This document shows positions 1 through 64,000 of a stretch of DNA of 64,000 bases, piece by piece. The translations under genes were made by a program, and so were the position numbers. Position 1 is the first letter of the stretch. Every line of letters starts with the position of its first letter. Under the pieces are notes generated by a model that had not been told where the DNA came from, did not search any database, and was given only the letters and a program-made list of their open reading frames with translations. Location: contig CBDDIJ010000003.1 in NCBI GenBank assembly GCA_965228855.1, positions 352,001 to 416,000 on the forward strand, written 5' to 3'. The DNA is from Candidatus Obscuribacterales bacterium (GTDB lineage Bacteria; Cyanobacteriota; Vampirovibrionia; Obscuribacterales; Obscuribacteraceae).

Positions 1-1
1 G

Positions 2-325
2 TTCAATACACCTGTCGGCAATGATAAGGTAGAAACGCAGGCTCTCCAGTTTTACATCAAGGCTCAGGATTTAAGGCATCAGGGCAATCTCGCCCTTAGT
101 GAATTTTACTTAGAGAAGGCATTGGCGTCGTTTGATTTGCAAAAGAATCAGAGCGATTCAAAGTTCAGAAATGTCATTGAGGCGGACCTGAAAAGTCTTC
201 GTGAGCAGATTGAGATGCAGTCGGGAGCTGCGAAATCTCCGAGTGCGCCCGCAAGTGACCAGCAGTCTCTCGACGAACCGGGCGACAGTGCCGTGCCCGC
301 CGAACTGGACGCCTCTCAACATTGA
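2..325 (+). CDS. 3' end of a hypothetical protein (partial, runs off the window), possibly with a TPR-like helix
   Basis: Frame is open from position 2 to the TGA at 323-325 (FNTPVGNDKVETQALQFYIKAQDLRHQGNLALSEFYLEKALA...). Confidence 0.6.
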   Translation, partial: FNTPVGNDKVETQALQFYIKAQDLRHQGNLALSEFYLEKALASFDLQKNQSDSKFRNVIEADLKSLREQIEMQSGAAKSPSAPASDQQSLDEPGDSAVPAELDASQH

Positions 326-394
326 AAATCCATCTGGGTGGGGGCGGAATGCGAGAGTCCGGAGTTTCAGGCCCTGAAGTGATCCAGTTTCTGC

Positions 395-436
395 TCTGGT
401 CCTGGTTCAAATTCAGGTTCAGATTCAGATTCAGAT
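395..436. repeat. Degenerate 6-bp tandem repeat, 7 units
   Basis: tctggt cctggt tcaaat tcaggt tcagat tcagat tcagat, intergenic. Confidence 0.7.
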
Positions 437-515
437 TAATTCGAGATTCTTCGTCGCCAAATGTTCTCTCGGAGGGGCATAAGTAGCAATAGTTAGTCTC
501 TGGCAGGACGTTGGA

Positions 516-1472
516 ATGGACTCGGACTCGCCGCCCAAAAGCCCCGCGAAGCTGACCGTGTACGTTATGTATGCGGTTTGCGCGTTCGTTTGGGGGACCG
601 GCTGGTACGCCATCAGGCTTTGTGTGAGTGACGGCGGCTATCCTGTTTTCGGCGGTGCAGCTTTACGATACACTGTTGCAGCCTTAGCTCTAGGATTGAT
701 GGTTCCTTTATTTCCGAAAGCTTTTGGGGGACTTAAGCGCAATCAGGTACTGTGGTTGCTGCTGGCCGGAACCTTTAACGCGGCCGCTATTGCTCTTTTG
801 TACTGGGGTGAGAAAAGTATTTCTGGTGGACTGGCTTCGGTGCTAACCGCTACATCACCAATTATGGTGGCAGTCCTTGCATTCTTCACTAAAACGGAGC
901 GCATCACATCTGGTACCATAGCAGGCTTTTGTCTCGCTTTGGCCGGCATCGCAATGATCTTTGGCGAGCGACTTGTTATCTCGCCGAATCATGTTGTCTC
1001 GATGGTCTCAATTCTTGGTGCGGCACTTTTCTTTGCCCTTACGAATTTTACTGTGAAAGTAAAAGCTAAGGATGTAAAACCGATGCAGAGCTCTGTTTTC
1101 TTTTTCATATCCATGAGCTTGATATTCTGGCTCGCGTCACCTTGTGATGGGCCCGCGATGCCGTGGCCGCCGCCCGCCGCGCCAACTTACGCTCTACTGT
1201 ATCTCGGAATTGCTGGTTCCGCAGTTGCATTTCCGGCATTCTTCTATGTATTGCGGCATTCGTCATTGACGTTTGCGTCGACACTGGCCTTCGTTCATCC
1301 GGTTATTGCCTTGTTGACTGATAGTATGTTCGAGCATGAGTTCATGTTGACGATGAGCGCTTACTCTGGAATGAGCGTTGTTCTAGTGGGTGTGATACTG
1401 AGTATGGTGTCGAATAAAACCATAGGATTTGAACGAAAACGCGCGGTTGTTGCCGCGCGTTTAGATAGCTAG
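516..1472 (+). CDS. EamA/DMT family transporter
   Basis: 318 aa, about 10 hydrophobic helices in two repeats; VWGTGW and LAFVHPVIA motifs typical of EamA. Confidence 0.9.
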   Translation: MDSDSPPKSPAKLTVYVMYAVCAFVWGTGWYAIRLCVSDGGYPVFGGAALRYTVAALALGLMVPLFPKAFGGLKRNQVLWLLLAGTFNAAAIALLYWGEKSISGGLASVLTATSPIMVAVLAFFTKTERITSGTIAGFCLALAGIAMIFGERLVISPNHVVSMVSILGAALFFALTNFTVKVKAKDVKPMQSSVFFFISMSLIFWLASPCDGPAMPWPPPAAPTYALLYLGIAGSAVAFPAFFYVLRHSSLTFASTLAFVHPVIALLTDSMFEHEFMLTMSAYSGMSVVLVGVILSMVSNKTIGFERKRAVVAARLDS

Positions 1473-1506
1473 TCTTCTGTGAGGGAGTGCCCGTGAAGAT
1501 TGATTG

Positions 1507-2727
1507 CTAGTCGTCCGAGCCCTGGAGTTCGGTTTCTTCGAATGCTTCCCGTTGCGATTCTTCTGAAGATGCAGCGTTATTAGAATCACGTTTGGAAGCT
1601 TTGCGGCGCTCTCTTTGACTGCTTTTCGATTCTGCGTTTTTCTGCGCTTCCTCTTCTGCAATTTTGTGAGAAGCGTCCTTCATGTCGGTAATAACCAACT
1701 GATTCTCCGAATCGAGACCCAGGTCCAACTGCAAACGAATCTTGATTGCTTCTTCGCCTGGCGTCACCAGGTCTGCCGAAAGCTCGATGTCTGTTCTCTC
1801 ACTGCTTATTGGCTGTTGAACAATTTTATTGATCATCAGTGTTTGATCTTTCCGCAATTGCATGAGTTTGCTTCGCGAAAGCGGAAATCCCGTTTCTTCC
1901 CAGAATTTTTCCATCGTCTTCGAGTTCATTACTGCCATTGCGTGGATCTGTGAAGAACGGTATGTCTTCGGGTTGAAGTCGAGCATGTCGGCGACGAAGT
2001 TACGGACAAATTTGTCGACCTTGTCTGCAGCCATTGGTTCCATTTTTGCGGCTGCTCGTTGGGCAGCTTCTTTCGAATCGCCAGCGGCCTGTTGATTGGA
2101 CACTCCGGATGCCAGAGCGAAGACAACCGCAATCACTGCAATGAGTGCCAGAACGCTTCCGCCGCCAATCATGATTAGTTTGACAGGCAATTCTTTCTTT
2201 GGTTCTTCAAAAATAGACTCGGCTATCGGAGAAGATATCTCTTGCGACGTCGCCTTTGCCTTGCGTTTGCGCCACGGCTGTTTTACTTCGTCCCAGTCGA
2301 GGGGGCCATCCTCATCGCGTCCGTCGGGTGACTCACCATATATGGTGCTCAAGGCTGCTTGAGCCGGTGTCATTATTGGAGTATCCGATGGTTCCGGCGT
2401 GGATTGCTGTTGACGCTCAACAACATCTCTTACAAAGTAATCGCCGCGAACAGCTCCGATAGTTTCAACCGAATCGCTGAGAACGCGCGACAGTTGAACA
2501 GATTCATCTTGTGTGAGGATTACCTGACTGGAGGGAGGAGTGCCGATTCTTCGTTTTACGGATAGCGAAATGCGATCGTCGACTTTCTTGAGCACGACCA
2601 GATAACCAGACTGTGTTTCGACGACTCGAGCACTGGTGACTGGTGACAGTGCGACCAAGTCTGGCTCTGCGAGTAATTGTCCGGTTTGATCGCCTGCAAA
2701 TGCGGGATAATCTTCTGAGTAGGTCAC
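1507..2727 (-). CDS. Hypothetical single-pass membrane protein
   Basis: 406 aa ORF with a central TM helix (LIMIGGGSVLALIAVIAVVFAL) and a charged tail. Confidence 0.7.
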   Translation of the reverse strand: MTYSEDYPAFAGDQTGQLLAEPDLVALSPVTSARVVETQSGYLVVLKKVDDRISLSVKRRIGTPPSSQVILTQDESVQLSRVLSDSVETIGAVRGDYFVRDVVERQQQSTPEPSDTPIMTPAQAALSTIYGESPDGRDEDGPLDWDEVKQPWRKRKAKATSQEISSPIAESIFEEPKKELPVKLIMIGGGSVLALIAVIAVVFALASGVSNQQAAGDSKEAAQRAAAKMEPMAADKVDKFVRNFVADMLDFNPKTYRSSQIHAMAVMNSKTMEKFWEETGFPLSRSKLMQLRKDQTLMINKIVQQPISSERTDIELSADLVTPGEEAIKIRLQLDLGLDSENQLVITDMKDASHKIAEEEAQKNAESKSSQRERRKASKRDSNNAASSEESQREAFEETELQGSDD

Positions 2728-3494
2728 TGTTGTTTCCTCTTAACTCACGAGTTTGCGAACCGATTAATGTCAACTCATATATAGGTCCAGGATATACAGT
2801 GTACAACCAGACTCTTGATTTGTCCTGAAAAATGACTGAGGATGAGGGCTAACGAGCACTTTTGATCCTTCTAAACGCTTCTGTCCGGCGCCATTTGGCA
2901 AGTTCAGTTTGCTTACATTTAGCGAAACAAAAGAGATTCTGCGTCCGGGTAAGTATTAGCGGGAGTTCATGAATTGCGATGTCTTCCGTTGGGCAGGCAC
3001 CACCGGTGATGGCGCTGGAAAGCCAAGAGTCGCATCCCGACGGTTTCTTGGCTGTAACACTAAAAGGTTCTGCACTGCGCTGTTCCTCAAATGTTCACTT
3101 CAAGCCAATGCGGGTCAGGGTTTATGGCACCGATCTCGAACAAATGTGCGATTAATCGATTGTTGACGTAAACGAGACCCTCGCAATGTTTCGCATCGTG
3201 GTTAAACCACTTGAAGAAACGCACGACTTGATAACGATACCGCATCGATGGTTTCTTCAAGGCCGTGGAGAGATGTCCTCGTTGGAAAGTGGCTACAGGA
3301 CAACAGTTTCAACCTTAGGGACAACAAAGTTCCATGTAGAAGGATTTAGATCGGATCTAGAACTGTTTGGAATCAAGTTCAAGAAATTACGTCAAGCTCG
3401 GAAAAGTGTAATAGAGAAGTTGCCGCAAACGTAAGCGCTGCAAGAGTTTTCCTGGAACCCTTGTCCTCGGCTTAACAGCGGACTGGAGTGACTT

Positions 3495-4160
3495 ATGCAG
3501 TACAAAAGATCTAAAAGAGAAACCTTGCACTACTTTTGCATTCTGGCACTGGCTCTTTTTTTAGCGCCGACATTCGCTAATGGTGCGGCGTTTGCAGCCG
3601 ATGCTGCCGACGAGAGCAAAGCCGCAGCTGAAGAGGCGAAGACGGCGCAAGATGAAGTGAAGAAAGCGGATGACCAGGCCAAGAAGGCCGAGGACCAGGT
3701 GAAAAAGGCTGAGGAGCAAGCTGAAAAGGCTGCCGACGAAGCTAAAAAAGACGCAGTGGATGCGAAAAAGGCTGTTGACAAAAAGTCGAGTCGAAAAGGA
3801 AAAGTCTTCAAAGGCATTGCTTCATGGTACGGCAAAAAGTTTCACGGGCGAAAAACAGCTTCCGGAGTACGATTCGATGAGGATAAACTCACTTGCGCTC
3901 ATCGCACGCTTCCATTCGGCACGGAAATTTTGGTGATGAATCCCGCTACAGGGAAGGCGTGTACAGTCACTGTGACCGACCGCGGTCCGTATCACGGCAA
4001 GCGTATAATTGACTTATCGAAGGCTGCTGCGCGTAAACTTGGCATCACAGGCGTCGCGCAAGTTGTTTGCTCCACCGGCAAGTATATCGCCGATAAAGTG
4101 ACACCTGATAAAGACGTGCCTGTTAAGACTGCTAGCGCAGGAAGCAGTACGTCCAACTAG
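3495..4160 (+). CDS. rlpA: Septal ring lytic transglycosylase RlpA family protein
   Basis: Signal peptide, A/E/K coiled coil, then DPBB motifs GIASWYG, TASG, AHRTLPFGT, DRGP, IIDLS. SD-like GGAG upstream. Confidence 0.9.
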   Translation: MQYKRSKRETLHYFCILALALFLAPTFANGAAFAADAADESKAAAEEAKTAQDEVKKADDQAKKAEDQVKKAEEQAEKAADEAKKDAVDAKKAVDKKSSRKGKVFKGIASWYGKKFHGRKTASGVRFDEDKLTCAHRTLPFGTEILVMNPATGKACTVTVTDRGPYHGKRIIDLSKAAARKLGITGVAQVVCSTGKYIADKVTPDKDVPVKTASAGSSTSN

Positions 4161-4278
4161 CACAAATGTAGAAGTATAAGCGGATTGTGATCATCCTGCG
4201 ACAAGTAGCTTTGAGTGCGTTCGAAAGTGCTAAGTATTCGGGTGATACAAGTACGAAGAACTGATTGAGGAGGTTCCT

Positions 4279-4593
4279 ATGGCTGTGGGAGAGGCTAAAA
4301 GAGGTACGATGCCAGGATTAATCATCTTGAACGTCGTAATGTTCCTCGTGATTATTGCTGGTTTGGCGTACATTGGTCTGTCGAGACCAACAATGGACGA
4401 GCGCGCTACGCAGGAGGCTCGGGAGACTGTGCACTTTAAGCAAGAGCCCATTATTGCGCCGTCGATGAAACCTGATCCCAGCACGTCGAACAACATATTA
4501 TTGAATAACCCTATCAATACAAGCGGTACTGTGACTTCTGGACCTGTGCCAGACAGTGTGGCTGACGACGCCACCGCTGGAGCCACCAAGTAG
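4279..4593 (+). CDS. Small hypothetical membrane protein
   Basis: GAGGAGG RBS before the ATG; N-terminal TM helix. Confidence 0.75.
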   Translation: MAVGEAKRGTMPGLIILNVVMFLVIIAGLAYIGLSRPTMDERATQEARETVHFKQEPIIAPSMKPDPSTSNNILLNNPINTSGTVTSGPVPDSVADDATAGATK

Positions 4594-4667
4594 GGCAAAC
4601 ATAAATACACAATACTGAGGCTAACTTAGTTATACACTGGTTATGCCGAGAGCAATTTGTTTTCTAA

Positions 4668-4729
4668 ACAGACAGAGAGACCAAATATTCGGTCTCTCTG
4701 TCTGTGTCGAACGGAGAAAATTTTCTCCG
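4668..4729. terminator. Likely terminator region between convergent genes (two inverted repeats)
   Basis: Perfect 15-bp stem acagacagagagacc/ggtctctctgtctgt (4668-4705), then palindrome cggagaaaattttctccg (4712-4729) and a T-rich tail. Confidence 0.7.
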
Positions 4730-4767
4730 GTTCTTTTGTTGATCTAATTTCGTTGATTTATCAAAAG

Positions 4768-5163
4768 CTACTCGGATTCCTTTTTTCTTTTCGCTGCTGA
4801 TGCTTTACCTCCTTTGCGACCGGCGGCAACTTTCTTTTCGTGGGTGGTCTTGGAGCTGGAAGATTTTTTTGAACTGGTTGATTTTCGAGTGCTCGATTTC
4901 TTTGCACCGGTGTTGGTGCCATTGCGTTTTCTTGTGGCGGCAGCATTTCTTGCCGACGACTTGCGAGCTTCTGATTTCTTCTTCGTTGAGGTCTTGCTTC
5001 CTGAGCCGCCTTTCTCGCCCCCTCCGGATTGTTTGTTGACTGTTGCCCAGGCTCGTCTTTCCGCTTCTCCCTCGCTCACCCCTTTGTCTTCGTAACTTTC
5101 CTCGATGTGCTCCGCTTTGCGTTTTTGCTTGTCGGAATACTTATCTTTATCGCCTCTCGCCAT
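4768..5163 (-). CDS. Small basic stress-associated protein (ChaB-like / 'plasmid stabilization' type) with Lys/Ser-rich tail
   Basis: MARGDKDKYSDKQKRKAEHIEESYE...AERRAWATVNK family signature. ATG at 5163 follows a GAGGAGG RBS. Confidence 0.8.
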   Translation of the reverse strand: MARGDKDKYSDKQKRKAEHIEESYEDKGVSEGEAERRAWATVNKQSGGGEKGGSGSKTSTKKKSEARKSSARNAAATRKRNGTNTGAKKSSTRKSTSSKKSSSSKTTHEKKVAAGRKGGKASAAKRKKESE

Positions 5164-5377
5164 GGTGACTTCCTCCTCATAGTTTACGATTCTTGCCTGC
5201 CGAGACGGTGGCGAAGCGCGCTGAGTTCCAATTACGTGTAGAAAGTGTGATCTGCTTGAACTCAGTCTGGAGTGGAACATTGAGGGAGGCTTTGCGTCCC
5301 CGAAGCAGAACGAGATGAAGCGTACATCCTGTTTTTTCACTTCAGTAACTGTAATTCGGGTAAGGAAGGATTTCGCA

Positions 5378-7063
5378 ATGCTAAACGACTACGATCGGAA
5401 AAGACATTTTGAAGATACACCTGAACCAAAAGGCAACAGAGCGAAGGCCGCGAGTCATAAACGTAAATCTCTGGAGTTCGTCGTGCAAAAGCATTCGGCT
5501 AGCCGGTTGCATTTTGATTTTCGTCTGGAAGTCGATGGAGTGTTAGTATCATGGGCGGTGCCAAAGGGGCCCTCTCTAAATCCAGTCGACAAACGCCTGG
5601 CCGTTCATGTGGAAGATCATCCGTGGGAGTACCGTAAATTTGAAGGTATTATTCCAGCCAAGCAGTACGGAGCAGGAGAGGTGATTGTTTGGGACAAAGG
5701 CACATATGAGCCTGTCGAAGGAAGCGATGAGGATGTTGAAACTCAGCAGAAAATCGTCCGGGAAGGTTTGAAGTCCGGAAAATTGTCGATCGAACTTCAC
5801 GGCGAAAAACTGAAGGGTGTTTTTGCTCTTGTTGAAACTAAAGGACGCGGCAAAAACAACTGGCTTTTAATTAAAAAGGACGATGATTTTGCTGACCCTG
5901 ACGCCAATGTGTCTTTAGACAGTAAGTCCGTTCTATCTGACTTTACGCTTGATGAATTGCAGATCAAGAGCGGAAAAAGGAAGGCGTCCACTTCTAAAAC
6001 GCAATCAAAAACGGGCATCTCTAAAAAGCCATCTAAGAAAGCGATGCCGAAAGAGGAAAAGGGCACAAAAGCGAAAAGGTCTTCGACTCGGGAGAACCTT
6101 AGTCGAAAAAAGCCGTCAAGCCGGCACGAAAAAATGCCGGCTCGCGTCGAACCAATGTTCACAAAGACAGCTGAGGAGCCTTTCTCCAAAGCTGGCTGGA
6201 TATACGAACCGAAGCTCGACGGTATCAGATCAATTGCCTATATAAAGGAATCGGAAGTTCAATTGATTTCACGTCGCGGAATAAATCTTACGGAGCGCTA
6301 TCCATTGATTGAAAAGTCGCTTGAAGAAAACGAAGATGACATTATCCTCGATGGAGAAATTACGGCAATTGATTCGCAGGGAAGACCCTCGTTTCAGCTG
6401 TTGCAACGAGCGGGTCAAACTAGCCATACAGAGGGACTGCGAATTGTTTTCTATGTGTTTGACGTACTCTATGCAGATGGCCGCAATCTTGTCGATCAAA
6501 CCTTGAGCACGCGTCGACGGATTCTACGGCAAAAACTCAAGCAATCTGACGTCGTCAAAATAGTAAACGACCTGGGTTCTGATGGTCTCAAAGCATTTCA
6601 GGCTTGTGTAGATATCGACCTGGAAGGTATCGTCGCTAAGAAGCTTGACAGCGTTTATAAACCCGGCACGCGGACTGCAGATTGGTTAAAAGTCAAATCC
6701 TTCAAAAGCTCGGAGCTACTGATCTGCGGATATAGCAAGGGCGCAGGCTCGCGCAGCGATCAATTTGGAGCGCTCCTGTTGGGATATTTTGATGACCACG
6801 GTGAACTCACCTACGCGGGCTCTGTAGGAACAGGCTTCAACTCCAACATTATGCGAGAACTGCTTCGCGTTATGAAACCGCTTGAACGCAAGACAAGCCC
6901 GTTCGGCCTGAAAACCGGCAAGAAGAGGGACGTGACCTGGCTGACACCGAAATTGGTGGCAGAGATCAAATTTTCCGAGTGGACGGCTGACGGTTTGTTG
7001 CGTATACCGGTGTTTCTACGCCTTCGTGAAGACATAGAACCCTCCACTGTCGTGCGTCGATGA
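5378..7063 (+). CDS. ligD: NHEJ DNA ligase D (phosphoesterase + ATP-dependent ligase domains; no polymerase domain)
   Basis: PE motifs FVVQKH..RLHFDFRLE, SWAVPKGP, VEDHP; ligase motifs EPKLDG, EGIVAKK, WLKVK, VGTGF. ATG 5378 follows AAGGAAGG. Confidence 0.92.
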   Translation: MLNDYDRKRHFEDTPEPKGNRAKAASHKRKSLEFVVQKHSASRLHFDFRLEVDGVLVSWAVPKGPSLNPVDKRLAVHVEDHPWEYRKFEGIIPAKQYGAGEVIVWDKGTYEPVEGSDEDVETQQKIVREGLKSGKLSIELHGEKLKGVFALVETKGRGKNNWLLIKKDDDFADPDANVSLDSKSVLSDFTLDELQIKSGKRKASTSKTQSKTGISKKPSKKAMPKEEKGTKAKRSSTRENLSRKKPSSRHEKMPARVEPMFTKTAEEPFSKAGWIYEPKLDGIRSIAYIKESEVQLISRRGINLTERYPLIEKSLEENEDDIILDGEITAIDSQGRPSFQLLQRAGQTSHTEGLRIVFYVFDVLYADGRNLVDQTLSTRRRILRQKLKQSDVVKIVNDLGSDGLKAFQACVDIDLEGIVAKKLDSVYKPGTRTADWLKVKSFKSSELLICGYSKGAGSRSDQFGALLLGYFDDHGELTYAGSVGTGFNSNIMRELLRVMKPLERKTSPFGLKTGKKRDVTWLTPKLVAEIKFSEWTADGLLRIPVFLRLREDIEPSTVVRR

Positions 7064-7615
7064 CGAACTATATAGCAATACGGAACTAAGCATGTTACGA
7101 GCTTCTTGACAATTTGATATTGCAGATTAAGCTCCAATTAAACTAGTTGCCATGCAGGCAATGTTCCCGAAATCGCCGTCATTCGGGTGGTTTGGGGATT
7201 GGTATCAGCAGTTAAACTGTCTTAACAAGGTGCGCACAGAGCCAATTGCGCACTTATACTAGCCTTAAGCCGTTGCAAAGCGACGTGCTTGTATTGTTGT
7301 TTGCCTGGGCGTTTGGAGTTTTTGAAGTTCAAGCTATACGCAAAAATTGCATCTGAGTAATGCAAATATAAAGGAACTGTTTAGAAACCCCTTGTTGACG
7401 ACCTTCGCACATACGATAGTTTCACAGCTGGTGAATCGCCACAGAGCGCTCCCCCCGATAAATAGGTCCCTACCGCCTGGGACAGAAGTCACTAAACAAA
7501 CGGGTTAGAGCTATCTCATCGAACAGTCCAGCGGCAGTTTTCTTTTGAGATTTTTTCCTGGCAGAAAAAATTGTTGGCTAACCCTGCGCTCTCTTAAATG
7601 AGAAGAGGATCCCTA

Positions 7616-8632
7616 ATGGCTAAAGCAAAGTCCACTGAAGAAAGAACAGTTCGTGGAATGCTCGTCGAAGACGAGAACGTCGCGAAGAGAAATGAGATGG
7701 AAGAACTCGATCTCATGGATGACGACCAATTCACGATTCTGGATGACGAAGAGGACAAATTTGACGACGATGAAGAAGTTGTTGAACTGCCTTCATCGCG
7801 TGAAATCGCGACGGAAGACTCAGTCCGCCTGTACCTTCGCGAAATCGGTCGAATCCAGCTATTGAAGCCGGATGAAGAGATCGAACTGGCTCGTAAAATT
7901 CTGCAAGGCGATATGATGGCCAAGCGGAAGTTGGTTCAAGCCAACCTTCGATTGGTAGTTTCAATCGCTAAGAAGTACATCGGAAGAGGACTTTCGTTCC
8001 TTGACCTGATTCAAGAAGGTAACCTCGGTTTGATTCGTGCATCGGAAAAGTTCGATCACGAGCGCGGTTACAAGTTCTCAACCTATGCGACCTGGTGGAT
8101 CAGACAGGCAATCACACGCGCCCTGGCTGACAAATCGAGAACCATTCGCGTTCCCGTACACATGGTTGAAACCATCAACAAATTGAAAAAGGTCACGCGT
8201 CAACTGGCACAAGAGTTGAACCGTAAACCTACGGAACAAGAACTTGCGGCCTCGATGGATGTGTCTATCGTAAAACTGCATGAGATCATCAAAGCAGCTA
8301 AAGAACCAATTTCTCTGGAAACACCGATCGGAAAGGAAGAAGATTCCAGACTCGGCGACTTCATTGAAGATGCTGAGACAGATCGTCCGGAGACGACAGT
8401 CACGCATGAGCTTCTTCGTCAAGATCTGGCAAAGATGCTGAATGAGCTGACTCCCCGTGAGCGAGATGTTTTGAGACTGCGTTTCGGTTTGGACGACGGT
8501 CGTCAACGGACGCTTGAAGAAGTTGGACAACTGTTCAACGTGACTCGTGAGCGTGTACGTCAAATAGAGTTCAAAGCGCTTAGAAAGTTGAGACAGCCAG
8601 GTCGCTCGTCGAGACTTCGGGAGTATCTTTAG
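7616..8632 (+). CDS. rpoD: RNA polymerase sigma-70 factor, RpoD/SigA type
   Basis: [51 protein letters not shown] and [16 protein letters not shown] motifs. Confidence 0.95.
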
Positions 8633-8670
8633 CTGAGATGAACTAACTCAGTTGAATTGAATTCAAATTT

Positions 8671-8702
8671 GAACCCGGGTCGGAAGGCTCGGGTTTAATT
8701 TT
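8671..8702 (+). terminator. Intrinsic terminator after rpoD
   Basis: aacccgggtc-ggaa-ggctcgggtt hairpin (G-U pairs) followed by taatttt. Confidence 0.7.
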
Positions 8703-8816
8703 GTCCTCTGTAGTTTGAGAAGCCAATATCGTTATTGATCAGCGAAGCATCTTTTTTCACCTCAATCGCCGCTTTCCTTTTCGTGTGCTAAAGAAAGCGT
8801 ATCGGAGGATTCTTTT

Positions 8817-9155
8817 ATGGACGATAAAAAAGATAGTTGCAAGAGAGCAGAAGAAGAAAAAGTGGTAACTGCTGCACTCGGTGGCCATGAGCCGGAACAG
8901 TTCAGCACCGAAGGGTATGAAAAGAGTGATCATTCCGATTCCGATTGCTGCCAACAAAAGAATGCGGATTCGGAGGGGCACATCGATAAGCTCACTGGAC
9001 AGTGCGACAGTGACGATCGCCAGTCAACGTACGTCGACGATAAAGAGTATCTGGCTAGCAGCGGTGGCGGCCGGTCGTTTCAATACGCCGATGAGCTGAC
9101 TAATGAGGATGAGGAAAAGTCCAAGTCGGCTGTCGCAAAAGAAGAAAGCTCCTAA
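8817..9155 (+). CDS. Small acidic hypothetical protein
   Basis: GGAGG RBS before the ATG; 112 aa, D/E-rich. Confidence 0.6.
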   Translation: MDDKKDSCKRAEEEKVVTAALGGHEPEQFSTEGYEKSDHSDSDCCQQKNADSEGHIDKLTGQCDSDDRQSTYVDDKEYLASSGGGRSFQYADELTNEDEEKSKSAVAKEESS

Positions 9156-9507
9156 CTTGGACTTTCAAGGAACGTTCGTTTCAACGTGTTGGCCGCTGAT
9201 TTAGAAGCCAATTGACCGTTTTACTTTTGTTCATTACTGTTCCGCACCTACCTTCTTGAAGTTGCGATGGAACCTGATTTCAGTTTTCGCTGTGATACTA
9301 TTGGCGGTGCCCTCAGGTGCTAACCTCGCCGAGGTCGGTGGTGTTGAGGAAAGTCGCTTGCTTCGCCGTAAGCGTCAACAGAGGTGGATCTTCGTTGAGT
9401 TAGAGGTTGTGATTCAGGGCAGCTGTGTTATAGTTTGATATAAGTCTATACGCGACACGCTTCTGGTTTTATTCTGCAAGCCTCAAGTGCACAAAGAGGT
9501 TTTCTTT

Positions 9508-9993
9508 ATGAACAGAGATAAGCCGGTTCAAAAATGTTGTCCAACAGATTTCGTACTCCAAACTCTAAGCACGCGCTGGACACTTCCGCTTATTAAGGCG
9601 CTGGCGAAAGGACCTTTGCGACCGTCTGAGCTCACGAAGAAGCTGGACGGCATCAGCGCTAAGTCTCTCACCCAGCGGCTGAGGGAATTGGAGAGCGTGG
9701 GACTTTTGACGAGAACAGCCTACCAGGAAATTCCGCCGCGAGTTGTTTATGAATTGACTGACCGCGGTTTAGACGTCCTGTACGTTTTGGATGCGCTGGA
9801 AGATCTGGGAAAAAGTTGGCAGCGTGCTATACCTGGATATTCGCAGTGGACAAATATAGACCAATGCATGCACTGCTACGCGCATCTCTCGGACGACGTA
9901 GTGCCCAAGACTTCCACAGACGAGCACGAAAATTTCGGACAAGAAGAGGGTGATGAGCAGCTCGAAATGTCTACCTCAAGAACTCATACTTAG
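9508..9993 (+). CDS. HxlR (DUF24) family winged-helix regulator
   Basis: CCP..., RWTLPLI, GISAKSLTQRLRELE, EIPPRVVYELT motifs. ATG 9508 follows GAGG. Confidence 0.9.
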   Translation: MNRDKPVQKCCPTDFVLQTLSTRWTLPLIKALAKGPLRPSELTKKLDGISAKSLTQRLRELESVGLLTRTAYQEIPPRVVYELTDRGLDVLYVLDALEDLGKSWQRAIPGYSQWTNIDQCMHCYAHLSDDVVPKTSTDEHENFGQEEGDEQLEMSTSRTHT

Positions 9994-10086
9994 TGCGACC
10001 ATCGCAGTAAAAACACCATCTGTCTTTACATGAAGGTTGCGTCTCAGAATGCCGTCCTCTCGGTTTCCACCGTTTAAACAAGCTAA

Positions 10087-10389
10087 TTAGTAGATTACCG
10101 GGGTGTAGAAGTTGAGCGTTCTCAAGTCTGTCTTTCCTGTATTGCGGATTTCGTGAGTTTCACCCTCAGCAATTTGAAGTAGTGTTCCACGCTTGAGCGA
10201 CACTGTTTGGCCTTCAACGGTGGCAGCGCCGCTGCCTGAAATTACATACAGCCACTGATCGGCTTTATGTTTATTGTCAGGTCCGCCTTCCTTATCGCCC
10301 GGCTTTATAACCATGGAGGCGACTTCCGATCGCTTAGTTCGCGATAGTACTGTGAACCCTTTTTTCGGATCTAGTTGCAATTTGTCCAT
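10087..10389 (-). CDS. Cupin domain protein
   Basis: GGPDNKHKADQWLYVISGSG...GETHEIRNTG cupin motifs. Confidence 0.85.
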   Translation of the reverse strand: MDKLQLDPKKGFTVLSRTKRSEVASMVIKPGDKEGGPDNKHKADQWLYVISGSGAATVEGQTVSLKRGTLLQIAEGETHEIRNTGKTDLRTLNFYTPVIY

Positions 10390-10734
10390 AAAAACTGTTT
10401 CGAGTAGTGGCGTCTACGATATCGTTGACGAAGCAAAAGTCTAGAAGATGCGTCACCTTGTTGCCAGTTGACCAACCCGACTTGAATCCTCTTATGTAGG
10501 ATATTGCTGAGTCGAGTGTGGTGAATTCAAAGATGATGCCATCATGCTTAAAGACCCAGACCGACGGTTTCAATTCACTCAGTTGATATCGGGACATCGG
10601 TGCAGCCTCCGAGATAGAAACTTTTAGTATCTTAATGGCACATGTTTGATAAACCAATGCAGCTCGGCGATGCCGCGATCGCAATTTCAATTATCAGTTG
10701 TTCGATCAACATGAGTATATGAATTGGATAGCGC

Positions 10735-11676
10735 TTATATCAGCGACCAATTGCCGGGTAAACCTTCGGAATTTGCTGGATTCGGATTGTACTCGTCGAT
10801 CCCCCATAATCGGAATCCACCAAGAAATGCTGTTTGATTGTGACCCAATCGAGCTCCTGCTGGAAGCGATCTCACAAGTTTTGCATTGCCACCACCTACG
10901 ACGACATAGTCCGCATTAAAAGAATGAATCAACCGGATAACAAAATCGTGAACTGCTCTTCTCCATTTTTTTAAACCGATTTTTTTGATTGCTCGTTTTG
11001 ATAAAACATCTCCGACTGTGTTTCTCGAATCCCATCGCATATTGCCGAGTTCCATAGGCAGAATCGCGTGATCGACTATCATTGCCGAGCCGACGCCGGT
11101 GCCCAGTCCAAGGAAGATCATTCGACCACCTTCGTAACTGCCTACTGCTTGCATTGCAGCATCATTGACAAACTTAACGGGCTTTCCAAAGGCGGCTCCA
11201 TAGTCGAATCCGACCCAGCCAGATCCGAGGTTGCCGGGCTCCGAAAGTGGGCCATTCGTCCCTACCAGTCCGGGGAATCCGATTGATATGGCGTCGAACT
11301 TCCAATCCTGGGTTAACAGCTCAACTTGCTCGACCAACATGAGCGGAGTAAATTCAATTCCGGAGCGAACTTTCCTGGACTCCAATTCGCCACTCAAAAG
11401 CATTTTTGCCTTGGTGCCGCCTACGTCGATGGATAAGATTCGCATGCCCTCTGCATTTGCAGCACTTCGCGAAGAGTATCGTGATTCTGCCGTATCTCTG
11501 GTCGTGCGCTTTCGCTTTGTGCGCGCTTGGGGCTTCCTCGTTTGCTTTTTCTCCGAACGTTTCAGTCCATCGGTCGTTTTTCTTCTGTTATTGGCTGACT
11601 TGATCTTGGTGCTTGCGTTTGCCTTCTCTGCTACAGTTGCGGACTTACGAGTCGATTTGAGCTTGTTCTTTTTCAA
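10735..11676 (-). CDS. ROK family sugar kinase (polyphosphate glucokinase-like); start uncertain, alternative ATG at 11445
   Basis: SIDVGGT, SIGFPG, VNDAAMQA, LGLGTGVGS, VVGGGN motifs. Confidence 0.85.
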   Translation of the reverse strand: MKKNKLKSTRKSATVAEKANASTKIKSANNRRKTTDGLKRSEKKQTRKPQARTKRKRTTRDTAESRYSSRSAANAEGMRILSIDVGGTKAKMLLSGELESRKVRSGIEFTPLMLVEQVELLTQDWKFDAISIGFPGLVGTNGPLSEPGNLGSGWVGFDYGAAFGKPVKFVNDAAMQAVGSYEGGRMIFLGLGTGVGSAMIVDHAILPMELGNMRWDSRNTVGDVLSKRAIKKIGLKKWRRAVHDFVIRLIHSFNADYVVVGGGNAKLVRSLPAGARLGHNQTAFLGGFRLWGIDEYNPNPANSEGLPGNWSLI

Positions 11677-11959
11677 TTTTTTTCCACGCCCCTGCGGTAA
11701 CGAGAGATGTTTAGCACGGTAGGGTAAAATCGTAGAAAGATATGCGCAATGTTGAAAACGCAGGATTTTCGTATCTGCCAGCAGCCTAGTTCGAGACTCA
11801 GCTTACCGCAGAGGCTCAAACCGCCCGTGTTTGTCGCTGTTCCGAAGGTTTAATCGTAAGCGGCGAATCGCCCCGAAACGCTCTGGTGCAATTTCGGATT
11901 TCGGGTATCTTAAGGACATCGATATATGTATTTGTAGGGACCAATAAATTCTCAACTAA

Positions 11960-13753
11960 ATGACCAACGATCGGCTGAAGTCTGTTTTTTTTGTGTTGAT
12001 AACTGCAGTGGCGCTTCTTCAAGCATTCGCCTACAACACAGCTGCTTATTCAACCGATGATTGCGCATATCTTGATCAGGCTGTTTTGTTCGCACAGTTT
12101 GACTTCAAGCAGGCTGTAAACACCTATTGGAGTCCTCTGTATCCATTTATCGTCGCCATTATGCTCAAAATGTTCAGCCCTCCTCTCGCCCAGCAGCTGA
12201 TGGCTGTAAAGCTTTTGAACGTTTGCATCTTCGCGCTGATGCTCGCTTGTTTTAATTTCTTCCTCTCACGGTTTTTGAGCGCCTTCCCCGAAGTAGTATC
12301 TGACGCAGGCGAAGAACGCGGCGTCTTAAAGCATGCGAGACTTTCGCATCGCCAATGGCTAATTTTGGCGTACTCGGTCTTTGCATGGACTTCACTTTAC
12401 ATAGGGGGAATTAACCAGACAACGCCTGATTACCTGGTGAGCGCAAGCCTGTTCTTAGCCACTGGCATTGCAATCAATATCAAGAGAAACCCATCGGCAC
12501 TCTGGTTCGGATTGATGGGGGCTGTTTTAAGTTTCGGGTATCTAGCGAAGGCCTCGATGATACCGTCAATGGTGACCCTTATATTTCTTTCGGCTGCGCC
12601 ACTGCCCAAAGTCAGAGACAAAATCCTAAATGCCCTTGTGGCTGTCACCTGTGCTGTATTAATAGCAGCGCCGTACTGGATGGCGCTTTCTGTGAAAACT
12701 GGAAGTTTCTCCATAGGCTCTTCAGCCGGATTAAATTACATGTTATGGGTAAACCCCGGCTATAGCTTGTTAGGTAACAACAAGCCGGAAGTGGAGAAAC
12801 AGCTCGTTCACCCGATGGTAAGCTTGTCTTACAAACCAGACATTGTTGTCTTCGAAGATGTTCTGCCTGCAACGTTTCCACCATGGTTCGATCCCGGTTA
12901 TTTCGCGCAAGGACTTAAGGTCGTATTCAGTCCCACGGGCTCTGCAATTGCCCTGGTATTAAATGTGGTGTACCTGTTTTGTCTATTCGGGTGGCAATTA
13001 GTCGCTATCGCAATTGCAGGTCGGATATTCGCAAAGAAAGATTCTATTATTTTGTCCGGCTGGAAGAAGTCGCTAATTATCTGGCTTCCAGCAGTTATGA
13101 CAGCCTTTGGAATTTGTACGGTCATAAGTCTACCCAGTGGTTTCAGTACGCCGAGATACTTTGCTTCGACTGTTGTGCTGGTTTACCTTGCCTATTTCTA
13201 TTTGCGAAAATTTCCAGACACTGCACGGGGAAAGAAGGCGATGAAGGTATCCTTCTTAACTGCGTGTATAATCTCCGGCGCATTTTTCGCTTATGGCGTC
13301 GCCGGCGATACTTATCGACTCGCGCGAGGTCGAACCGACCAGCCTGCTAAGCTGGCTGTTGCGTTGCGCGAGATGGGTCTCAATCCGGGTGACAAAGTCG
13401 TGTTAATTGGAAAGGAATGTGCGGAGTGGGCGCGCATCGCTGGATTGAGAATCTCAGCGATTGTCGTTTCTGAGACGCCAGATCAGACCACCGATGACAT
13501 TAGTTATTTAAACTCGATTGTGGCGAAACTAAAGGCGGGCACAGGGGCGAAGGCTGCTGTCTATTTCCCGGATCCTATCTCTGACAATCTAGTGGAAGAG
13601 GAAGCACTTATAAAGACGTATCGCAATTTATTCACTTCACTGACCAGCATCAAGATAGCATCACCCCCCGAACGCTCGCGCTTCAGTCCCGAGTCCCTCC
13701 GTGATTGGAAGAAGGTCGATGGCGTGGAGTGCTACTTGTACTTTCTGCGCTAA
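11960..13753 (+). CDS. Polytopic membrane protein, probable GT-C fold glycosyltransferase
   Basis: N-terminal TM followed by DD..YLD and YWSPLYP loop, a TPD motif and many TM helices. Confidence 0.6.
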   Translation: MTNDRLKSVFFVLITAVALLQAFAYNTAAYSTDDCAYLDQAVLFAQFDFKQAVNTYWSPLYPFIVAIMLKMFSPPLAQQLMAVKLLNVCIFALMLACFNFFLSRFLSAFPEVVSDAGEERGVLKHARLSHRQWLILAYSVFAWTSLYIGGINQTTPDYLVSASLFLATGIAINIKRNPSALWFGLMGAVLSFGYLAKASMIPSMVTLIFLSAAPLPKVRDKILNALVAVTCAVLIAAPYWMALSVKTGSFSIGSSAGLNYMLWVNPGYSLLGNNKPEVEKQLVHPMVSLSYKPDIVVFEDVLPATFPPWFDPGYFAQGLKVVFSPTGSAIALVLNVVYLFCLFGWQLVAIAIAGRIFAKKDSIILSGWKKSLIIWLPAVMTAFGICTVISLPSGFSTPRYFASTVVLVYLAYFYLRKFPDTARGKKAMKVSFLTACIISGAFFAYGVAGDTYRLARGRTDQPAKLAVALREMGLNPGDKVVLIGKECAEWARIAGLRISAIVVSETPDQTTDDISYLNSIVAKLKAGTGAKAAVYFPDPISDNLVEEEALIKTYRNLFTSLTSIKIASPPERSRFSPESLRDWKKVDGVECYLYFLR

Positions 13754-13947
13754 CCAGTTTGGTTTAATTCTTGTTTTAAACTTTCAAAAGTGATTTCGGA
13801 GATGGGTTAACCGTCAGACTTCGGAGTGATTTTCAAAAAATCACCCTACATGGTTTTAACTTCGAGTGCTATCTTTTGGGAAGTAAGACTTATGAACAAA
13901 ACTCTCGAAGTGCTGGTTTGGCGTGACATGAGAGGGGAACGTGCTAA

Positions 13948-15021
13948 TTGAAAATGTTGCTTATTGAAGACAATCTGATTTTCGCCAGGTCCATTGAAGC
14001 CTTGTTGAAATCGAAAGCGACATTCGAAGTCGTTTTTGAGCACGTGAGTACGCTCGCTGATGCACTGCGGAGGCTACAACAGTTCCCAACCTCTTTAGAT
14101 GTAATCATTCTTGATTTGTCTCTACCGGACTCTAACGGCATCGCGACACTGCTTGATGTTAAGCGGTACTCTACCGGTGTACCGATTGTGGTGCTTACTG
14201 GCTCAGACTCGGAGCTTGGATTTGAAGCTGTTAAGCGGGGCGCTCAAGACTATCTTCAGAAAGGCGAATTCAATGCGTCGCATCTTCTGCGCTCCGTGCA
14301 ATACGCAGTTGAACGCGGTCGTTTCATCAGCGAGCGCGAAGATTTTGTCGCTACACTAACCCATGACCTGAAAAATCCTTTGATTGGTTGCGATAAGTTG
14401 CTCGAGTTATTAATAGATGGGAAATTGAAATGGGACACAGCGGAAAGAGATAACCTGATTCAACATATAAGAACCAGTAACAGAGCCGTTATCTCAATGA
14501 TCGATAATTTGCTGGATGTTTATAAGTACGACAAGAGTCTCGCCGAGTTGGCTCTTGAAAATACCAATCTGGTGCAGTTCGCGTTGAAGTGCATTGAAGA
14601 ATGGACACCTGTCGCGAATCTCAGGGGGGTAAGCCTCATTAATCTAAACGAGGAGCCGGTTAAGGTTATGATTGATGCGACATGCATGCGTCGCGTTTTT
14701 CAGAATTTGATCGACAATGCAATTAAATATAGCACTGCGGGCAGTGTCATAACTATTCATGTTTATGCAGACGATGAGAATGCCATCGTTGAAATTACAA
14801 ATCCAGGACAGCTTTTTTCCCGCACGGACTTGGCCAATTTGTTCAGTAGATTCTGGCGTGGAGAGAATCGCAAGAATGCCGTTGGCACTGGATTGGGGCT
14901 ATATCTATGCAGGCAGCTAATCGAGCTGCATCGAGGAAAGATAAGTTGTCGGCAGACAGAGGATGGTACTAGCACCACATTCTCCTTTGAGATACCAAGA
15001 TCGCTGAAACAAGCTTCTTGA
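13948..15021 (+). CDS. Hybrid response regulator / sensor histidine kinase (REC-HisKA-HATPase)
   Basis: LLIEDN and IILDLSLPD receiver motifs; THDLKNP H-box; NLIDNAIKY N-box; GTGLGL G-box. Confidence 0.92.
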   Translation: MKMLLIEDNLIFARSIEALLKSKATFEVVFEHVSTLADALRRLQQFPTSLDVIILDLSLPDSNGIATLLDVKRYSTGVPIVVLTGSDSELGFEAVKRGAQDYLQKGEFNASHLLRSVQYAVERGRFISEREDFVATLTHDLKNPLIGCDKLLELLIDGKLKWDTAERDNLIQHIRTSNRAVISMIDNLLDVYKYDKSLAELALENTNLVQFALKCIEEWTPVANLRGVSLINLNEEPVKVMIDATCMRRVFQNLIDNAIKYSTAGSVITIHVYADDENAIVEITNPGQLFSRTDLANLFSRFWRGENRKNAVGTGLGLYLCRQLIELHRGKISCRQTEDGTSTTFSFEIPRSLKQAS

Positions 15022-15217
15022 ACGGAGTGCTTTACTTTTCGTTTCTCGCAGTGCGATAAGTGGACAGCATTGTCAGTACTTACTGCCGGGATACCTACGA
15101 ATAGATTCTTCACTAGATTGAGCGCTGGCCCGTTGTCGTCATGAGAGTTTTCGCGATAGTTTCTACGCGATGTGCTACCACTCTTTTGTAGCTGGATGTA
15201 CGGCGAAGGTGCAAAAA

Positions 15218-15811
15218 ATGAAGCGCTTTTATTTGCTGGCTCTTATTCTGCCAATTACGATGAACATTCCTGTGTGGGCGTGGGATGCTGATGATATCGC
15301 CGAAATAATGCGCGATATGGAAATTAAAGCTCCGTCAATCAAACGACTGAGTGAGAAGAAAACAAAAGCGATTGCATTGTGCGCGCTAGACGTCAAGTCG
15401 AAGCGCGAAAAGTATGCTCGCACTTTGGATATGTTTTTAGAGGGCGTGGGCGCTGATAAGGATGTTGACACGGCGAAAGTTGAGTATGAAAAAGCTCAGG
15501 TCAACTTAGCAAGCCAGTGGAACAAGTCTCAGGAAGTTCTCCAAATTCTCCGGAAGCAAGATGTTCTTGCTCAGCGGTGGATGGCAGAGCGTGTAGCGAA
15601 GAATAAGGAGCTTGCTAAGGCCTGCGAGAGGGAGGACCATGCGACAGTGAAAGCACTCTCTCCTCAAAATGACACACATCCTAAACATGATGAGAGCAGC
15701 AAACCTTCGACCGTTCAGCCGAATCACACTTCGGTAAACCAGGTGAACGATAAGTCATTCACCCCTTCACCGAAAGACATAAATGCCGGAGTCCTACGCG
15801 AAGGACTTTAG
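15218..15811 (+). CDS. Secreted hypothetical protein
   Basis: MKRFYLLALILP...VWA signal peptide and helical body. Confidence 0.65.
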   Translation: MKRFYLLALILPITMNIPVWAWDADDIAEIMRDMEIKAPSIKRLSEKKTKAIALCALDVKSKREKYARTLDMFLEGVGADKDVDTAKVEYEKAQVNLASQWNKSQEVLQILRKQDVLAQRWMAERVAKNKELAKACEREDHATVKALSPQNDTHPKHDESSKPSTVQPNHTSVNQVNDKSFTPSPKDINAGVLREGL

Positions 15812-16203
15812 TGAACCTTATGCATTCTAAAGCAGCGGAAAGTCACAGCACGGAGCGTGAGAAGAGCGATTGGGCGCTCTTGATCATAGATGTGATCAAT
15901 GATCTGGACTTCCCTGGCAGTGAGCATCTCGCTGAATCATCGCCTGCACTCGCCGACCGAATTTTGGGAAGCTAAAACAATTGCGCGACAAGCAAATGTT
16001 CCAATTGGTCTCAGTGGATCAGCTCGCAGATACACTGAGTGACTGGTACGAAGCTGACAGATCATAGTCGAACTGGTTCGCTAGCCGAAGAACGACCTTC
16101 CGGCACCCGGTCGTCAGGTCTGGCAACTATTTGCAATCTAGGGCAAACGAAAAGCGACGCTTTGCAGCGTCGCTTCGTAACTGATATGAACTGTGAAAAA
16201 GCT

Positions 16204-16413
16204 TTAGTGCCGGCGTCCGTGGCTTTCGTAACTATCGCGTTTTTGAATGCTTCCGTCCCTCGCATAGATAAAAAGTTCTGACTTCTCCTCTTGAGCGACG
16301 CGTCTTCCGAACGTCTCTGCGTCATATCGCGTTTGGAAAAGCGCCTCGTTTTGTTCAGCAGCCCGAACGATCCACTGACTTCCAGAAGGCAGGACATGGA
16401 CGTCTTTTTTCAT
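16204..16413 (-). CDS. DUF2188 domain protein
   Basis: MKKDVHVLP...W...ELFIYARDGSIQKRDSY pattern; GAGGTG RBS. Confidence 0.85.
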   Translation of the reverse strand: MKKDVHVLPSGSQWIVRAAEQNEALFQTRYDAETFGRRVAQEEKSELFIYARDGSIQKRDSYESHGRRH

Positions 16414-16910
16414 TTTTAATACACCTCTTCGCTTGGTAAGTCACAAAAGGCGATTTAGTATCTGGCACGCCGTGACAGTTTCGATCCCAGCCTCGGCGCA
16501 CCCAATACCGTATTCACTTGTGAGGATCTCGATCACAAAACTGATCTGACGCTATGCCCGGCGCTCAATCAATTCGGCAATTGGAAACCGTATTTCAAAG
16601 ATAGCACCCGAATATCCGCAGTTGAAGTAGTTACAGACGATTCGCCCACTATCTGGTAGGTTACTATTGAATTCTATGAGCCTGGAGGCAACCTTTTTGA
16701 ATCCAAGAAAAAGACAAATTGAAATGTTATACGAGACTCACCAGCTTATTCGTTGGAGAAATCACGACACTATAGGTGGTGCCCATTTTAAGTACGGTTG
16801 CGCGAGCATTACGTGATGAAAAGTGAGTTTCAATTGTTTCAGAAAAGAAAGCCAATCTATCTTTCGATCACAAAATGATCGCTTAATTTGGAATAGAAAA
16901 GCGGAAGAAT

Positions 16911-17399
16911 TTGGAACCGAATATTGTGGGTCGCGTCGATGCTCAACACCCCAGCGCTGGACCGGCAGCAGCCAAAGGAGTTCTCAGTTCAGTTTCGAAT
17001 ATGGTTGATCAGAAAGTGGTGGCACCATGGACGGTGATGTTCGGCGATCAGTGGAGACAAGGCAACGCGCCCTCCCAGGTTTTACAGTGGTGTGTTGAGT
17101 CGGTTCGTTATAGCGGCGTGGTGTCGATCGTGGGAGTTTATCCACAGACTGCGAAATTCTTTCCGATTGGGCTGGCGATGAACAAATCGTTAACGATAAG
17201 AGGGGCGAACTGTAGTCACCGCAAGTACATGACCAAGCTGCTTGAAATTGTTGAAAAAGGTGATTTCCGTCCCTCCAGTATTCTGACGGTAACTGATGGA
17301 TTTACAGACGCGATCAGCTGCTATGAGAATTTTGATAAGCGCTGCTCAGGATGGGTGAAAGTGGAACTTATTCCGAATCAATCAACTAACATCAGTTAG
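16911..17399 (+). pseudogene. C-terminal remnant of a Zn-dependent alcohol / glutathione-dependent formaldehyde dehydrogenase
   Basis: GNAPSQVLQW, GVVSIVGVYP, FPIGLAMNKSLT, HRKY and GWVKVEL match the family C-terminus. The N-terminal Zn-binding half is missing and the upstream DNA is not open. Confidence 0.75.
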
Positions 17400-17573
17400 C
17401 CGACACAGGCTATCTATCGTTCCAAGGCCTTTGAAATGCAACTAAATTCCGACAAGGGTTCGTTTGCTTTTGGCTGCCTGGCGGCAACGTGGCCATTATG
17501 TGCTACTAGAAAAACAGTTGAAACTCAACCCTCTCACGGGCACGTTGAGGGGAATTCTGTTGGCAGAGTCGCG

Positions 17574-18344
17574 ATGAACACATCGATAAAGAGATTTCCA
17601 GGCGCGGACATCTTCGATTGGATAAGTCCAGTTGGGGCATCCGTTCGGCTGATGTTCGGGCTCTTAAGTCTCAAAGGAATCAAGGAGCTTGACTGGGTGG
17701 AGATGCGTGGGCACTGCCGCTGGATGGGTCTGCAATCCTTTCATTTTGTGAGCCTTTCGGCCGCGCTCGTTGCAATTGCCCTGACAATCGAAACCGTTGT
17801 TGAATTGCAGAAATTTCAGGCGCAGGATATCTCCGGTGCCGCGATTTCGATTGGGCTGCTCCGCGAAATCGGTCCGCTCACGATCAGTGCCGGATGGTGC
17901 GCGATGGTCGCAGCTCGGCTAGCCGAGGAAGCTAAAGTGCACTATCCCCAATACCACTCGGATAGAAGCTTTTCGCAGGGATTCATCCTGCCCCGACTGA
18001 TATGTGCACTCGGGATGTCTCTTCCGCTTGGCGCGTACGGGCTGCTCTTCGGCTTCCTCACGGGTGCGCTGTTCGCTCCCCTCATCGGAGTTACGTCGAC
18101 AACGGATTTTCTCGAATCCGCGCGTTTGGCTATCCACGATAAGGATATCGCTGTTTATTTCATCAAGTTGGTGCTTGTAAATCCAACTGTCGGTGTGTTC
18201 GCCGGTACTGTATGTGGAATGGCTGCAAAAGGTCGTCCCCAGCCTGTAGCAGCCAGTGCTGTTAGTGCAACGCTTCTAGTTTGTTTCGCTCTAAATCTGT
18301 TTGTAACTGTTGCTGCATACTTGCAAGGAGAGCCTAACCTATGA
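17574..18344 (+). CDS. mlaE: MlaE family ABC transporter permease
   Basis: LLREIGPLT motif, multiple TM helices; stop overlaps the start of the MCE gene. Confidence 0.8.
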   Translation: MNTSIKRFPGADIFDWISPVGASVRLMFGLLSLKGIKELDWVEMRGHCRWMGLQSFHFVSLSAALVAIALTIETVVELQKFQAQDISGAAISIGLLREIGPLTISAGWCAMVAARLAEEAKVHYPQYHSDRSFSQGFILPRLICALGMSLPLGAYGLLFGFLTGALFAPLIGVTSTTDFLESARLAIHDKDIAVYFIKLVLVNPTVGVFAGTVCGMAAKGRPQPVAASAVSATLLVCFALNLFVTVAAYLQGEPNL

Positions 18345-19678
18345 CCTCGACAGTCGACCGGCAGCAAGCAAATCAGAGCCAGATGCGTGACAGCCGCTTT
18401 GACAGTTCGCTAAGTATATTTTCGACTGTGGCGCTTATTCTTCTCTTGTGGGGATTTTGCTGGCTAAAAAACAACACTTCGCTGAGACCTCCGCAAATAA
18501 TCAACGTTGCCTTCCACGAAGTAGCGGGTCTGAATGCTAATGCCGGCGTGTTCGTGGACGGCGTCAGAGTTGGTATTGTCGATAAAATCGAATGGGTTGA
18601 AAGCCATCGAGTGCTTGTCAGAATTCGGATCAACTCAGATAGAGTTTCGATTCCTGTCGGCTCCAGCGTTTCTATTCTGACCAACGGAGTAGTCGGCGCG
18701 AAGTACGTTGAAATTACCATGCCACCAAAGCTTGCTGGTGGACGCCCAAAAATACCTAGCGATGAGGTTATTGATGGTATTGATCCAGTGCGACCTGAAC
18801 TGGCAATTAATAATTTGACGATAGCGCTCAGCGAAATTGACTTTCCGAATGTTCGGAAAAATCTCGAGGAAGACCATGACCGGGTAGTGCTTGCGACTGA
18901 TCAATTGACCGCATTGATGAAGAAATCCATGCCGCTTATCGAGAAAACTATTCCGTTGGAAGAGCGCGCAATTCATCTGTCTGACAAGTTGAACAAGGTA
19001 ACGGACAAGGTGTCGAAGCTTCTCGACAATCCGAATATCTCCTCGGACATCAAAGAGACCGCTCAACAGATTCGAATCACGATGGCTCACGTTCAGGAAG
19101 TCGTTAAAGAACTCAATGTCACTTTAACTGATGGTGAGCTTCGCCAGGATATCATCACAACAATGGATAAGTTGAATAAGGCCACTATCAGCGTTCAACA
19201 GTCCATGGAGATACTCCAAAGTATGAGTTCCGATAAGGAACTACGCGGTGATATCAAACAAATGCTGACTGACGCACGCGATACCATGGCTAAGGTCGAT
19301 CGAATTGTTTCTGATCCGAAATTTGGGACTGATCTGAAGGAAACTCTAGTGAAGAGCCAGGATGCGATCGAACATCTGGACCTGGCCGCACGGCAGATGA
19401 ATCAGATGATGAATAAGCGCGCTCCATTGCTGCATATGCTCTTCGGTCGACCCGGCAAGCTGCCGAAGAAAAAGAAGTCCGCCAAAGAAGTTGTGAAGGA
19501 ACGTTTGAGCGAGCCGAGTCAGAAACCGAAGCCAATTACCGCGCCGGTGAATTTGAAGCCCGTGCTACCTGAGCAGCGGTCAGAAACAGTTGTGCCTGCT
19601 GTGCCGGCTGTGCCTGTCGCGCCCATTGAACCGAGCACAAACGATACCTCAAGTGTCATTCCATCGGAATCTCACTAA
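18341..19678 (+). CDS. mlaD: MlaD/MCE family protein
   Basis: TM anchor, then F..VAGL...VFVDGVRVGIV...GVVGAKYVEI MCE domain and a long helical region. Confidence 0.85.
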   Translation: MTSTVDRQQANQSQMRDSRFDSSLSIFSTVALILLLWGFCWLKNNTSLRPPQIINVAFHEVAGLNANAGVFVDGVRVGIVDKIEWVESHRVLVRIRINSDRVSIPVGSSVSILTNGVVGAKYVEITMPPKLAGGRPKIPSDEVIDGIDPVRPELAINNLTIALSEIDFPNVRKNLEEDHDRVVLATDQLTALMKKSMPLIEKTIPLEERAIHLSDKLNKVTDKVSKLLDNPNISSDIKETAQQIRITMAHVQEVVKELNVTLTDGELRQDIITTMDKLNKATISVQQSMEILQSMSSDKELRGDIKQMLTDARDTMAKVDRIVSDPKFGTDLKETLVKSQDAIEHLDLAARQMNQMMNKRAPLLHMLFGRPGKLPKKKKSAKEVVKERLSEPSQKPKPITAPVNLKPVLPEQRSETVVPAVPAVPVAPIEPSTNDTSSVIPSESH

Positions 19679-19708
19679 TTCAATTTGAAACGGCGAGTAA
19701 AAAGGCGA

Positions 19709-21775
19709 TCACTTTCTCGACTTCTGCTTCTCCTTAGCGGCGCCCTCGACGCGTTTGCTCTGAAGGTCTTCTTGCAAGACCCGAAGCTGATCTCGTAGCT
19801 CTGCAGCTCTTTCGAATTCGAGGTTGCGAGCGGCATTCTTCATTTCCTTTTCCAGTTTCTTTATGACCTGGTGGATGTCGAGCCCATGCGATTCGAGAAC
19901 GTCCTTCACCGTAGCGACCCACTTCTGTTTAGTGTCGCCGACTTCGAGTTCTTCTCTGCGACCACGCAACGTTTCCAAAATACTGTTAGTGGTGTCTTTG
20001 ACGATTGTAGTTGGAGTGATGTTGTGTTCGATGTTGTGTGCAGTTTGAATATCGCGACGGCGTTTGGTTTCGCTCATCGCCTTAGCCATCGAATCAGTAA
20101 TTCGATCTCCGTAGAGAACCACCTGACCGGCAGAATTTCTCGCCGCCCGACCGATAGTTTGAACCAGAGATCTTTCGGCGCGGAGGAAACCTTCTTTGTC
20201 TGCTTCCATAATCGCGACGAGCGAAACTTCCGGAAGGTCGAGACCTTCTCTCAAGAGGTTGACCCCGACAAGCACATCGAATGCACCGAGGCGCAGGTCT
20301 CGCAAAAGTTCTATCCGTTCCAAAGCCTTGATATCGCTGTGCAGCCAGCGTACCCGAATGTCGATTTCCTGGAGATAGTCGGTCAAGTCCTCTGCCATGC
20401 GCTTTGTCAAAGTGGTGATTAAAACTCGTTCTTGCTTGGCAGAACGTTCCTTGATCTCGCGAATGAGATCGTCGATTTGACCCTCAATAGGACGCACTTC
20501 AATCTCAGGATCTACCAGTCCGGTCGGTCGAATAATTTGTTCGACGACCTGCTCGCTGACCTCCAGCTCCCAGTCTCCTGGTGTAGCTGAAACGAAAACG
20601 ATCTGACCAACCTTGTTGAAAAACTCATCGGCTTTCAACGGTCGATTGTCACGCGCACAGGGAAGTCTGAAACCGTAGTCGATTAGAACGTCCTTACGCG
20701 CTCGATCGCCCTTGTACATGCCGTGCAATTGCGGCACTGTTACGTGCGATTCATCGATGAAGGTGAGGAAACCGTCGCGACCGAATCGACGCACGAAGTA
20801 ATCAATCAGAGTTTGTGGTGGCTCCCCTGGTGACCGACCCTCCAGGACTCTCGAATAATTTTCAATGCCGTTGCAGTAGCCGACTTCCTTGAGCATCTCG
20901 ATATCGAAGCGCGTTCGCTGCTTAAGGCGCTGCGCTTCGACGGCTTTGCCCTGACCGACGAGTTCACCGATACGTTCTTCCAATTCGTATTCAATCTGTT
21001 CGATAGCAGCTTCTAGAGCCAGCTCATCCGTGACGTAGTGCTTAGCCGGGTAGATCCGAATCATCTGCGGCATCTCTTCGATTTCGCCGGTGACCGGATT
21101 GATGAGCGTCAAACGCTCGACTTCATCTCCGAAGAGTTCGATGCGAATAATTCGTTCTTCGTAGGATGGATAAACCTCGATCACGTCTCCACGAGCGCGA
21201 AACCGCGACCGTTCAACCACCATGTCGTTGCGTTCGTAATAGATGTGCACGAGATCTTTCAGAAACTCATGCCTGTTCAACTCGCTTCCTACTGAAACTT
21301 CCAACGCCGCTGACAAATAACGTTCCGGAACTCCAAGACCGTAAATGCAACTGACCGACGCTACAACCACGACATCATCACGTTCATACAGCGATCGCGT
21401 GGTCGAGTGTCTCAATCGGTCGATTTCATCGTTGATGCTGGCTTCTTTCTCGATGAATGTATCGCTTGATGGGATGTAAGATTCCGGCTGATAGTAGTCG
21501 TAATAACTGATGAAATATTCGACTGCATTCTTGGGAAAGAAGTCGCGCATCTCGTTGCAAAGCTGCGCTGCAAGCGTTTTGTTATGCGCGAGAATCAGCG
21601 CCGGCTTCTGAGTTTCCTTGATGACATTCGCCATCGTCATCGTTTTACCGGAGCCCGTCACCCCGAGGAGCGTCTGGTGTTGCAGTCTTTTCAACACTCC
21701 TTCGGTCAACGCCTTGATTGCCTTTGGTTGGTCCCCAGCCGGCGGATAGGTCGAAACGAGACTCAGTTCTTTCAT
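19709..21775 (-). CDS. uvrB: Excinuclease ABC subunit B
   Basis: [43 protein letters not shown] and C-terminal UVR domain. Confidence 0.98.
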
Positions 21776-21952
21776 ATCACCCTTATTGGCTAAATCTGCT
21801 CAGCGGCGGCATGAGCAAGCGGTTTACTTCTGTAATTGAGTATAAAGTCAAAATCGCAATGCCAACCAAAAATAGCTGGAATTGCGACTAAGTTTAAGCC
21901 TGAACATATTTTGCTCGCGTCCGGTCCCCCGGAGCCTGGTGCTAGAGCTCTG

Positions 21953-22237
21953 TTATCCTGTGGTCGCCGATTCTTCGGTCTCGACTTCCTCGGCTGCTGC
22001 CTTTCTCTCGCCGACCGCAGCCGGCGTCTTTTCGGTTTTCTTCGAAGACTTCGGTTGATCCTTCTTCTCGGCGTCTTCGATTCCCGCGGCAACCTGATCC
22101 TGCGCGTCATTGAGCGCTTTTTTGAAGTTGCCAATACCTTGGCCTAGCGATCTGCCGATTTCCGGGAATTTCTTTGGTCCGAACAGCAAAAGTGCTGCTG
22201 CTGCTACGATTCCCCATTCAACTGGGCTGCTTAACAT
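21953..22237 (-). CDS. tatA: Twin-arginine translocase TatA/E
   Basis: LLLFGPKKFPEIGRSLGQGIGNFKKA signature. ATG 22237 follows GAGGGG. Confidence 0.92.
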   Translation of the reverse strand: MLSSPVEWGIVAAAALLLFGPKKFPEIGRSLGQGIGNFKKALNDAQDQVAAGIEDAEKKDQPKSSKKTEKTPAAVGERKAAAEEVETEESATTG

Positions 22238-22298
22238 GACTTTGCCCCTCATCCTTGGTCATTTTGACCGCGCTGTCTTACTTATTTTAATACAGATC

Positions 22299-23789
22299 CT
22301 ACTTCTGAGCACTTTGCCGTTGGGTGGCTTGTTTCAACAATTGCTCCTTCTTGTACTGTTTTACCGTATCGTTCATGTACGGGTTGATGACTACATCCAG
22401 CGGTTTCAAGTTGTCTTTTTTCGCTCTGTCAGCCAACTCCGCGATAGTTGCTTGCATGTAAACAAAATCTGAAACGAAGCCTTCGGGCTCCAGGTGTGCT
22501 TCCATCGCGGAGGCGTCGATTGATTCGTCCGGTTTATTCTCTATGAAGTTCATTGGGTTCATATCCGCGATGAAACCCACATACTTCGGATCCGGATTGA
22601 GACGAAGCCACTTGGGTTTACTTGCTAGCCAGAGGTTGTACGAAAGCGCGATATGCGGATGGTCCGGCTGTCTCTGTTCATGATCGAGTCTGGAACCAAA
22701 TATGGTGACTAGCAAATCAGGATATTGCAATGGGATTTGCTTTATGAACTGCGACCCGTCACGCTCTTGATAAAACTGTTCGGATTCGCTTAACACTGCG
22801 ATTCTCTTTGGCCATCTTGCATGAGGAAACAGCTTCTGCTTGAGCATCGCGTTTACAACTTCTGGGGCGTAATACTTCTTGTCGCCACCAGGGGCGGTGT
22901 AGTGTGCGATTGGAAATTCTTGCGATTCTTCCCAAATCTTATTGCCGTTTTCATCAAAGAACAGAACGCCGCGGGAGGGCTCCCGTCCAAGACCCAGGTG
23001 TTCAGTGCGATTGCGAAATACGTCCGATTGCCATGTCAATTTTTTCCAGTTGACCAGTGGTGTACCTGTCGCCGCACTTCCCTGGCGATAATACTTGTTG
23101 AGCAATAGCTCATTTGTAGTTCCAAGCACCGATGGGCTCATCAATGGTCCAATCGGACTTTCATAGAAAGCAGCCCACTTCAGAAACCCGAGATCTAGAG
23201 CGAATTTCGACATGGTGACCAGAAGAACGTTACCACCATTGCCCCAGCCGACGGCTCCAACATTATTCAGGTCGAGCTGCGTCGGAACGATCTCTGTTAT
23301 CCTTTTGCCCTTTGAGTCGGCCTTTTCGCCGTGAGCAAAGAGAATGATGTCCTTGAGCGCCGCTTGAGAGTTGGGACCGCGTTCGTCCCAGGAGCCGCCC
23401 GAGTGGAACTGTTTCAAACCACCGCCTGGGAAGGCGAATCGCACCTCCGCAAAACCGGATTGGGCGGCGTGCATGGTGAAGCGTAGTCCGCTGGGACCGT
23501 GCCCATCGGGCACGACAATTGCGATTGGGGCACCGTCTTTGTGTCTGGGAGTCTTCGGATAGATGATGTTGACCGCGAGCCCGCCATCCGGCGCCACTTC
23601 TGATGGAACGTAAACCGAGATGGACTCTTCCTTTTCCATTGGCAGGCTTTTTACACTCTCAGGCGGCAGTGGTGCCCCGTCAGCGGGAAGGCTGACAGGC
23701 GCTGGAGTGAGCGCCGCAACGCTGGAAAACACAACAGCGACTGCGACGGCCGAGAAAAGTCGATTCCGAGCTTGAATGTTGCCTTTCAA
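22299..23789 (-). CDS. Secreted alpha/beta-hydrolase-fold-like protein (start uncertain; ORF extends to 23897)
   Basis: Signal-like segment, then APIAIVV and VGAVGWGNGG elbow-like motif. Confidence 0.6.
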   Translation of the reverse strand: MKGNIQARNRLFSAVAVAVVFSSVAALTPAPVSLPADGAPLPPESVKSLPMEKEESISVYVPSEVAPDGGLAVNIIYPKTPRHKDGAPIAIVVPDGHGPSGLRFTMHAAQSGFAEVRFAFPGGGLKQFHSGGSWDERGPNSQAALKDIILFAHGEKADSKGKRITEIVPTQLDLNNVGAVGWGNGGNVLLVTMSKFALDLGFLKWAAFYESPIGPLMSPSVLGTTNELLLNKYYRQGSAATGTPLVNWKKLTWQSDVFRNRTEHLGLGREPSRGVLFFDENGNKIWEESQEFPIAHYTAPGGDKKYYAPEVVNAMLKQKLFPHARWPKRIAVLSESEQFYQERDGSQFIKQIPLQYPDLLVTIFGSRLDHEQRQPDHPHIALSYNLWLASKPKWLRLNPDPKYVGFIADMNPMNFIENKPDESIDASAMEAHLEPEGFVSDFVYMQATIAELADRAKKDNLKPLDVVINPYMNDTVKQYKKEQLLKQATQRQSAQK

Positions 23790-24339
23790 GCCACAGAAAA
23801 TATTTTTTTCCTCTGCACAAAATCGAGTTATGTTCAGTTTCACAAGCGCGGGCCCTGGTTTACCAATTAATTGACAGGTTATCAAATAGGTCTGCACTGA
23901 GCATTATGCGCTTTCCATTCGGGCAAGCGCTAAAGCACCTCAATCCCCATAGACCTGAACCACGCGATTTTGAGCCCGGCTTAGAAATTTGTAACTGAGA
24001 GAGATCTAAGTTATTGAAACGACATCAGAGGATGCCGAGATCTCTGCACATCGAGGTGCCAAAACCAATTTCTTCTGGACAAATCGAATAAGGCGAAAGA
24101 GCAAACGGAAGGGGAAATATGGGTTCCAACCACGATGTTGGTCGTGGTTGGCCCATTGTTTGCGCGAGAAAAACTTAGGTTCTCAGGTTAACATTCGCAG
24201 GCTTCATGACCGAAGATAGTTACCTTGCTCGATCATAATTACCTCAAAGGAAGTGAGTGCACCGGATGGACTTTAGCCGGATACTTATAATCGGCTCATA
24301 TGTTCGCTTTGTTTAGAATCTGTCGTCAAACTTTGATGC

Positions 24340-24645
24340 TTAAACGGCAATCGCATCCGCCTCTTTTGCAGCTCGGTTGGCGATGAAGCAAGCTCGGCAG
24401 TAAACAGCGCGATTCTCTTTAGGTTTAAACGGCACTGTGGTTAACGCGCCGCAGGTTGCGCAGTCAATCTGATGCAATTCTTCGAGATTCTCGCCATTGC
24501 GTTTGAACTTGGCGGATACTCTGCAGTTCGGGCAACGTTTCGGAAGATTTGTGAGGCCCTTCTGCGCAAAGAATTGCTGTTCTCCTTCCGAGAAGAGAAA
24601 TAACTTGCGGCAATCGTGACATACCAGATTTTTATCGTTAATCAT
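24340..24645 (-). CDS. Zinc-ribbon / CxxC-x17-CxxC domain protein
   Basis: DKNLVCHDC...EQQFF...PKRCPNCR...CATCG...VPFKP...VYCRAC. Confidence 0.9.
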   Translation of the reverse strand: MINDKNLVCHDCRKLFLFSEGEQQFFAQKGLTNLPKRCPNCRVSAKFKRNGENLEELHQIDCATCGALTTVPFKPKENRAVYCRACFIANRAAKEADAIAV

Positions 24646-24728
24646 TAGGTGCTCTGCCCTGAGGTTCTTTTGTTGCGTAAACGTGTGATACCGTATGCGG
24701 TGAATACCGCGATGAAAAAGTTTGATAA

Positions 24729-25079
24729 CTAAATGGCGATGAGCTTTGACCTTTTGAATGCATCCAGTTGAAGAACGGCAACTCTTTCGAGACTTTCTGC
24801 CACATCCGGATCTTCCGGTCCCATGACTTTCTCTCTCAGCTCAATAAACTTTTCGTATAGAGCTCTTGCTTCCTCTTCTCTGTTCATCACGCAATACGAT
24901 GATGCCAGGCTATGAGTTGAAGCGACCAGACGAAAATCGATTTCGACAAAATCTTCCGCATCAGCGAAGGCGGCATCGAGAACAAGTCTCGCTGTATGCA
25001 GATCGTCTTTCATGAAAGCTGTTTTGAAATCTCTCGTGTAGGCATCCCATAGTGGTTCATGTCCGTTAGTTGCAGTCAT
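24729..25079 (-). CDS. Short TPR-repeat protein
   Basis: LYEKFIELREKVMGPEDPDVAESL TPR_10/12-like motif; AGGAAGGA RBS. Confidence 0.75.
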   Translation of the reverse strand: MTATNGHEPLWDAYTRDFKTAFMKDDLHTARLVLDAAFADAEDFVEIDFRLVASTHSLASSYCVMNREEEARALYEKFIELREKVMGPEDPDVAESLERVAVLQLDAFKRSKLIAI

Positions 25080-25398
25080 CTCAGTTCCTTCCTAGTCGTT
25101 GTCTGTCGATCAAAACCATATTCGCCGCGTCCGTCGCAGCAACAAACGGGCAGATCTGATGAACTGCTCGGAGGAGTATTCGCTGGCTAAAGACTGCACG
25201 CTGTCATTACTAAGGTAACAAACGAGAATACCCGTGAAAAGTAACTTACCTGGCATTCGCTTTGCTTACCTTGGATGAAGTTTTTGATTGTGTAAGCCTT
25301 TTATGTGTTTTACCAAATGCATCGAGTCGACTTATTTTTTTCCCGGAATGAGAGTCAACGCGCGTTGTAACGATTGCGCGCTATAATTTGCACCAAAG

Positions 25399-26097
25399 AT
25401 GATGCCAAAAAATTCCATAACAACTAGTCAATTGCTTGCCGAAGGTCTATCGGAGGTTCTAAAAGAACGCCGGCTCGAGCTGGGCTTTTCTCAAGCCGAG
25501 CTTAGTTCGAAGACCGGTCTCCACCGCACTTACATCAGTGAATTGGAACGAGGTCATCAAAACTTGACCATAGAAACACTGGTCAAACTCGCAGAGGAAC
25601 TTGAGACTTCTGTTCTACTTTTGATTGAGGACGCCAGTCGGGCTGTGCGCCTCTCGTCTAACCCTATGCGTATTTTACTGGCGGAGGATAGTTCTGCAGA
25701 TGTCCACATGATTGACCGCTCACTGAAGGCCGCGACGATCCCAGCGGAGCTGACTGTTGTGGCAGACGGGCGTGAAGCGCTGGACTATTTGAGGAACGCC
25801 GACAGCCGGAGCCAACTACCTGATTTGATATTTCTCGAACTTCATTTGCCTCGAAAAAACGGTTATGAAGTCTTGCGCGAAATCAAGGCTGATGAGCGGT
25901 TGAAACTCATCCCGGTCGTTGTGCTGACGAATTCGAAAAGCGCTGTAGACGTATCTAAAAGCTATGAGTTGCACGCAAACAGCTTTATCACCAAGCCGTC
26001 CAGTCATAAGAATTTTCAGAAAGCAATCAATCAAGTGCTGGAATATTGGTTTGCCATCGTGAGTTTGCCCAGCCCGAAATCTTCTTCGAAAGGATAG
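25399..26097 (+). CDS. XRE-family HTH fused to an Rcp1-like receiver domain (phospho-Asp replaced by Glu)
   Basis: FSQAELS..GLHRTYISELERG HTH; ILLAEDS...PDLIFLELHLPRKNG...ANSFITKP...YWF receiver. Confidence 0.88.
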   Translation: MMPKNSITTSQLLAEGLSEVLKERRLELGFSQAELSSKTGLHRTYISELERGHQNLTIETLVKLAEELETSVLLLIEDASRAVRLSSNPMRILLAEDSSADVHMIDRSLKAATIPAELTVVADGREALDYLRNADSRSQLPDLIFLELHLPRKNGYEVLREIKADERLKLIPVVVLTNSKSAVDVSKSYELHANSFITKPSSHKNFQKAINQVLEYWFAIVSLPSPKSSSKG

Positions 26098-26361
26098 ATG
26101 CCCGCGAATCAATTTTGCGCACCGAATCTGGTGCCAGATCTAGCGGGTTTTCGATTACTTGAAGTGGACACTTCAAACTGATTCGCTTAGAGCTATTCAT
26201 TAGTTATATAAAAAGACGGATGGCGCGATCAGAGCTAATCTCATCAGGCATTTCGACTTAATAGTGCAATATGAAGTTATTATACTGCAAGAAGATGTTC
26301 CTATTTTTCCTAAAGCTGTGGCAGAATTTGCATAAACACGCTTACCTTCCGGAAACCACAA

Positions 26362-26760
26362 ATGAGTGAAATAGAAAACGAGCATCTATGGTGTCCCATC
26401 GATTTCGTAATTCATGTAATTGGTTCGAAGTGGACGATACCAATCATTCGCGACTTGAATACAGGTAAAAAGCGCCCTTCGGAACTGATGAAATCGCTGC
26501 CCGGCATTAGCCCTAAAACCTTGACCCATCGTTTGCGTGAGCTTGAAAAGTGGGGATTGGTAACGCGCCAGGCTTATCAAGAAATTCCACCCCGGGTCGA
26601 TTACGAGCTTTCTGCTCGCGGCCAGGACCTTATGTACGTTATGGAAGCTCTCCGAGATCTAGGAGAAAGTTGGCAGCGACATCTGGATGTAAAAATTCCG
26701 CCCAACGTAAAAGAGCAGTGCAGTCACTGTTTTGAGTATAGACGAGACTGCGATCCCTGA
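26362..26760 (+). CDS. HxlR (DUF24) family winged-helix regulator
   Basis: WCPI...KWTIPII...GISPKTLTHRLRELE...EIPPRVDYEL. Confidence 0.92.
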   Translation: MSEIENEHLWCPIDFVIHVIGSKWTIPIIRDLNTGKKRPSELMKSLPGISPKTLTHRLRELEKWGLVTRQAYQEIPPRVDYELSARGQDLMYVMEALRDLGESWQRHLDVKIPPNVKEQCSHCFEYRRDCDP

Positions 26761-26834
26761 GAAGCCGTGGAACGCTCAAATGGTTCTTCTGAATGAGTTA
26801 GTGATAGATTCATGGCACTGTATATGATGCCACT

Positions 26835-27503
26835 CTAGGCGATCTCGAGTTGAAACCACCGTTCTATAACCTGACGAAGAGCCTGGCTTCCTACCGGCTT
26901 TATCAAGCAATCGTCCATACCGCTATCAAGGCACTTTTCGCGCGTCTTATCCTCGTACCCTGCTGTGAGCGCGACGATCCTCTTTCTCTTTTGTCCATCC
27001 TCGTCGCGTCGAATTGCCATGGTGGCTTCAAAGCCATCCAGGATGGGCAAGCGACAATCCATAAAAATCAGATCGAAATCCTTGGCGACTCGGCAGGCTG
27101 TCTCGCCGTCGGCCACCGCCTCTGCACGGATCCCCAGGTGTGCGAGTTGTTTCATAATCACAAGCTGAAGAAGAGGGTTGTCTTCCACTATCAATACTCG
27201 AATGTCCGCGGGCTTAAGGCTGTTTGCCTTCGGCGCCGAATTTGCCTGGTTGGCGACCAGGTCACGAAGTTCGGTGACTACCTCGGCGAAGCTTTCCGGT
27301 GGAAGTTGAGTATCATCTTGAATCCGATTTTCAATGACGTCGTTGACTAGCCGCAACAACGAGTTTGCCGACTCTTCGATGTTGCGCGTGAAAGCTCGCT
27401 GCTCATCGGAGAGTTCGGTTTGTTTGAGCACATCCGTCATTCCGACGATTGCGATCAATGGTGCTTTGAATTCCTGAAAGAGAGTTTTATTTTCTTTTTT
27501 CAT
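26835..27503 (-). CDS. Degenerate HisKA-like segment + receiver domain (no HATPase)
   Basis: QEFKAPLIAIVGMTDVLKQTELSDEQR resembles an H-box helix with His replaced by Gln; VLIVEDN...LIFMDCRLP...IVALTA...KP receiver. Confidence 0.82.
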   Translation of the reverse strand: MKKENKTLFQEFKAPLIAIVGMTDVLKQTELSDEQRAFTRNIEESANSLLRLVNDVIENRIQDDTQLPPESFAEVVTELRDLVANQANSAPKANSLKPADIRVLIVEDNPLLQLVIMKQLAHLGIRAEAVADGETACRVAKDFDLIFMDCRLPILDGFEATMAIRRDEDGQKRKRIVALTAGYEDKTREKCLDSGMDDCLIKPVGSQALRQVIERWFQLEIA

Positions 27504-27563
27504 GGCGAATCTTATAGCATAGTCTTGAGGGTCTAATGTAAACCAGCAGAACCTTGATTCAAG

Positions 27564-29714
27564 CTAGGGCAGCAGAGGTTGCAGTTTTGGAAAAACAGCA
27601 ATGGTGCTGTAATAGCGATCGATATTTTTGAGCAACGCGTGTCTGTTATCTCGTTTTGCTTTGTCCGGGTCGTTTACCATAATGTCTTCGAAGAACTTGT
27701 CTACAACTGGTGCCACAGGCTTCAGCATGTTCAGAACCTGGTCGTATTCCGATTCGGAACCTGGTCTTGCGTAAGTGCCGTTCTTTTCCCACTTCGACTT
27801 GACGTTGTCAGAGAACGCCTTCCAAAGTTCCTTTTCAAGCGGTTCGCTTAATTGTTCTGGGTTCAGAGACTCCGGCGAATCTGCTTTCAAAATGTTTCCG
27901 ATACGAACGCCCGCTTTTACTACGGTCAGACCTTCGGCGGTTGAGACCAGCTTCTCGACACTCTTACAGCGAGCTACCGTGTCGGCCAGGTTTTCCATCG
28001 GATTTCCGGCGGCCAAAACCGAATCGACGATTTCGCGTCTAAAACCTTTCTCGAGAAGTTTACTTCGCAGTCTCTGGGTGAAGAATTCCGAGATCTCGTT
28101 TTTGATTTCCTCGCGGGTCAAAGCCTTTTTCCTTCCGGAAAGCATCGGCTCAAAGGTATCAATGAGTTGCTCGATAATCCAATCTATGTTCACCGCGAAC
28201 TCGGCTAAACCGTCTACGACGATATCGATCACACCCTGAGCATTTCTTCTAAGCGCAAACGGATCGCTGGAGCCGCTAGGTTTTTTGCCGAGAGAGAATA
28301 GTCCGGTTACATGATCGAGTTTATCGAGAACAGCGACGAACATTCCGACTACGTCGTTCGGGATGCTGTCGTCATTCGAACGAGGAGAGTAGTGCGAAGC
28401 GATAGCGTGCACCACTTCCGGTGGCTCCTTCTCCAGCTCCGCATACCAGGCTCCTACGAAGCCCTGGAGCTCAGGCAGCTCGCCGACCAGGTTTGTCACC
28501 AGGTCCAGCTTGCAAAGTTCCATTGTGCGCTCGAGAGGGACTGAAACCTTTGCTTCCAGTTTAAACTGTTTTGAAACGGCCGCAGCTAGTTTCGTTAATC
28601 TCTCGGTTTTATCGAGATAGCTACCCAACCCTTGTTGATATGTCAGCTGCGCAAGCCGGTCTCGACGGGCCGTCAACTTGGTTTTCTGATCGTCGAAGTA
28701 GAAGAATTTGCCGTCAGCTAATCTTGCGCGAAGAACGCGCTCGTTTCCTTGCTTAATTTGATTGGTGGCGCTGGCGGTATCATTGTTAGAAATTGTGATG
28801 AAGTAAGGCAGCAGATTTCCTGATGTCGAACTCGTTGCATTCGGTTTCTCCACCGGAAAGTAGCGCTGGTGATGCACCATTACAGTCTCCAGAAGGGCAT
28901 CCGGCAGACTCAGGTAATCGTCAGAAAACGTTCCTATAACAGCATGCGGCCATTCAGTAATGTGAACCACTTCTCTAAGTAGCGATCCCGATAGTTGGCG
29001 AGCCTTTCCATTTACTGATTTTGCTTTCGCTTCAACTTGAGACTTGATCAAATCCTCGCGTTCTTTGGGTGAAGCAAGTACTTTGGCTTCACGTAACTTC
29101 TCAACGTATTCGTCGACCTTGTTGATTTCGAGCGTGCCGGGCGCAAGAATTCTGTGTCCGTAAGTCTTTCTGCCGGCGTGGATTCCATCTAGCGAGAATG
29201 GGATAACTTCATTGTCGAGAAGTGAAACAATCCAGCGGATCGGGCGAACAAACTTTAGTTCGCAACTTCCCCAGCGCATCAGGCGCTCGCCGGAAATTTC
29301 GTTAATCACTCTTGGTGCGATTTCAGCAATTACCTCGACCGCAGACCGACCTTCGATGGTCAAGTTCGCGTGCAAGTAAACTTCTTTGCCTACTTCCTCT
29401 TTTTCTAATTGCGCGACTGTCAAGCCGTGCTTGGCTGCAAAGCCCTCTGCTTGAGGTGTAGGCGAACCGTCTTCTTTGAAAGCGCTCTTGACGGGCGGTC
29501 CTTTCACTTTTTTATGAGTCGTTTGCTGTTTCGGCTCTAAACCGTCGATGATTATCGTCAGCCGCCGAGGTGTGGAGAGCGTCTCCATGGAACCGAACCC
29601 GAGCTTGGCCTCGCTTAATTCGCGAGTGAAGAATTCTTCGAGTCGCCCTAATGCGTCATCTATTTGATTCGCGGGAAGCTCTTCCGTTCCGATTTCAAGC
29701 AAATATTTCGTCAT
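27564..29714 (-). CDS. glyS: Glycine--tRNA ligase beta subunit
   Basis: LLEIGTEELP, TPRRL, KGPP, MRWG, FVRPIRW, HQRYFP, GNERVLRARLADG, SSDPFALRR. Confidence 0.97.
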   Translation of the reverse strand: MTKYLLEIGTEELPANQIDDALGRLEEFFTRELSEAKLGFGSMETLSTPRRLTIIIDGLEPKQQTTHKKVKGPPVKSAFKEDGSPTPQAEGFAAKHGLTVAQLEKEEVGKEVYLHANLTIEGRSAVEVIAEIAPRVINEISGERLMRWGSCELKFVRPIRWIVSLLDNEVIPFSLDGIHAGRKTYGHRILAPGTLEINKVDEYVEKLREAKVLASPKEREDLIKSQVEAKAKSVNGKARQLSGSLLREVVHITEWPHAVIGTFSDDYLSLPDALLETVMVHHQRYFPVEKPNATSSTSGNLLPYFITISNNDTASATNQIKQGNERVLRARLADGKFFYFDDQKTKLTARRDRLAQLTYQQGLGSYLDKTERLTKLAAAVSKQFKLEAKVSVPLERTMELCKLDLVTNLVGELPELQGFVGAWYAELEKEPPEVVHAIASHYSPRSNDDSIPNDVVGMFVAVLDKLDHVTGLFSLGKKPSGSSDPFALRRNAQGVIDIVVDGLAEFAVNIDWIIEQLIDTFEPMLSGRKKALTREEIKNEISEFFTQRLRSKLLEKGFRREIVDSVLAAGNPMENLADTVARCKSVEKLVSTAEGLTVVKAGVRIGNILKADSPESLNPEQLSEPLEKELWKAFSDNVKSKWEKNGTYARPGSESEYDQVLNMLKPVAPVVDKFFEDIMVNDPDKAKRDNRHALLKNIDRYYSTIAVFPKLQPLLP

Positions 29715-29992
29715 TTATTTCAATCCCAAGTTTCAGGCGCGAGCCCAAGTCGACGGCGGCATCGCCGTGAAGACGACATTATATATCGGGCGCACACCGT
29801 GCGTGCAGGTTAGTAGTCGGATGTAAGGAAGTGCGATGAAATGGCTTGGTTGCTTCGCCACGAAAGATAGATGTTGGATAACCGCTTGACGTTTAAACAT
29901 ACCTATTTCTCTGGCACATTTGGACGAAATCGTTTGATTCGCTTATGATTGACTTTATTACAATCGGTAGGCCCGCAATCTTAGTAACTAAA

Positions 29993-31444
29993 ATGCAAAA
30001 AAGTTCGTTTACTCGTTTACTCGCAACCGCTCTCGTCTCGATTTCTTTCTTAGGCGCATGCGCTTCGAAAAGTTCAGTCGATATCGATGTCCCCGAAGAG
30101 AAAGGTCCGAAGTGGGGTTTTGTTGACCACAGCGGAAAATTTGTCATCAAACCTATTTACCGTCGAGTCAAGAGGTTTACTGAAGGCTTAGCCGGAGCCG
30201 ACCTTCACGCAAGATGGGGTTTCATCGATCGCGAAGGCAAATGGGTAATTGAGCGAAATTACGAAGACGTTCAGCCGTTCTCCGCTGGCTATGCGGGTGT
30301 TCAGCAGGCCGGCAAGTGGTACGTAATCAACAAGAAGGGCAGCATTGTTTGGCCCTCCACACCCACGGTTGCAGAACTCGGCTTCCCTCATGAAGTCGAT
30401 GCCGATGCAGAGGACCATGCCGTCGTCGTTCCTTATCTCGACGACAAGGCGAAGAAATGGGGATTCCATGACATGGGCCCACATGGGAAGGGTGACATTC
30501 CGCCCACATACGACGAGGTCAAGTACTTCAATGATGGTCTGTGTCCCGTCTTCAGTGCGAAGCACGGTAAATGGGGATATATAAACAATACGGGCACGCT
30601 TGTCATCGACTACAAATTTGATACGGCGTCGGCATTTAAAAATCGAGTTGCAGAGTGCACGATGGGTGACGACTTTGTCTGGGTGGACAAGATCGGTACG
30701 ATTGCTGTGAAAAACAAACTCGACTCGATCACGATCTTCCATGATGGACTGGCTTTGCAACAGCGTCATGGCAAGTTCATCTTCATCAAACACAGTGGCG
30801 AACCTGCGTTTCGAAAGAAATTCCGCTATGCGGATAATTTCTCCGAGGGGCTTGCTGTGGTTCAGCCGATGAAAACAGGAAAACGTGGCTTCGTTGATAC
30901 AACCGGAGAAATGGTGATGCCGCCGGTGTTTGACGATGCTCGTGGATTCTCCGAGCAACTTGCCGCTGTTAAGGTCGATCCCGACCGTTTCTTCGCCGAG
31001 TATAACGAGGATCTGTCTCCGAAGAACAAGCCGAAGGAAGAGGACGCTGCCACGCCGGCCAAGTCTGAGGACGGCGCTCCTGCCGAGGGCGAGGCAAAGC
31101 CTGACGACGCAAAAGCCGATGGCGAGACTAAGTCTGACGGTGAAGGTAAATCAGAGGGCGGCGCTAAAACCGACGAGCAGTCAAAGAGCGAAAGCAAGTC
31201 CGACAGCACTGCTTCGTCCGGTGAAAAGTCAGAAGGTAAAACTGAAACCAAAGGCGAGGCAACGTCAGAGGATAAAGTAGAAACCAAGACCGAAACCAAG
31301 ACCGAAACCAAGACCGAAGCGAAGACAAAGACGGAAGCGTCGAGGACTGACTCGGAGAAATCCGTTAAATCCGATGAAAAGCCGGCTGATAAATCTTCGG
31401 ACGCGAAGAAATCGTCCGACAGCAAAGAGTCGAAAACGAAATAA
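29993..31444 (+). CDS. WG-repeat lipoprotein with low-complexity E/K/T/S tail
   Basis: Lipobox FLGAC; repeated KWGF(V/I)D..G and F(S/T)EGLA units. Confidence 0.88.
   Translation: MQKSSFTRLLATALVSISFLGACASKSSVDIDVPEEKGPKWGFVDHSGKFVIKPIYRRVKRFTEGLAGADLHARWGFIDREGKWVIERNYEDVQPFSAGYAGVQQAGKWYVINKKGSIVWPSTPTVAELGFPHEVDADAEDHAVVVPYLDDKAKKWGFHDMGPHGKGDIPPTYDEVKYFNDGLCPVFSAKHGKWGYINNTGTLVIDYKFDTASAFKNRVAECTMGDDFVWVDKIGTIAVKNKLDSITIFHDGLALQQRHGKFIFIKHSGEPAFRKKFRYADNFSEGLAVVQPMKTGKRGFVDTTGEMVMPPVFDDARGFSEQLAAVKVDPDRFFAEYNEDLSPKNKPKEEDAATPAKSEDGAPAEGEAKPDDAKADGETKSDGEGKSEGGAKTDEQSKSESKSDSTASSGEKSEGKTETKGEATSEDKVETKTETKTETKTEAKTKTEASRTDSEKSVKSDEKPADKSSDAKKSSDSKESKTK
31280..31315 (+). repeat. 12-bp in-frame tandem repeat x3 (encodes ETKT)
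   Basis: gaaaccaagacc repeated three times perfectly. Confidence 0.9.
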
Positions 31445-31469
31445 CATAGCGACCGTCGAGGTACGCGAA

Positions 31470-32057
31470 GTGGAAGGTAACTCCATCGTCATCGTGCTTG
31501 CACTTGTGTTGGTGGTCGTGGTTTGTCTCTTGTTGTTTTCAAGGCGGAAGGTCGATACGGCTGCATTGCAGAGGCAACTCAGCGACGCTCATATCGCGCG
31601 CCAGCGCGGAGACCATGAGCAAGCGGAAATGCTTTATCGTCGCGCCATCGAGACGATAGATTCTGCTTCCGAAAAGGACGAATCCTTGTTGTGCACGGCT
31701 TTGAATGGGCGTGCAGAGTCACTGGAGCGCACCGGTAAACGCCCGGAAGCAGAACAATTGAGAGCTCGAATGGTCTCAATTTTTCAAGATGCGATCGAGA
31801 AGCGACGAGATGATTTTTTGATGGATATCGACTATTTGTGCACAAACGCCGAGTTCGGTTCGTCGACATCAGAGGTCGCCAACTTCTATGAAAAGCTGCT
31901 TGCCTACAGGGAGAAGACAGTGCCACAGACCAGTGATGTTTTTATCAATACGGTGTCAATCTATTCTCGTTTGTTGCGGACATTAGGAGAGAATTCGATG
32001 GCTGACGAACTGGATGCGCATGCTGCTAAACTGCGTCAAGGTGGTAAAGGTGTCTAG
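31470..32057 (+). CDS. Membrane-anchored TPR protein
   Basis: Probable GTG start at 31470, N-terminal TM, then TPR-like helices (AEMLYRRAIE). Confidence 0.75.
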   Translation: MEGNSIVIVLALVLVVVVCLLLFSRRKVDTAALQRQLSDAHIARQRGDHEQAEMLYRRAIETIDSASEKDESLLCTALNGRAESLERTGKRPEAEQLRARMVSIFQDAIEKRRDDFLMDIDYLCTNAEFGSSTSEVANFYEKLLAYREKTVPQTSDVFINTVSIYSRLLRTLGENSMADELDAHAAKLRQGGKGV

Positions 32058-33048
32058 GATCAAGCTACTTACCATGGTCTGTACTTTGGCGTTTGCGGTG
32101 CAAGTTTCCAGTGGTGCACTCGCTGATGGTTCGTTTTCTTATGCTGGTCTTGAGTACTATGGCTCGTCTCAAATGACGCGTGCTGAAGTTGAAAAGCTTG
32201 TGCATTTGCGACCCGGTGCTTCAGAAAAGAGTGTTGAAGCGGCTGTCGATAACCTGCGCAAAAAGTTCGAGAAGTTGCGATTGAGCGCCAATGTTCAAAT
32301 CGCAAGCGTCGCTCCGGACAAGTTGTTCGTCGTTGTAGATTTTGAGAATGCTCCTGGAACAGGCGTACCGACTCGCATTCTTAAAAATCCACACCATGTA
32401 CTTACGAAAAGCGACAAGCCGGATCTCCTTCTTCAGAAGTTACGTGCTCGCATTGAGCGTCTGAACTCCGAAGGACGGGAGTGGAGCGACTCTTACCCGG
32501 GTGGAGTGAGAGTGTTTTCTGACGAACCAGCCAATCAGATAGCCACCGATATAAGACGGTTTGGTCCGGCAATGCGTGATGAATGGTTGGAAGTTGTCGC
32601 CTCCGATCCGGACAAACGATTGCGCTGTGATGCAATCGAATTGCTGAACTGGGCGCCTGATCCAGTTGATACCTGCGCCCAGCTGATTCCGGCGCTCGAC
32701 GACAGTCACTACGAAGTAAGGACCGCTGCTGAAGAATTCATCTATCCCCGACTTGATCTATTTCCCTCGAACTTTCCGTTCAGCAAACTAGCTATGTCTC
32801 TTGTGCGACAGCTCAAGCGCCCTTCACACTCCGACCGCATCAAATCGATGGCATTTATTCGCGCACTGATTGCCCGGTATCCGCAAATGTCCGTACCGTT
32901 TCGTCGTACTTCGGAGCAAGACCTGGAGCGGCTTTCCACAGAGAGTCATATTCCGACGGTTCGTAAAGCGGCCGATGATTTGCTAGTGATACTACGGGCG
33001 CCACTACCTCAGGGAGCACCGGTTGAAATTCCTCAGGCCGGGTTCTGA
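32050..33048 (+). CDS. Secreted protein with POTRA-like N-terminus and HEAT-like repeats
   Basis: Signal peptide, GLEYYGSSQMTRAEV segment, LIPALDDSHYEVRTAA HEAT-like motif. Overlaps the upstream stop. Confidence 0.6.
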   Translation: MSRIKLLTMVCTLAFAVQVSSGALADGSFSYAGLEYYGSSQMTRAEVEKLVHLRPGASEKSVEAAVDNLRKKFEKLRLSANVQIASVAPDKLFVVVDFENAPGTGVPTRILKNPHHVLTKSDKPDLLLQKLRARIERLNSEGREWSDSYPGGVRVFSDEPANQIATDIRRFGPAMRDEWLEVVASDPDKRLRCDAIELLNWAPDPVDTCAQLIPALDDSHYEVRTAAEEFIYPRLDLFPSNFPFSKLAMSLVRQLKRPSHSDRIKSMAFIRALIARYPQMSVPFRRTSEQDLERLSTESHIPTVRKAADDLLVILRAPLPQGAPVEIPQAGF

Positions 33049-33257
33049 TATTTTTGCGGTGTCGAAAAAGTTCCAGCTTAGTTCTTCGAAAGGGATTGTC
33101 TTGAAAAATCTCTCCCTGCAAGCCTTTTGAAGGGCGAGCCTCTGCTGGCAAAATGCGTTATGCTTAGTTTAGAACCGTTTTCAACGGGTATTCTGTTAGT
33201 AGCTGGTGGGAGTTTAAAGCTAGCCCCGTTATATTATTAATCATTATTATTTAGAGG

Positions 33258-33280
33258 GCGCCTCCCACCGGCGCTTTTTT
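33258..33280 (+). terminator. Intrinsic terminator hairpin with C-rich loop
   Basis: gcgcc-tcccacc-ggcgc-tttttt. Confidence 0.7.
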
Positions 33281-33321
33281 ATTGGTTCAAACTCTTTTGC
33301 TGCCCGTCTTTCCAGCCATTC

Positions 33322-33630
33322 CTACGTAATGCGTCCGCGCTCGTCGTAGATCAGTCGTTCGACTGGCCGATCATTTAATAAGTGCTCGTTGATGATTTCT
33401 TTGACGTCCTCTGGTTGAACGTGCGCATACCAGACGGTGTCGGGGTATACGACAACCAGCGGACCGTTGCCGCACTGATCGAAGCAACCAGCTTTATTTA
33501 TTCGAATATCCTTTTTCAAACCAAGCTCATTGATCTGTTTGCGAAATTCGCCGCATACGGCTTCCGCTCCTTCGGCAGGACATGTTTTCCCGCTGACACA
33601 GACGAATACATGCTTCTTGAAGACTGTCAT
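33322..33630 (-). CDS. Thioredoxin-like (2Fe-2S) ferredoxin
   Basis: HVFVC....C...GCFDQCGNGP.VVVYPD.VWY...V.EII.EHL. Confidence 0.92.
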   Translation of the reverse strand: MTVFKKHVFVCVSGKTCPAEGAEAVCGEFRKQINELGLKKDIRINKAGCFDQCGNGPLVVVYPDTVWYAHVQPEDVKEIINEHLLNDRPVERLIYDERGRIT

Positions 33631-33737
33631 CAGTTGATTCCTTTCATCCCTTTGTAACGAATCGCTTCATGCGCACGGGCGCTCTTTCTTGACGCTCGGG
33701 TCATAAGTTGCGAGAATGCGCCCTTACGCATTTGCGT

Positions 33738-33900
33738 CTGACCGCAGACAGTCAGGTATCTCGACGGCTTTTTAGTGAGCGAGATCTAAGGATTCCAAAC
33801 GGAATCGCCGACCTAGGTCACACAACAGACATTATATTGTCCGAGAGCCACGGCTCTCTGTGTGATCCCTGCGGTTGAGCTGCTGGGATTTTTTATTTTA
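33738..33900 (+). promoter_or_regulatory. Ribosomal protein L10 leader (rplJ autoregulatory RNA) with terminator-like hairpin
   Basis: ccgcagacagtcaggt...taa...cctaggt resembles the L10-leader core and lies directly upstream of rplJ; atccctgcgg...ctgctgggat is followed by a T-run. Confidence 0.7.
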
Positions 33901-33965
33901 GCGGTTTAGTCGTCAAATGTCTGGTCGAGGGCGGTTCGCACCGCCAAACTTAGAGGAGACGTCAC

Positions 33966-34496
33966 ATGGCCACAAAGGAACGAAAGCAGGAAATCGTAGG
34001 TGAACTGCAGGAGTTCTTCAACAACGGCAAAGTAGTGATCGTCGCTGACCTCACTGGACTGACCGTCGCGGAATACACAGGTTTCCGTCGCGATCTCCGT
34101 GCTCAAAACGCCAAGCTGCGTGTGGCTAAAAACACACTGGTGAAGCGCGCTATCGGAGACACCGAGTTCGCTGCTATGGAAACTTTGGCTAAAGGTCCCT
34201 CGGGATTCATCGTTGGATACGACGATCCGGCTCAACCGGCAAAAGTCGTTTCTGACTACCTGAAGAAGATCAAAAAAGGCTCCGTGCGTGGTGCTGTCCT
34301 GGAAGGAAAGGCGCTTAACGCTGAGGACGTAAAAGCTCTGGCAACTATGCCATCCAAGGAGCAATTGCTGTCCTCCATCATGGGCTCTCTCGATTCTGGA
34401 GCTGGAGGTATCGCTGGTATCTTGAGCGCAGTCATCAGAGACATCGCCTATCTTGTTGAAGAAATACACAAACCCAAAGATGGAAGTGCTGCCTAG
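33966..34496 (+). CDS. rplJ: 50S ribosomal protein L10
   Basis: GLTVAE..R..LR, VAKNTL, KGPS, LATMPSKEQL motifs; GAGGAG RBS. Confidence 0.97.
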   Translation: MATKERKQEIVGELQEFFNNGKVVIVADLTGLTVAEYTGFRRDLRAQNAKLRVAKNTLVKRAIGDTEFAAMETLAKGPSGFIVGYDDPAQPAKVVSDYLKKIKKGSVRGAVLEGKALNAEDVKALATMPSKEQLLSSIMGSLDSGAGGIAGILSAVIRDIAYLVEEIHKPKDGSAA

Positions 34497-34545
34497 TAGC
34501 GCTTCAACCAGGTAAATATAAGTTCGTAAACCGAGGAGTTAGGAA

Positions 34546-34935
34546 ATGACAACTAAATTGAGCACCGACGACTTGTTGGAGCAAATCGGCAATCTGACGC
34601 TTCTTGAAGCAGCAGATCTCAAAAAGAAAATGGAAGAGAAATTCGGCGTAACCGCTGCTGCTCCTATGGCAATGGCTGGTTTCGCACCTGCTGCAGGTGG
34701 TGGCGGTGAAGCTGCTGAAGAGAAGACCGAATTCGACGCTATCCTCACAACCGCTGGCGACAAGAAGATCAACGTTCTCAAAGTCGTTCGTGAGTTGACA
34801 GGTCTCGGCTTGAAAGAAGCTAAAGAGCTCGTAGACGCAGCTCCGAAGCCGATCAAAGAGAAAGTCAAAAAAGAAGAAGCAGAAGACATCAAAAAGAAAG
34901 TCGAAGAAGCTGGCGGCAAAGTCGAGATCAAGTAG
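34546..34935 (+). CDS. rplL: 50S ribosomal protein L7/L12
   Basis: [41 protein letters not shown]. Confidence 0.98.
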
Positions 34936-35001
34936 TTTTTGCGCTAACCTGGAAGTTGATCGTATAACAAGGTATAAACCTGACAAAACGGGAGACAAGT
35001 T

Positions 35002-36648
35002 ATGCGCTGTCCAGGTTGTGATCTCTACCATCCATCGCAATACGATTCATGTATCAATTGCGGGATGAGCCTGAACGGCACGACTGATGTAGCAGTCGAA
35101 GAGGCGGATGTAGTCGATCGTCATTCCGACGGCGGCGACACCGCCTCTTCTTATGCCCATTCGGCACCTGAATCCAATGGCGACTCCGGTCCTGAGCACC
35201 ACAAAAGACGATCATCTCACTTGAAACATAAGAGCAAAGCCGGCATTCCAACAGCTGCTGGAATCGTGACGGCCATTTTTATCCTTCTAATATTTGCGGG
35301 CGCGACCTTTTTCTTTCTCACGCGCACCCCGGACGACCAGCGCCTTCTAACCAAAGGTAGAGAAGAACTTGGTCGCAACCAATACGCTTTTGCTGTGGAA
35401 ACACTCAACAAGGCCGCCACCAAGAGTCCCAACGATCCTCGCGTCTACTTGCTTCTGGCAAGGGCCTATGTCGGAATTTCCGATGTCGACAAAGCGTGGC
35501 AAGCGATCAGTCATGCGCAACAACTAGGCAAAGGTGTGGTTGCGGAGCCTGACCTGGCTTCGGACCTGGCTAACTATTACATGAAGAGACAGCAGTACGA
35601 CAAAGCGATAGACCTGCTGAGACCTCTTGCAAAAGAAAACATCGGCGATAAAAAATCTGAACTCGCCGATCTTGATGCCGCATATGGTGACACGCTGCTC
35701 GGTAAGGGCGACCTCGAAGGCGCTCTCAGATGCTGGGAAGAAGTGAAAACTTTGCAAACCGGAAGTCGCCTCGGAGAAGCCGAAGCTAGACTAACCACCA
35801 TTTACGAAAAACTCGCCTTTAAACTTTCAGGCGAGAAGAAAGACGAAGCCGCGATTGGCTATTTAAGTAAGCTGACGAGCATTGCCAAAAATCCGAAGCA
35901 CTATTTGACTATGGCCGACATCTACGAGCGTAACAAAAAGCTCGACCTGGCTATCGAGCAATTGCGAAAAGCGAATGAACTCAGTCCTTCCGCCGATTTA
36001 CAGAAACGCCTTTCGAGCTTGCTGGCCAAACGCGGTAAGGAATTGATGGACGAGGGTAACAGCGATACCGGTTATGCATACATGCAGCAAGCGCGCAGTA
36101 TGGATTCCTCCAACTCGGTACCCGATGTCACCTTGCGCGGTGTCAGTGTCGGCATGGACTCAGGGCGGATGCCGAAAATCTCCGGCGAGGTCTGGAATCC
36201 CAGCGACAGCGATATTGGAAAGCTAACCATGCGTGCTGAACTTTATGACACGAAGAACGACCGCAGCCTTTGGCAGAAAGAGACACGCATTGTCGATGAA
36301 TACGACAGGCGCTTAGGGTCTCGTGACTCTAGAAACTTCAGCTTCACCTCCGGAGCAGCTGGTCGATACGATGGAACGATGGAGTTCCGCATGTATATCG
36401 ACGGAAGTTTGTACAAATCGTACACGCTGGAGAAACGCGGCGGCGGTGACGATACCGAAACCGCATCAACACCTCCGCCGGCGAAAGAACCTGTCAGGAC
36501 GAAGGAGTCTCCTGTAGCACCGCCTATAGTGTCAGGGGATTCTGCCCCTACTCCCGGAGCGGCACCATCCACGCCCACCACTGATCCGGCAACTACTCCA
36601 GGTGGAGTGTCGCCCGAAGAGAAGACTCTCCAGAATCTTGGCTTTTAA
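35002..36648 (+). CDS. Zinc-ribbon + TM + TPR repeat protein
   Basis: CPGC...CINC at the N-terminus, one TM helix, multiple TPRs, Pro/Thr-rich tail. Confidence 0.8.
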   Translation: MRCPGCDLYHPSQYDSCINCGMSLNGTTDVAVEEADVVDRHSDGGDTASSYAHSAPESNGDSGPEHHKRRSSHLKHKSKAGIPTAAGIVTAIFILLIFAGATFFFLTRTPDDQRLLTKGREELGRNQYAFAVETLNKAATKSPNDPRVYLLLARAYVGISDVDKAWQAISHAQQLGKGVVAEPDLASDLANYYMKRQQYDKAIDLLRPLAKENIGDKKSELADLDAAYGDTLLGKGDLEGALRCWEEVKTLQTGSRLGEAEARLTTIYEKLAFKLSGEKKDEAAIGYLSKLTSIAKNPKHYLTMADIYERNKKLDLAIEQLRKANELSPSADLQKRLSSLLAKRGKELMDEGNSDTGYAYMQQARSMDSSNSVPDVTLRGVSVGMDSGRMPKISGEVWNPSDSDIGKLTMRAELYDTKNDRSLWQKETRIVDEYDRRLGSRDSRNFSFTSGAAGRYDGTMEFRMYIDGSLYKSYTLEKRGGGDDTETASTPPPAKEPVRTKESPVAPPIVSGDSAPTPGAAPSTPTTDPATTPGGVSPEEKTLQNLGF

Positions 36649-36689
36649 TGACCTGGCGCGCTGAGATGTAAACCAGCCGCTAGAGACCG

Positions 36690-38696
36690 TCAGAAACCTT
36701 TTTCGAGTTCAGGAAACAGGTGCATGGCTTCTCTGATGACCGCTTTGCGGTCCTCTAAAGTGAACTGCCTTAGCGTATTGTCTTTATAAGTCTCCGCGTT
36801 CAGATAACCTTCGGGCGACAGTATACCCTCATGATCGTCGAGCAGAACGACATAGCCCTGAGTGTGCCTAAACTGGCTCTGAAGCGTGTGTTTTGCCTCC
36901 GAGTCGTCGTTAATGCGAGGGCAGCCTCGCAAATCCATGTACCAGAGTTCCGGAAGCTTCAGTACTTTGCTGTCCAGCGATTTGATTGAAAAAGCATTAC
37001 TCGAGAGGTCTAACATCGAGATGTTTCTCGAAAAGTCTGGCATGTTGTTATCTGTAATTCCTAGTTCACCTAGTCCTAGAAAGATTAGGCGAGGCAAAAC
37101 GCTCAGTCTTTTTATTTGATCTGGACTTATTCTAGTTCCGTCAATTCGAAGCGCATAGAGATCTTTGAGTTTCAGTAGTTCGTCGATTGAATCGATAGTG
37201 ATGTTCGGTGAATTGGCCACATACAGCACGTTCAACTTTTGCAGAGCCGGGCAGAGAATCTTCAGATCTTCGTCGCTCACAGTCGTGCGGCGTAATGATA
37301 GAACGCGAAGGTTCTTCAGTCGGCGAAGTTCTTGATAGCCAGTCGAATCGATGTTAGGGCAATCTTCGATAATGATTGATTGCAGCTTCGGCATGGTGTT
37401 GCATATGGTGCGCAATCCCGAATTGGTGATTCTTGTTTCTCGAATATCCAGAAGCTTCAGTGGCAATTTTGCAATCATCGGAAGCTGACTATCAGTGATT
37501 TCGGTTTTAGCCAGAGTTAAACGGTCGACGCCTAGCTCCCCGAGAGCTTTTAATTGATCATCGGAAACAGTATCCGTTCTTAAAAAATACCATATAAATT
37601 TTCCAACTGGTCTTGTGCCGATCTGATGAATTCGTAGAAAAGTGTCTGAATTAGTGTCAGCGGCCGGCTCGTCGGAGTTCGAAAAGATATTCGCTATCTG
37701 AATCGACGTTACGGTGACTGCAGCTAGCACCGCAAGCAGTATCATCGGCACAAGTAGTTTGGAGCGCTTGCTTTCTCCGGAAAAGCCGGATAGCGGAGTT
37801 TCCGGTTCGGCTGATTCAAACAGGGAATCGTTGTTCGCCGGTCTGATTGCGTTCAAGGCGTTGCTGAATTCGCTCATCGTTTGAAACCGCTCACCTGGAT
37901 CTTTTTTCAATGCTTTCGCGATTATCTGTTCCAGTTCCTGGGAGTATTCACGAGAGTCATTTCCCTCCTCCAATCTAGGCGCTTCTTCATGGATCTGAGC
38001 CCGTAGCGTTTCCATCATGGTGGCGCCGCGGAATGGATTTCTTCCAGTGAGAATTTTGTACATCAAACATCCGAGTGAATAGATATCACTGCGAACGTCT
38101 ACAGTCTCTCCGTTCGCCTGCTCCGGCGAGATGAAGCTGGGGGTGCCGACAATAACTCCCGCATTTGTGAGGCTGGTGTCTTCATCGCTCAATTTAGCAA
38201 TGCCGAAATCTATGATCTTGATCTCGATCGGTTCCGTTTTTTGAACGATTACATTCGCCGGCTTTAAATCTCGATGCAGTATATTGTGCTGGTGAGCATA
38301 GTCGAGTGCGCTGCAAATCTGCTGGCAGACAGCTATCGCTTGCTCGAGTTCAAGCGGTCCGTTCTGTCTTACAAGGTCGTCGAGCGAAACGCCGTCAACG
38401 AATTCCATAGCGAGAACGGGAATATTATCGTCTCCGACGATAAAATCGAATGCGTCTATGATATTCGGATGTTGCAACTGACAGATAGCTCGCGCTTCGC
38501 GTTGCAGCCGGACCAGCTGTTCTTGGGTCCTCGTTCCGGCGCGCAGAAGTTTAACTGCAACGAATCGTTTGAGAACAAGGTCTCTTGCTTTATAGACCGT
38601 GCTTGTCCCGCCCGAACCCAAGAGGTTTTGAAGTTCGTAGCGATTCGCTACTAGCTTTGGGGCACCCGCACTGAAGTTATGTTCTTCATTGTTCAT
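36690..38696 (-). CDS. Hanks-type Ser/Thr kinase with TM and C-terminal leucine-rich repeats
   Basis: LGSGG, VAVK, HRDLKPAN, DFG, GTPSFISPEQ, DIYSLG; TM helix; LRR units (LKLLDIRETRITNSGL). Confidence 0.93.
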   Translation of the reverse strand: MNNEEHNFSAGAPKLVANRYELQNLLGSGGTSTVYKARDLVLKRFVAVKLLRAGTRTQEQLVRLQREARAICQLQHPNIIDAFDFIVGDDNIPVLAMEFVDGVSLDDLVRQNGPLELEQAIAVCQQICSALDYAHQHNILHRDLKPANVIVQKTEPIEIKIIDFGIAKLSDEDTSLTNAGVIVGTPSFISPEQANGETVDVRSDIYSLGCLMYKILTGRNPFRGATMMETLRAQIHEEAPRLEEGNDSREYSQELEQIIAKALKKDPGERFQTMSEFSNALNAIRPANNDSLFESAEPETPLSGFSGESKRSKLLVPMILLAVLAAVTVTSIQIANIFSNSDEPAADTNSDTFLRIHQIGTRPVGKFIWYFLRTDTVSDDQLKALGELGVDRLTLAKTEITDSQLPMIAKLPLKLLDIRETRITNSGLRTICNTMPKLQSIIIEDCPNIDSTGYQELRRLKNLRVLSLRRTTVSDEDLKILCPALQKLNVLYVANSPNITIDSIDELLKLKDLYALRIDGTRISPDQIKRLSVLPRLIFLGLGELGITDNNMPDFSRNISMLDLSSNAFSIKSLDSKVLKLPELWYMDLRGCPRINDDSEAKHTLQSQFRHTQGYVVLLDDHEGILSPEGYLNAETYKDNTLRQFTLEDRKAVIREAMHLFPELEKGF

Positions 38697-38726
38697 GGTA
38701 CAGAAGGGTTGTGCATAGAAATAGTC

Positions 38727-40649
38727 TCAGCCTTGGCCGGCCAATTTTTCTTTGTATTTGCGAACCTTTTTTAAGTCTTTTTGTCTTTCAAATAGTTCGA
38801 GGAGAAGCGTCCACAGTTCCACACGTTGGAACGTTAGCCACGTCCCTGGAGCGCTTTCTAATTGTTTTTCTGCTTTCAGAAGGTGCTTCAACGCATTCTT
38901 GTCGTCTCCTGAGCGAAGGTAAAATCTGCCGATTGGAAGGTGTGCCTCGGTTAAATATTGGAACATCTCCCGATTCTTGAAGTACTTAATTGCTGCTTCT
39001 AAGTCGTCTAGACTTTCGGCTTCAATTTTATTTTCAAGGAAGTTGATTTCAGCTCTTTTGGCTTTCGCTTTGTGAAGCATAAGAGCGCTATTTTTTGAAA
39101 TCGGTTCTTGAAGCGCCAATACGTAGGCTGCATCAATCAATCTTCTCGCAGTCGTCAAATTTTCCTTGAATAAAAAAAACACTGACGCATCAATGTAGCA
39201 CTGTGCCCTAAGTCCAGCTGAGACCGGCACATTAGCGTTTCCAACAATGAGCAGGACCTCTTCGAAGGAACGCTCGGCTTCATCCCAGTTCTTCATTTCT
39301 ATTAGCGTTCGGCCGTAAGCGCAGAGGGCGATCGCTCGCCAGGGCGCCAAACGATCCTCATCGCCCGGTATTAGCGACAAATGCAATTCTACTGCTTCAG
39401 TGAATCTTCCGAGGAGGGTTAAATTTTTTGCTCGCTCTGAAATGATATCGAAAAACAATATATGGAAGCTTTCCGGAACGCTTTCCATAATCGGATAGAT
39501 TGCGTCTAGCATCTGAAGCGCTAGTTCGTAGAATCCAAAATCAGAAGCATATTGGGAGTAAAACAGTAGCAAGCGTGGAATCTCTAATTGCCGTCCGCAT
39601 TTTTCAGCTACTGCTATCAATGCCACAGAAACTGCAGGAATTTGACTTACTCGTCTTGCGCATAGTGAAGAATGTAGTATCGCAATTAAACAAGAGAAGA
39701 CTGCATTAAGGTCGCCCCGCGCTTCTAGAATTATACGAGCTCGATCATGAAAACCAATGGATTCTTCATGCCTCCCTAAACTCATGAGGGACATTGCGAT
39801 TGAGCGAATCAAATTCGCACTTTGTTCTGTTTCGGACCCGAAAGCCTGTTCGCAGAAAGGTATGAGTCCAAGGTACATGTTCAAAGCTTGTTGTGGCTTT
39901 CCAAGTCCTAAAAACGCATCGGCCCTTCTAAAGGCGAGCCAAAACATCTGCTCTTGCACCAGCGATTCGTCCGGGCATCTGTGCAGTTCTGATTGCGCTT
40001 GCTTGAGGGTTTTTAGTGATTGAGAAAATTCCTTTGCCTGATGGCTTCGAGCGGCGGTCTGAATGTAGGCATCGTAAAGCATTCGAGAAAACGGTTGGCC
40101 ACTAGTCTTGGCGATTTTTGCGCCAGATTTTATAACAGAGGCTTGGTCTTCCGTGCTGTGAGATTCCACCGACAGACTTTCGCTATCTGAAAATTCCGCT
40201 TTAATTGCTTGGTAGGCGTCATCAATAGAACGCATCGACGCATTGCTGGTTGAGAAGGTTCGACGTGCTGCAGTTTTAAACGAACTCACGGAGAAATCCG
40301 CTCGATATTTAGTTGTCAGTCTATCTACGATCACGGCTCGTCTCTGCGCGGCCTGCAAGAGAATCATGAATTCTGATGCTGCGTTAGCCGGAAGGTGATC
40401 TCGCTTTAGTTTATTGCATCGTTCGCACGAAGCAACTGTGTTCTGCGATGACCGAACATCAAAATTTGGTGGCAGACCGTAACGAGAAATTGTCTCCGTT
40501 AAACGTTCCGGCTCAATTTTCTCTGGTATTAGATGGTCGATTTTCAAGGCGTCGAGGTCGCCGATAATCTTATCGCAATGGAAGCACTGCTTGTCGTAAG
40601 CCTCCCAAATTGCATGTCTTTCGTACTTTGAAAATGATTGTTCGGACAC
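38727..40649 (-). CDS. HNH endonuclease domain fused to TPR repeats
   Basis: N-terminal CFHC...IDHLIP...N...CERCNKLK Zn-binding HNH motif; about 450 aa of TPR-like helices follow. Confidence 0.8.
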   Translation of the reverse strand: MSEQSFSKYERHAIWEAYDKQCFHCDKIIGDLDALKIDHLIPEKIEPERLTETISRYGLPPNFDVRSSQNTVASCERCNKLKRDHLPANAASEFMILLQAAQRRAVIVDRLTTKYRADFSVSSFKTAARRTFSTSNASMRSIDDAYQAIKAEFSDSESLSVESHSTEDQASVIKSGAKIAKTSGQPFSRMLYDAYIQTAARSHQAKEFSQSLKTLKQAQSELHRCPDESLVQEQMFWLAFRRADAFLGLGKPQQALNMYLGLIPFCEQAFGSETEQSANLIRSIAMSLMSLGRHEESIGFHDRARIILEARGDLNAVFSCLIAILHSSLCARRVSQIPAVSVALIAVAEKCGRQLEIPRLLLFYSQYASDFGFYELALQMLDAIYPIMESVPESFHILFFDIISERAKNLTLLGRFTEAVELHLSLIPGDEDRLAPWRAIALCAYGRTLIEMKNWDEAERSFEEVLLIVGNANVPVSAGLRAQCYIDASVFFLFKENLTTARRLIDAAYVLALQEPISKNSALMLHKAKAKRAEINFLENKIEAESLDDLEAAIKYFKNREMFQYLTEAHLPIGRFYLRSGDDKNALKHLLKAEKQLESAPGTWLTFQRVELWTLLLELFERQKDLKKVRKYKEKLAGQG

Positions 40650-40706
40650 GAGCTTGTATGAAGACCTACGGTTGTACCATATGCGGTATTAGGCTGCTAT
40701 TCACTT

Positions 40707-41381
40707 CTATCCGTTGTAGACCCGGTCTCCGCCATCCTGGCTTGCTACATCAAGAAACTCGAGCGCTTTAAACATGAGGTCGTTTTCGTCTCGAGCGTGG
40801 GTCGGGAACGAGACTACGCCTACACTCGCGGTGACGCGGAGGTGTTTCAATTCTTCGTTAATCGGTTGGGTTTTCAATCTTTCGCGTATGCGCTCACCGA
40901 CCACAACCGCGCGCGACGAGTACGTTTCCGGGAAGATTATCGCTAAGCGGTTCTCCTTGCAACGACCAGGAACATCAACGTCTCGAATGGCTTTCTGAAT
41001 GATGCCCGTCGCTGATTTCAGCATGTCCTCTACGATCATCGAGCCGTACTGGCGTCCATACTTTTCCAGTCCGTCGATTTCCATGATTAACAGAGATACC
41101 GGGCGTTTATACCGTTTTGCGCGCTTGAGTTCATACTCGAGCTTGCGCATGAATGCTTTGTGGTTGTAAATGCCTGTGGCTTTGTCGAGCAGAGTAACCT
41201 TTTCATAGTGGTCGAGCTTATCTTCGCTAACAAACTGACGCGAACGGTCTAGACTACGCTGCTGGACTTCTTCTTTAAACTTCTGCCGATCTTCTTTTGT
41301 CTTCTTCATTAGCTGCGTGAACTTGGTCTCTCTGGCGTAAGACCAGCCTTCGCGCGCGTCGTTTTCGTTTCTATCCATCAT
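40707..41381 (-). CDS. Degenerate GGDEF domain protein
   Basis: D.ATGIYNHK, ELKRAKRY.RPVSLL, VTASVGV..FP, GGDRV. The GGDEF position reads KENRL, with RxxD retained. Confidence 0.85.
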   Translation of the reverse strand: MMDRNENDAREGWSYARETKFTQLMKKTKEDRQKFKEEVQQRSLDRSRQFVSEDKLDHYEKVTLLDKATGIYNHKAFMRKLEYELKRAKRYKRPVSLLIMEIDGLEKYGRQYGSMIVEDMLKSATGIIQKAIRDVDVPGRCKENRLAIIFPETYSSRAVVVGERIRERLKTQPINEELKHLRVTASVGVVSFPTHARDENDLMFKALEFLDVASQDGGDRVYNG

Positions 41382-41672
41382 CGTATCCTTCGATTTCTAG
41401 CAGCTAACGCCTAGTAAACTTGTGTGGGTCCAGGTCACACAGCCCTGCCGAAAGTCTTAAGAGGGCAGGCCTCTCTTATATAGGAGATATACCCCGGAAA
41501 TTCGGGATAATTTCGTCCGGGGAGAAATTCATTAAAACGAAAGCCTGTCTGGGCTTTCCAGCTTATCCTTCGTTTTCAAACCGCCTCAAGTTTAGCAAGA
41601 AGCGCCGCTCTGTGGCGCTTCTCTGCCGATAAAATTGGACAATGGCGAAAAAGCCTGTAAAGATAGAATATT

Positions 41673-42023
41673 ATGCGCCCTCCAAACTCAGACGAGCATC
41701 TTGCATACTACCGGAGCCAGCATCGTACGATGGGGTGCAAAGTGACGCACCTGTTCGGTGTCCCGATGATAGCGCTATCGCTCGTCATGTTGCTTTTCGA
41801 TCGCAAGAAAGCGGTCATGTTGTTCTCGCTTGGCTGGCTCCTGCAGTTTCTCGGTCATTATCTGTTTGAGCATAATAAACCGATACTGCTCACACGCGGC
41901 CGCAGCCCGTATACACTACTCTCTGCGCTCGTTTTTGTCGGCGAAGAATGGGTGGATACGGTTAAGTCAATTCGCTCGGATATTGCAGAAAGCAATAACG
42001 GCCACGGATTACATCATTTGTAG
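41673..42023 (+). CDS. DUF962 / Mpo1-like membrane protein
   Basis: YRSQH....THLFGVP...GWLLQFLGHYLFEHNKP. Confidence 0.88.
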   Translation: MRPPNSDEHLAYYRSQHRTMGCKVTHLFGVPMIALSLVMLLFDRKKAVMLFSLGWLLQFLGHYLFEHNKPILLTRGRSPYTLLSALVFVGEEWVDTVKSIRSDIAESNNGHGLHHL

Positions 42024-43843
42024 CCGTAACTGGTTGTCGTGTCTGCAGGTGTTTGCCGGCATCGTTTCTTCATCCATGAATCGATAGAATCAATCACAGC
42101 TATGTCCGGTTGCGCGTTTTCAAACATGAGGTGCTCACTAAGTCCGAGCACCATAATGGATTTGTCCTCGCAATTCACCGCTTCGAATAGCTCGAAAGTG
42201 CCTCTGGGTTTGACGAGACGGTCCTTCAGCCCTTGCAGCATGAGAACAGGAACATCTTTTATCTGCTCCGCTCGCCGTTTGGTCGTCCGCATGAAAACCG
42301 AGAATTTGATTAGTTCTACTGGCGAAAGATTGAGTTTCGCTTTGGGATCATGGGCCCACTTTACTCTTGCTTCTTCGTTGGAAGTGGCTCTCTCCGCGAC
42401 ATAATCACCGACGTCGAATGGTCGTTTCGGATCGATGATAAAGTGCATCGCTGTCTGCAGCGACATCCTCTTCTCTTGAAACCGCTCTGCAGAGGGCACT
42501 GATGAAATCACGCCATTGATTTCATTCCCAAGTTTGGCGGCGGCGCGCACGGCAATTGCTCCGCCCATCGACTCTCCGAGGATGAAAACGGGAATGCCTG
42601 GATTTTTGTTTTTGACAATTTTGACCAGGTTTTCAATGTCCTCAAGGCACTGCTCATAGTCGAGCTCTTCTTCTCCTCGTGTTTGAATCCATGCGCCAAA
42701 ACCGCGGACATCGAGCGCGCCTACCAGATATCCGCGTTCTGTCAGCTTTTTAGCCGTGTGCATAAAGGCTCGGTTTTCTAATCCCAAACCGTGAATGCAT
42801 ATGACCGCGGCTATTGGCTTGTTCTTTGGGTGCCACGAGATCACCGGCAGTGTTTTAATCCTGAAATCGTTGCCTGCCCAGGCGATTTCAGCTGGAGACT
42901 TCGGATTGAGCGCTTGAACGTATGAAACTCTGAAGATTTCTGCAAGCTGCTCGTATTCCGGAATTTCCCCGACGGCTTCAAGTGTGGCTCTGATCATCAT
43001 TATCTGGGAAAGCAGATTGTAAGCGTTCTTCTGCGCCTCTTCGAACTCTTTCGGTTTTGTGCCCCAGCGCTTGAGAATTTCCGACAGCTGCAACATCGCC
43101 CATGAATAGTTGAGAACTGCAGGAATACCGCCTTCTGAAATCTGTGCTTTTGTCGAGTCAATAAGAGTGCGGCAATGTTTTTCTGCCGAATCGTACTCCT
43201 TCAGGTACATCTCACAGCCGACTACCGATTCGATGATTTCGCTGATGAGAACCGGCGGTACGTTGCTTTGTTTTTGAGAGAGAAACAGCGCCGTGTTATA
43301 TGCGGCCAGGGCAGACTTCAGATCGTGATTTTTGTAATGGCAGTCGCCGATTCGTTTTGTGATGAGAAGCTGGGTGCGCAGGTCTTCCGTACCGTACTTC
43401 TCGTACAGGTTCTGTGTCTCGTTTAAATACTTTATTGCATTGCTGTATTTCTCGTTATGAGCCTCATATGCACCAAGAAAGTAAGTGACATCAGGATCAA
43501 TTTTGCCTGCTTTCTTTTGCTCAGTGTATGCTTTCTGAAGCAGGTCCCTTGCTTCATCGCTCTTCTTGTTCAAAATCAGGTTCAACGCCTGCCCTGTGAC
43601 GGACGATGAGTCAAAAGGAATTGGAAGCGATGTTGTTTCCTTGTTCTTTATATTCGGGATGAAATTATCTCGTCTATTTGCATGATTGGATTCCGGCGCT
43701 GAATCGCTTCGCAGCGGCTCCGCAGCGGAAGGTGCCGGAGACTGCATGACGGGCTGTTCTTCAGCGGTAGCCTGCGCAAAAGCAGTCGTTTGTGATGCCA
43801 AAGTGATAGCAGCCAGGATAGCAGCGCACGATTTCTTGTTCAC
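42014..43843 (-). CDS. Secreted TPR + alpha/beta hydrolase (lysophospholipase-like) protein
   Basis: Signal peptide, TPR region, then IHGLG, DVRGFG, GESMGG (catalytic Ser), QG.KD, EHL. Confidence 0.88.
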   Translation of the reverse strand: MNKKSCAAILAAITLASQTTAFAQATAEEQPVMQSPAPSAAEPLRSDSAPESNHANRRDNFIPNIKNKETTSLPIPFDSSSVTGQALNLILNKKSDEARDLLQKAYTEQKKAGKIDPDVTYFLGAYEAHNEKYSNAIKYLNETQNLYEKYGTEDLRTQLLITKRIGDCHYKNHDLKSALAAYNTALFLSQKQSNVPPVLISEIIESVVGCEMYLKEYDSAEKHCRTLIDSTKAQISEGGIPAVLNYSWAMLQLSEILKRWGTKPKEFEEAQKNAYNLLSQIMMIRATLEAVGEIPEYEQLAEIFRVSYVQALNPKSPAEIAWAGNDFRIKTLPVISWHPKNKPIAAVICIHGLGLENRAFMHTAKKLTERGYLVGALDVRGFGAWIQTRGEEELDYEQCLEDIENLVKIVKNKNPGIPVFILGESMGGAIAVRAAAKLGNEINGVISSVPSAERFQEKRMSLQTAMHFIIDPKRPFDVGDYVAERATSNEEARVKWAHDPKAKLNLSPVELIKFSVFMRTTKRRAEQIKDVPVLMLQGLKDRLVKPRGTFELFEAVNCEDKSIMVLGLSEHLMFENAQPDIAVIDSIDSWMKKRCRQTPADTTTSYGYK

Positions 43844-43981
43844 TCTAAAATTCCCCGATTCGCTTTGAACGGCAGTTTATCAGGTGGTGCGAGTTGTTGT
43901 AATTGCTAAATACTCATGCGGAAAATCGGCGAATCACCGTAATTGCAGATTGCAGGCGATCTCGACAAGAGCATCAGGGTA

Positions 43982-46123
43982 TTAACGCTTCATGCTCAAA
44001 GAAATTCTCTTCCGCTCAACGTCGACTTGCATGACTGTGACATCGACTCGCTGGTGAACCTTAACAACGTCAGCTGGATTCTTGACGAACTTATTCGCAA
44101 GTTCGCTAACATGAACAAGACCATCTTGATGCACGCCGATATCGACGAAGGCACCGAATGCGGTGACGTTCGTAATCACTCCCGGAAGTTTCATACCCTC
44201 CCGCAAGTCTTCTAACTTATTGACGCCTTCTTTGAATTGCATCGGAACTAGCTGTTCTCGGGGATCTCTGCCCGGCTTCTCCAGCTCTTGCATGATGTCC
44301 TGCAGTGTCGGCAGACCGACCGTGTCGGAAACATACTGGTTCAGATCAATCCGCTTGCGAACTTCGGAGTTTGACATCAGGTCTTTGACATTTTGAGAAA
44401 GATCCTTGGCCATCTTTTCCACTAGCGCGTACCTCTCAGGATGAACCGCGCTCGAGTCCAACGGATTTGAAGCGTTTCTAATCCTCAGAAATCCGGCGCA
44501 TTGCTCGAAGGCTTTAGCTCCTAGTCTGGCCACTTTCTTGATTTCGCTTCGCGATTTGAAAGGTCCGTTTTCAGCCCTGTGTTTGACTATGTTTCCGGCA
44601 AGCTGCGGACCGAGACCGGAAACATATGAAAGTAATTCTTTGCTTGCTGTATTTAACTCCACACCCACGGAGTTTACGCAACTGGAAACAGTGTCGTCCA
44701 GGCTGGCTTGCAGCGCGGGTTGGTCTACATCGTGCTGATACTGACCGACGCCGATAGATTTTGGGTCGATTTTGACTAGCTCTGCAAGTGGATCGAGCAG
44801 GCGTCGTCCAATTGAAATGGCACCGCGGACGGTGACATCATGATCGGGGAACTCGTTTCTGGCCACTTCTGAAGCTGAATATATCGACGCTCCGCTTTCA
44901 TTTACCAGCACTACAGGCGGTGCTGTAACCCCGGCTGACTTGTAATCAATTCCTTTGAGAAACGCTTCCGATTCCCTGCTGGCAGTACCGTTTCCGAGGG
45001 CGATTGCTTCTACCTCGAATCGTCTGATCAGGTCCAAGATCTTTGCCTCTGATTCCGCTACCCGTTTATTCTCATGCGGATAAATCACATCGTGATGTTT
45101 CAATTCTCCCTGGCGATTGAGGCAAACAATTTTGCAACCTGTTCGAAATCCAGGGTCAACGGCCAGGACAACTTTGTCTCCGAGCGGCGGAGACATCAAT
45201 AGCTCTCTCAGATTAGTGGTGAAAACTTTGATCGCCTCAGCATCTGATCGGTCTTTCAAATAATTGCGAACTTCAGTTTCCATCGACGGAGCAAGTAGTC
45301 TTTTGTAAGCGTCTAGAATTGCTTTGTTCATTTCAATTCCGCTTTGACTGCGAGCCTGCTGCAAGAACTTTGCTTCTACAATGGTTAGCGCTGCAGCTTC
45401 ATCAACATCTATTTCAGCCTTTAGCAACCCTTCGTTTTCCCCTCGCAGAATCGCGAGCATTCGGTGTGAAGGTATTGTCGTTACAGCCTCCGAGTATGCA
45501 AAGTAGTCTTTGAACTTTGCCGCCTCGGCTTCTTTCCCTTTTGCCAACTTCGAGTACACTACCGCCTTTTGCATCCACAACTTTCGCAGCGACTTTCTCG
45601 TGCTGTCGTCTTCGGCGATCCACTCGGCTATGATGTCGCGTGCCCCGGCAAGCGCATCGTCTGTGGTGGCAACGCCCTTCTCCTCGTTTACGAACTCTTT
45701 CGCCGCTTCTTGCGTATTAGAGCATTTGTACTCGAAAATCATTTTGGCGAGCGGTTCCAACCCTTTCTCTCGGGCTGCTGATGCGCGCGTTTTTCGTTTC
45801 ACTCTGAAAGGGAAGTAAACATCTTCGAGTTCTGCGAGCGTTTGAACAGCGTCAAGTTTTTTGCTCAGTTCGTCTGTCAGCAAGTTACGTTCGGTCAATG
45901 ACGATAAGATCGACTCTTTGCGTTTATCAAAATCGGCGAGGCGTTGCGCCAGATCCCGAATATTTTGAATCGCCACTTCGTCGAGACTGCCTGTGGCCTC
46001 CTTTCGATAGCGAGCGATAAACGGTATGGTGCAGCCATCCTCAAGTAGGGATATTGTTGCGGCGACAGAGCGATGAGGAATTCCGAGTTCGCTTGCGATG
46101 CGGTTGCCGTGTTCGTTGGTCAT
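43982..46123 (-). CDS. tex: Tex family RNA-binding transcriptional accessory protein (S1 domain)
   Basis: TIPFIARYRKEATG, DPGFRTGCK, GNGTASRE, ESGASIYSAS, GVGQYQHD, FGAFVDIGVHQDGLVH. Confidence 0.96.
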   Translation of the reverse strand: MTNEHGNRIASELGIPHRSVAATISLLEDGCTIPFIARYRKEATGSLDEVAIQNIRDLAQRLADFDKRKESILSSLTERNLLTDELSKKLDAVQTLAELEDVYFPFRVKRKTRASAAREKGLEPLAKMIFEYKCSNTQEAAKEFVNEEKGVATTDDALAGARDIIAEWIAEDDSTRKSLRKLWMQKAVVYSKLAKGKEAEAAKFKDYFAYSEAVTTIPSHRMLAILRGENEGLLKAEIDVDEAAALTIVEAKFLQQARSQSGIEMNKAILDAYKRLLAPSMETEVRNYLKDRSDAEAIKVFTTNLRELLMSPPLGDKVVLAVDPGFRTGCKIVCLNRQGELKHHDVIYPHENKRVAESEAKILDLIRRFEVEAIALGNGTASRESEAFLKGIDYKSAGVTAPPVVLVNESGASIYSASEVARNEFPDHDVTVRGAISIGRRLLDPLAELVKIDPKSIGVGQYQHDVDQPALQASLDDTVSSCVNSVGVELNTASKELLSYVSGLGPQLAGNIVKHRAENGPFKSRSEIKKVARLGAKAFEQCAGFLRIRNASNPLDSSAVHPERYALVEKMAKDLSQNVKDLMSNSEVRKRIDLNQYVSDTVGLPTLQDIMQELEKPGRDPREQLVPMQFKEGVNKLEDLREGMKLPGVITNVTAFGAFVDIGVHQDGLVHVSELANKFVKNPADVVKVHQRVDVTVMQVDVERKRISLSMKR

Positions 46124-46368
46124 TGCCTTATCCCTGGTAAAGTTCGCCGGGTAGTCTACCACCCATGGCAAGGGCTTTCGTTAATGGGTTGGAGCACTGT
46201 CTGACAAAGGTTTCGGGGGGGCGAGAACGGTTTTGCCCATGAAAGGGCAATTGGTGGCTGATTAAGTTTGGATATTGCGTACTTTCCCCACTTGTTTCCG
46301 CTTTCGCCGAACTTTATTATGAAGTCAAGCTCAATCTCTTCACTCGCTCTGCACGATTTGAGGTTTCT

Positions 46369-47868
46369 ATGACGGACAAACCGACTGTGTCGGACAAAAC
46401 CGACGTGGCACAAAAAGACACTGCGACCGACCCGAGTGCCGGTGCCCGTACCGAAGCTCAGACGTTGATGAAGGACAGCACCGCACCAGTGGCGGCGAAA
46501 TTAGACACCAGTGTCTGGCCTGATGTCGGTTTCACATTTGCCGATGTCCGCCCCTCGAGTTCTAAACCCGGTCCGGCTGAACCGAGTGCTGAACAGAAGG
46601 CTCAACCCGGACAGAGCCCCAACGTGGATAAGTGTGACGGCAATGAGGCGTTTCAAACACTCATAGACACCGCTGCCAGCTTGATCTACGACCCGAAAGA
46701 TTTAGGCGATCTCAACAAACTATATGAGCAGAACGCCTGCGTGCCCACGACTGCCGAAGCAGTGAAGCGTGCCGATGATGCCTTGAAAGTTGCAAAAGAC
46801 CCGTACACCGACATATTGCCCGGAAAAGAGGCGAACGATCTGAGGACCGCAATGGATGGGCATCTGATCGGCGTGGGTGTTCAAATCGGCAGACCGGAGT
46901 CAGCCCCAGGGAAGGAGCCGTTGAAGGCTGGACCAATCCAAATCCAGCGGGTTTATCCGAACAGTCCGGCTGAAGCGGCTGGGCTCAAGCGCGGCGACAT
47001 GATAACGTCTGTTGGCGGAGTCGATGTGAGCAAAATGAGTCCCGACGACGTCGCAGCAAAACTTCTACGCGGTGCGGAAGGCTCCGACGCAAGAGTACAG
47101 TTATTGCGAGATGGAAAGCCGATGGACTTCACCATGAAGCGAGCCGACTACTCCTTCCCGTCCGTCACTGACTCTAAAATCGGCGATTACGCCTACATCC
47201 GCCTTGAAGACCTTGGACAGAATGACTCTGCGGATGAATTGAAAGCAGCGCTTGAGAAACATCAAGATGCAAAAGGTTTCGTGCTAGATCTGCGTGATAA
47301 TCCTGGCGGATTGGTTCCAAATGCTTTGCTGGCTGCCAGTTTGATCATGGACAAAGGAGAGATTCTGAAAGTGCGTTCGCGGGTTCAGTCGGACCCCAGC
47401 GATCCTCAATATAATGTAGAGCGTTATTTCGTGACACCGACCGGTATCAAGGCGACGACTGAAGATCCGAACGAGCAACTCGGAGACCAGGAAGATGTTC
47501 GCATGAAAGACCTTGTGAATAAACCGCTTGTCGTTCTCACAAACGAGGGAACCGCCTCTGCTGCCGAAATTCTCGCCGGAGCTTTACACGATAATAAGGA
47601 AGCTGTCCTCATCGGTAATACCACTTTCGGCAAGGGCATCGGGCAGCAAGTGCTCGATGGCATGCCTGACGACAGCATTTTGAAGGTCACTAATTTTAGA
47701 TTTTTTACGCCAAACGGTCAGTGGATAGGCGACGGTCATGACCATAGAACTGGTATCGCCCCTGATATCAAAGTCGAGAATCCCAAATCAGCGGAATACG
47801 GTTCGCCCGCGGATGCGCAACTTAAAGCGGGCTTGAAGAAGCTCGACGAGCTGACTGGAAAGAACTGA
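46369..47868 (+). CDS. S41 family carboxy-terminal processing protease (PDZ + peptidase)
   Basis: DPYT, GVGV, SPAEAAGL PDZ, DLRDNPGG, TASAAEI, TFGKG, TPNG, GIAPD. Confidence 0.93.
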   Translation: MTDKPTVSDKTDVAQKDTATDPSAGARTEAQTLMKDSTAPVAAKLDTSVWPDVGFTFADVRPSSSKPGPAEPSAEQKAQPGQSPNVDKCDGNEAFQTLIDTAASLIYDPKDLGDLNKLYEQNACVPTTAEAVKRADDALKVAKDPYTDILPGKEANDLRTAMDGHLIGVGVQIGRPESAPGKEPLKAGPIQIQRVYPNSPAEAAGLKRGDMITSVGGVDVSKMSPDDVAAKLLRGAEGSDARVQLLRDGKPMDFTMKRADYSFPSVTDSKIGDYAYIRLEDLGQNDSADELKAALEKHQDAKGFVLDLRDNPGGLVPNALLAASLIMDKGEILKVRSRVQSDPSDPQYNVERYFVTPTGIKATTEDPNEQLGDQEDVRMKDLVNKPLVVLTNEGTASAAEILAGALHDNKEAVLIGNTTFGKGIGQQVLDGMPDDSILKVTNFRFFTPNGQWIGDGHDHRTGIAPDIKVENPKSAEYGSPADAQLKAGLKKLDELTGKN

Positions 47869-48209
47869 CCCGGACGAGGATGCTGAGCGCGAGCTCTCAA
47901 TCGAAAAAGATGAGGTGGCGCGAGCAATTGTCGTACTCGAACTATAGTGCATCCGAATCGGTCGATTGGGAATCGGATGCCTGGTGGAAAACATTGCCCC
48001 TGAAATCAGCTTGCCAGAACGCGTTATGCCGAAAAGCTTAGACCAGAAGATTGCTGCTGGCACGGTTGATAAGACAAACTGAAATTTCTGATCACCTTCT
48101 GGCAAAAAAATGTTCGGCTGTTGAGTCCTCTAAAAAGCGGGACACCCAAAAAAGAACAGGTGATTTCCGTTCCCCAAATTAAATCGACGGGCCATGTTCT
48201 TAATGAAAA

Positions 48210-48230
48210 TGGTGGAGGCGGCGAGAATCG
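48210..48230 (-). other. Isolated tmRNA-type (Ala identity) 3'-end fragment, probable att-site scar
   Basis: Minus strand reads CGATT-CTCGC-CGCCTCC-A-CCA: partial T-loop, T-stem 3' strand, acceptor strand with U70, and CCA. Similarity breaks inside the T-loop. Confidence 0.6.
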
Positions 48231-48726
48231 CGTTCGCGAAAATGAGGATTTGAAGGTCTATCAGCAGTCACTGAAATAGTAACTGTTACGCGAAAACTTT
48301 GTTGCCTCTAATCTGTTAATCGAGGTTTGAAGGTGTCTCTGGCCAGTCGAATGTGATCGAACCGTGATCAGAAAACGGCGTAATTGCCCATATTATGCTG
48401 GATCTTTACAATCCAAGCGGGTTTGGAGCGCGTTGTGAACTTGTGATCGCCCCCGTTCTGTGGGCGTTTCACCCACCTTGCGCCAATTACGTATTGGAGG
48501 TGAGTATTTCCACCACTTGCGATCACGTCACGATAACACTACGCTGTTATCGTTGAAACTGTGGAAATGGCAACCTCTCGCTGCTAGACCACTTCAATCT
48601 ACCGGAGAGTTTGGAACTCATATCGAGATCCGGTAGCAAACAAAAGACTGCAAAAGTCACTTATCGGGGAAGCGGTTCATTCTTCAATGAACGGCTTAGA
48701 GTGTGCGTGGACGCAGGAACACTATA

Positions 48727-50520
48727 ATGAAAACCATCGGAGACACTGGGATCGAAGCCGATTCCAAGGAAATAGCTGTCGTGACATCTAAGGAAACAGT
48801 TGTCGACACATCTAAGGAAACGGATGCGGAAACGAGGAAAGCGATAAGAGAAGCTGCTCTTAAGCGCGATGCGGATAAGCCACAAAATGGTCTCGCAGGG
48901 CTCCAACACTGGCGCCACGACATGATGGCAGGTCTGATTGTAGCTCTCGTGTCAGTGCCACTTTCACTTGGTATCGCGCTCGCCTCGGGCGCCCCGCCAA
49001 TATGCGGTCTGACTTCCGAAATTATCGCAGGTTTGATTTTCCCGCTTCTCGGCGGTGCGTATGTAACTATCAGCGGTCCAGCAGCGGGTCTAGCTCCGGT
49101 GCTCTATTCGAGTATTGCAGCGCTCGGTAATGGTGATATGGAGAAGGGTTATCACCTCGTTCTCGGCATCATTATGTTTGCCGGTTTCACACAAATAGCT
49201 CTGACTAAGTTGAACGCCGCGAAGTTTAGTTACTTGATTCCGAAATCGGCTATCCATGGGATGCTTGCCGCAATCGGCTTGATGATCATCGCAAAGCAGA
49301 TTCCAAACTTCATCGGTCATAAATACGAGGCGCATGAATTTTTCGGATACATCGCAGAAACACCTTCTCATATATCAAATATGAATTTATCAGTGTTCGC
49401 GATCTCGATAGTTTGTCTTGCCGTCCTACTGTTCCTTCCTAAGGTAAAGAACAAGTTTGTGAAGCTGATTCCGCCCCACCTTGCTGTGGTTCTCCTAGGA
49501 ATCGGACTTGGGCAACTATGTCACCTGGACCCTAAATTCCTGGTCGCGATCCCGCAAAATCCGCTGGAACACGGTTTTGTTTTCCCTGATTTCGCCGGAC
49601 TGTTTGCGTCGCCCACGATGATTCCCACTATCGTGCTGTGCGTGTTCGCGTTGACCTTTGTTGATGGTACCGAGTCCCTGGCTACGATTCATGCGATTGA
49701 CCAGATCGACCCTTTCCATAGAAAGTCCAACCCTCACCGCACACTGTTCGCGATGGGTGTATCTAACATCTTTTCCAGCTTGATTGGTGGATTGACTATT
49801 ATCCCCGGAGCGATCAAGTCTACAACCAACATTCTTGCCGGTGGCAGAACCGCGTGGGTCAACTTCTACAACGCATTGTTCCTGATCGCGTTTCTCCTGT
49901 TCTTCAACGGACTGATGTCGATGATTCCAATCGCGACACTATCCGCGGTGCTGGTGCACATCGGTTACAAGCTCGCCGGTCCGGAAAAGTGGCAGCGCCA
50001 GATTGACCTTGGCTGGCAGCAACTGGCTGTTTTCTCTACAGTCGTTCTCGTCACCGTCACATCAGACCTTCTGGTCGGGATCTTCTGCGGTATATTAGCG
50101 AAAGTCGCAATTCTGATGTTCTACTCGTTGCGTTGCAGTGAGGCGAAACGCCGTTATGCTTCGTTCGGGAAGCACCTTGTACACAGCTTCACTTCTATAT
50201 TCAAGAACCCGATCGCGCAAGTCGTCGACCTTGATAACGACATCACGGAAGTTCACTTCGGCGGTCCGGTCACTTGCTTCAACAATCTGTCTGTGAGAAA
50301 CACTCTCGACGGTTTGGTCGCCAAACACAAGAGCGTGCGCTTGATCTTTGACCCTTCCGTCAAAATTGTCGACCACAGCAGCACCGTGTATCTCAAGTCT
50401 TTCGTCGCTGATTGCAAGCGCGCCGGTCTGGTCAACGTGGATATCCGCGGACTGGACCGCCTCTGTGCCTGCGGCCACGACGAAGACTCACTTCGCTATC
50501 GCGTGGCGATTACGCACTAG
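48727..50520 (+). CDS. SulP family inorganic anion transporter
   Basis: DMMAGLIVALVSVPLSLGIALASG, ISGPAAGL, ESLAT, STAS-like C-terminus. Confidence 0.93.
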   Translation: MKTIGDTGIEADSKEIAVVTSKETVVDTSKETDAETRKAIREAALKRDADKPQNGLAGLQHWRHDMMAGLIVALVSVPLSLGIALASGAPPICGLTSEIIAGLIFPLLGGAYVTISGPAAGLAPVLYSSIAALGNGDMEKGYHLVLGIIMFAGFTQIALTKLNAAKFSYLIPKSAIHGMLAAIGLMIIAKQIPNFIGHKYEAHEFFGYIAETPSHISNMNLSVFAISIVCLAVLLFLPKVKNKFVKLIPPHLAVVLLGIGLGQLCHLDPKFLVAIPQNPLEHGFVFPDFAGLFASPTMIPTIVLCVFALTFVDGTESLATIHAIDQIDPFHRKSNPHRTLFAMGVSNIFSSLIGGLTIIPGAIKSTTNILAGGRTAWVNFYNALFLIAFLLFFNGLMSMIPIATLSAVLVHIGYKLAGPEKWQRQIDLGWQQLAVFSTVVLVTVTSDLLVGIFCGILAKVAILMFYSLRCSEAKRRYASFGKHLVHSFTSIFKNPIAQVVDLDNDITEVHFGGPVTCFNNLSVRNTLDGLVAKHKSVRLIFDPSVKIVDHSSTVYLKSFVADCKRAGLVNVDIRGLDRLCACGHDEDSLRYRVAITH

Positions 50521-50696
50521 GTTAGACGAGCTCAGAGAATTCATGGGCGGGTCGTAGGAAGCTCCCCAAAAAACTAGGTCGGTCTTTACGCCCGTCGAGC
50601 TGAAAGAGAATGCAGATGTCTCAAGGTGTACCCGATACTAGACCGCTCAGACCTGTCCAGAATAGGTGCCGCATTTCATGTTGAGCCTTATGGAAA

Positions 50697-50939
50697 CTAT
50701 GCCCAGCTCCGAATCTCTATGAACCGCTCTTTGGCTTTGGTTGAGACTGCGTCCCAATCATTTCGTCGAGGTTTGACTTTCAATTCAGTGATAAGCCAAC
50801 GAATAACGTCTTCCAGGGCGACTCTACCCGACGGAATATGTTTCCGCTGCAAATCCAGTAACAAAAAACGTTTATCGTCTTTCGCGTACGCATGAATATG
50901 GGGATACAGAATCGGATCTTCTGTAAGATCGGCGGTGCC
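50697..50939 (-). pseudogene. Start-less remnant of a conserved-looking hypothetical gene
   Basis: 81 open codons bounded upstream by TGA, with no start codon near the 5' end: ...YPHIHAY...LDLQRKHIPSGRVALEDVIRWLITELKVKPRRNDW...RSWA*. Confidence 0.45.
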
Positions 50940-50974
50940 TCAGCCGAAACCTTGCAGCTATGGGCACTGCTTAG

Positions 50975-51583
50975 CTAGTCCAAGTAGAATTCTCGAAATT
51001 GTTTTTGAATCTTCTGCAGCTCTTTAGCTCGCTGATTTTCAGGTAGAGCGAGAACTTCCTCGGCGCGCTTCCTGACGCCGTCTACCATCTCCGGGTCCAA
51101 CTTCGCTTTACGCAGAGCCTCCGCGGACTCCCTGTTGTCGGTTTTCAGTGGATTCATGCCGTCGTACATTTGTTTCATCATGCCCAAGATCTGCTGTTGC
51201 TCGCCAGCCGGGCGGTTCGCCAAATCCGTGGCAACGCCTTCGATTGCCTTTGCGAGTTTAGGTTCAAAAGCTCGTAACGCGCGCATATCAGCGCCGGGAC
51301 CGTGACCCTTGAATGATATGGTTTCGGCGAGATTATTGCTGACGCCTTCTTTATCCAGCTGTTTCGGCTCACCTTGCTGGGTTTTGTCGGCTTGCTCGAC
51401 AGTGGTTTTCCACTGTACCTCAGTTACGGCAGCACTTCCGGCTGGTTGATTCAACTTCTGGATATCGCCGAGGGAACTAGCAGCGAGTACCAGATTGTCG
51501 GTCGAGCCTGCGCCCGCAGTCCCCTTCTCTGCTGCTGCATCTGTGTGTGCGCTCACTGCGCCGTCGCCATGTTTGCCAGCCAT
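50975..51583 (-). CDS. Hypothetical protein
   Basis: 202 aa ORF with GGAG RBS and coding-like composition. Confidence 0.7.
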   Translation of the reverse strand: MAGKHGDGAVSAHTDAAAEKGTAGAGSTDNLVLAASSLGDIQKLNQPAGSAAVTEVQWKTTVEQADKTQQGEPKQLDKEGVSNNLAETISFKGHGPGADMRALRAFEPKLAKAIEGVATDLANRPAGEQQQILGMMKQMYDGMNPLKTDNRESAEALRKAKLDPEMVDGVRKRAEEVLALPENQRAKELQKIQKQFREFYLD

Positions 51584-51680
51584 ACTCGTTGCTCCAATGT
51601 TCGAAACTTCTTTCCGAATACATTAAACCAAGATCGGGCGCTCGATAAACCCTGTCACCGGTTTCCAGACCTGCCGGCGG

Positions 51681-54600
51681 CTAGAGATGCCTTTGCTCGA
51701 ACTTGGCGAGCTGGCTGTCCGGGTCAATTGAGAGGGCTTTGCCGATTGATTCCTTCGCTTTGGAAACGTCGCCCTGTTCTTTGTTTATCCGGGCCAATTC
51801 GAGCCAGCCATCAACATAGTTGGGGTTGATTGAAACGGCTTTCTTTGCGAATTTCGTAGCCTGAGCGTAGTCGCCTTGCAAGCGCTTAATGCGCGCCAGT
51901 GATTCGTAAGGCCATTCGAAGTCCGGCACGCTCTCTGTGCACGACTTGTAGTATTTCTCGGCATTCAGGAGGTCGCCTGTCAATTCCGAAGTCCGGCCCT
52001 TTTGAAACTCCTTGGTGACGACGAGGTCTACCTGACGTTTCGGCACATACGCGCTGAGGAAACGCTCTGCTCTCTGCCGCGTATCCGTTGCAGTTCTCTC
52101 GTTTCCGGTTGCCGCTTCTGTTTTCGCATCTGTTTTTTCTTCTGAAACAGAACCGCTTGCAGCTGCTCGCTCCAGGGCCGCTTTCATGTACGAGCGGCTT
52201 GTTTCTATCAAGCCCAGGCTTTTGCATTGCAGTGCCAACTCATAGCTTTCGGCTCCGGATGCATTTGCTGGAAGCGGCGGAGGACTGGGTAGAAACGCCA
52301 GCTCCGCACCAAAGTTCAACAAGTCGCTGGCATTGTTCATCGCGATGTCTGCATCCAACGTACGTTTCTGTTGATTCAAAAGTCGGGCGTAAGCGTTTAA
52401 CGCCTGCCCGCGCACCACCCGTGATGATGTATCGATCTGCCCGTCCGTCATTGCCAGAGCCGTCTTCAATGTAGCTTCGGCCACCTGGTAGTCTTTCTTG
52501 TCGGTTTCCATCTTGCCGATGTCGACCATGAAATCAGCTTCTTTTAGCGGAGATTCAATCGCCCTCGCTAACGCAAGTGTCTCATCGTAGAGCGGCTTCG
52601 CTTTATCAAATTCTTTGTTTCTCACGTAATAGCTGGCTAATTGAGCTATCGCGTTTGCCAAATCCGATTTGTATTGAACGACCGCGTCACCATCCCTGGT
52701 GGCAGCTTCCGCATGTTTGAGCGCTTCGCGTCTCAACTCAACAGTGCGTACACATAACTCTTCCAGCTCAAGGACCTTCTCTTCCCGATTTTTCAATCGT
52801 CTCAGATCTTCCAGTGCGTCTGCTTGTTCCGATGCCAGAAGCGCGATGCGTTCATGATCTTCCGGTTTCTCTCTTGCTGTCTGCAGTTTCTTCTCACTGG
52901 CAGAGGCTTGCGCAACTATTTCGTCAAGCGATCTTGGACCGACGGGCCAGGGCTCGAGAATGGCAGCGCGCCTGCCGATCTGAAGATCGCGTACGGCGTC
53001 GGTCGTTTGACCGAGGTCCTCATAGATCAGTCCTCGGACATGGTGATAATAAGGGTGATCGCTTAAAAGTATCGCGCGGTTTATCTCGTGAAGCGCAAGT
53101 TCCGGTCGTTTCAAAGCACGCAATGCGAGCGCTTTGCCCATCAAGTTCTGCGGCTTTTGTGGCTCCATCTCGACCGCGTTTGTAAAGTCGATGGCTGCTT
53201 CGGCGTAGCGAGCCAGTTGCATATTGGCCATTCCTCGCCAGTAGTAGCCCTCTGAGGAGCTGGAGCAGAGTGCCACCACTTGCTGGAAGTCCGGCAGCGA
53301 TTCGTTGAAACGTGTGAGCGCGCAAAGCAGATAACCGCGATCGCGAAACGCTTGAGCATTGGTTGGATCTAGCTTGATGACCTCTGTGCAGACTTCGATG
53401 TCTTTGCGTATCAGATCCGGATCGTTCACCAGTGCTGGTACCGCGTGTCGCAAAAGCGTTTCATTGCGCTCAACCGATCTGGGCTTGGTGGCACCTTCTT
53501 TAACAAGCGCCATGCCGTCGGAAAAGGGCTCAGCCGCTTTGTAGACAGGTTCAATAAAAGTCTTTCCGGTATTATCGGCGAAACCGAATTTGCCGTCGAG
53601 GCGGATCAATCGCACTCCATCGCTGAGCGGTCCGATGTGATCGAATTGCTTGTCGATTGTTTGCTTCTCTTCCCTGTCGATGATGGTGAAGCGATAATCC
53701 GGATATGCGAAATAGCCTGGTTCTAACGGGGTTGTCGACTCGTCGAAATCTTGAACATTTCCGGTCCGCCGAGCAACGAGGAACCCGCTGCCGACGCGTG
53801 TAATATCGGCATGCGTGTTTTCAATCGGGCACACATCTTTGCCGACGACAGCGACTCCGGTTTTAAATCCTTCCCAGACGACGTCGTATTTGGGCTTGAT
53901 GTCCCACTTCCCTTTCTTGTTTATAAACCCCCATTTCTTGCCGATGCTGGCCGCACACAGCCCTTTCTGGAAATCTTCAACGTCATCAAAAACAGGTTTT
54001 ATAACAACCGTGCCGCTCTTGTTTATAAATCCCCATTTATCCTTCAACTTGATTGCAGCAAGACCTTCGGAGAAGGGCTTGGCGTCCTGGCATTCCGGGC
54101 TAAGCACCACATCGCCGTTTTTATTGAGGAAAATAATCGCGCCGCTATCTTTGGCCAGGCATAGATCATCCGAAAAATTTTGGATGGAGCTGTAGAAGGG
54201 CTCGAATAAAAACTTTCCGTCCTTGTCTATGATTCCGGCTGCTCTAGAACCAGCGATCGCCAGCCACGCTTTTTTCATGGATGGCATTTCTGTGTCTTTC
54301 AAAATGGTCTGGAGCGCATCGCTTGCCTTTTGCGGAAATTCAGGAGAGTCCTTGCCTAACTGAACCGCCGCATATCCGTTCCGGAAGGTCTCCGCTCCTA
54401 CGAATCTGGGCTCTATCACGAACTTGCCGGTGTGATCGATGTAACCCCATTTGTCCTTCACTTTTACCGGAGCAAGACCATCACTGAAGTCACCAGCCAA
54501 ATCGAAATCCGCTCCGATAACGACGTCTCCGGTTTTATCAATATAACCCCATTGATCCGCGATCAAAATCGCCGCAAGCCCTTCGTGAAATTCGTTTGCT

Positions 54601-54863
54601 TCATAGATCATGTAAGGAACAGCTCGCTTTCCTTGTTTGTCTATGAAATAGAATTCCGGCTCCTCCGGCAGCTGCACTCGCTTCACTTTGCCGATGTTGA
54701 TTGGCTTTGCTGTGTCTATTGACTCGGCACGAGTGCCTTTTCTCTCCAGCGGTTTTTGACCGGATTGTTTTGCGTCGTCTTTTTGCTCTTCAGCAAAAGC
54801 GGGACCTGAGGCTGCTGTCAGCATCAGCGTGAGACTCAGGGTCAAACAGATTTTGTTTTTCAT
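51681..54863 (-). CDS. Secreted WG-repeat + TPR protein
   Basis: Signal peptide; many KWG(Y/F)I(D/N) and FS(D/E)GLA repeats; C-terminal half of TPRs. Confidence 0.9.
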   Translation of the reverse strand: MKNKICLTLSLTLMLTAASGPAFAEEQKDDAKQSGQKPLERKGTRAESIDTAKPINIGKVKRVQLPEEPEFYFIDKQGKRAVPYMIYEANEFHEGLAAILIADQWGYIDKTGDVVIGADFDLAGDFSDGLAPVKVKDKWGYIDHTGKFVIEPRFVGAETFRNGYAAVQLGKDSPEFPQKASDALQTILKDTEMPSMKKAWLAIAGSRAAGIIDKDGKFLFEPFYSSIQNFSDDLCLAKDSGAIIFLNKNGDVVLSPECQDAKPFSEGLAAIKLKDKWGFINKSGTVVIKPVFDDVEDFQKGLCAASIGKKWGFINKKGKWDIKPKYDVVWEGFKTGVAVVGKDVCPIENTHADITRVGSGFLVARRTGNVQDFDESTTPLEPGYFAYPDYRFTIIDREEKQTIDKQFDHIGPLSDGVRLIRLDGKFGFADNTGKTFIEPVYKAAEPFSDGMALVKEGATKPRSVERNETLLRHAVPALVNDPDLIRKDIEVCTEVIKLDPTNAQAFRDRGYLLCALTRFNESLPDFQQVVALCSSSSEGYYWRGMANMQLARYAEAAIDFTNAVEMEPQKPQNLMGKALALRALKRPELALHEINRAILLSDHPYYHHVRGLIYEDLGQTTDAVRDLQIGRRAAILEPWPVGPRSLDEIVAQASASEKKLQTAREKPEDHERIALLASEQADALEDLRRLKNREEKVLELEELCVRTVELRREALKHAEAATRDGDAVVQYKSDLANAIAQLASYYVRNKEFDKAKPLYDETLALARAIESPLKEADFMVDIGKMETDKKDYQVAEATLKTALAMTDGQIDTSSRVVRGQALNAYARLLNQQKRTLDADIAMNNASDLLNFGAELAFLPSPPPLPANASGAESYELALQCKSLGLIETSRSYMKAALERAAASGSVSEEKTDAKTEAATGNERTATDTRQRAERFLSAYVPKRQVDLVVTKEFQKGRTSELTGDLLNAEKYYKSCTESVPDFEWPYESLARIKRLQGDYAQATKFAKKAVSINPNYVDGWLELARINKEQGDVSKAKESIGKALSIDPDSQLAKFEQRHL

Positions 54864-54871
54864 TATTGAAA

Positions 54872-57800
54872 TTATTTCTTGGGCTTCAGGGTACCGGACA
54901 CTGATGTAATTGCATCATCAAGACTGAAGTGCTTTCGAATGGCGTTATTGACGTCTTCGACCGTGACTTTGTCGAGATTGTCCGGATATAAGTCTATGTA
55001 CGACATATCCACTCCAGCCAATTCATAGAAAGATAGGCGGCTGGCAATGTGACGCGGTGAACGCAGGTAAACCGAGAAAACGCCGCTAAGGTGCGACTTT
55101 TCGGTTTGTAGTTCCGTCTCAGTTATACCTTCCTTGAGGTAGTCTTTGACGATACCGGATACGATGTCTTGCGCCCGCTTCAGATTTTCCGGTGCCACGG
55201 AGAACTTAATCGTCCAGGGACCAAAATCCTTAGTTGGATCATCTACCGACGACGAGATTCCGTAACTGAGACCATACTTGTCGCGGACCGGTGCCAGGCG
55301 GCATGAGAAGCTGTCGTAGCCGAGCGCGGCGTTGCCAATTATGGTCGCAAAATATTCTTTGGACAATAAACTGACGTCTACTGCCTTGCCTATGACGACA
55401 TCGCAATTGGCTTTGTCCGGAATTTCGACATTGATCTGTTCAGCCTCTTTGATGGTGTTCAAATCCTTCGTAGAGATTCGAATCTCTTCTCTTTTCTCGC
55501 CGGCCCAATCTTCGAAGTACTTGGCACAGAGCGACTTTGCTTCGTCTTCGGTTATCGCGCCGACCATTGAGAGCACGAAATTGCCAGGCGTGAAATGTTT
55601 GTCGTGAAACGCCTTCAGATCCTTTTGACCGATCGATTTCAACTCAGCAATCTGATCGTTGAAGTCTTTCTGATAGAAGCCTGTAGTCGGTTTGTACAGT
55701 GCTCTAAGAAAGGCATTCCAGCTCATATCTCCTGTATCTGCCAGGTTTTCTTTCAGGTCTGAGAGGCGGATGGTTTTTTCCAACTTCAATTCATCCGCCG
55801 GAAACTTAGGGTTGCGAATGGTGTCGGATACGATATCAATCAACTTATCCAGATCTTCTTTCACAACTTGAGTGTCGAAGTCCGTCCAGAATGAGCCGGA
55901 CGAAAACTCGAGGCTCGTTCCCATGAATTCTAGTTCGTCAGCTAATTGTTCCTTCGTATATTTCTTCGAGCCTTTGTTGAGACCCTCAGCTACGAAGAAT
56001 GGGACCTGGCTCTTTGCGATATCGCAGAAGTGGTCACCGGCGTTCAGACGTCCTGAGATAGCGACGGTGGAGGTTCCCTCCAGTGGAAGAACGAGAACGG
56101 TCATGCCGTTTTCCAGTTTGAAACGTTTCACACGCTTGCCGATGTTAATCGTGTGTTTTTGCTTGGAACCGATCAATTGTTTGATTTGCTCGGCTGATTC
56201 GCTGCCACTGTTGGCGGTGGTAGGCTGGGCACTCGAAGGTTCGGAACCTGGTGCTTGTGATTCGCCTTTGCCGGTGGCCTCACCTTCTTGAGGCTCTGCC
56301 GCCTGTTCCGTCGGTGTCTTACCTTCGCTTGTTTCCGGCTTGATTTCGTCCGGCGAAGGTGCCTTCGGTGAATCGCTTCCCCCTTTGGCCGGTTCTTCAC
56401 CTTCGGCGGCCTTTTTCTCGACAGCGCCATCAGCAGTTTCCTTCCCTTCTGTTTTCTTCGGGAAGTAGTAGCCGACCGTGCGATTGTCTTCGAAACAATG
56501 CGCCTTTATAACGGACTTAACATCATCGTTTGTTACCTTCTCTATGTTGTTCGGGTAGTCCACCCACCAGCGCCAGTTAGCGGCTGAAATCGCTTCGGTC
56601 AACTGTCCGGAGAGCCCCATCGGGTCTGCGATAGAGAGGCGCAGTCCTTTGATAATTGATTGTTTTGCCTTGGACAATTCCTGGTCTGTTGCGCCTGTCT
56701 TTCCGAGTTTACTCAACTCATCGAGAATTGCAGCTTCCAACTTTTTAGGATCGACGCCGACATTGCTTTGTGCCGAGACGACGAACAAACCCGGATCTTT
56801 CAACGAGTACGAGTAACATCCAACCTCTGATGCCAAGCCACTTTCGACAAGACGTTTATAAAGCCGGCTGGAACGTTTCGAGCTGTCGCCCAAGATGGTC
56901 TGCACTATATCCAGTGCATAAGTTTCCTTGCTCAAACACTCCGGAATATGAAATCCAATCGTTACTCTCGGCAGGTCGATGCCTCGACGAACCGTAAAAC
57001 GGCGCTCGCCTTCTTGCGGCGGTTCCGTTGTGTAGACCTTTGGATAGTCGTGAGGTGCTTTTTGAATTGAATTGAAGTTATCTGCAATGAGTTTCAACGC
57101 GTCCTTCGACTCGAAGTCTCCGATAACGATCAAGGTAGCGTTGTCCGGGTAATAGAATTCGTCGTAGAAACGCTTGAGACGCGCTGTTGGCACGCCTTCA
57201 ACGTCGGAACGCCAACCGATTACAGGATGATGATACGGGTGCTCTTTGAATGCTGTCGAGAACAAGTTATTTTCGAGCAGATCTGACGGACTGTCTTCGC
57301 CTCGCTCGAGTTCATTTCTCACAACCGTCATCTCCGCCTGTCTGTCTGATTCTCGGAGTAACAGGTTGCGTATGCGGTCTGCTTCTATTTTGATGCACAA
57401 GTCTAAGTGCGCAGCCGGAACCATCTCGTAATAGTTTGTCCTGTCATACCAGGTGGTAGCGTTATTGATACCGCCTACTTTTTTAAGAACGTCGTCGATG
57501 CCTGTCTTCTTGAGCGGATCGAATGTTGGTGTTCCTTTGAACATCATGTGTTCCAGGAAGTGAGTAGAACCAGTGTAACCAACAGCCTCGTTTCTCGAGC
57601 CGACGTGGTAAACGATCGTGGTGGCGACAACCGGTGTCTCATGTCTCTCGGCTAGAAGGACGCGCATGCCGTTCGCTTTGACCTTATATTCGGCGATACC
57701 CTGGCTGGGCTCACCGACAGCCTCGATGCCGATTTCATCGAGGAACGAACTTTGGACAGGAGTTGAAACGTTTGCTGCGATTTTCGACATGTCTTCTGTT

Positions 57801-58000
57801 GTCCTTGTATTTAATTTTTTTGCTTTCTTCGACGCTTTGTTTTTGTCCTTGACTGTTTCTGTTGGCAGCACTCTAAGTCCCGAGTATGGGTCCAGTCGGC
57901 TGCCGGCTAAGGCAGGAAATGATGACGAGATAAGCAATGAAGCGGCGCCTAGCGCGGTCATTGTACGGACAAAGAGTGAGTGAGATTTGCCTCTGAACAA
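54872..58000 (-). CDS. M16 family (pitrilysin-like) zinc peptidase
   Basis: HFLEH inverted zinc motif, NATT..DRTNY, duplicated M16 halves, signal peptide. Confidence 0.94.
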   Translation of the reverse strand: MFRGKSHSLFVRTMTALGAASLLISSSFPALAGSRLDPYSGLRVLPTETVKDKNKASKKAKKLNTRTTEDMSKIAANVSTPVQSSFLDEIGIEAVGEPSQGIAEYKVKANGMRVLLAERHETPVVATTIVYHVGSRNEAVGYTGSTHFLEHMMFKGTPTFDPLKKTGIDDVLKKVGGINNATTWYDRTNYYEMVPAAHLDLCIKIEADRIRNLLLRESDRQAEMTVVRNELERGEDSPSDLLENNLFSTAFKEHPYHHPVIGWRSDVEGVPTARLKRFYDEFYYPDNATLIVIGDFESKDALKLIADNFNSIQKAPHDYPKVYTTEPPQEGERRFTVRRGIDLPRVTIGFHIPECLSKETYALDIVQTILGDSSKRSSRLYKRLVESGLASEVGCYSYSLKDPGLFVVSAQSNVGVDPKKLEAAILDELSKLGKTGATDQELSKAKQSIIKGLRLSIADPMGLSGQLTEAISAANWRWWVDYPNNIEKVTNDDVKSVIKAHCFEDNRTVGYYFPKKTEGKETADGAVEKKAAEGEEPAKGGSDSPKAPSPDEIKPETSEGKTPTEQAAEPQEGEATGKGESQAPGSEPSSAQPTTANSGSESAEQIKQLIGSKQKHTINIGKRVKRFKLENGMTVLVLPLEGTSTVAISGRLNAGDHFCDIAKSQVPFFVAEGLNKGSKKYTKEQLADELEFMGTSLEFSSGSFWTDFDTQVVKEDLDKLIDIVSDTIRNPKFPADELKLEKTIRLSDLKENLADTGDMSWNAFLRALYKPTTGFYQKDFNDQIAELKSIGQKDLKAFHDKHFTPGNFVLSMVGAITEDEAKSLCAKYFEDWAGEKREEIRISTKDLNTIKEAEQINVEIPDKANCDVVIGKAVDVSLLSKEYFATIIGNAALGYDSFSCRLAPVRDKYGLSYGISSSVDDPTKDFGPWTIKFSVAPENLKRAQDIVSGIVKDYLKEGITETELQTEKSHLSGVFSVYLRSPRHIASRLSFYELAGVDMSYIDLYPDNLDKVTVEDVNNAIRKHFSLDDAITSVSGTLKPKK

Positions 58001-58050
58001 AACGTGGACTCCTTAAAAGTCTGCCGAAAGTAGCACTATATATGGTGCAA

Positions 58051-58077
58051 GAGCCGACTCACAGAATGAGCCGGCTC
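58051..58077. terminator. Hairpin between co-oriented genes, possible terminator
   Basis: gagccgactca-cagaa-tgagccggctc imperfect inverted repeat. Confidence 0.45.
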
Positions 58078-58099
58078 CGCTGAGTTTATCGCTGCAAGA

Positions 58100-58702
58100 C
58101 TAGTCTTGGTCTGCTGGTTTGTCTGAAGTCGAGGTTTCGCCGGACGGTGCATCCGTGGTCGAGGACGACTGTTTGGTTTTATCGCTCTTCTTGCCTTTTA
58201 TGGCTTTCTTAGCGCCTTTGCCAAGCTCGTCAGCGCCCTTTTTAGCGCCTTTGCCTACTTCTTCGACCGCTTTCTCGGTGCCTTTGCCGACTTCTTCAGC
58301 ACCTTCAGCTGCGTCTTTGACGCCCTTTTCGGTGCCTTTGCCGAGCTTCTCTACGCCTTTCTTGGTGCCGCGACCAATAGCTTCAGCGCCGTCTTTGGTT
58401 TTTTCGCCAACTTTCTTGACGCCCTTTGCAGTGCCTTTGCCGATGGCTTCAGCACCCTTCATGGTGTCCTCTGCCCCGGTTTTGATTGCTTTGCCGGTGC
58501 CGGTTACGACCTTCTTGGTTCCTTTGCCGATGTCCTCGGCAGCCTTTTCGACGCCGCTGACAACTTTGTTTTTCTTCTTGGTGGCTTTGGTTTCAGTCGT
58601 CGTCGTCGACGTCACTGTCGTCGAGTCCGAAGCGTCCTGAGCGTTAGCCGCGAGTGAAGAGACTGCCAATACTAATGCGAGTGATAGAAAACGTTTTACC
58701 AT
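58100..58702 (-). CDS. Secreted low-complexity repeat protein (LEA-like 11-mer repeats)
   Basis: Signal peptide MVKRFLSLAL...ANA; repeated GAE.(I/V)GKGT.K units. Confidence 0.75.
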   Translation of the reverse strand: MVKRFLSLALVLAVSSLAANAQDASDSTTVTSTTTTETKATKKKNKVVSGVEKAAEDIGKGTKKVVTGTGKAIKTGAEDTMKGAEAIGKGTAKGVKKVGEKTKDGAEAIGRGTKKGVEKLGKGTEKGVKDAAEGAEEVGKGTEKAVEEVGKGAKKGADELGKGAKKAIKGKKSDKTKQSSSTTDAPSGETSTSDKPADQD

Positions 58703-58868
58703 TATTTCCCCCCTTATAGAGATAAAGGTCATTGTGTCAAAGTAAAACCGTTTTCGCCACTTGAAAAGGGGCTACTTTAGCGTTTCTTCAATTAAACAGA
58801 ATGCATCCTGATGTATTTTTAGGTGCGCCAATGCGGCGTACTTCTTTACGACTTCCGAGGGAAAAACG

Positions 58869-60287
58869 ATGTCACAAGTAGGAAGACGGCTCAGTCTGTC
58901 GGTCGGGATCGGTTTGTGCCTGGCTCTCACAACCAGTCTCAGCAGTGCTCATGCAGCGGATGTTGACTACAAAGCCGCGGGCGCGGAGGCCACGAAAATA
59001 CTTGGCGACTATCTGAAGATCGACACTACCGTTCCACCTGGCAACGAGAAAAAGGGCGCCGAGTTTCTCGCTGAGATTTTGAAGAAAAGCGGCATCGAGG
59101 CACAAATTTTCGATACCGCACCGGGGCGGGCATGTGTTTATGCTCGGTTGAAGGGCAATGGCAAAAAACGTGGCGTGGTTCTTTTGAACCACATCGATGT
59201 CGTGCCGGCAAATCCTGCCGATTGGAAACACCCGCCGTTTTGCGGTGAAATTTTTGACGGAGAGTTGTGGGGGCGTGGTGCGCTCGACATGAAGGGCATG
59301 GGCATCATCGAACTGGAAGCCATGTTGATGATTAAGAAGAGTGGTATCACTCTTGATCGCGACATTGTTTTCCTCGGAACTCCCGATGAAGAAGTTGGTG
59401 GCGAATTTGGTGCCGGTTGGATTAAGAAGAATAAGCCGGAGCTTGTTAAGGACTGCGAGTTTCTTATCAACGAGGGCTTCATGATCGAGGCTGATAAGAA
59501 CGGTAAGGCGAAGTACTGGGGAGTGAATTTTGCAGAGAAGAGCCCTCTCTGGTTGGAACTGACGGCAAAGGGTCAAGCTGGTCATGCGTCAATGCCACTG
59601 CCCGGTTCCGCGACAAATAAACTCGTGAAAGCGCTCCAGAAGTTGAACGACGCCGGTCCGAATTTCAAAGTTCTTCCGCCGGTCGAGGAGTACTTCAAGA
59701 ATGTCAGCACTCTTGAGGGCGGAGAGCTTAAGGACATCTACGCGACCGTGGCTGATTCTGTCAAAGACCCGGCAAAAGTGAAATTGATCATGGGCGATGT
59801 TTTGAAATCGTCGATGTTATACAACACGGTTTCACTCACGGTTTTGAAGGCTGGTTATAAAACGAATGTGATCCCCGGTGAGGCGACCGCTCAGCTTGAT
59901 TGCCGAATACTTCCCGGCGTGACCAAAGACGAAGTGGTGTCCTATGTGAAGAAAACCATTGACGATCCCACAATTGAAATCGGCGTTATCGAGTGGGATC
60001 AAGCCGAGCCCTCTAAACTCGATACCGACCTGTTTAACTCCATCAAGAAGGTTGCCGCCGACGAGTTTCCGGGCATGCCTGTGGTACCGGTCTTGGTGCC
60101 GTGGTTTACGGACTCACACTGGTTCCGTGAACTTGGACTCACCGCATATGGTTTCGAACCTGTCGAGGTGGGACCGCAACACATGGCTACGATGCATGGC
60201 GTGGACGAGCGCATTCCTGTTAAGGGAATAGAAGATGGCGTTCGCCGTATGTACAAAATCCTGATGGATGTGGGCGGCGCAAAGTAG
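58869..60287 (+). CDS. M20/M25/M40 family metallo-hydrolase, secreted
   Basis: NHIDVVP, GRGALDMKG, DEE.GG, NEG, GHAS, NVIP, HGVDERI. Confidence 0.93.
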   Translation: MSQVGRRLSLSVGIGLCLALTTSLSSAHAADVDYKAAGAEATKILGDYLKIDTTVPPGNEKKGAEFLAEILKKSGIEAQIFDTAPGRACVYARLKGNGKKRGVVLLNHIDVVPANPADWKHPPFCGEIFDGELWGRGALDMKGMGIIELEAMLMIKKSGITLDRDIVFLGTPDEEVGGEFGAGWIKKNKPELVKDCEFLINEGFMIEADKNGKAKYWGVNFAEKSPLWLELTAKGQAGHASMPLPGSATNKLVKALQKLNDAGPNFKVLPPVEEYFKNVSTLEGGELKDIYATVADSVKDPAKVKLIMGDVLKSSMLYNTVSLTVLKAGYKTNVIPGEATAQLDCRILPGVTKDEVVSYVKKTIDDPTIEIGVIEWDQAEPSKLDTDLFNSIKKVAADEFPGMPVVPVLVPWFTDSHWFRELGLTAYGFEPVEVGPQHMATMHGVDERIPVKGIEDGVRRMYKILMDVGGAK

Positions 60288-60293
60288 CACGAT

Positions 60294-60635
60294 TTAAAGT
60301 TGAATTTTCTCGATTCGACTCTTTCGTCTTGGCGATCTCTTTCTCGGTTTCTCGGCTTGTAATGCCCGACTCTGATTAAAGATTTCGCTGTAAATCGCGG
60401 CGATTGAGGCGCTGATTTTGGGATCGAGGTTCTGGTTTTCGATTCGCGCGAGAATTTGTTGTTCGCGCGAATTGTCTTGAACAGCGATTCCTCTTAGTTG
60501 TTTGACCTTACCAATGCGTCCGGCAAGGCGCATGCGTTTTTCCAGCAGCGCAATGATGGTCTCATCGATGCCGTCGATTTCGTTTCGCAGTAGATTCAGC
60601 GGGTCCGTATTATTTACTCGTGCTTCTTGTGTCAT
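60294..60635 (-). CDS. Chorismate mutase type II (AroQ)
   Basis: LRNEIDGIDETIIALLEKR...IGKVK...D.SREQQIL. Confidence 0.9.
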   Translation of the reverse strand: MTQEARVNNTDPLNLLRNEIDGIDETIIALLEKRMRLAGRIGKVKQLRGIAVQDNSREQQILARIENQNLDPKISASIAAIYSEIFNQSRALQAEKPRKRSPRRKSRIEKIQL

Positions 60636-60692
60636 TAATCTGGTCCTTAAACGTATTATGCCCTTGAGTTCCTCAAATGAGTCGGAGCGTTC

Positions 60693-61604
60693 TTATGCCG
60701 CTGTCGTTGCCTTTTGCCCGACGTTGCGTGCCGAGGATTGCAATGTTTGCGAAACGACAAGCTCTTTCGCCGGTGCCGGTTTCGCAAGCGGGACCGTTCT
60801 TCCCACGGCTTGAGCGATAGGCTCGATCCGTTTCACCAGATCGCACATGTCCTGGAGCGACAGAGCTTGTCTGGCGTCTGAAACCGACTCTTCCGGACGC
60901 GGGTGGCACTCAATCATGAGACCGTCAGCTCCGCAGGCGATGGCCGCGAGGGCGAGGTCCGGAACCAATTCGCGCTTTCCGGCAGCGTGACTGGGGTCTA
61001 CCACGACCGGGAGGTGTGTTAACTGTTTCAGCGCCACGACTGCGCCGAGATCAAGGACGTTTCTCGTAAACGTATCGAAGCTCCGAATGCCGCGTTCGCA
61101 GAGAATGACGTTGTGATTTCCTTCGCTCATGATGTATTCAGCTGCCATGATAAATTCTTCAATCGTGGCGCACAGACCGCGTTTCAAAATAACCGGTTTG
61201 CTTGCCCGACCGACTGCCTTGAGCAATTCGAAGTTTTGCATGTTGCGGCTGCCAATCTGCAGCATGTCCACAATTGGATCCGCAACTTCGACATGACGTT
61301 CCGACATCACTTCGGTAACGGTTGGAAGTCCAGACGCGCGGGAGACTGCAGCCAGGATTTCCAGACCTTCTTCGCGCATTCCCTGGAATGCGTATGGCGA
61401 GGTTCTCGGTTTGAAAACACCGCCTCGGATGCAGTTGACAGAGCCTTTCAATGCTGAAGCCGATTGGGTCATCATATCCAGGTCTTCAACGGTGCAGGGA
61501 CCGCCGACGATCAATAGTTGCTTGTCTCCAACCGACACGTTCGATGTAATTTCGATTTTCGTCGTCTCGGTTCTTGTTCCTGCTAGTGCTAGTCTGGCAT
61601 CCAT
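60693..61604 (-). CDS. aroF: DAHP synthase (3-deoxy-7-phosphoheptulonate synthase, type I-beta) without ACT domain
   Basis: [46 protein letters not shown]. True start is likely ATG 61604 after AAGGAG, not 61841. Confidence 0.95.
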
Positions 61605-61651
61605 GATTTGTATTCTCCTTCGATTCATTTTGGGTGTGAAAAATTCTGTGT

Positions 61652-61689
61652 AACGAAACAGCCGGACTCCTTCTGGAAGTCCGGCTGTT
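61652..61689 (-). terminator. Attenuator 2 terminator hairpin
   Basis: RNA AACAGCCGGACU-UCCAGAAGG-AGUCCGGCUGUU-UCGUU: 12-bp perfect stem, moderate U-tail. Confidence 0.75.
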
Positions 61690-61710
61690 AGACGCTTTTC
61701 GCGATACAAC

Positions 61711-61773
61711 CTAGCGAGGACTTCCCCGAAGTGTCCGGCTTTGATAGTAGTAGTAAGTGCGTTGTTGAGACAT
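61711..61773 (-). CDS. Tyr-rich leader peptide 2: MSQQRTYYYYQSRTLRGSPR
   Basis: ATG TCT CAA CAA CGC ACT TAC TAC TAC TAT CAA...TAG; GAAGG RBS; contains GGAAGTCC complementary to the terminator 5' arm. Confidence 0.85.
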   Translation of the reverse strand: MSQQRTYYYYQSRTLRGSPR

Positions 61774-61805
61774 TGTTGAAAACCTTCTGTACTCTGCGTT
61801 TCGGG

Positions 61806-61838
61806 AAATAAAAAACCGCAGTCGTTATAACTGCGGTT
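61806..61838 (-). terminator. Attenuator 1 terminator hairpin
   Basis: RNA AACCGCAGU-UAUAACG-ACUGCGGUU-UUUUAUUU. Confidence 0.88.
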
Positions 61839-61872
61839 CACCTGTTTGTTTGCTGCGCATCACATCGCTAGC

Positions 61873-61923
61873 TCACATCTGGTGAACCTCATCGTTGTGA
61901 TAGTAGTAGTACTTGCGGGTCAT
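61873..61923 (-). CDS. Tyr-rich leader peptide 1: MTRKYYYYHNDEVHQM
   Basis: ATG ACC CGC AAG TAC TAC TAC TAT CAC...ATG TGA; GAGAG upstream; contains GGTTCACC complementary to GGTGAACC overlapping the terminator 5' arm. Confidence 0.85.
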   Translation of the reverse strand: MTRKYYYYHNDEVHQM

Positions 61924-62162
61924 GCTTACTCTCTCGGGCGGCGCCGTCATTTAATCTGCGGCTTCGATTAACTTTAGCCACTCTACACTCGGAAGATGTG
62001 CCAAGTCAAGCAAAAGTTTCCGGCGGTAACGTCATTGTTAACCAGGTCCGTTTGAGATGGTTTCGACCAATAGGAAAATAGTAATTCAATTACCTATTAT
62101 CTATAGACGCCGAGTTTTCCATTAGAGTTTGTCGGATTTTAAATGCGTCAAACTGTTGCGGA

Positions 62163-63077
62163 TTAACTCCCGTCGCCATCTTCAGCACCGAGCTCGCCGA
62201 GGCGCTTCCGGAGCCCGTTTATGATTTCATTGCGAGCATTGAGGAGGTCCAGAAGGGCATCATATTTGGTGCCATAAGAATCAACTTCGTTCTGCAAAAT
62301 TGCATTCGTCAGAGCGTTGTTTTCGGCCTGCTCTTTGATTGCCTCGATTGCTGCGATTAGCTGACGAATCAGGTCTCGCATATCCACGGATGTGTTTTTG
62401 TGCGCGTTGCCGCTTGCGACATCATCGGCTATTCGCTGTAATCGCTTGGTTAACTTTTCGCATTTGCGAACATTGTGCTCGACCGTGTTAACGTCGGTAT
62501 CATCGAAATCTTGAATTATCGCCATCCGCCGACGCACTTCGGCCTCAACTTCTTGTGCTGTAATGTTGTTGACGTGCATCGGACCTGCACAGATTTCTCG
62601 CCAGGGCGCTCCGGCAAGAGCTTGACGCACGATCACTTCGAAAACTTGCTCTCTGACCCCGGCGCCGTATTTGCCCTGACGATTGGCGTCCTGCTGCGGC
62701 GAATCCTTTGATGGTTTAAACAGCTTACCGAGTTGCGGCAGATTGAACTTAGGTATGCCGCCTTCGCGAGGAGATTCTTTGCTGCCCGGCTCCCTCGGAG
62801 TCTCTTTCTCATCCGATGCCGTAGACCGACCGGGCGGATCGGCAAAGTCCGGTAAGACGCTGAATGGCGGCTCGATACGTGAGCCGTCAAAAGTACTTTC
62901 GAATCGGGAGTTGCAGAATCTGCAGACGGACGCCCCTGTGCGGATCATCTCGCGGCACGATGCGCAAGGAGAAAACTGTGCCGGGTCGATTCCACGTTGA
63001 CAAAAGCGGCAAAGCGCGGCGCCCTTAGCGATTGTTTCGCTGCAGTGTGGGCAAGCCGTCGATTCGCGTTCGTTCAT
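62163..63077 (-). CDS. Double zinc-ribbon domain protein with C-terminal coiled coil
   Basis: CPHC..CRFC..CASC..CRFC; ATG 63077 follows GAGG. Confidence 0.8.
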   Translation of the reverse strand: MNERESTACPHCSETIAKGAALCRFCQRGIDPAQFSPCASCREMIRTGASVCRFCNSRFESTFDGSRIEPPFSVLPDFADPPGRSTASDEKETPREPGSKESPREGGIPKFNLPQLGKLFKPSKDSPQQDANRQGKYGAGVREQVFEVIVRQALAGAPWREICAGPMHVNNITAQEVEAEVRRRMAIIQDFDDTDVNTVEHNVRKCEKLTKRLQRIADDVASGNAHKNTSVDMRDLIRQLIAAIEAIKEQAENNALTNAILQNEVDSYGTKYDALLDLLNARNEIINGLRKRLGELGAEDGDGS

Positions 63078-63149
63078 CACAACAGCCTCAAGTCTCAGTT
63101 TCAATCTTATTCCACGCCGTGATAATTTGCTCACGCTCTGTTGCTGAGC

Positions 63150-63998
63150 TTAAACTGCCGGTTTGTCAGTCTGAGACGAGTTTTCAATGAGGCTATCAGT
63201 TTCCTGTTCCAGGTAGTCCCGCCGGGTCGTATAAGCCAGCTGATTGGTCAGCTGGGCAACTTCGTCCTGTCTTATCTTGTGCACCTCGTTTAAGGCGAGC
63301 GTCAGGTCCGGAGCAGCTTCATCGAGGGTCATGCTCAGTCGTTCGATGCGCTCGTTATATTTGCGAATGCGAACATTCTGAAATTGAACATTAATCCAGC
63401 GAAACGCCGGAAAGAACAAGAAGAAGCTAGCGTAAAGAGCGAGCACCAGGAAGAAATTCTCCGACGAGCTGTCACTGCTCTGGACGGCGTAGAGCATGTA
63501 CCAGAAAAACACCGTGCCGAAGAAGTTCGAACAAGCGAGCAGCAAAATCGGTTTGAGCGAATCGGTACTTATATCAGTAAACACAACAGGTTGCATCGTG
63601 ACGGCGCGAGGTGGCTGTGAATGACGCGATTCATGTGACTCTTCGTCTCTGGCGTCCGGTGCAAAATTGAGAGCGCTTTTCGAAACGGCCGCTTGCATCT
63701 CCGGAAATTTGTAAATCAAATGACCCGATGGTGTGGCGCCGGGCACGCCGTGAAATTTTGCCAGAACCGGGAATGCCGCTTCTACCTCGGTAGCAGCAGC
63801 GCCAACCAGGGGCGCGAGTTGTTCGGGCAGGATGATGCCCTGATTTGCGCGAATCAACTGCGCAACTGCTTTTGACTTCTCGTTTTCAAAATTCTGGTTC
63901 GGGTTGCCGGGACCGAATAATAATGTGTAGCAGTTTAAAAGGAAACCTTTGTCGTCCTTGACGCTCTGAACCTGCTCGGCGGAATCGTTACTCTTCGT
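63150..63998 (-). CDS. Conserved membrane protein of a cyanobacterial/plastid-type family (partial, 5' end outside the window)
   Basis: Frame open to the window edge; FGPGNPN...IRANQG...EQLAP...PVL.KF.G.P.....G.LIYKFPE pattern recognised from memory, plus two TM helices. Confidence 0.65.
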   Translation of the reverse strand, partial: TKSNDSAEQVQSVKDDKGFLLNCYTLLFGPGNPNQNFENEKSKAVAQLIRANQGIILPEQLAPLVGAAATEVEAAFPVLAKFHGVPGATPSGHLIYKFPEMQAAVSKSALNFAPDARDEESHESRHSQPPRAVTMQPVVFTDISTDSLKPILLLACSNFFGTVFFWYMLYAVQSSDSSSENFFLVLALYASFFLFFPAFRWINVQFQNVRIRKYNERIERLSMTLDEAAPDLTLALNEVHKIRQDEVAQLTNQLAYTTRRDYLEQETDSLIENSSQTDKPAV

Positions 63999-64000
63999 TG

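Follow-up and report, generated by a model that had tools for sequence, protein, structure and literature searches.

A leader rich in aromatic codons upstream of a DAHP synthase gene, in which ribosome stalling raises transcription, has been described in Corynebacterium glutamicum, whose aroR-aroF attenuator was reportedly the subject of a study by Neshat et al. in 2014. As far as the available sections of the literature go, this leader reads Phe-Tyr-Phe and responds to Phe, and its Tyr codons gave no Tyr response (PMC11802643; PMC4046766), which weakens a Tyr-sensing reading of the leader described here. The two loci are alike in placing such a leader before a DAHP synthase, but aroR is a single unit, whereas here we find two units with four Tyr codons each, together with a paralogue led by Phe and Trp codons. 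The trpL and pheL leaders of Escherichia coli, in the portions of the accounts at hand, likewise combine a short ORF of cognate codons with an antiterminator that overlaps an intrinsic terminator (PMC11802643; PMC11878033), but they are single rather than tandem; the Tyr genes of E. coli are, by the same partial account, controlled mainly through TyrR (PMC11878033). Two short ORFs within one leader, each associated with alternative structures, are found in the Salmonella mgtCBR operon (mgtM and mgtP), a tandem called a singular example in the available text (PMC3641672). There, the ORFs respond additively to two signals, ATP and Pro-tRNA, in a virulence/Mg operon (PMC3641672, same sections), whereas the locus described here would read one signal twice, has a hairpin terminator for each unit and precedes a biosynthetic operon. 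Finally, an attenuator (uORFC-13-1) has been proposed upstream of aroF in Acholeplasma (PMC8632094), and an 'attenuator sensing tyr-tRNA' is listed for Shewanella aroF, after a 1980 E. coli study (PMC2659441). In the available descriptions, both elements are single, predicted or hypothesised, and come from other phyla, with neither a tandem nor a partition between paralogues.

For cyanobacteria, a 2016 paper stated, in the part available, that there were no reliable data on attenuation (PMC4833913). The accessible portions of other sources are similarly sparse: a 2010 paper knows leader peptides in Proteobacteria, Actinobacteria and bacilli, a 2026 preprint presents an unrelated and speculative 45-aa peptide before Synechocystis aroQ, a review raises the possibility that many bacteria show runaway transcription with no tie to Cyanobacteriota, and a mention of attenuation was not found in the available text of a preprint on cyanobacterial termination. 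An earlier note on this DNA had considered Tyr leader peptides, tandem attenuators and attenuation in this lineage to be rarely or not described; aroR, the proposed Tyr-tRNA aroF attenuator and mgtCBR are, as far as their available descriptions go, partial precedents for these points. Our search of the literature, mostly of open-access main texts, brought up no paper dealing with this family, with tandem attenuators that share one signal or with a partition of leaders between paralogues; supplementary motif tables could contain the element.

The stretch analysed here (hereafter, the window) comprises 64,000 nucleotides from a Candidatus Obscuribacterales bacterium, which belongs to a branch of the Cyanobacteriota that does not photosynthesise. 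Judging from sequence comparison and fold models, we consider it probable that the leader preceding its aroF gene is a conserved tandem attenuator of the classical ribosome-stalling type, most likely one that senses Tyr-tRNA. What the analysis adds is the division of the aromatic amino acids between the leaders of paralogues. This division, with the Tyr-only leader as its derived half opposite a Phe/Trp-only paralogue, and the phylum-wide spread of the tandem family are the two points that the earlier note did not contain.

Anatomy of the leader and its operon

The leader lies on the minus strand and all coordinates refer to the whole window (Table 1). The earlier note had described two short ORFs sharing the block TAC TAC TAC TAT, each with its own hairpin and an 8-nt antiterminator segment downstream of the Tyr run, hidden in the ORF track by an over-extended aroF; this anatomy was recovered in full, with the qualification that the second U-tract is interrupted. 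The 382-aa ORF starting at GTG 61841 was set aside as over-extended in favour of ATG 61604, which has a strong Shine-Dalgarno (SD) sequence (-9.3 kcal/mol) and is the start in 8/8 members of the genus. The SD sequences of the leader ORFs are weak (-4.4 kcal/mol for uORF1 and -4.1 kcal/mol for uORF2), and an in-frame ATG upstream of uORF1, at 61950, was not adopted as its start (SD -0.7). Four consecutive Tyr codons are a rarity in this 8.2-Mb genome: among 73,177 short ORFs (ATG starts, distinct stops, 8-35 aa), the motif YYYY occurs in two, and these are uORF1 and uORF2.

Table 1. Features of the aroF leader and operon in the window, and candidate leaders elsewhere in the genome
Feature	Position	Strand	Remarks
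sigma70-type promoter, TTGACT-18-TAGAGT	61980..62009	-	predicted; start probably near 61973
Leader ORF 1 (uORF1), MTRKYYYYHNDEVHQM	61873..61923	-	Tyr codons 5-8
Unit 1 antiterminator strand A	61881..61888	-	pairs with 61842-61835
Unit 1 strand B, over the uORF1 stop codon	61871..61876	-	local hairpin with strand A, -7.5 kcal/mol
Intrinsic terminator 1	61805..61839	-	predicted; stem 61839-61813 plus U-tract
Leader ORF 2 (uORF2), MSQQRTYYYYQSRTLRGSPR	61711..61773	-	Tyr codons 7-10
Unit 2 accessory antiterminator strand, 8-mer	61734..61741	-	complementary to hairpin 2 3' arm, 61667-61660
Unit 2 main antiterminator strand, Gly-Ser-Pro codons	61718..61725	-	pairs with 61682-61675
Terminator 2	61650..61689	-	predicted; stem 61689-61657, -24.0 kcal/mol
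Class I-beta DAHP synthase (aroF), 303 aa	60693..61604	-	TIGR01361 above cut-off; PF00793
AroQ-type chorismate mutase, 113 aa	60294..60635	-	PF01817
Candidate leaders (His, Trp, Leu, Ile/Leu/Val and Thr, in this order)	G000:C3:1552602, 2451365, 3640841, 3642951, 2639751		own genome, outside the window

Promoter prediction and the genus alignment place the promoter 5' of both units; among the 8/8 genus members, TTGAC and, within the -10 box, T-A..T are invariant and the spacer is variable. A main promoter downstream of both units, the possibility that the earlier note had set against its own reading, found no counterpart: the sole candidate downstream of the leader (61640-61612) overlaps the SD region, lacks conservation and was dropped, and the conserved promoter lies upstream. 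The leader as a whole folds more stably than expected (z = -3.18; 0/100 shuffles equally stable). Hairpin 1, with a stem of -15.3 kcal/mol and a good U-tract, was called by a consensus terminator scan, which missed hairpin 2; the U-tract of the latter is interrupted in this genome (TGTTTCGTT) and cleaner in relatives. Strand A begins on the third base of a Glu codon, takes in the Val and His codons and ends on the first base of a Gln codon, and the local hairpin that it can form with strand B is a candidate pause or protector structure. Complementarity resembling that of the unit 2 accessory strand is visible in some relatives within the genus (uncounted).

The DAHP synthase has no N-terminal regulatory domain, its match to NF006421 starting at profile position 76, and PF18152, the N-terminal ferredoxin-like domain, has no match at this gene. 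The two ORFs upstream of the leader (62163-63134 and 63150-63998, minus strand) gave no NCBIfam match; the first carries repeated CxxC motifs, and no operon link was seen.

Conservation and distribution of the tandem leader

Examination of the aroF upstream regions of relatives, as the earlier note had proposed, revealed pure or near-pure Tyr runs of 4-7 codons in both leaders in 8/8 genomes of the genus. Wider alignments, described below, show covariation in the unit 1 antiterminator and terminator and in the unit 2 terminator. The third positions of the Tyr codons vary between TAC and TAT across the genus while Tyr is kept, so the identity of the TAC TAC TAC TAT blocks in the window is incidental. 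The position of the in-frame uORF1 stop codon is shared by 51/51 aligned homologues.

Such conservation of leader start, frame and stop runs counter to an RNA switch that binds a protein or a tRNA (TRAP-like or T-box) and in which the ORFs would be incidental. Alternative helices can by themselves work without translation, but no Rfam family came near its gathering score in a search of the leader (the best relevant match, Thr_leader, reached 21.1 bits against 55), other leader families and the T-box being unlisted among the leader matches, and we regard the chance of a switch of this kind as close to negligible.

Across the family, 29 of the best 30 loci have upstream DNA, and of these 26 carry two aromatic leader ORFs, two carry one and one carries none. 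Among the family loci on genome contigs, two aromatic leader ORFs precede 71/80, including mixed Phe/Tyr/Trp runs in Microcoleus, Stenomitos, Leptolyngbya, Pantanalinema, Trichodesmium and Aphanothece. The unit 1 covariance model (R1) matches 75/104 family genomes and 21/151 genomes across the phylum, with 0/50 in family f6; because some diverged units (L121, L233, L122 and L256) escape it when genomes are searched, its absences mean 'not found' only. All 20 phylum matches other than our own precede a DAHP synthase sequence, 18 with two leaders, one with a single leader and one that looks disrupted. Sequence comparison thus places a family of putative tandem attenuators before DAHP synthase genes in Obscuribacterales and in many oxygenic cyanobacteria. 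The family offers a conserved, testable case of attenuation in Cyanobacteriota, cultured oxygenic genera included, and such leaders would be relevant to the engineering of aromatic production in cyanobacteria.

Within the genome of the window, the unit 1 model matches two sites only and fails to match unit 2, so the tandem is no simple duplication. At one locus (L021, G008:C6:60181-60446), two unit 1-type elements follow each other, a tandem layout reached in a second way. Two other loci look damaged, either as broken genes or through assembly error: in L124 (G016:C5:511612-512486) the leader-bearing DAHP synthase is split in two frames, and in L151 (G106:C49) a leader remnant is fused to an internal gene fragment.

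Distribution also bears on whether both units terminate. If only unit 1 did so here, hairpin 2 would be a pause site, an RNA-stabilising stem or a leaky, decaying terminator, as its interrupted U-tract and its absence from the scan results could suggest; hairpin 2 tails are weak in some relatives too, and several family members have one unit only (L012, L022, L188 and L209). However, uORF2, its Tyr run and both arms of hairpin 2 are kept in 8/8 genus members, several of them with clean U-tracts, and hairpin 2 is the stronger of the two stems. It lies ~35 nt upstream of the aroF SD, a separation that would leave the SD unhidden. We therefore hold termination by unit 1 alone to be unlikely and continue with two terminating units as the preferred reading.

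Covariation and predicted folding

Unit 1 (alignment n = 51) comprises three competing helices. Kin are non-independent in all counts given here, and the controls keep this relatedness. The unit 1 antiterminator has 93.6% of its cells paired (0/500 shuffles as high; slid alignments <=50.8%) and two-sided changes at 8/11 pairs. The local hairpin and terminator together reach 93.3%, with two-sided changes at 5/10 terminator pairs and at only 1/7 local-hairpin pairs. In unit 2 (n = 38), two-sided changes occur at 6/10 terminator pairs, and the antiterminator is 80.9% paired against <=57.5% when slid, although its count of two-sided pairs, in an alignment whose own-genus rows are one column out of register, was not better than in shuffles (109/500).

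The covariation also qualifies a reading of the leaders as TnaC-like arrest peptides that sense a free amino acid through functional EVH and GSP motifs. Endings of the type EV(H/R) and (G/S)SPG recur across the phylum, but the antiterminator strands run through these very motifs, whose substitutions (His/Arg and others) are matched by compensating changes in the partner strand; moreover, arrest by abundant Tyr would presumably turn a biosynthetic operon on when it is unneeded. This makes arrest peptides a highly improbable explanation, and we retain stalling on aromatic codons as the signal.

Switching was modelled by equilibrium folding with an assumed ribosome footprint as a mask. In this model, a ribosome placed at the first aromatic codon gives the unit 1 antiterminator P >0.5 in 51/51 sequences, and one placed at the stop does so in 0/51; unit 2 behaves in the same direction in 51/52. 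For the window, the unit 1 antiterminator is predicted to form with the A site on Tyr 5-8 and to be gone by codons 10-11, and that of unit 2, in the nascent state, to last to about codon 12-13, which places the modelled switch point just past the Tyr runs. At full length, by contrast with the antiterminator-first picture, the terminator base has P >0.5 in 28/51 unit 1s even when the ribosome sits at the first aromatic codon, and in unit 2 of the window the terminator is favoured at equilibrium from about the third Tyr on. Stalling at the last aromatic codon, which usually lies too close to the strand, releases the antiterminator in only 1/51 unit 1s. Since full-length equilibrium often favours the terminator, the switch would depend on the antiterminator having kinetic priority and forming first.

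Without a ribosome, the RNA adopts the antiterminator fold in the same model (mean 0.97 over 51 unit 1s), which predicts a default-open switch. Untranslated trpL RNA terminates, whereas read-through is predicted here; the local hairpin of strands A and B, a candidate protector, is conserved, yet untranslated RNA is predicted to form the antiterminator. Because ribosome-free RNA takes this fold, read-through would be expected from any delay ahead of codon 10, and the leaders might accordingly sense general translation speed or coupling and not Tyr in particular. Codon identity, however, tracks function, with complementary Tyr, Phe and Trp codons between gene copies and other codons before other genes, as detailed below, and Tyr is kept despite third-position variation, which makes a general sensor very unlikely.

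The preferred reading is accordingly that of two ribosome-mediated transcription attenuators in series between one promoter and the operon for DAHP synthase and chorismate mutase. When Tyr-tRNA is low, a ribosome delayed on the Tyr run would leave the later strand of the leader ORF free to capture the 5' arm of the terminator, and RNA polymerase would read through; a ribosome past the Tyr run would cover this strand, allowing the terminator to fold and end transcription. RNA polymerase would have to pass both units to reach the operon, which may render the response tighter or steeper, and the enzymes, which serve the shared synthesis of Tyr and Phe, would most likely be made only when Tyr is short. 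The trpL/pheL-type architecture named in the earlier note gains support from conservation, covarying and mutually exclusive helices, the upstream promoter, the mask model and codons that track the genes. A unit with a pure Tyr run would provide a test of whether Tyr-tRNA can drive a classical attenuator, which the C. glutamicum system did not show, and two serial units for the same signal make the predicted multiplicative response measurable.

Partition of Tyr, Phe and Trp between paralogues

The genome encodes three class I-beta DAHP synthases. The second (L111 on G000:C5) is fused to a chorismate mutase and preceded by a homologous tandem leader (MRNFGFFWFSEVHPG and MSNKGFWFFAFRVPGR, at about 327500-327900) with Phe and Trp codons and without Tyr. 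The third (C5:383098) is the sole PF18152 match of the genome, a weak one (25.2 bits, cut-off 27), and an aromatic leader was not found upstream of it. Chorismate mutases were found only at the two leader-bearing loci (two PF01817 matches), PF07736 giving 0 matches in this genome, which is 95% complete. The Tyr-only leaders of the window are half of a partition with a Phe/Trp-only paralogue. Tyr shortage would open the window copy and Phe or Trp shortage the fused second copy, and since the leader of the paralogue holds Phe and Trp codons only, either shortage would open one of two entries into the shared pathway.

Two leader-bearing copies are present in 17 genomes from five genera, and the copies share out the three amino acids between them, a split that is clear in 15 of these genomes and partial in two. 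All three possible splits occur: Tyr against Phe and Trp in 8/8 genomes of the own genus and in G026; Tyr and Trp against Phe in G236, G239 and G234 (where unit 2 alone is readable for one copy) and partly in G238, with one copy still mixed; and Tyr and Phe against Trp in G009, G268, G269 and, less cleanly, G012. Leaders of single-copy genomes are mostly mixed. In an automated tally that included a few off-frame ORFs, a Tyr/Phe skew of >=80% characterised 24/26 loci of the first 13 two-copy genomes versus 5/60 'single-copy' loci, four of the 60 'single-copy' genomes later proving to be two-copy with a Trp-led second copy; three of the five skewed 'single' loci belong to genera showing the two-copy state. 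At the 11 loci of leaderless extra copies (L118, L119 and L247-L255), no match to the unit 1 model was found, and in the nine genomes of L247-L255 the leader-bearing copy is still mixed. Exceptions are G237 (95% complete), with a single Phe-only copy, and G233, G235, G270 and G271, with a single Tyr/Trp-rich copy. The Tyr-only state itself appears to be derived.

The partition amounts to a natural codon-swap experiment and supports amino-acid-specific sensing; it also illustrates regulatory subfunctionalisation by a few codon changes. The DAHP synthases AroF, AroG and AroH of E. coli are similarly split among Tyr, Phe and Trp, but there, according to the available sections, through allostery and the TyrR and TrpR repressors (PMC11878033; PMC7997468), whereas here the split lies in leader codons before enzymes without the N-terminal regulatory domain. 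We lean towards the view that a comparable division of labour has been repeatedly rebuilt in Obscuribacterales purely via leader codons and, most speculatively, that a doubled, default-open switch may secure a low basal level under loose transcription-translation coupling.

History of the gene copies

In quick trees, the Phe/Trp copy of the own genus falls into a well-supported clade with mixed-leader copies of single-copy genera, and its lack of Tyr is for this reason probably derived. Approximately unbiased (AU) tests (34/84 rows, LG+G4), for groups named after the quick trees had been viewed and on an unresolved backbone, rejected one clade for all Phe-type copies (p-AU 6.5e-5) and one clade for both own-genus copies (p-AU 0.012). 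For the Tyr-type copies, the tests gave no grounds to reject a single clade (p-AU 0.50), and an independent origin of these copies was dropped as a proposal. The Phe-type copies appear to stem from at least two gene lineages; because the groups are post hoc and the backbone is unresolved, we confine the claim to at least two partner lineages and give no count of Tyr origins.

Attenuator-like leaders before other genes

Related elements precede genes other than those of DAHP synthases. At L188 (G229:C2:3402184-3402302), a unit 1 scaffold with a Trp-Trp leader lies before a trpE-like gene and is probably a recent copy of the aroF unit. L185 (G212:C4, about 71080-71840) and L187 (G213:C4) carry unit 1-type leaders, MFLIQEQQFHTRFA and MFFQEQQFHMRFA, whose codons specify Phe, Gln, Glu and His and which sit immediately ahead of a gene cluster for tRNA-Phe, Gln, Gln, Glu, His and Glu, in flanks that look chromosomal. 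A Tyr-rich tandem pair, LNRSYYYYCFLEVHQG and VRNCYYGYAYQARGEPRVT, precedes PvcA/DIT1-family and TauD-family genes at L183 (G023:C20); because Tyr is a substrate of the PvcA family, induction by Tyr shortage would be odd there. Weak model matches before aspartyl-tRNA synthetase-like genes (identified by eye) at L200 (G014:C129) and L201 (G036:C15) are accompanied by stretches rich in Asn/Asp codons that precede a similar terminator.

In the genome of the window itself, a leader scan passed 24 candidates, many of them probably due to chance, among which leaders rich in His, Trp, Leu and Ile/Leu/Val, followed by terminators, precede hisG, trpE, leuA and ilvD (Table 1). As these leaders precede their cognate genes, attenuation would seem to be routine in this lineage. 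The candidate Thr leader precedes a thrS-like gene, recognised by eye only.
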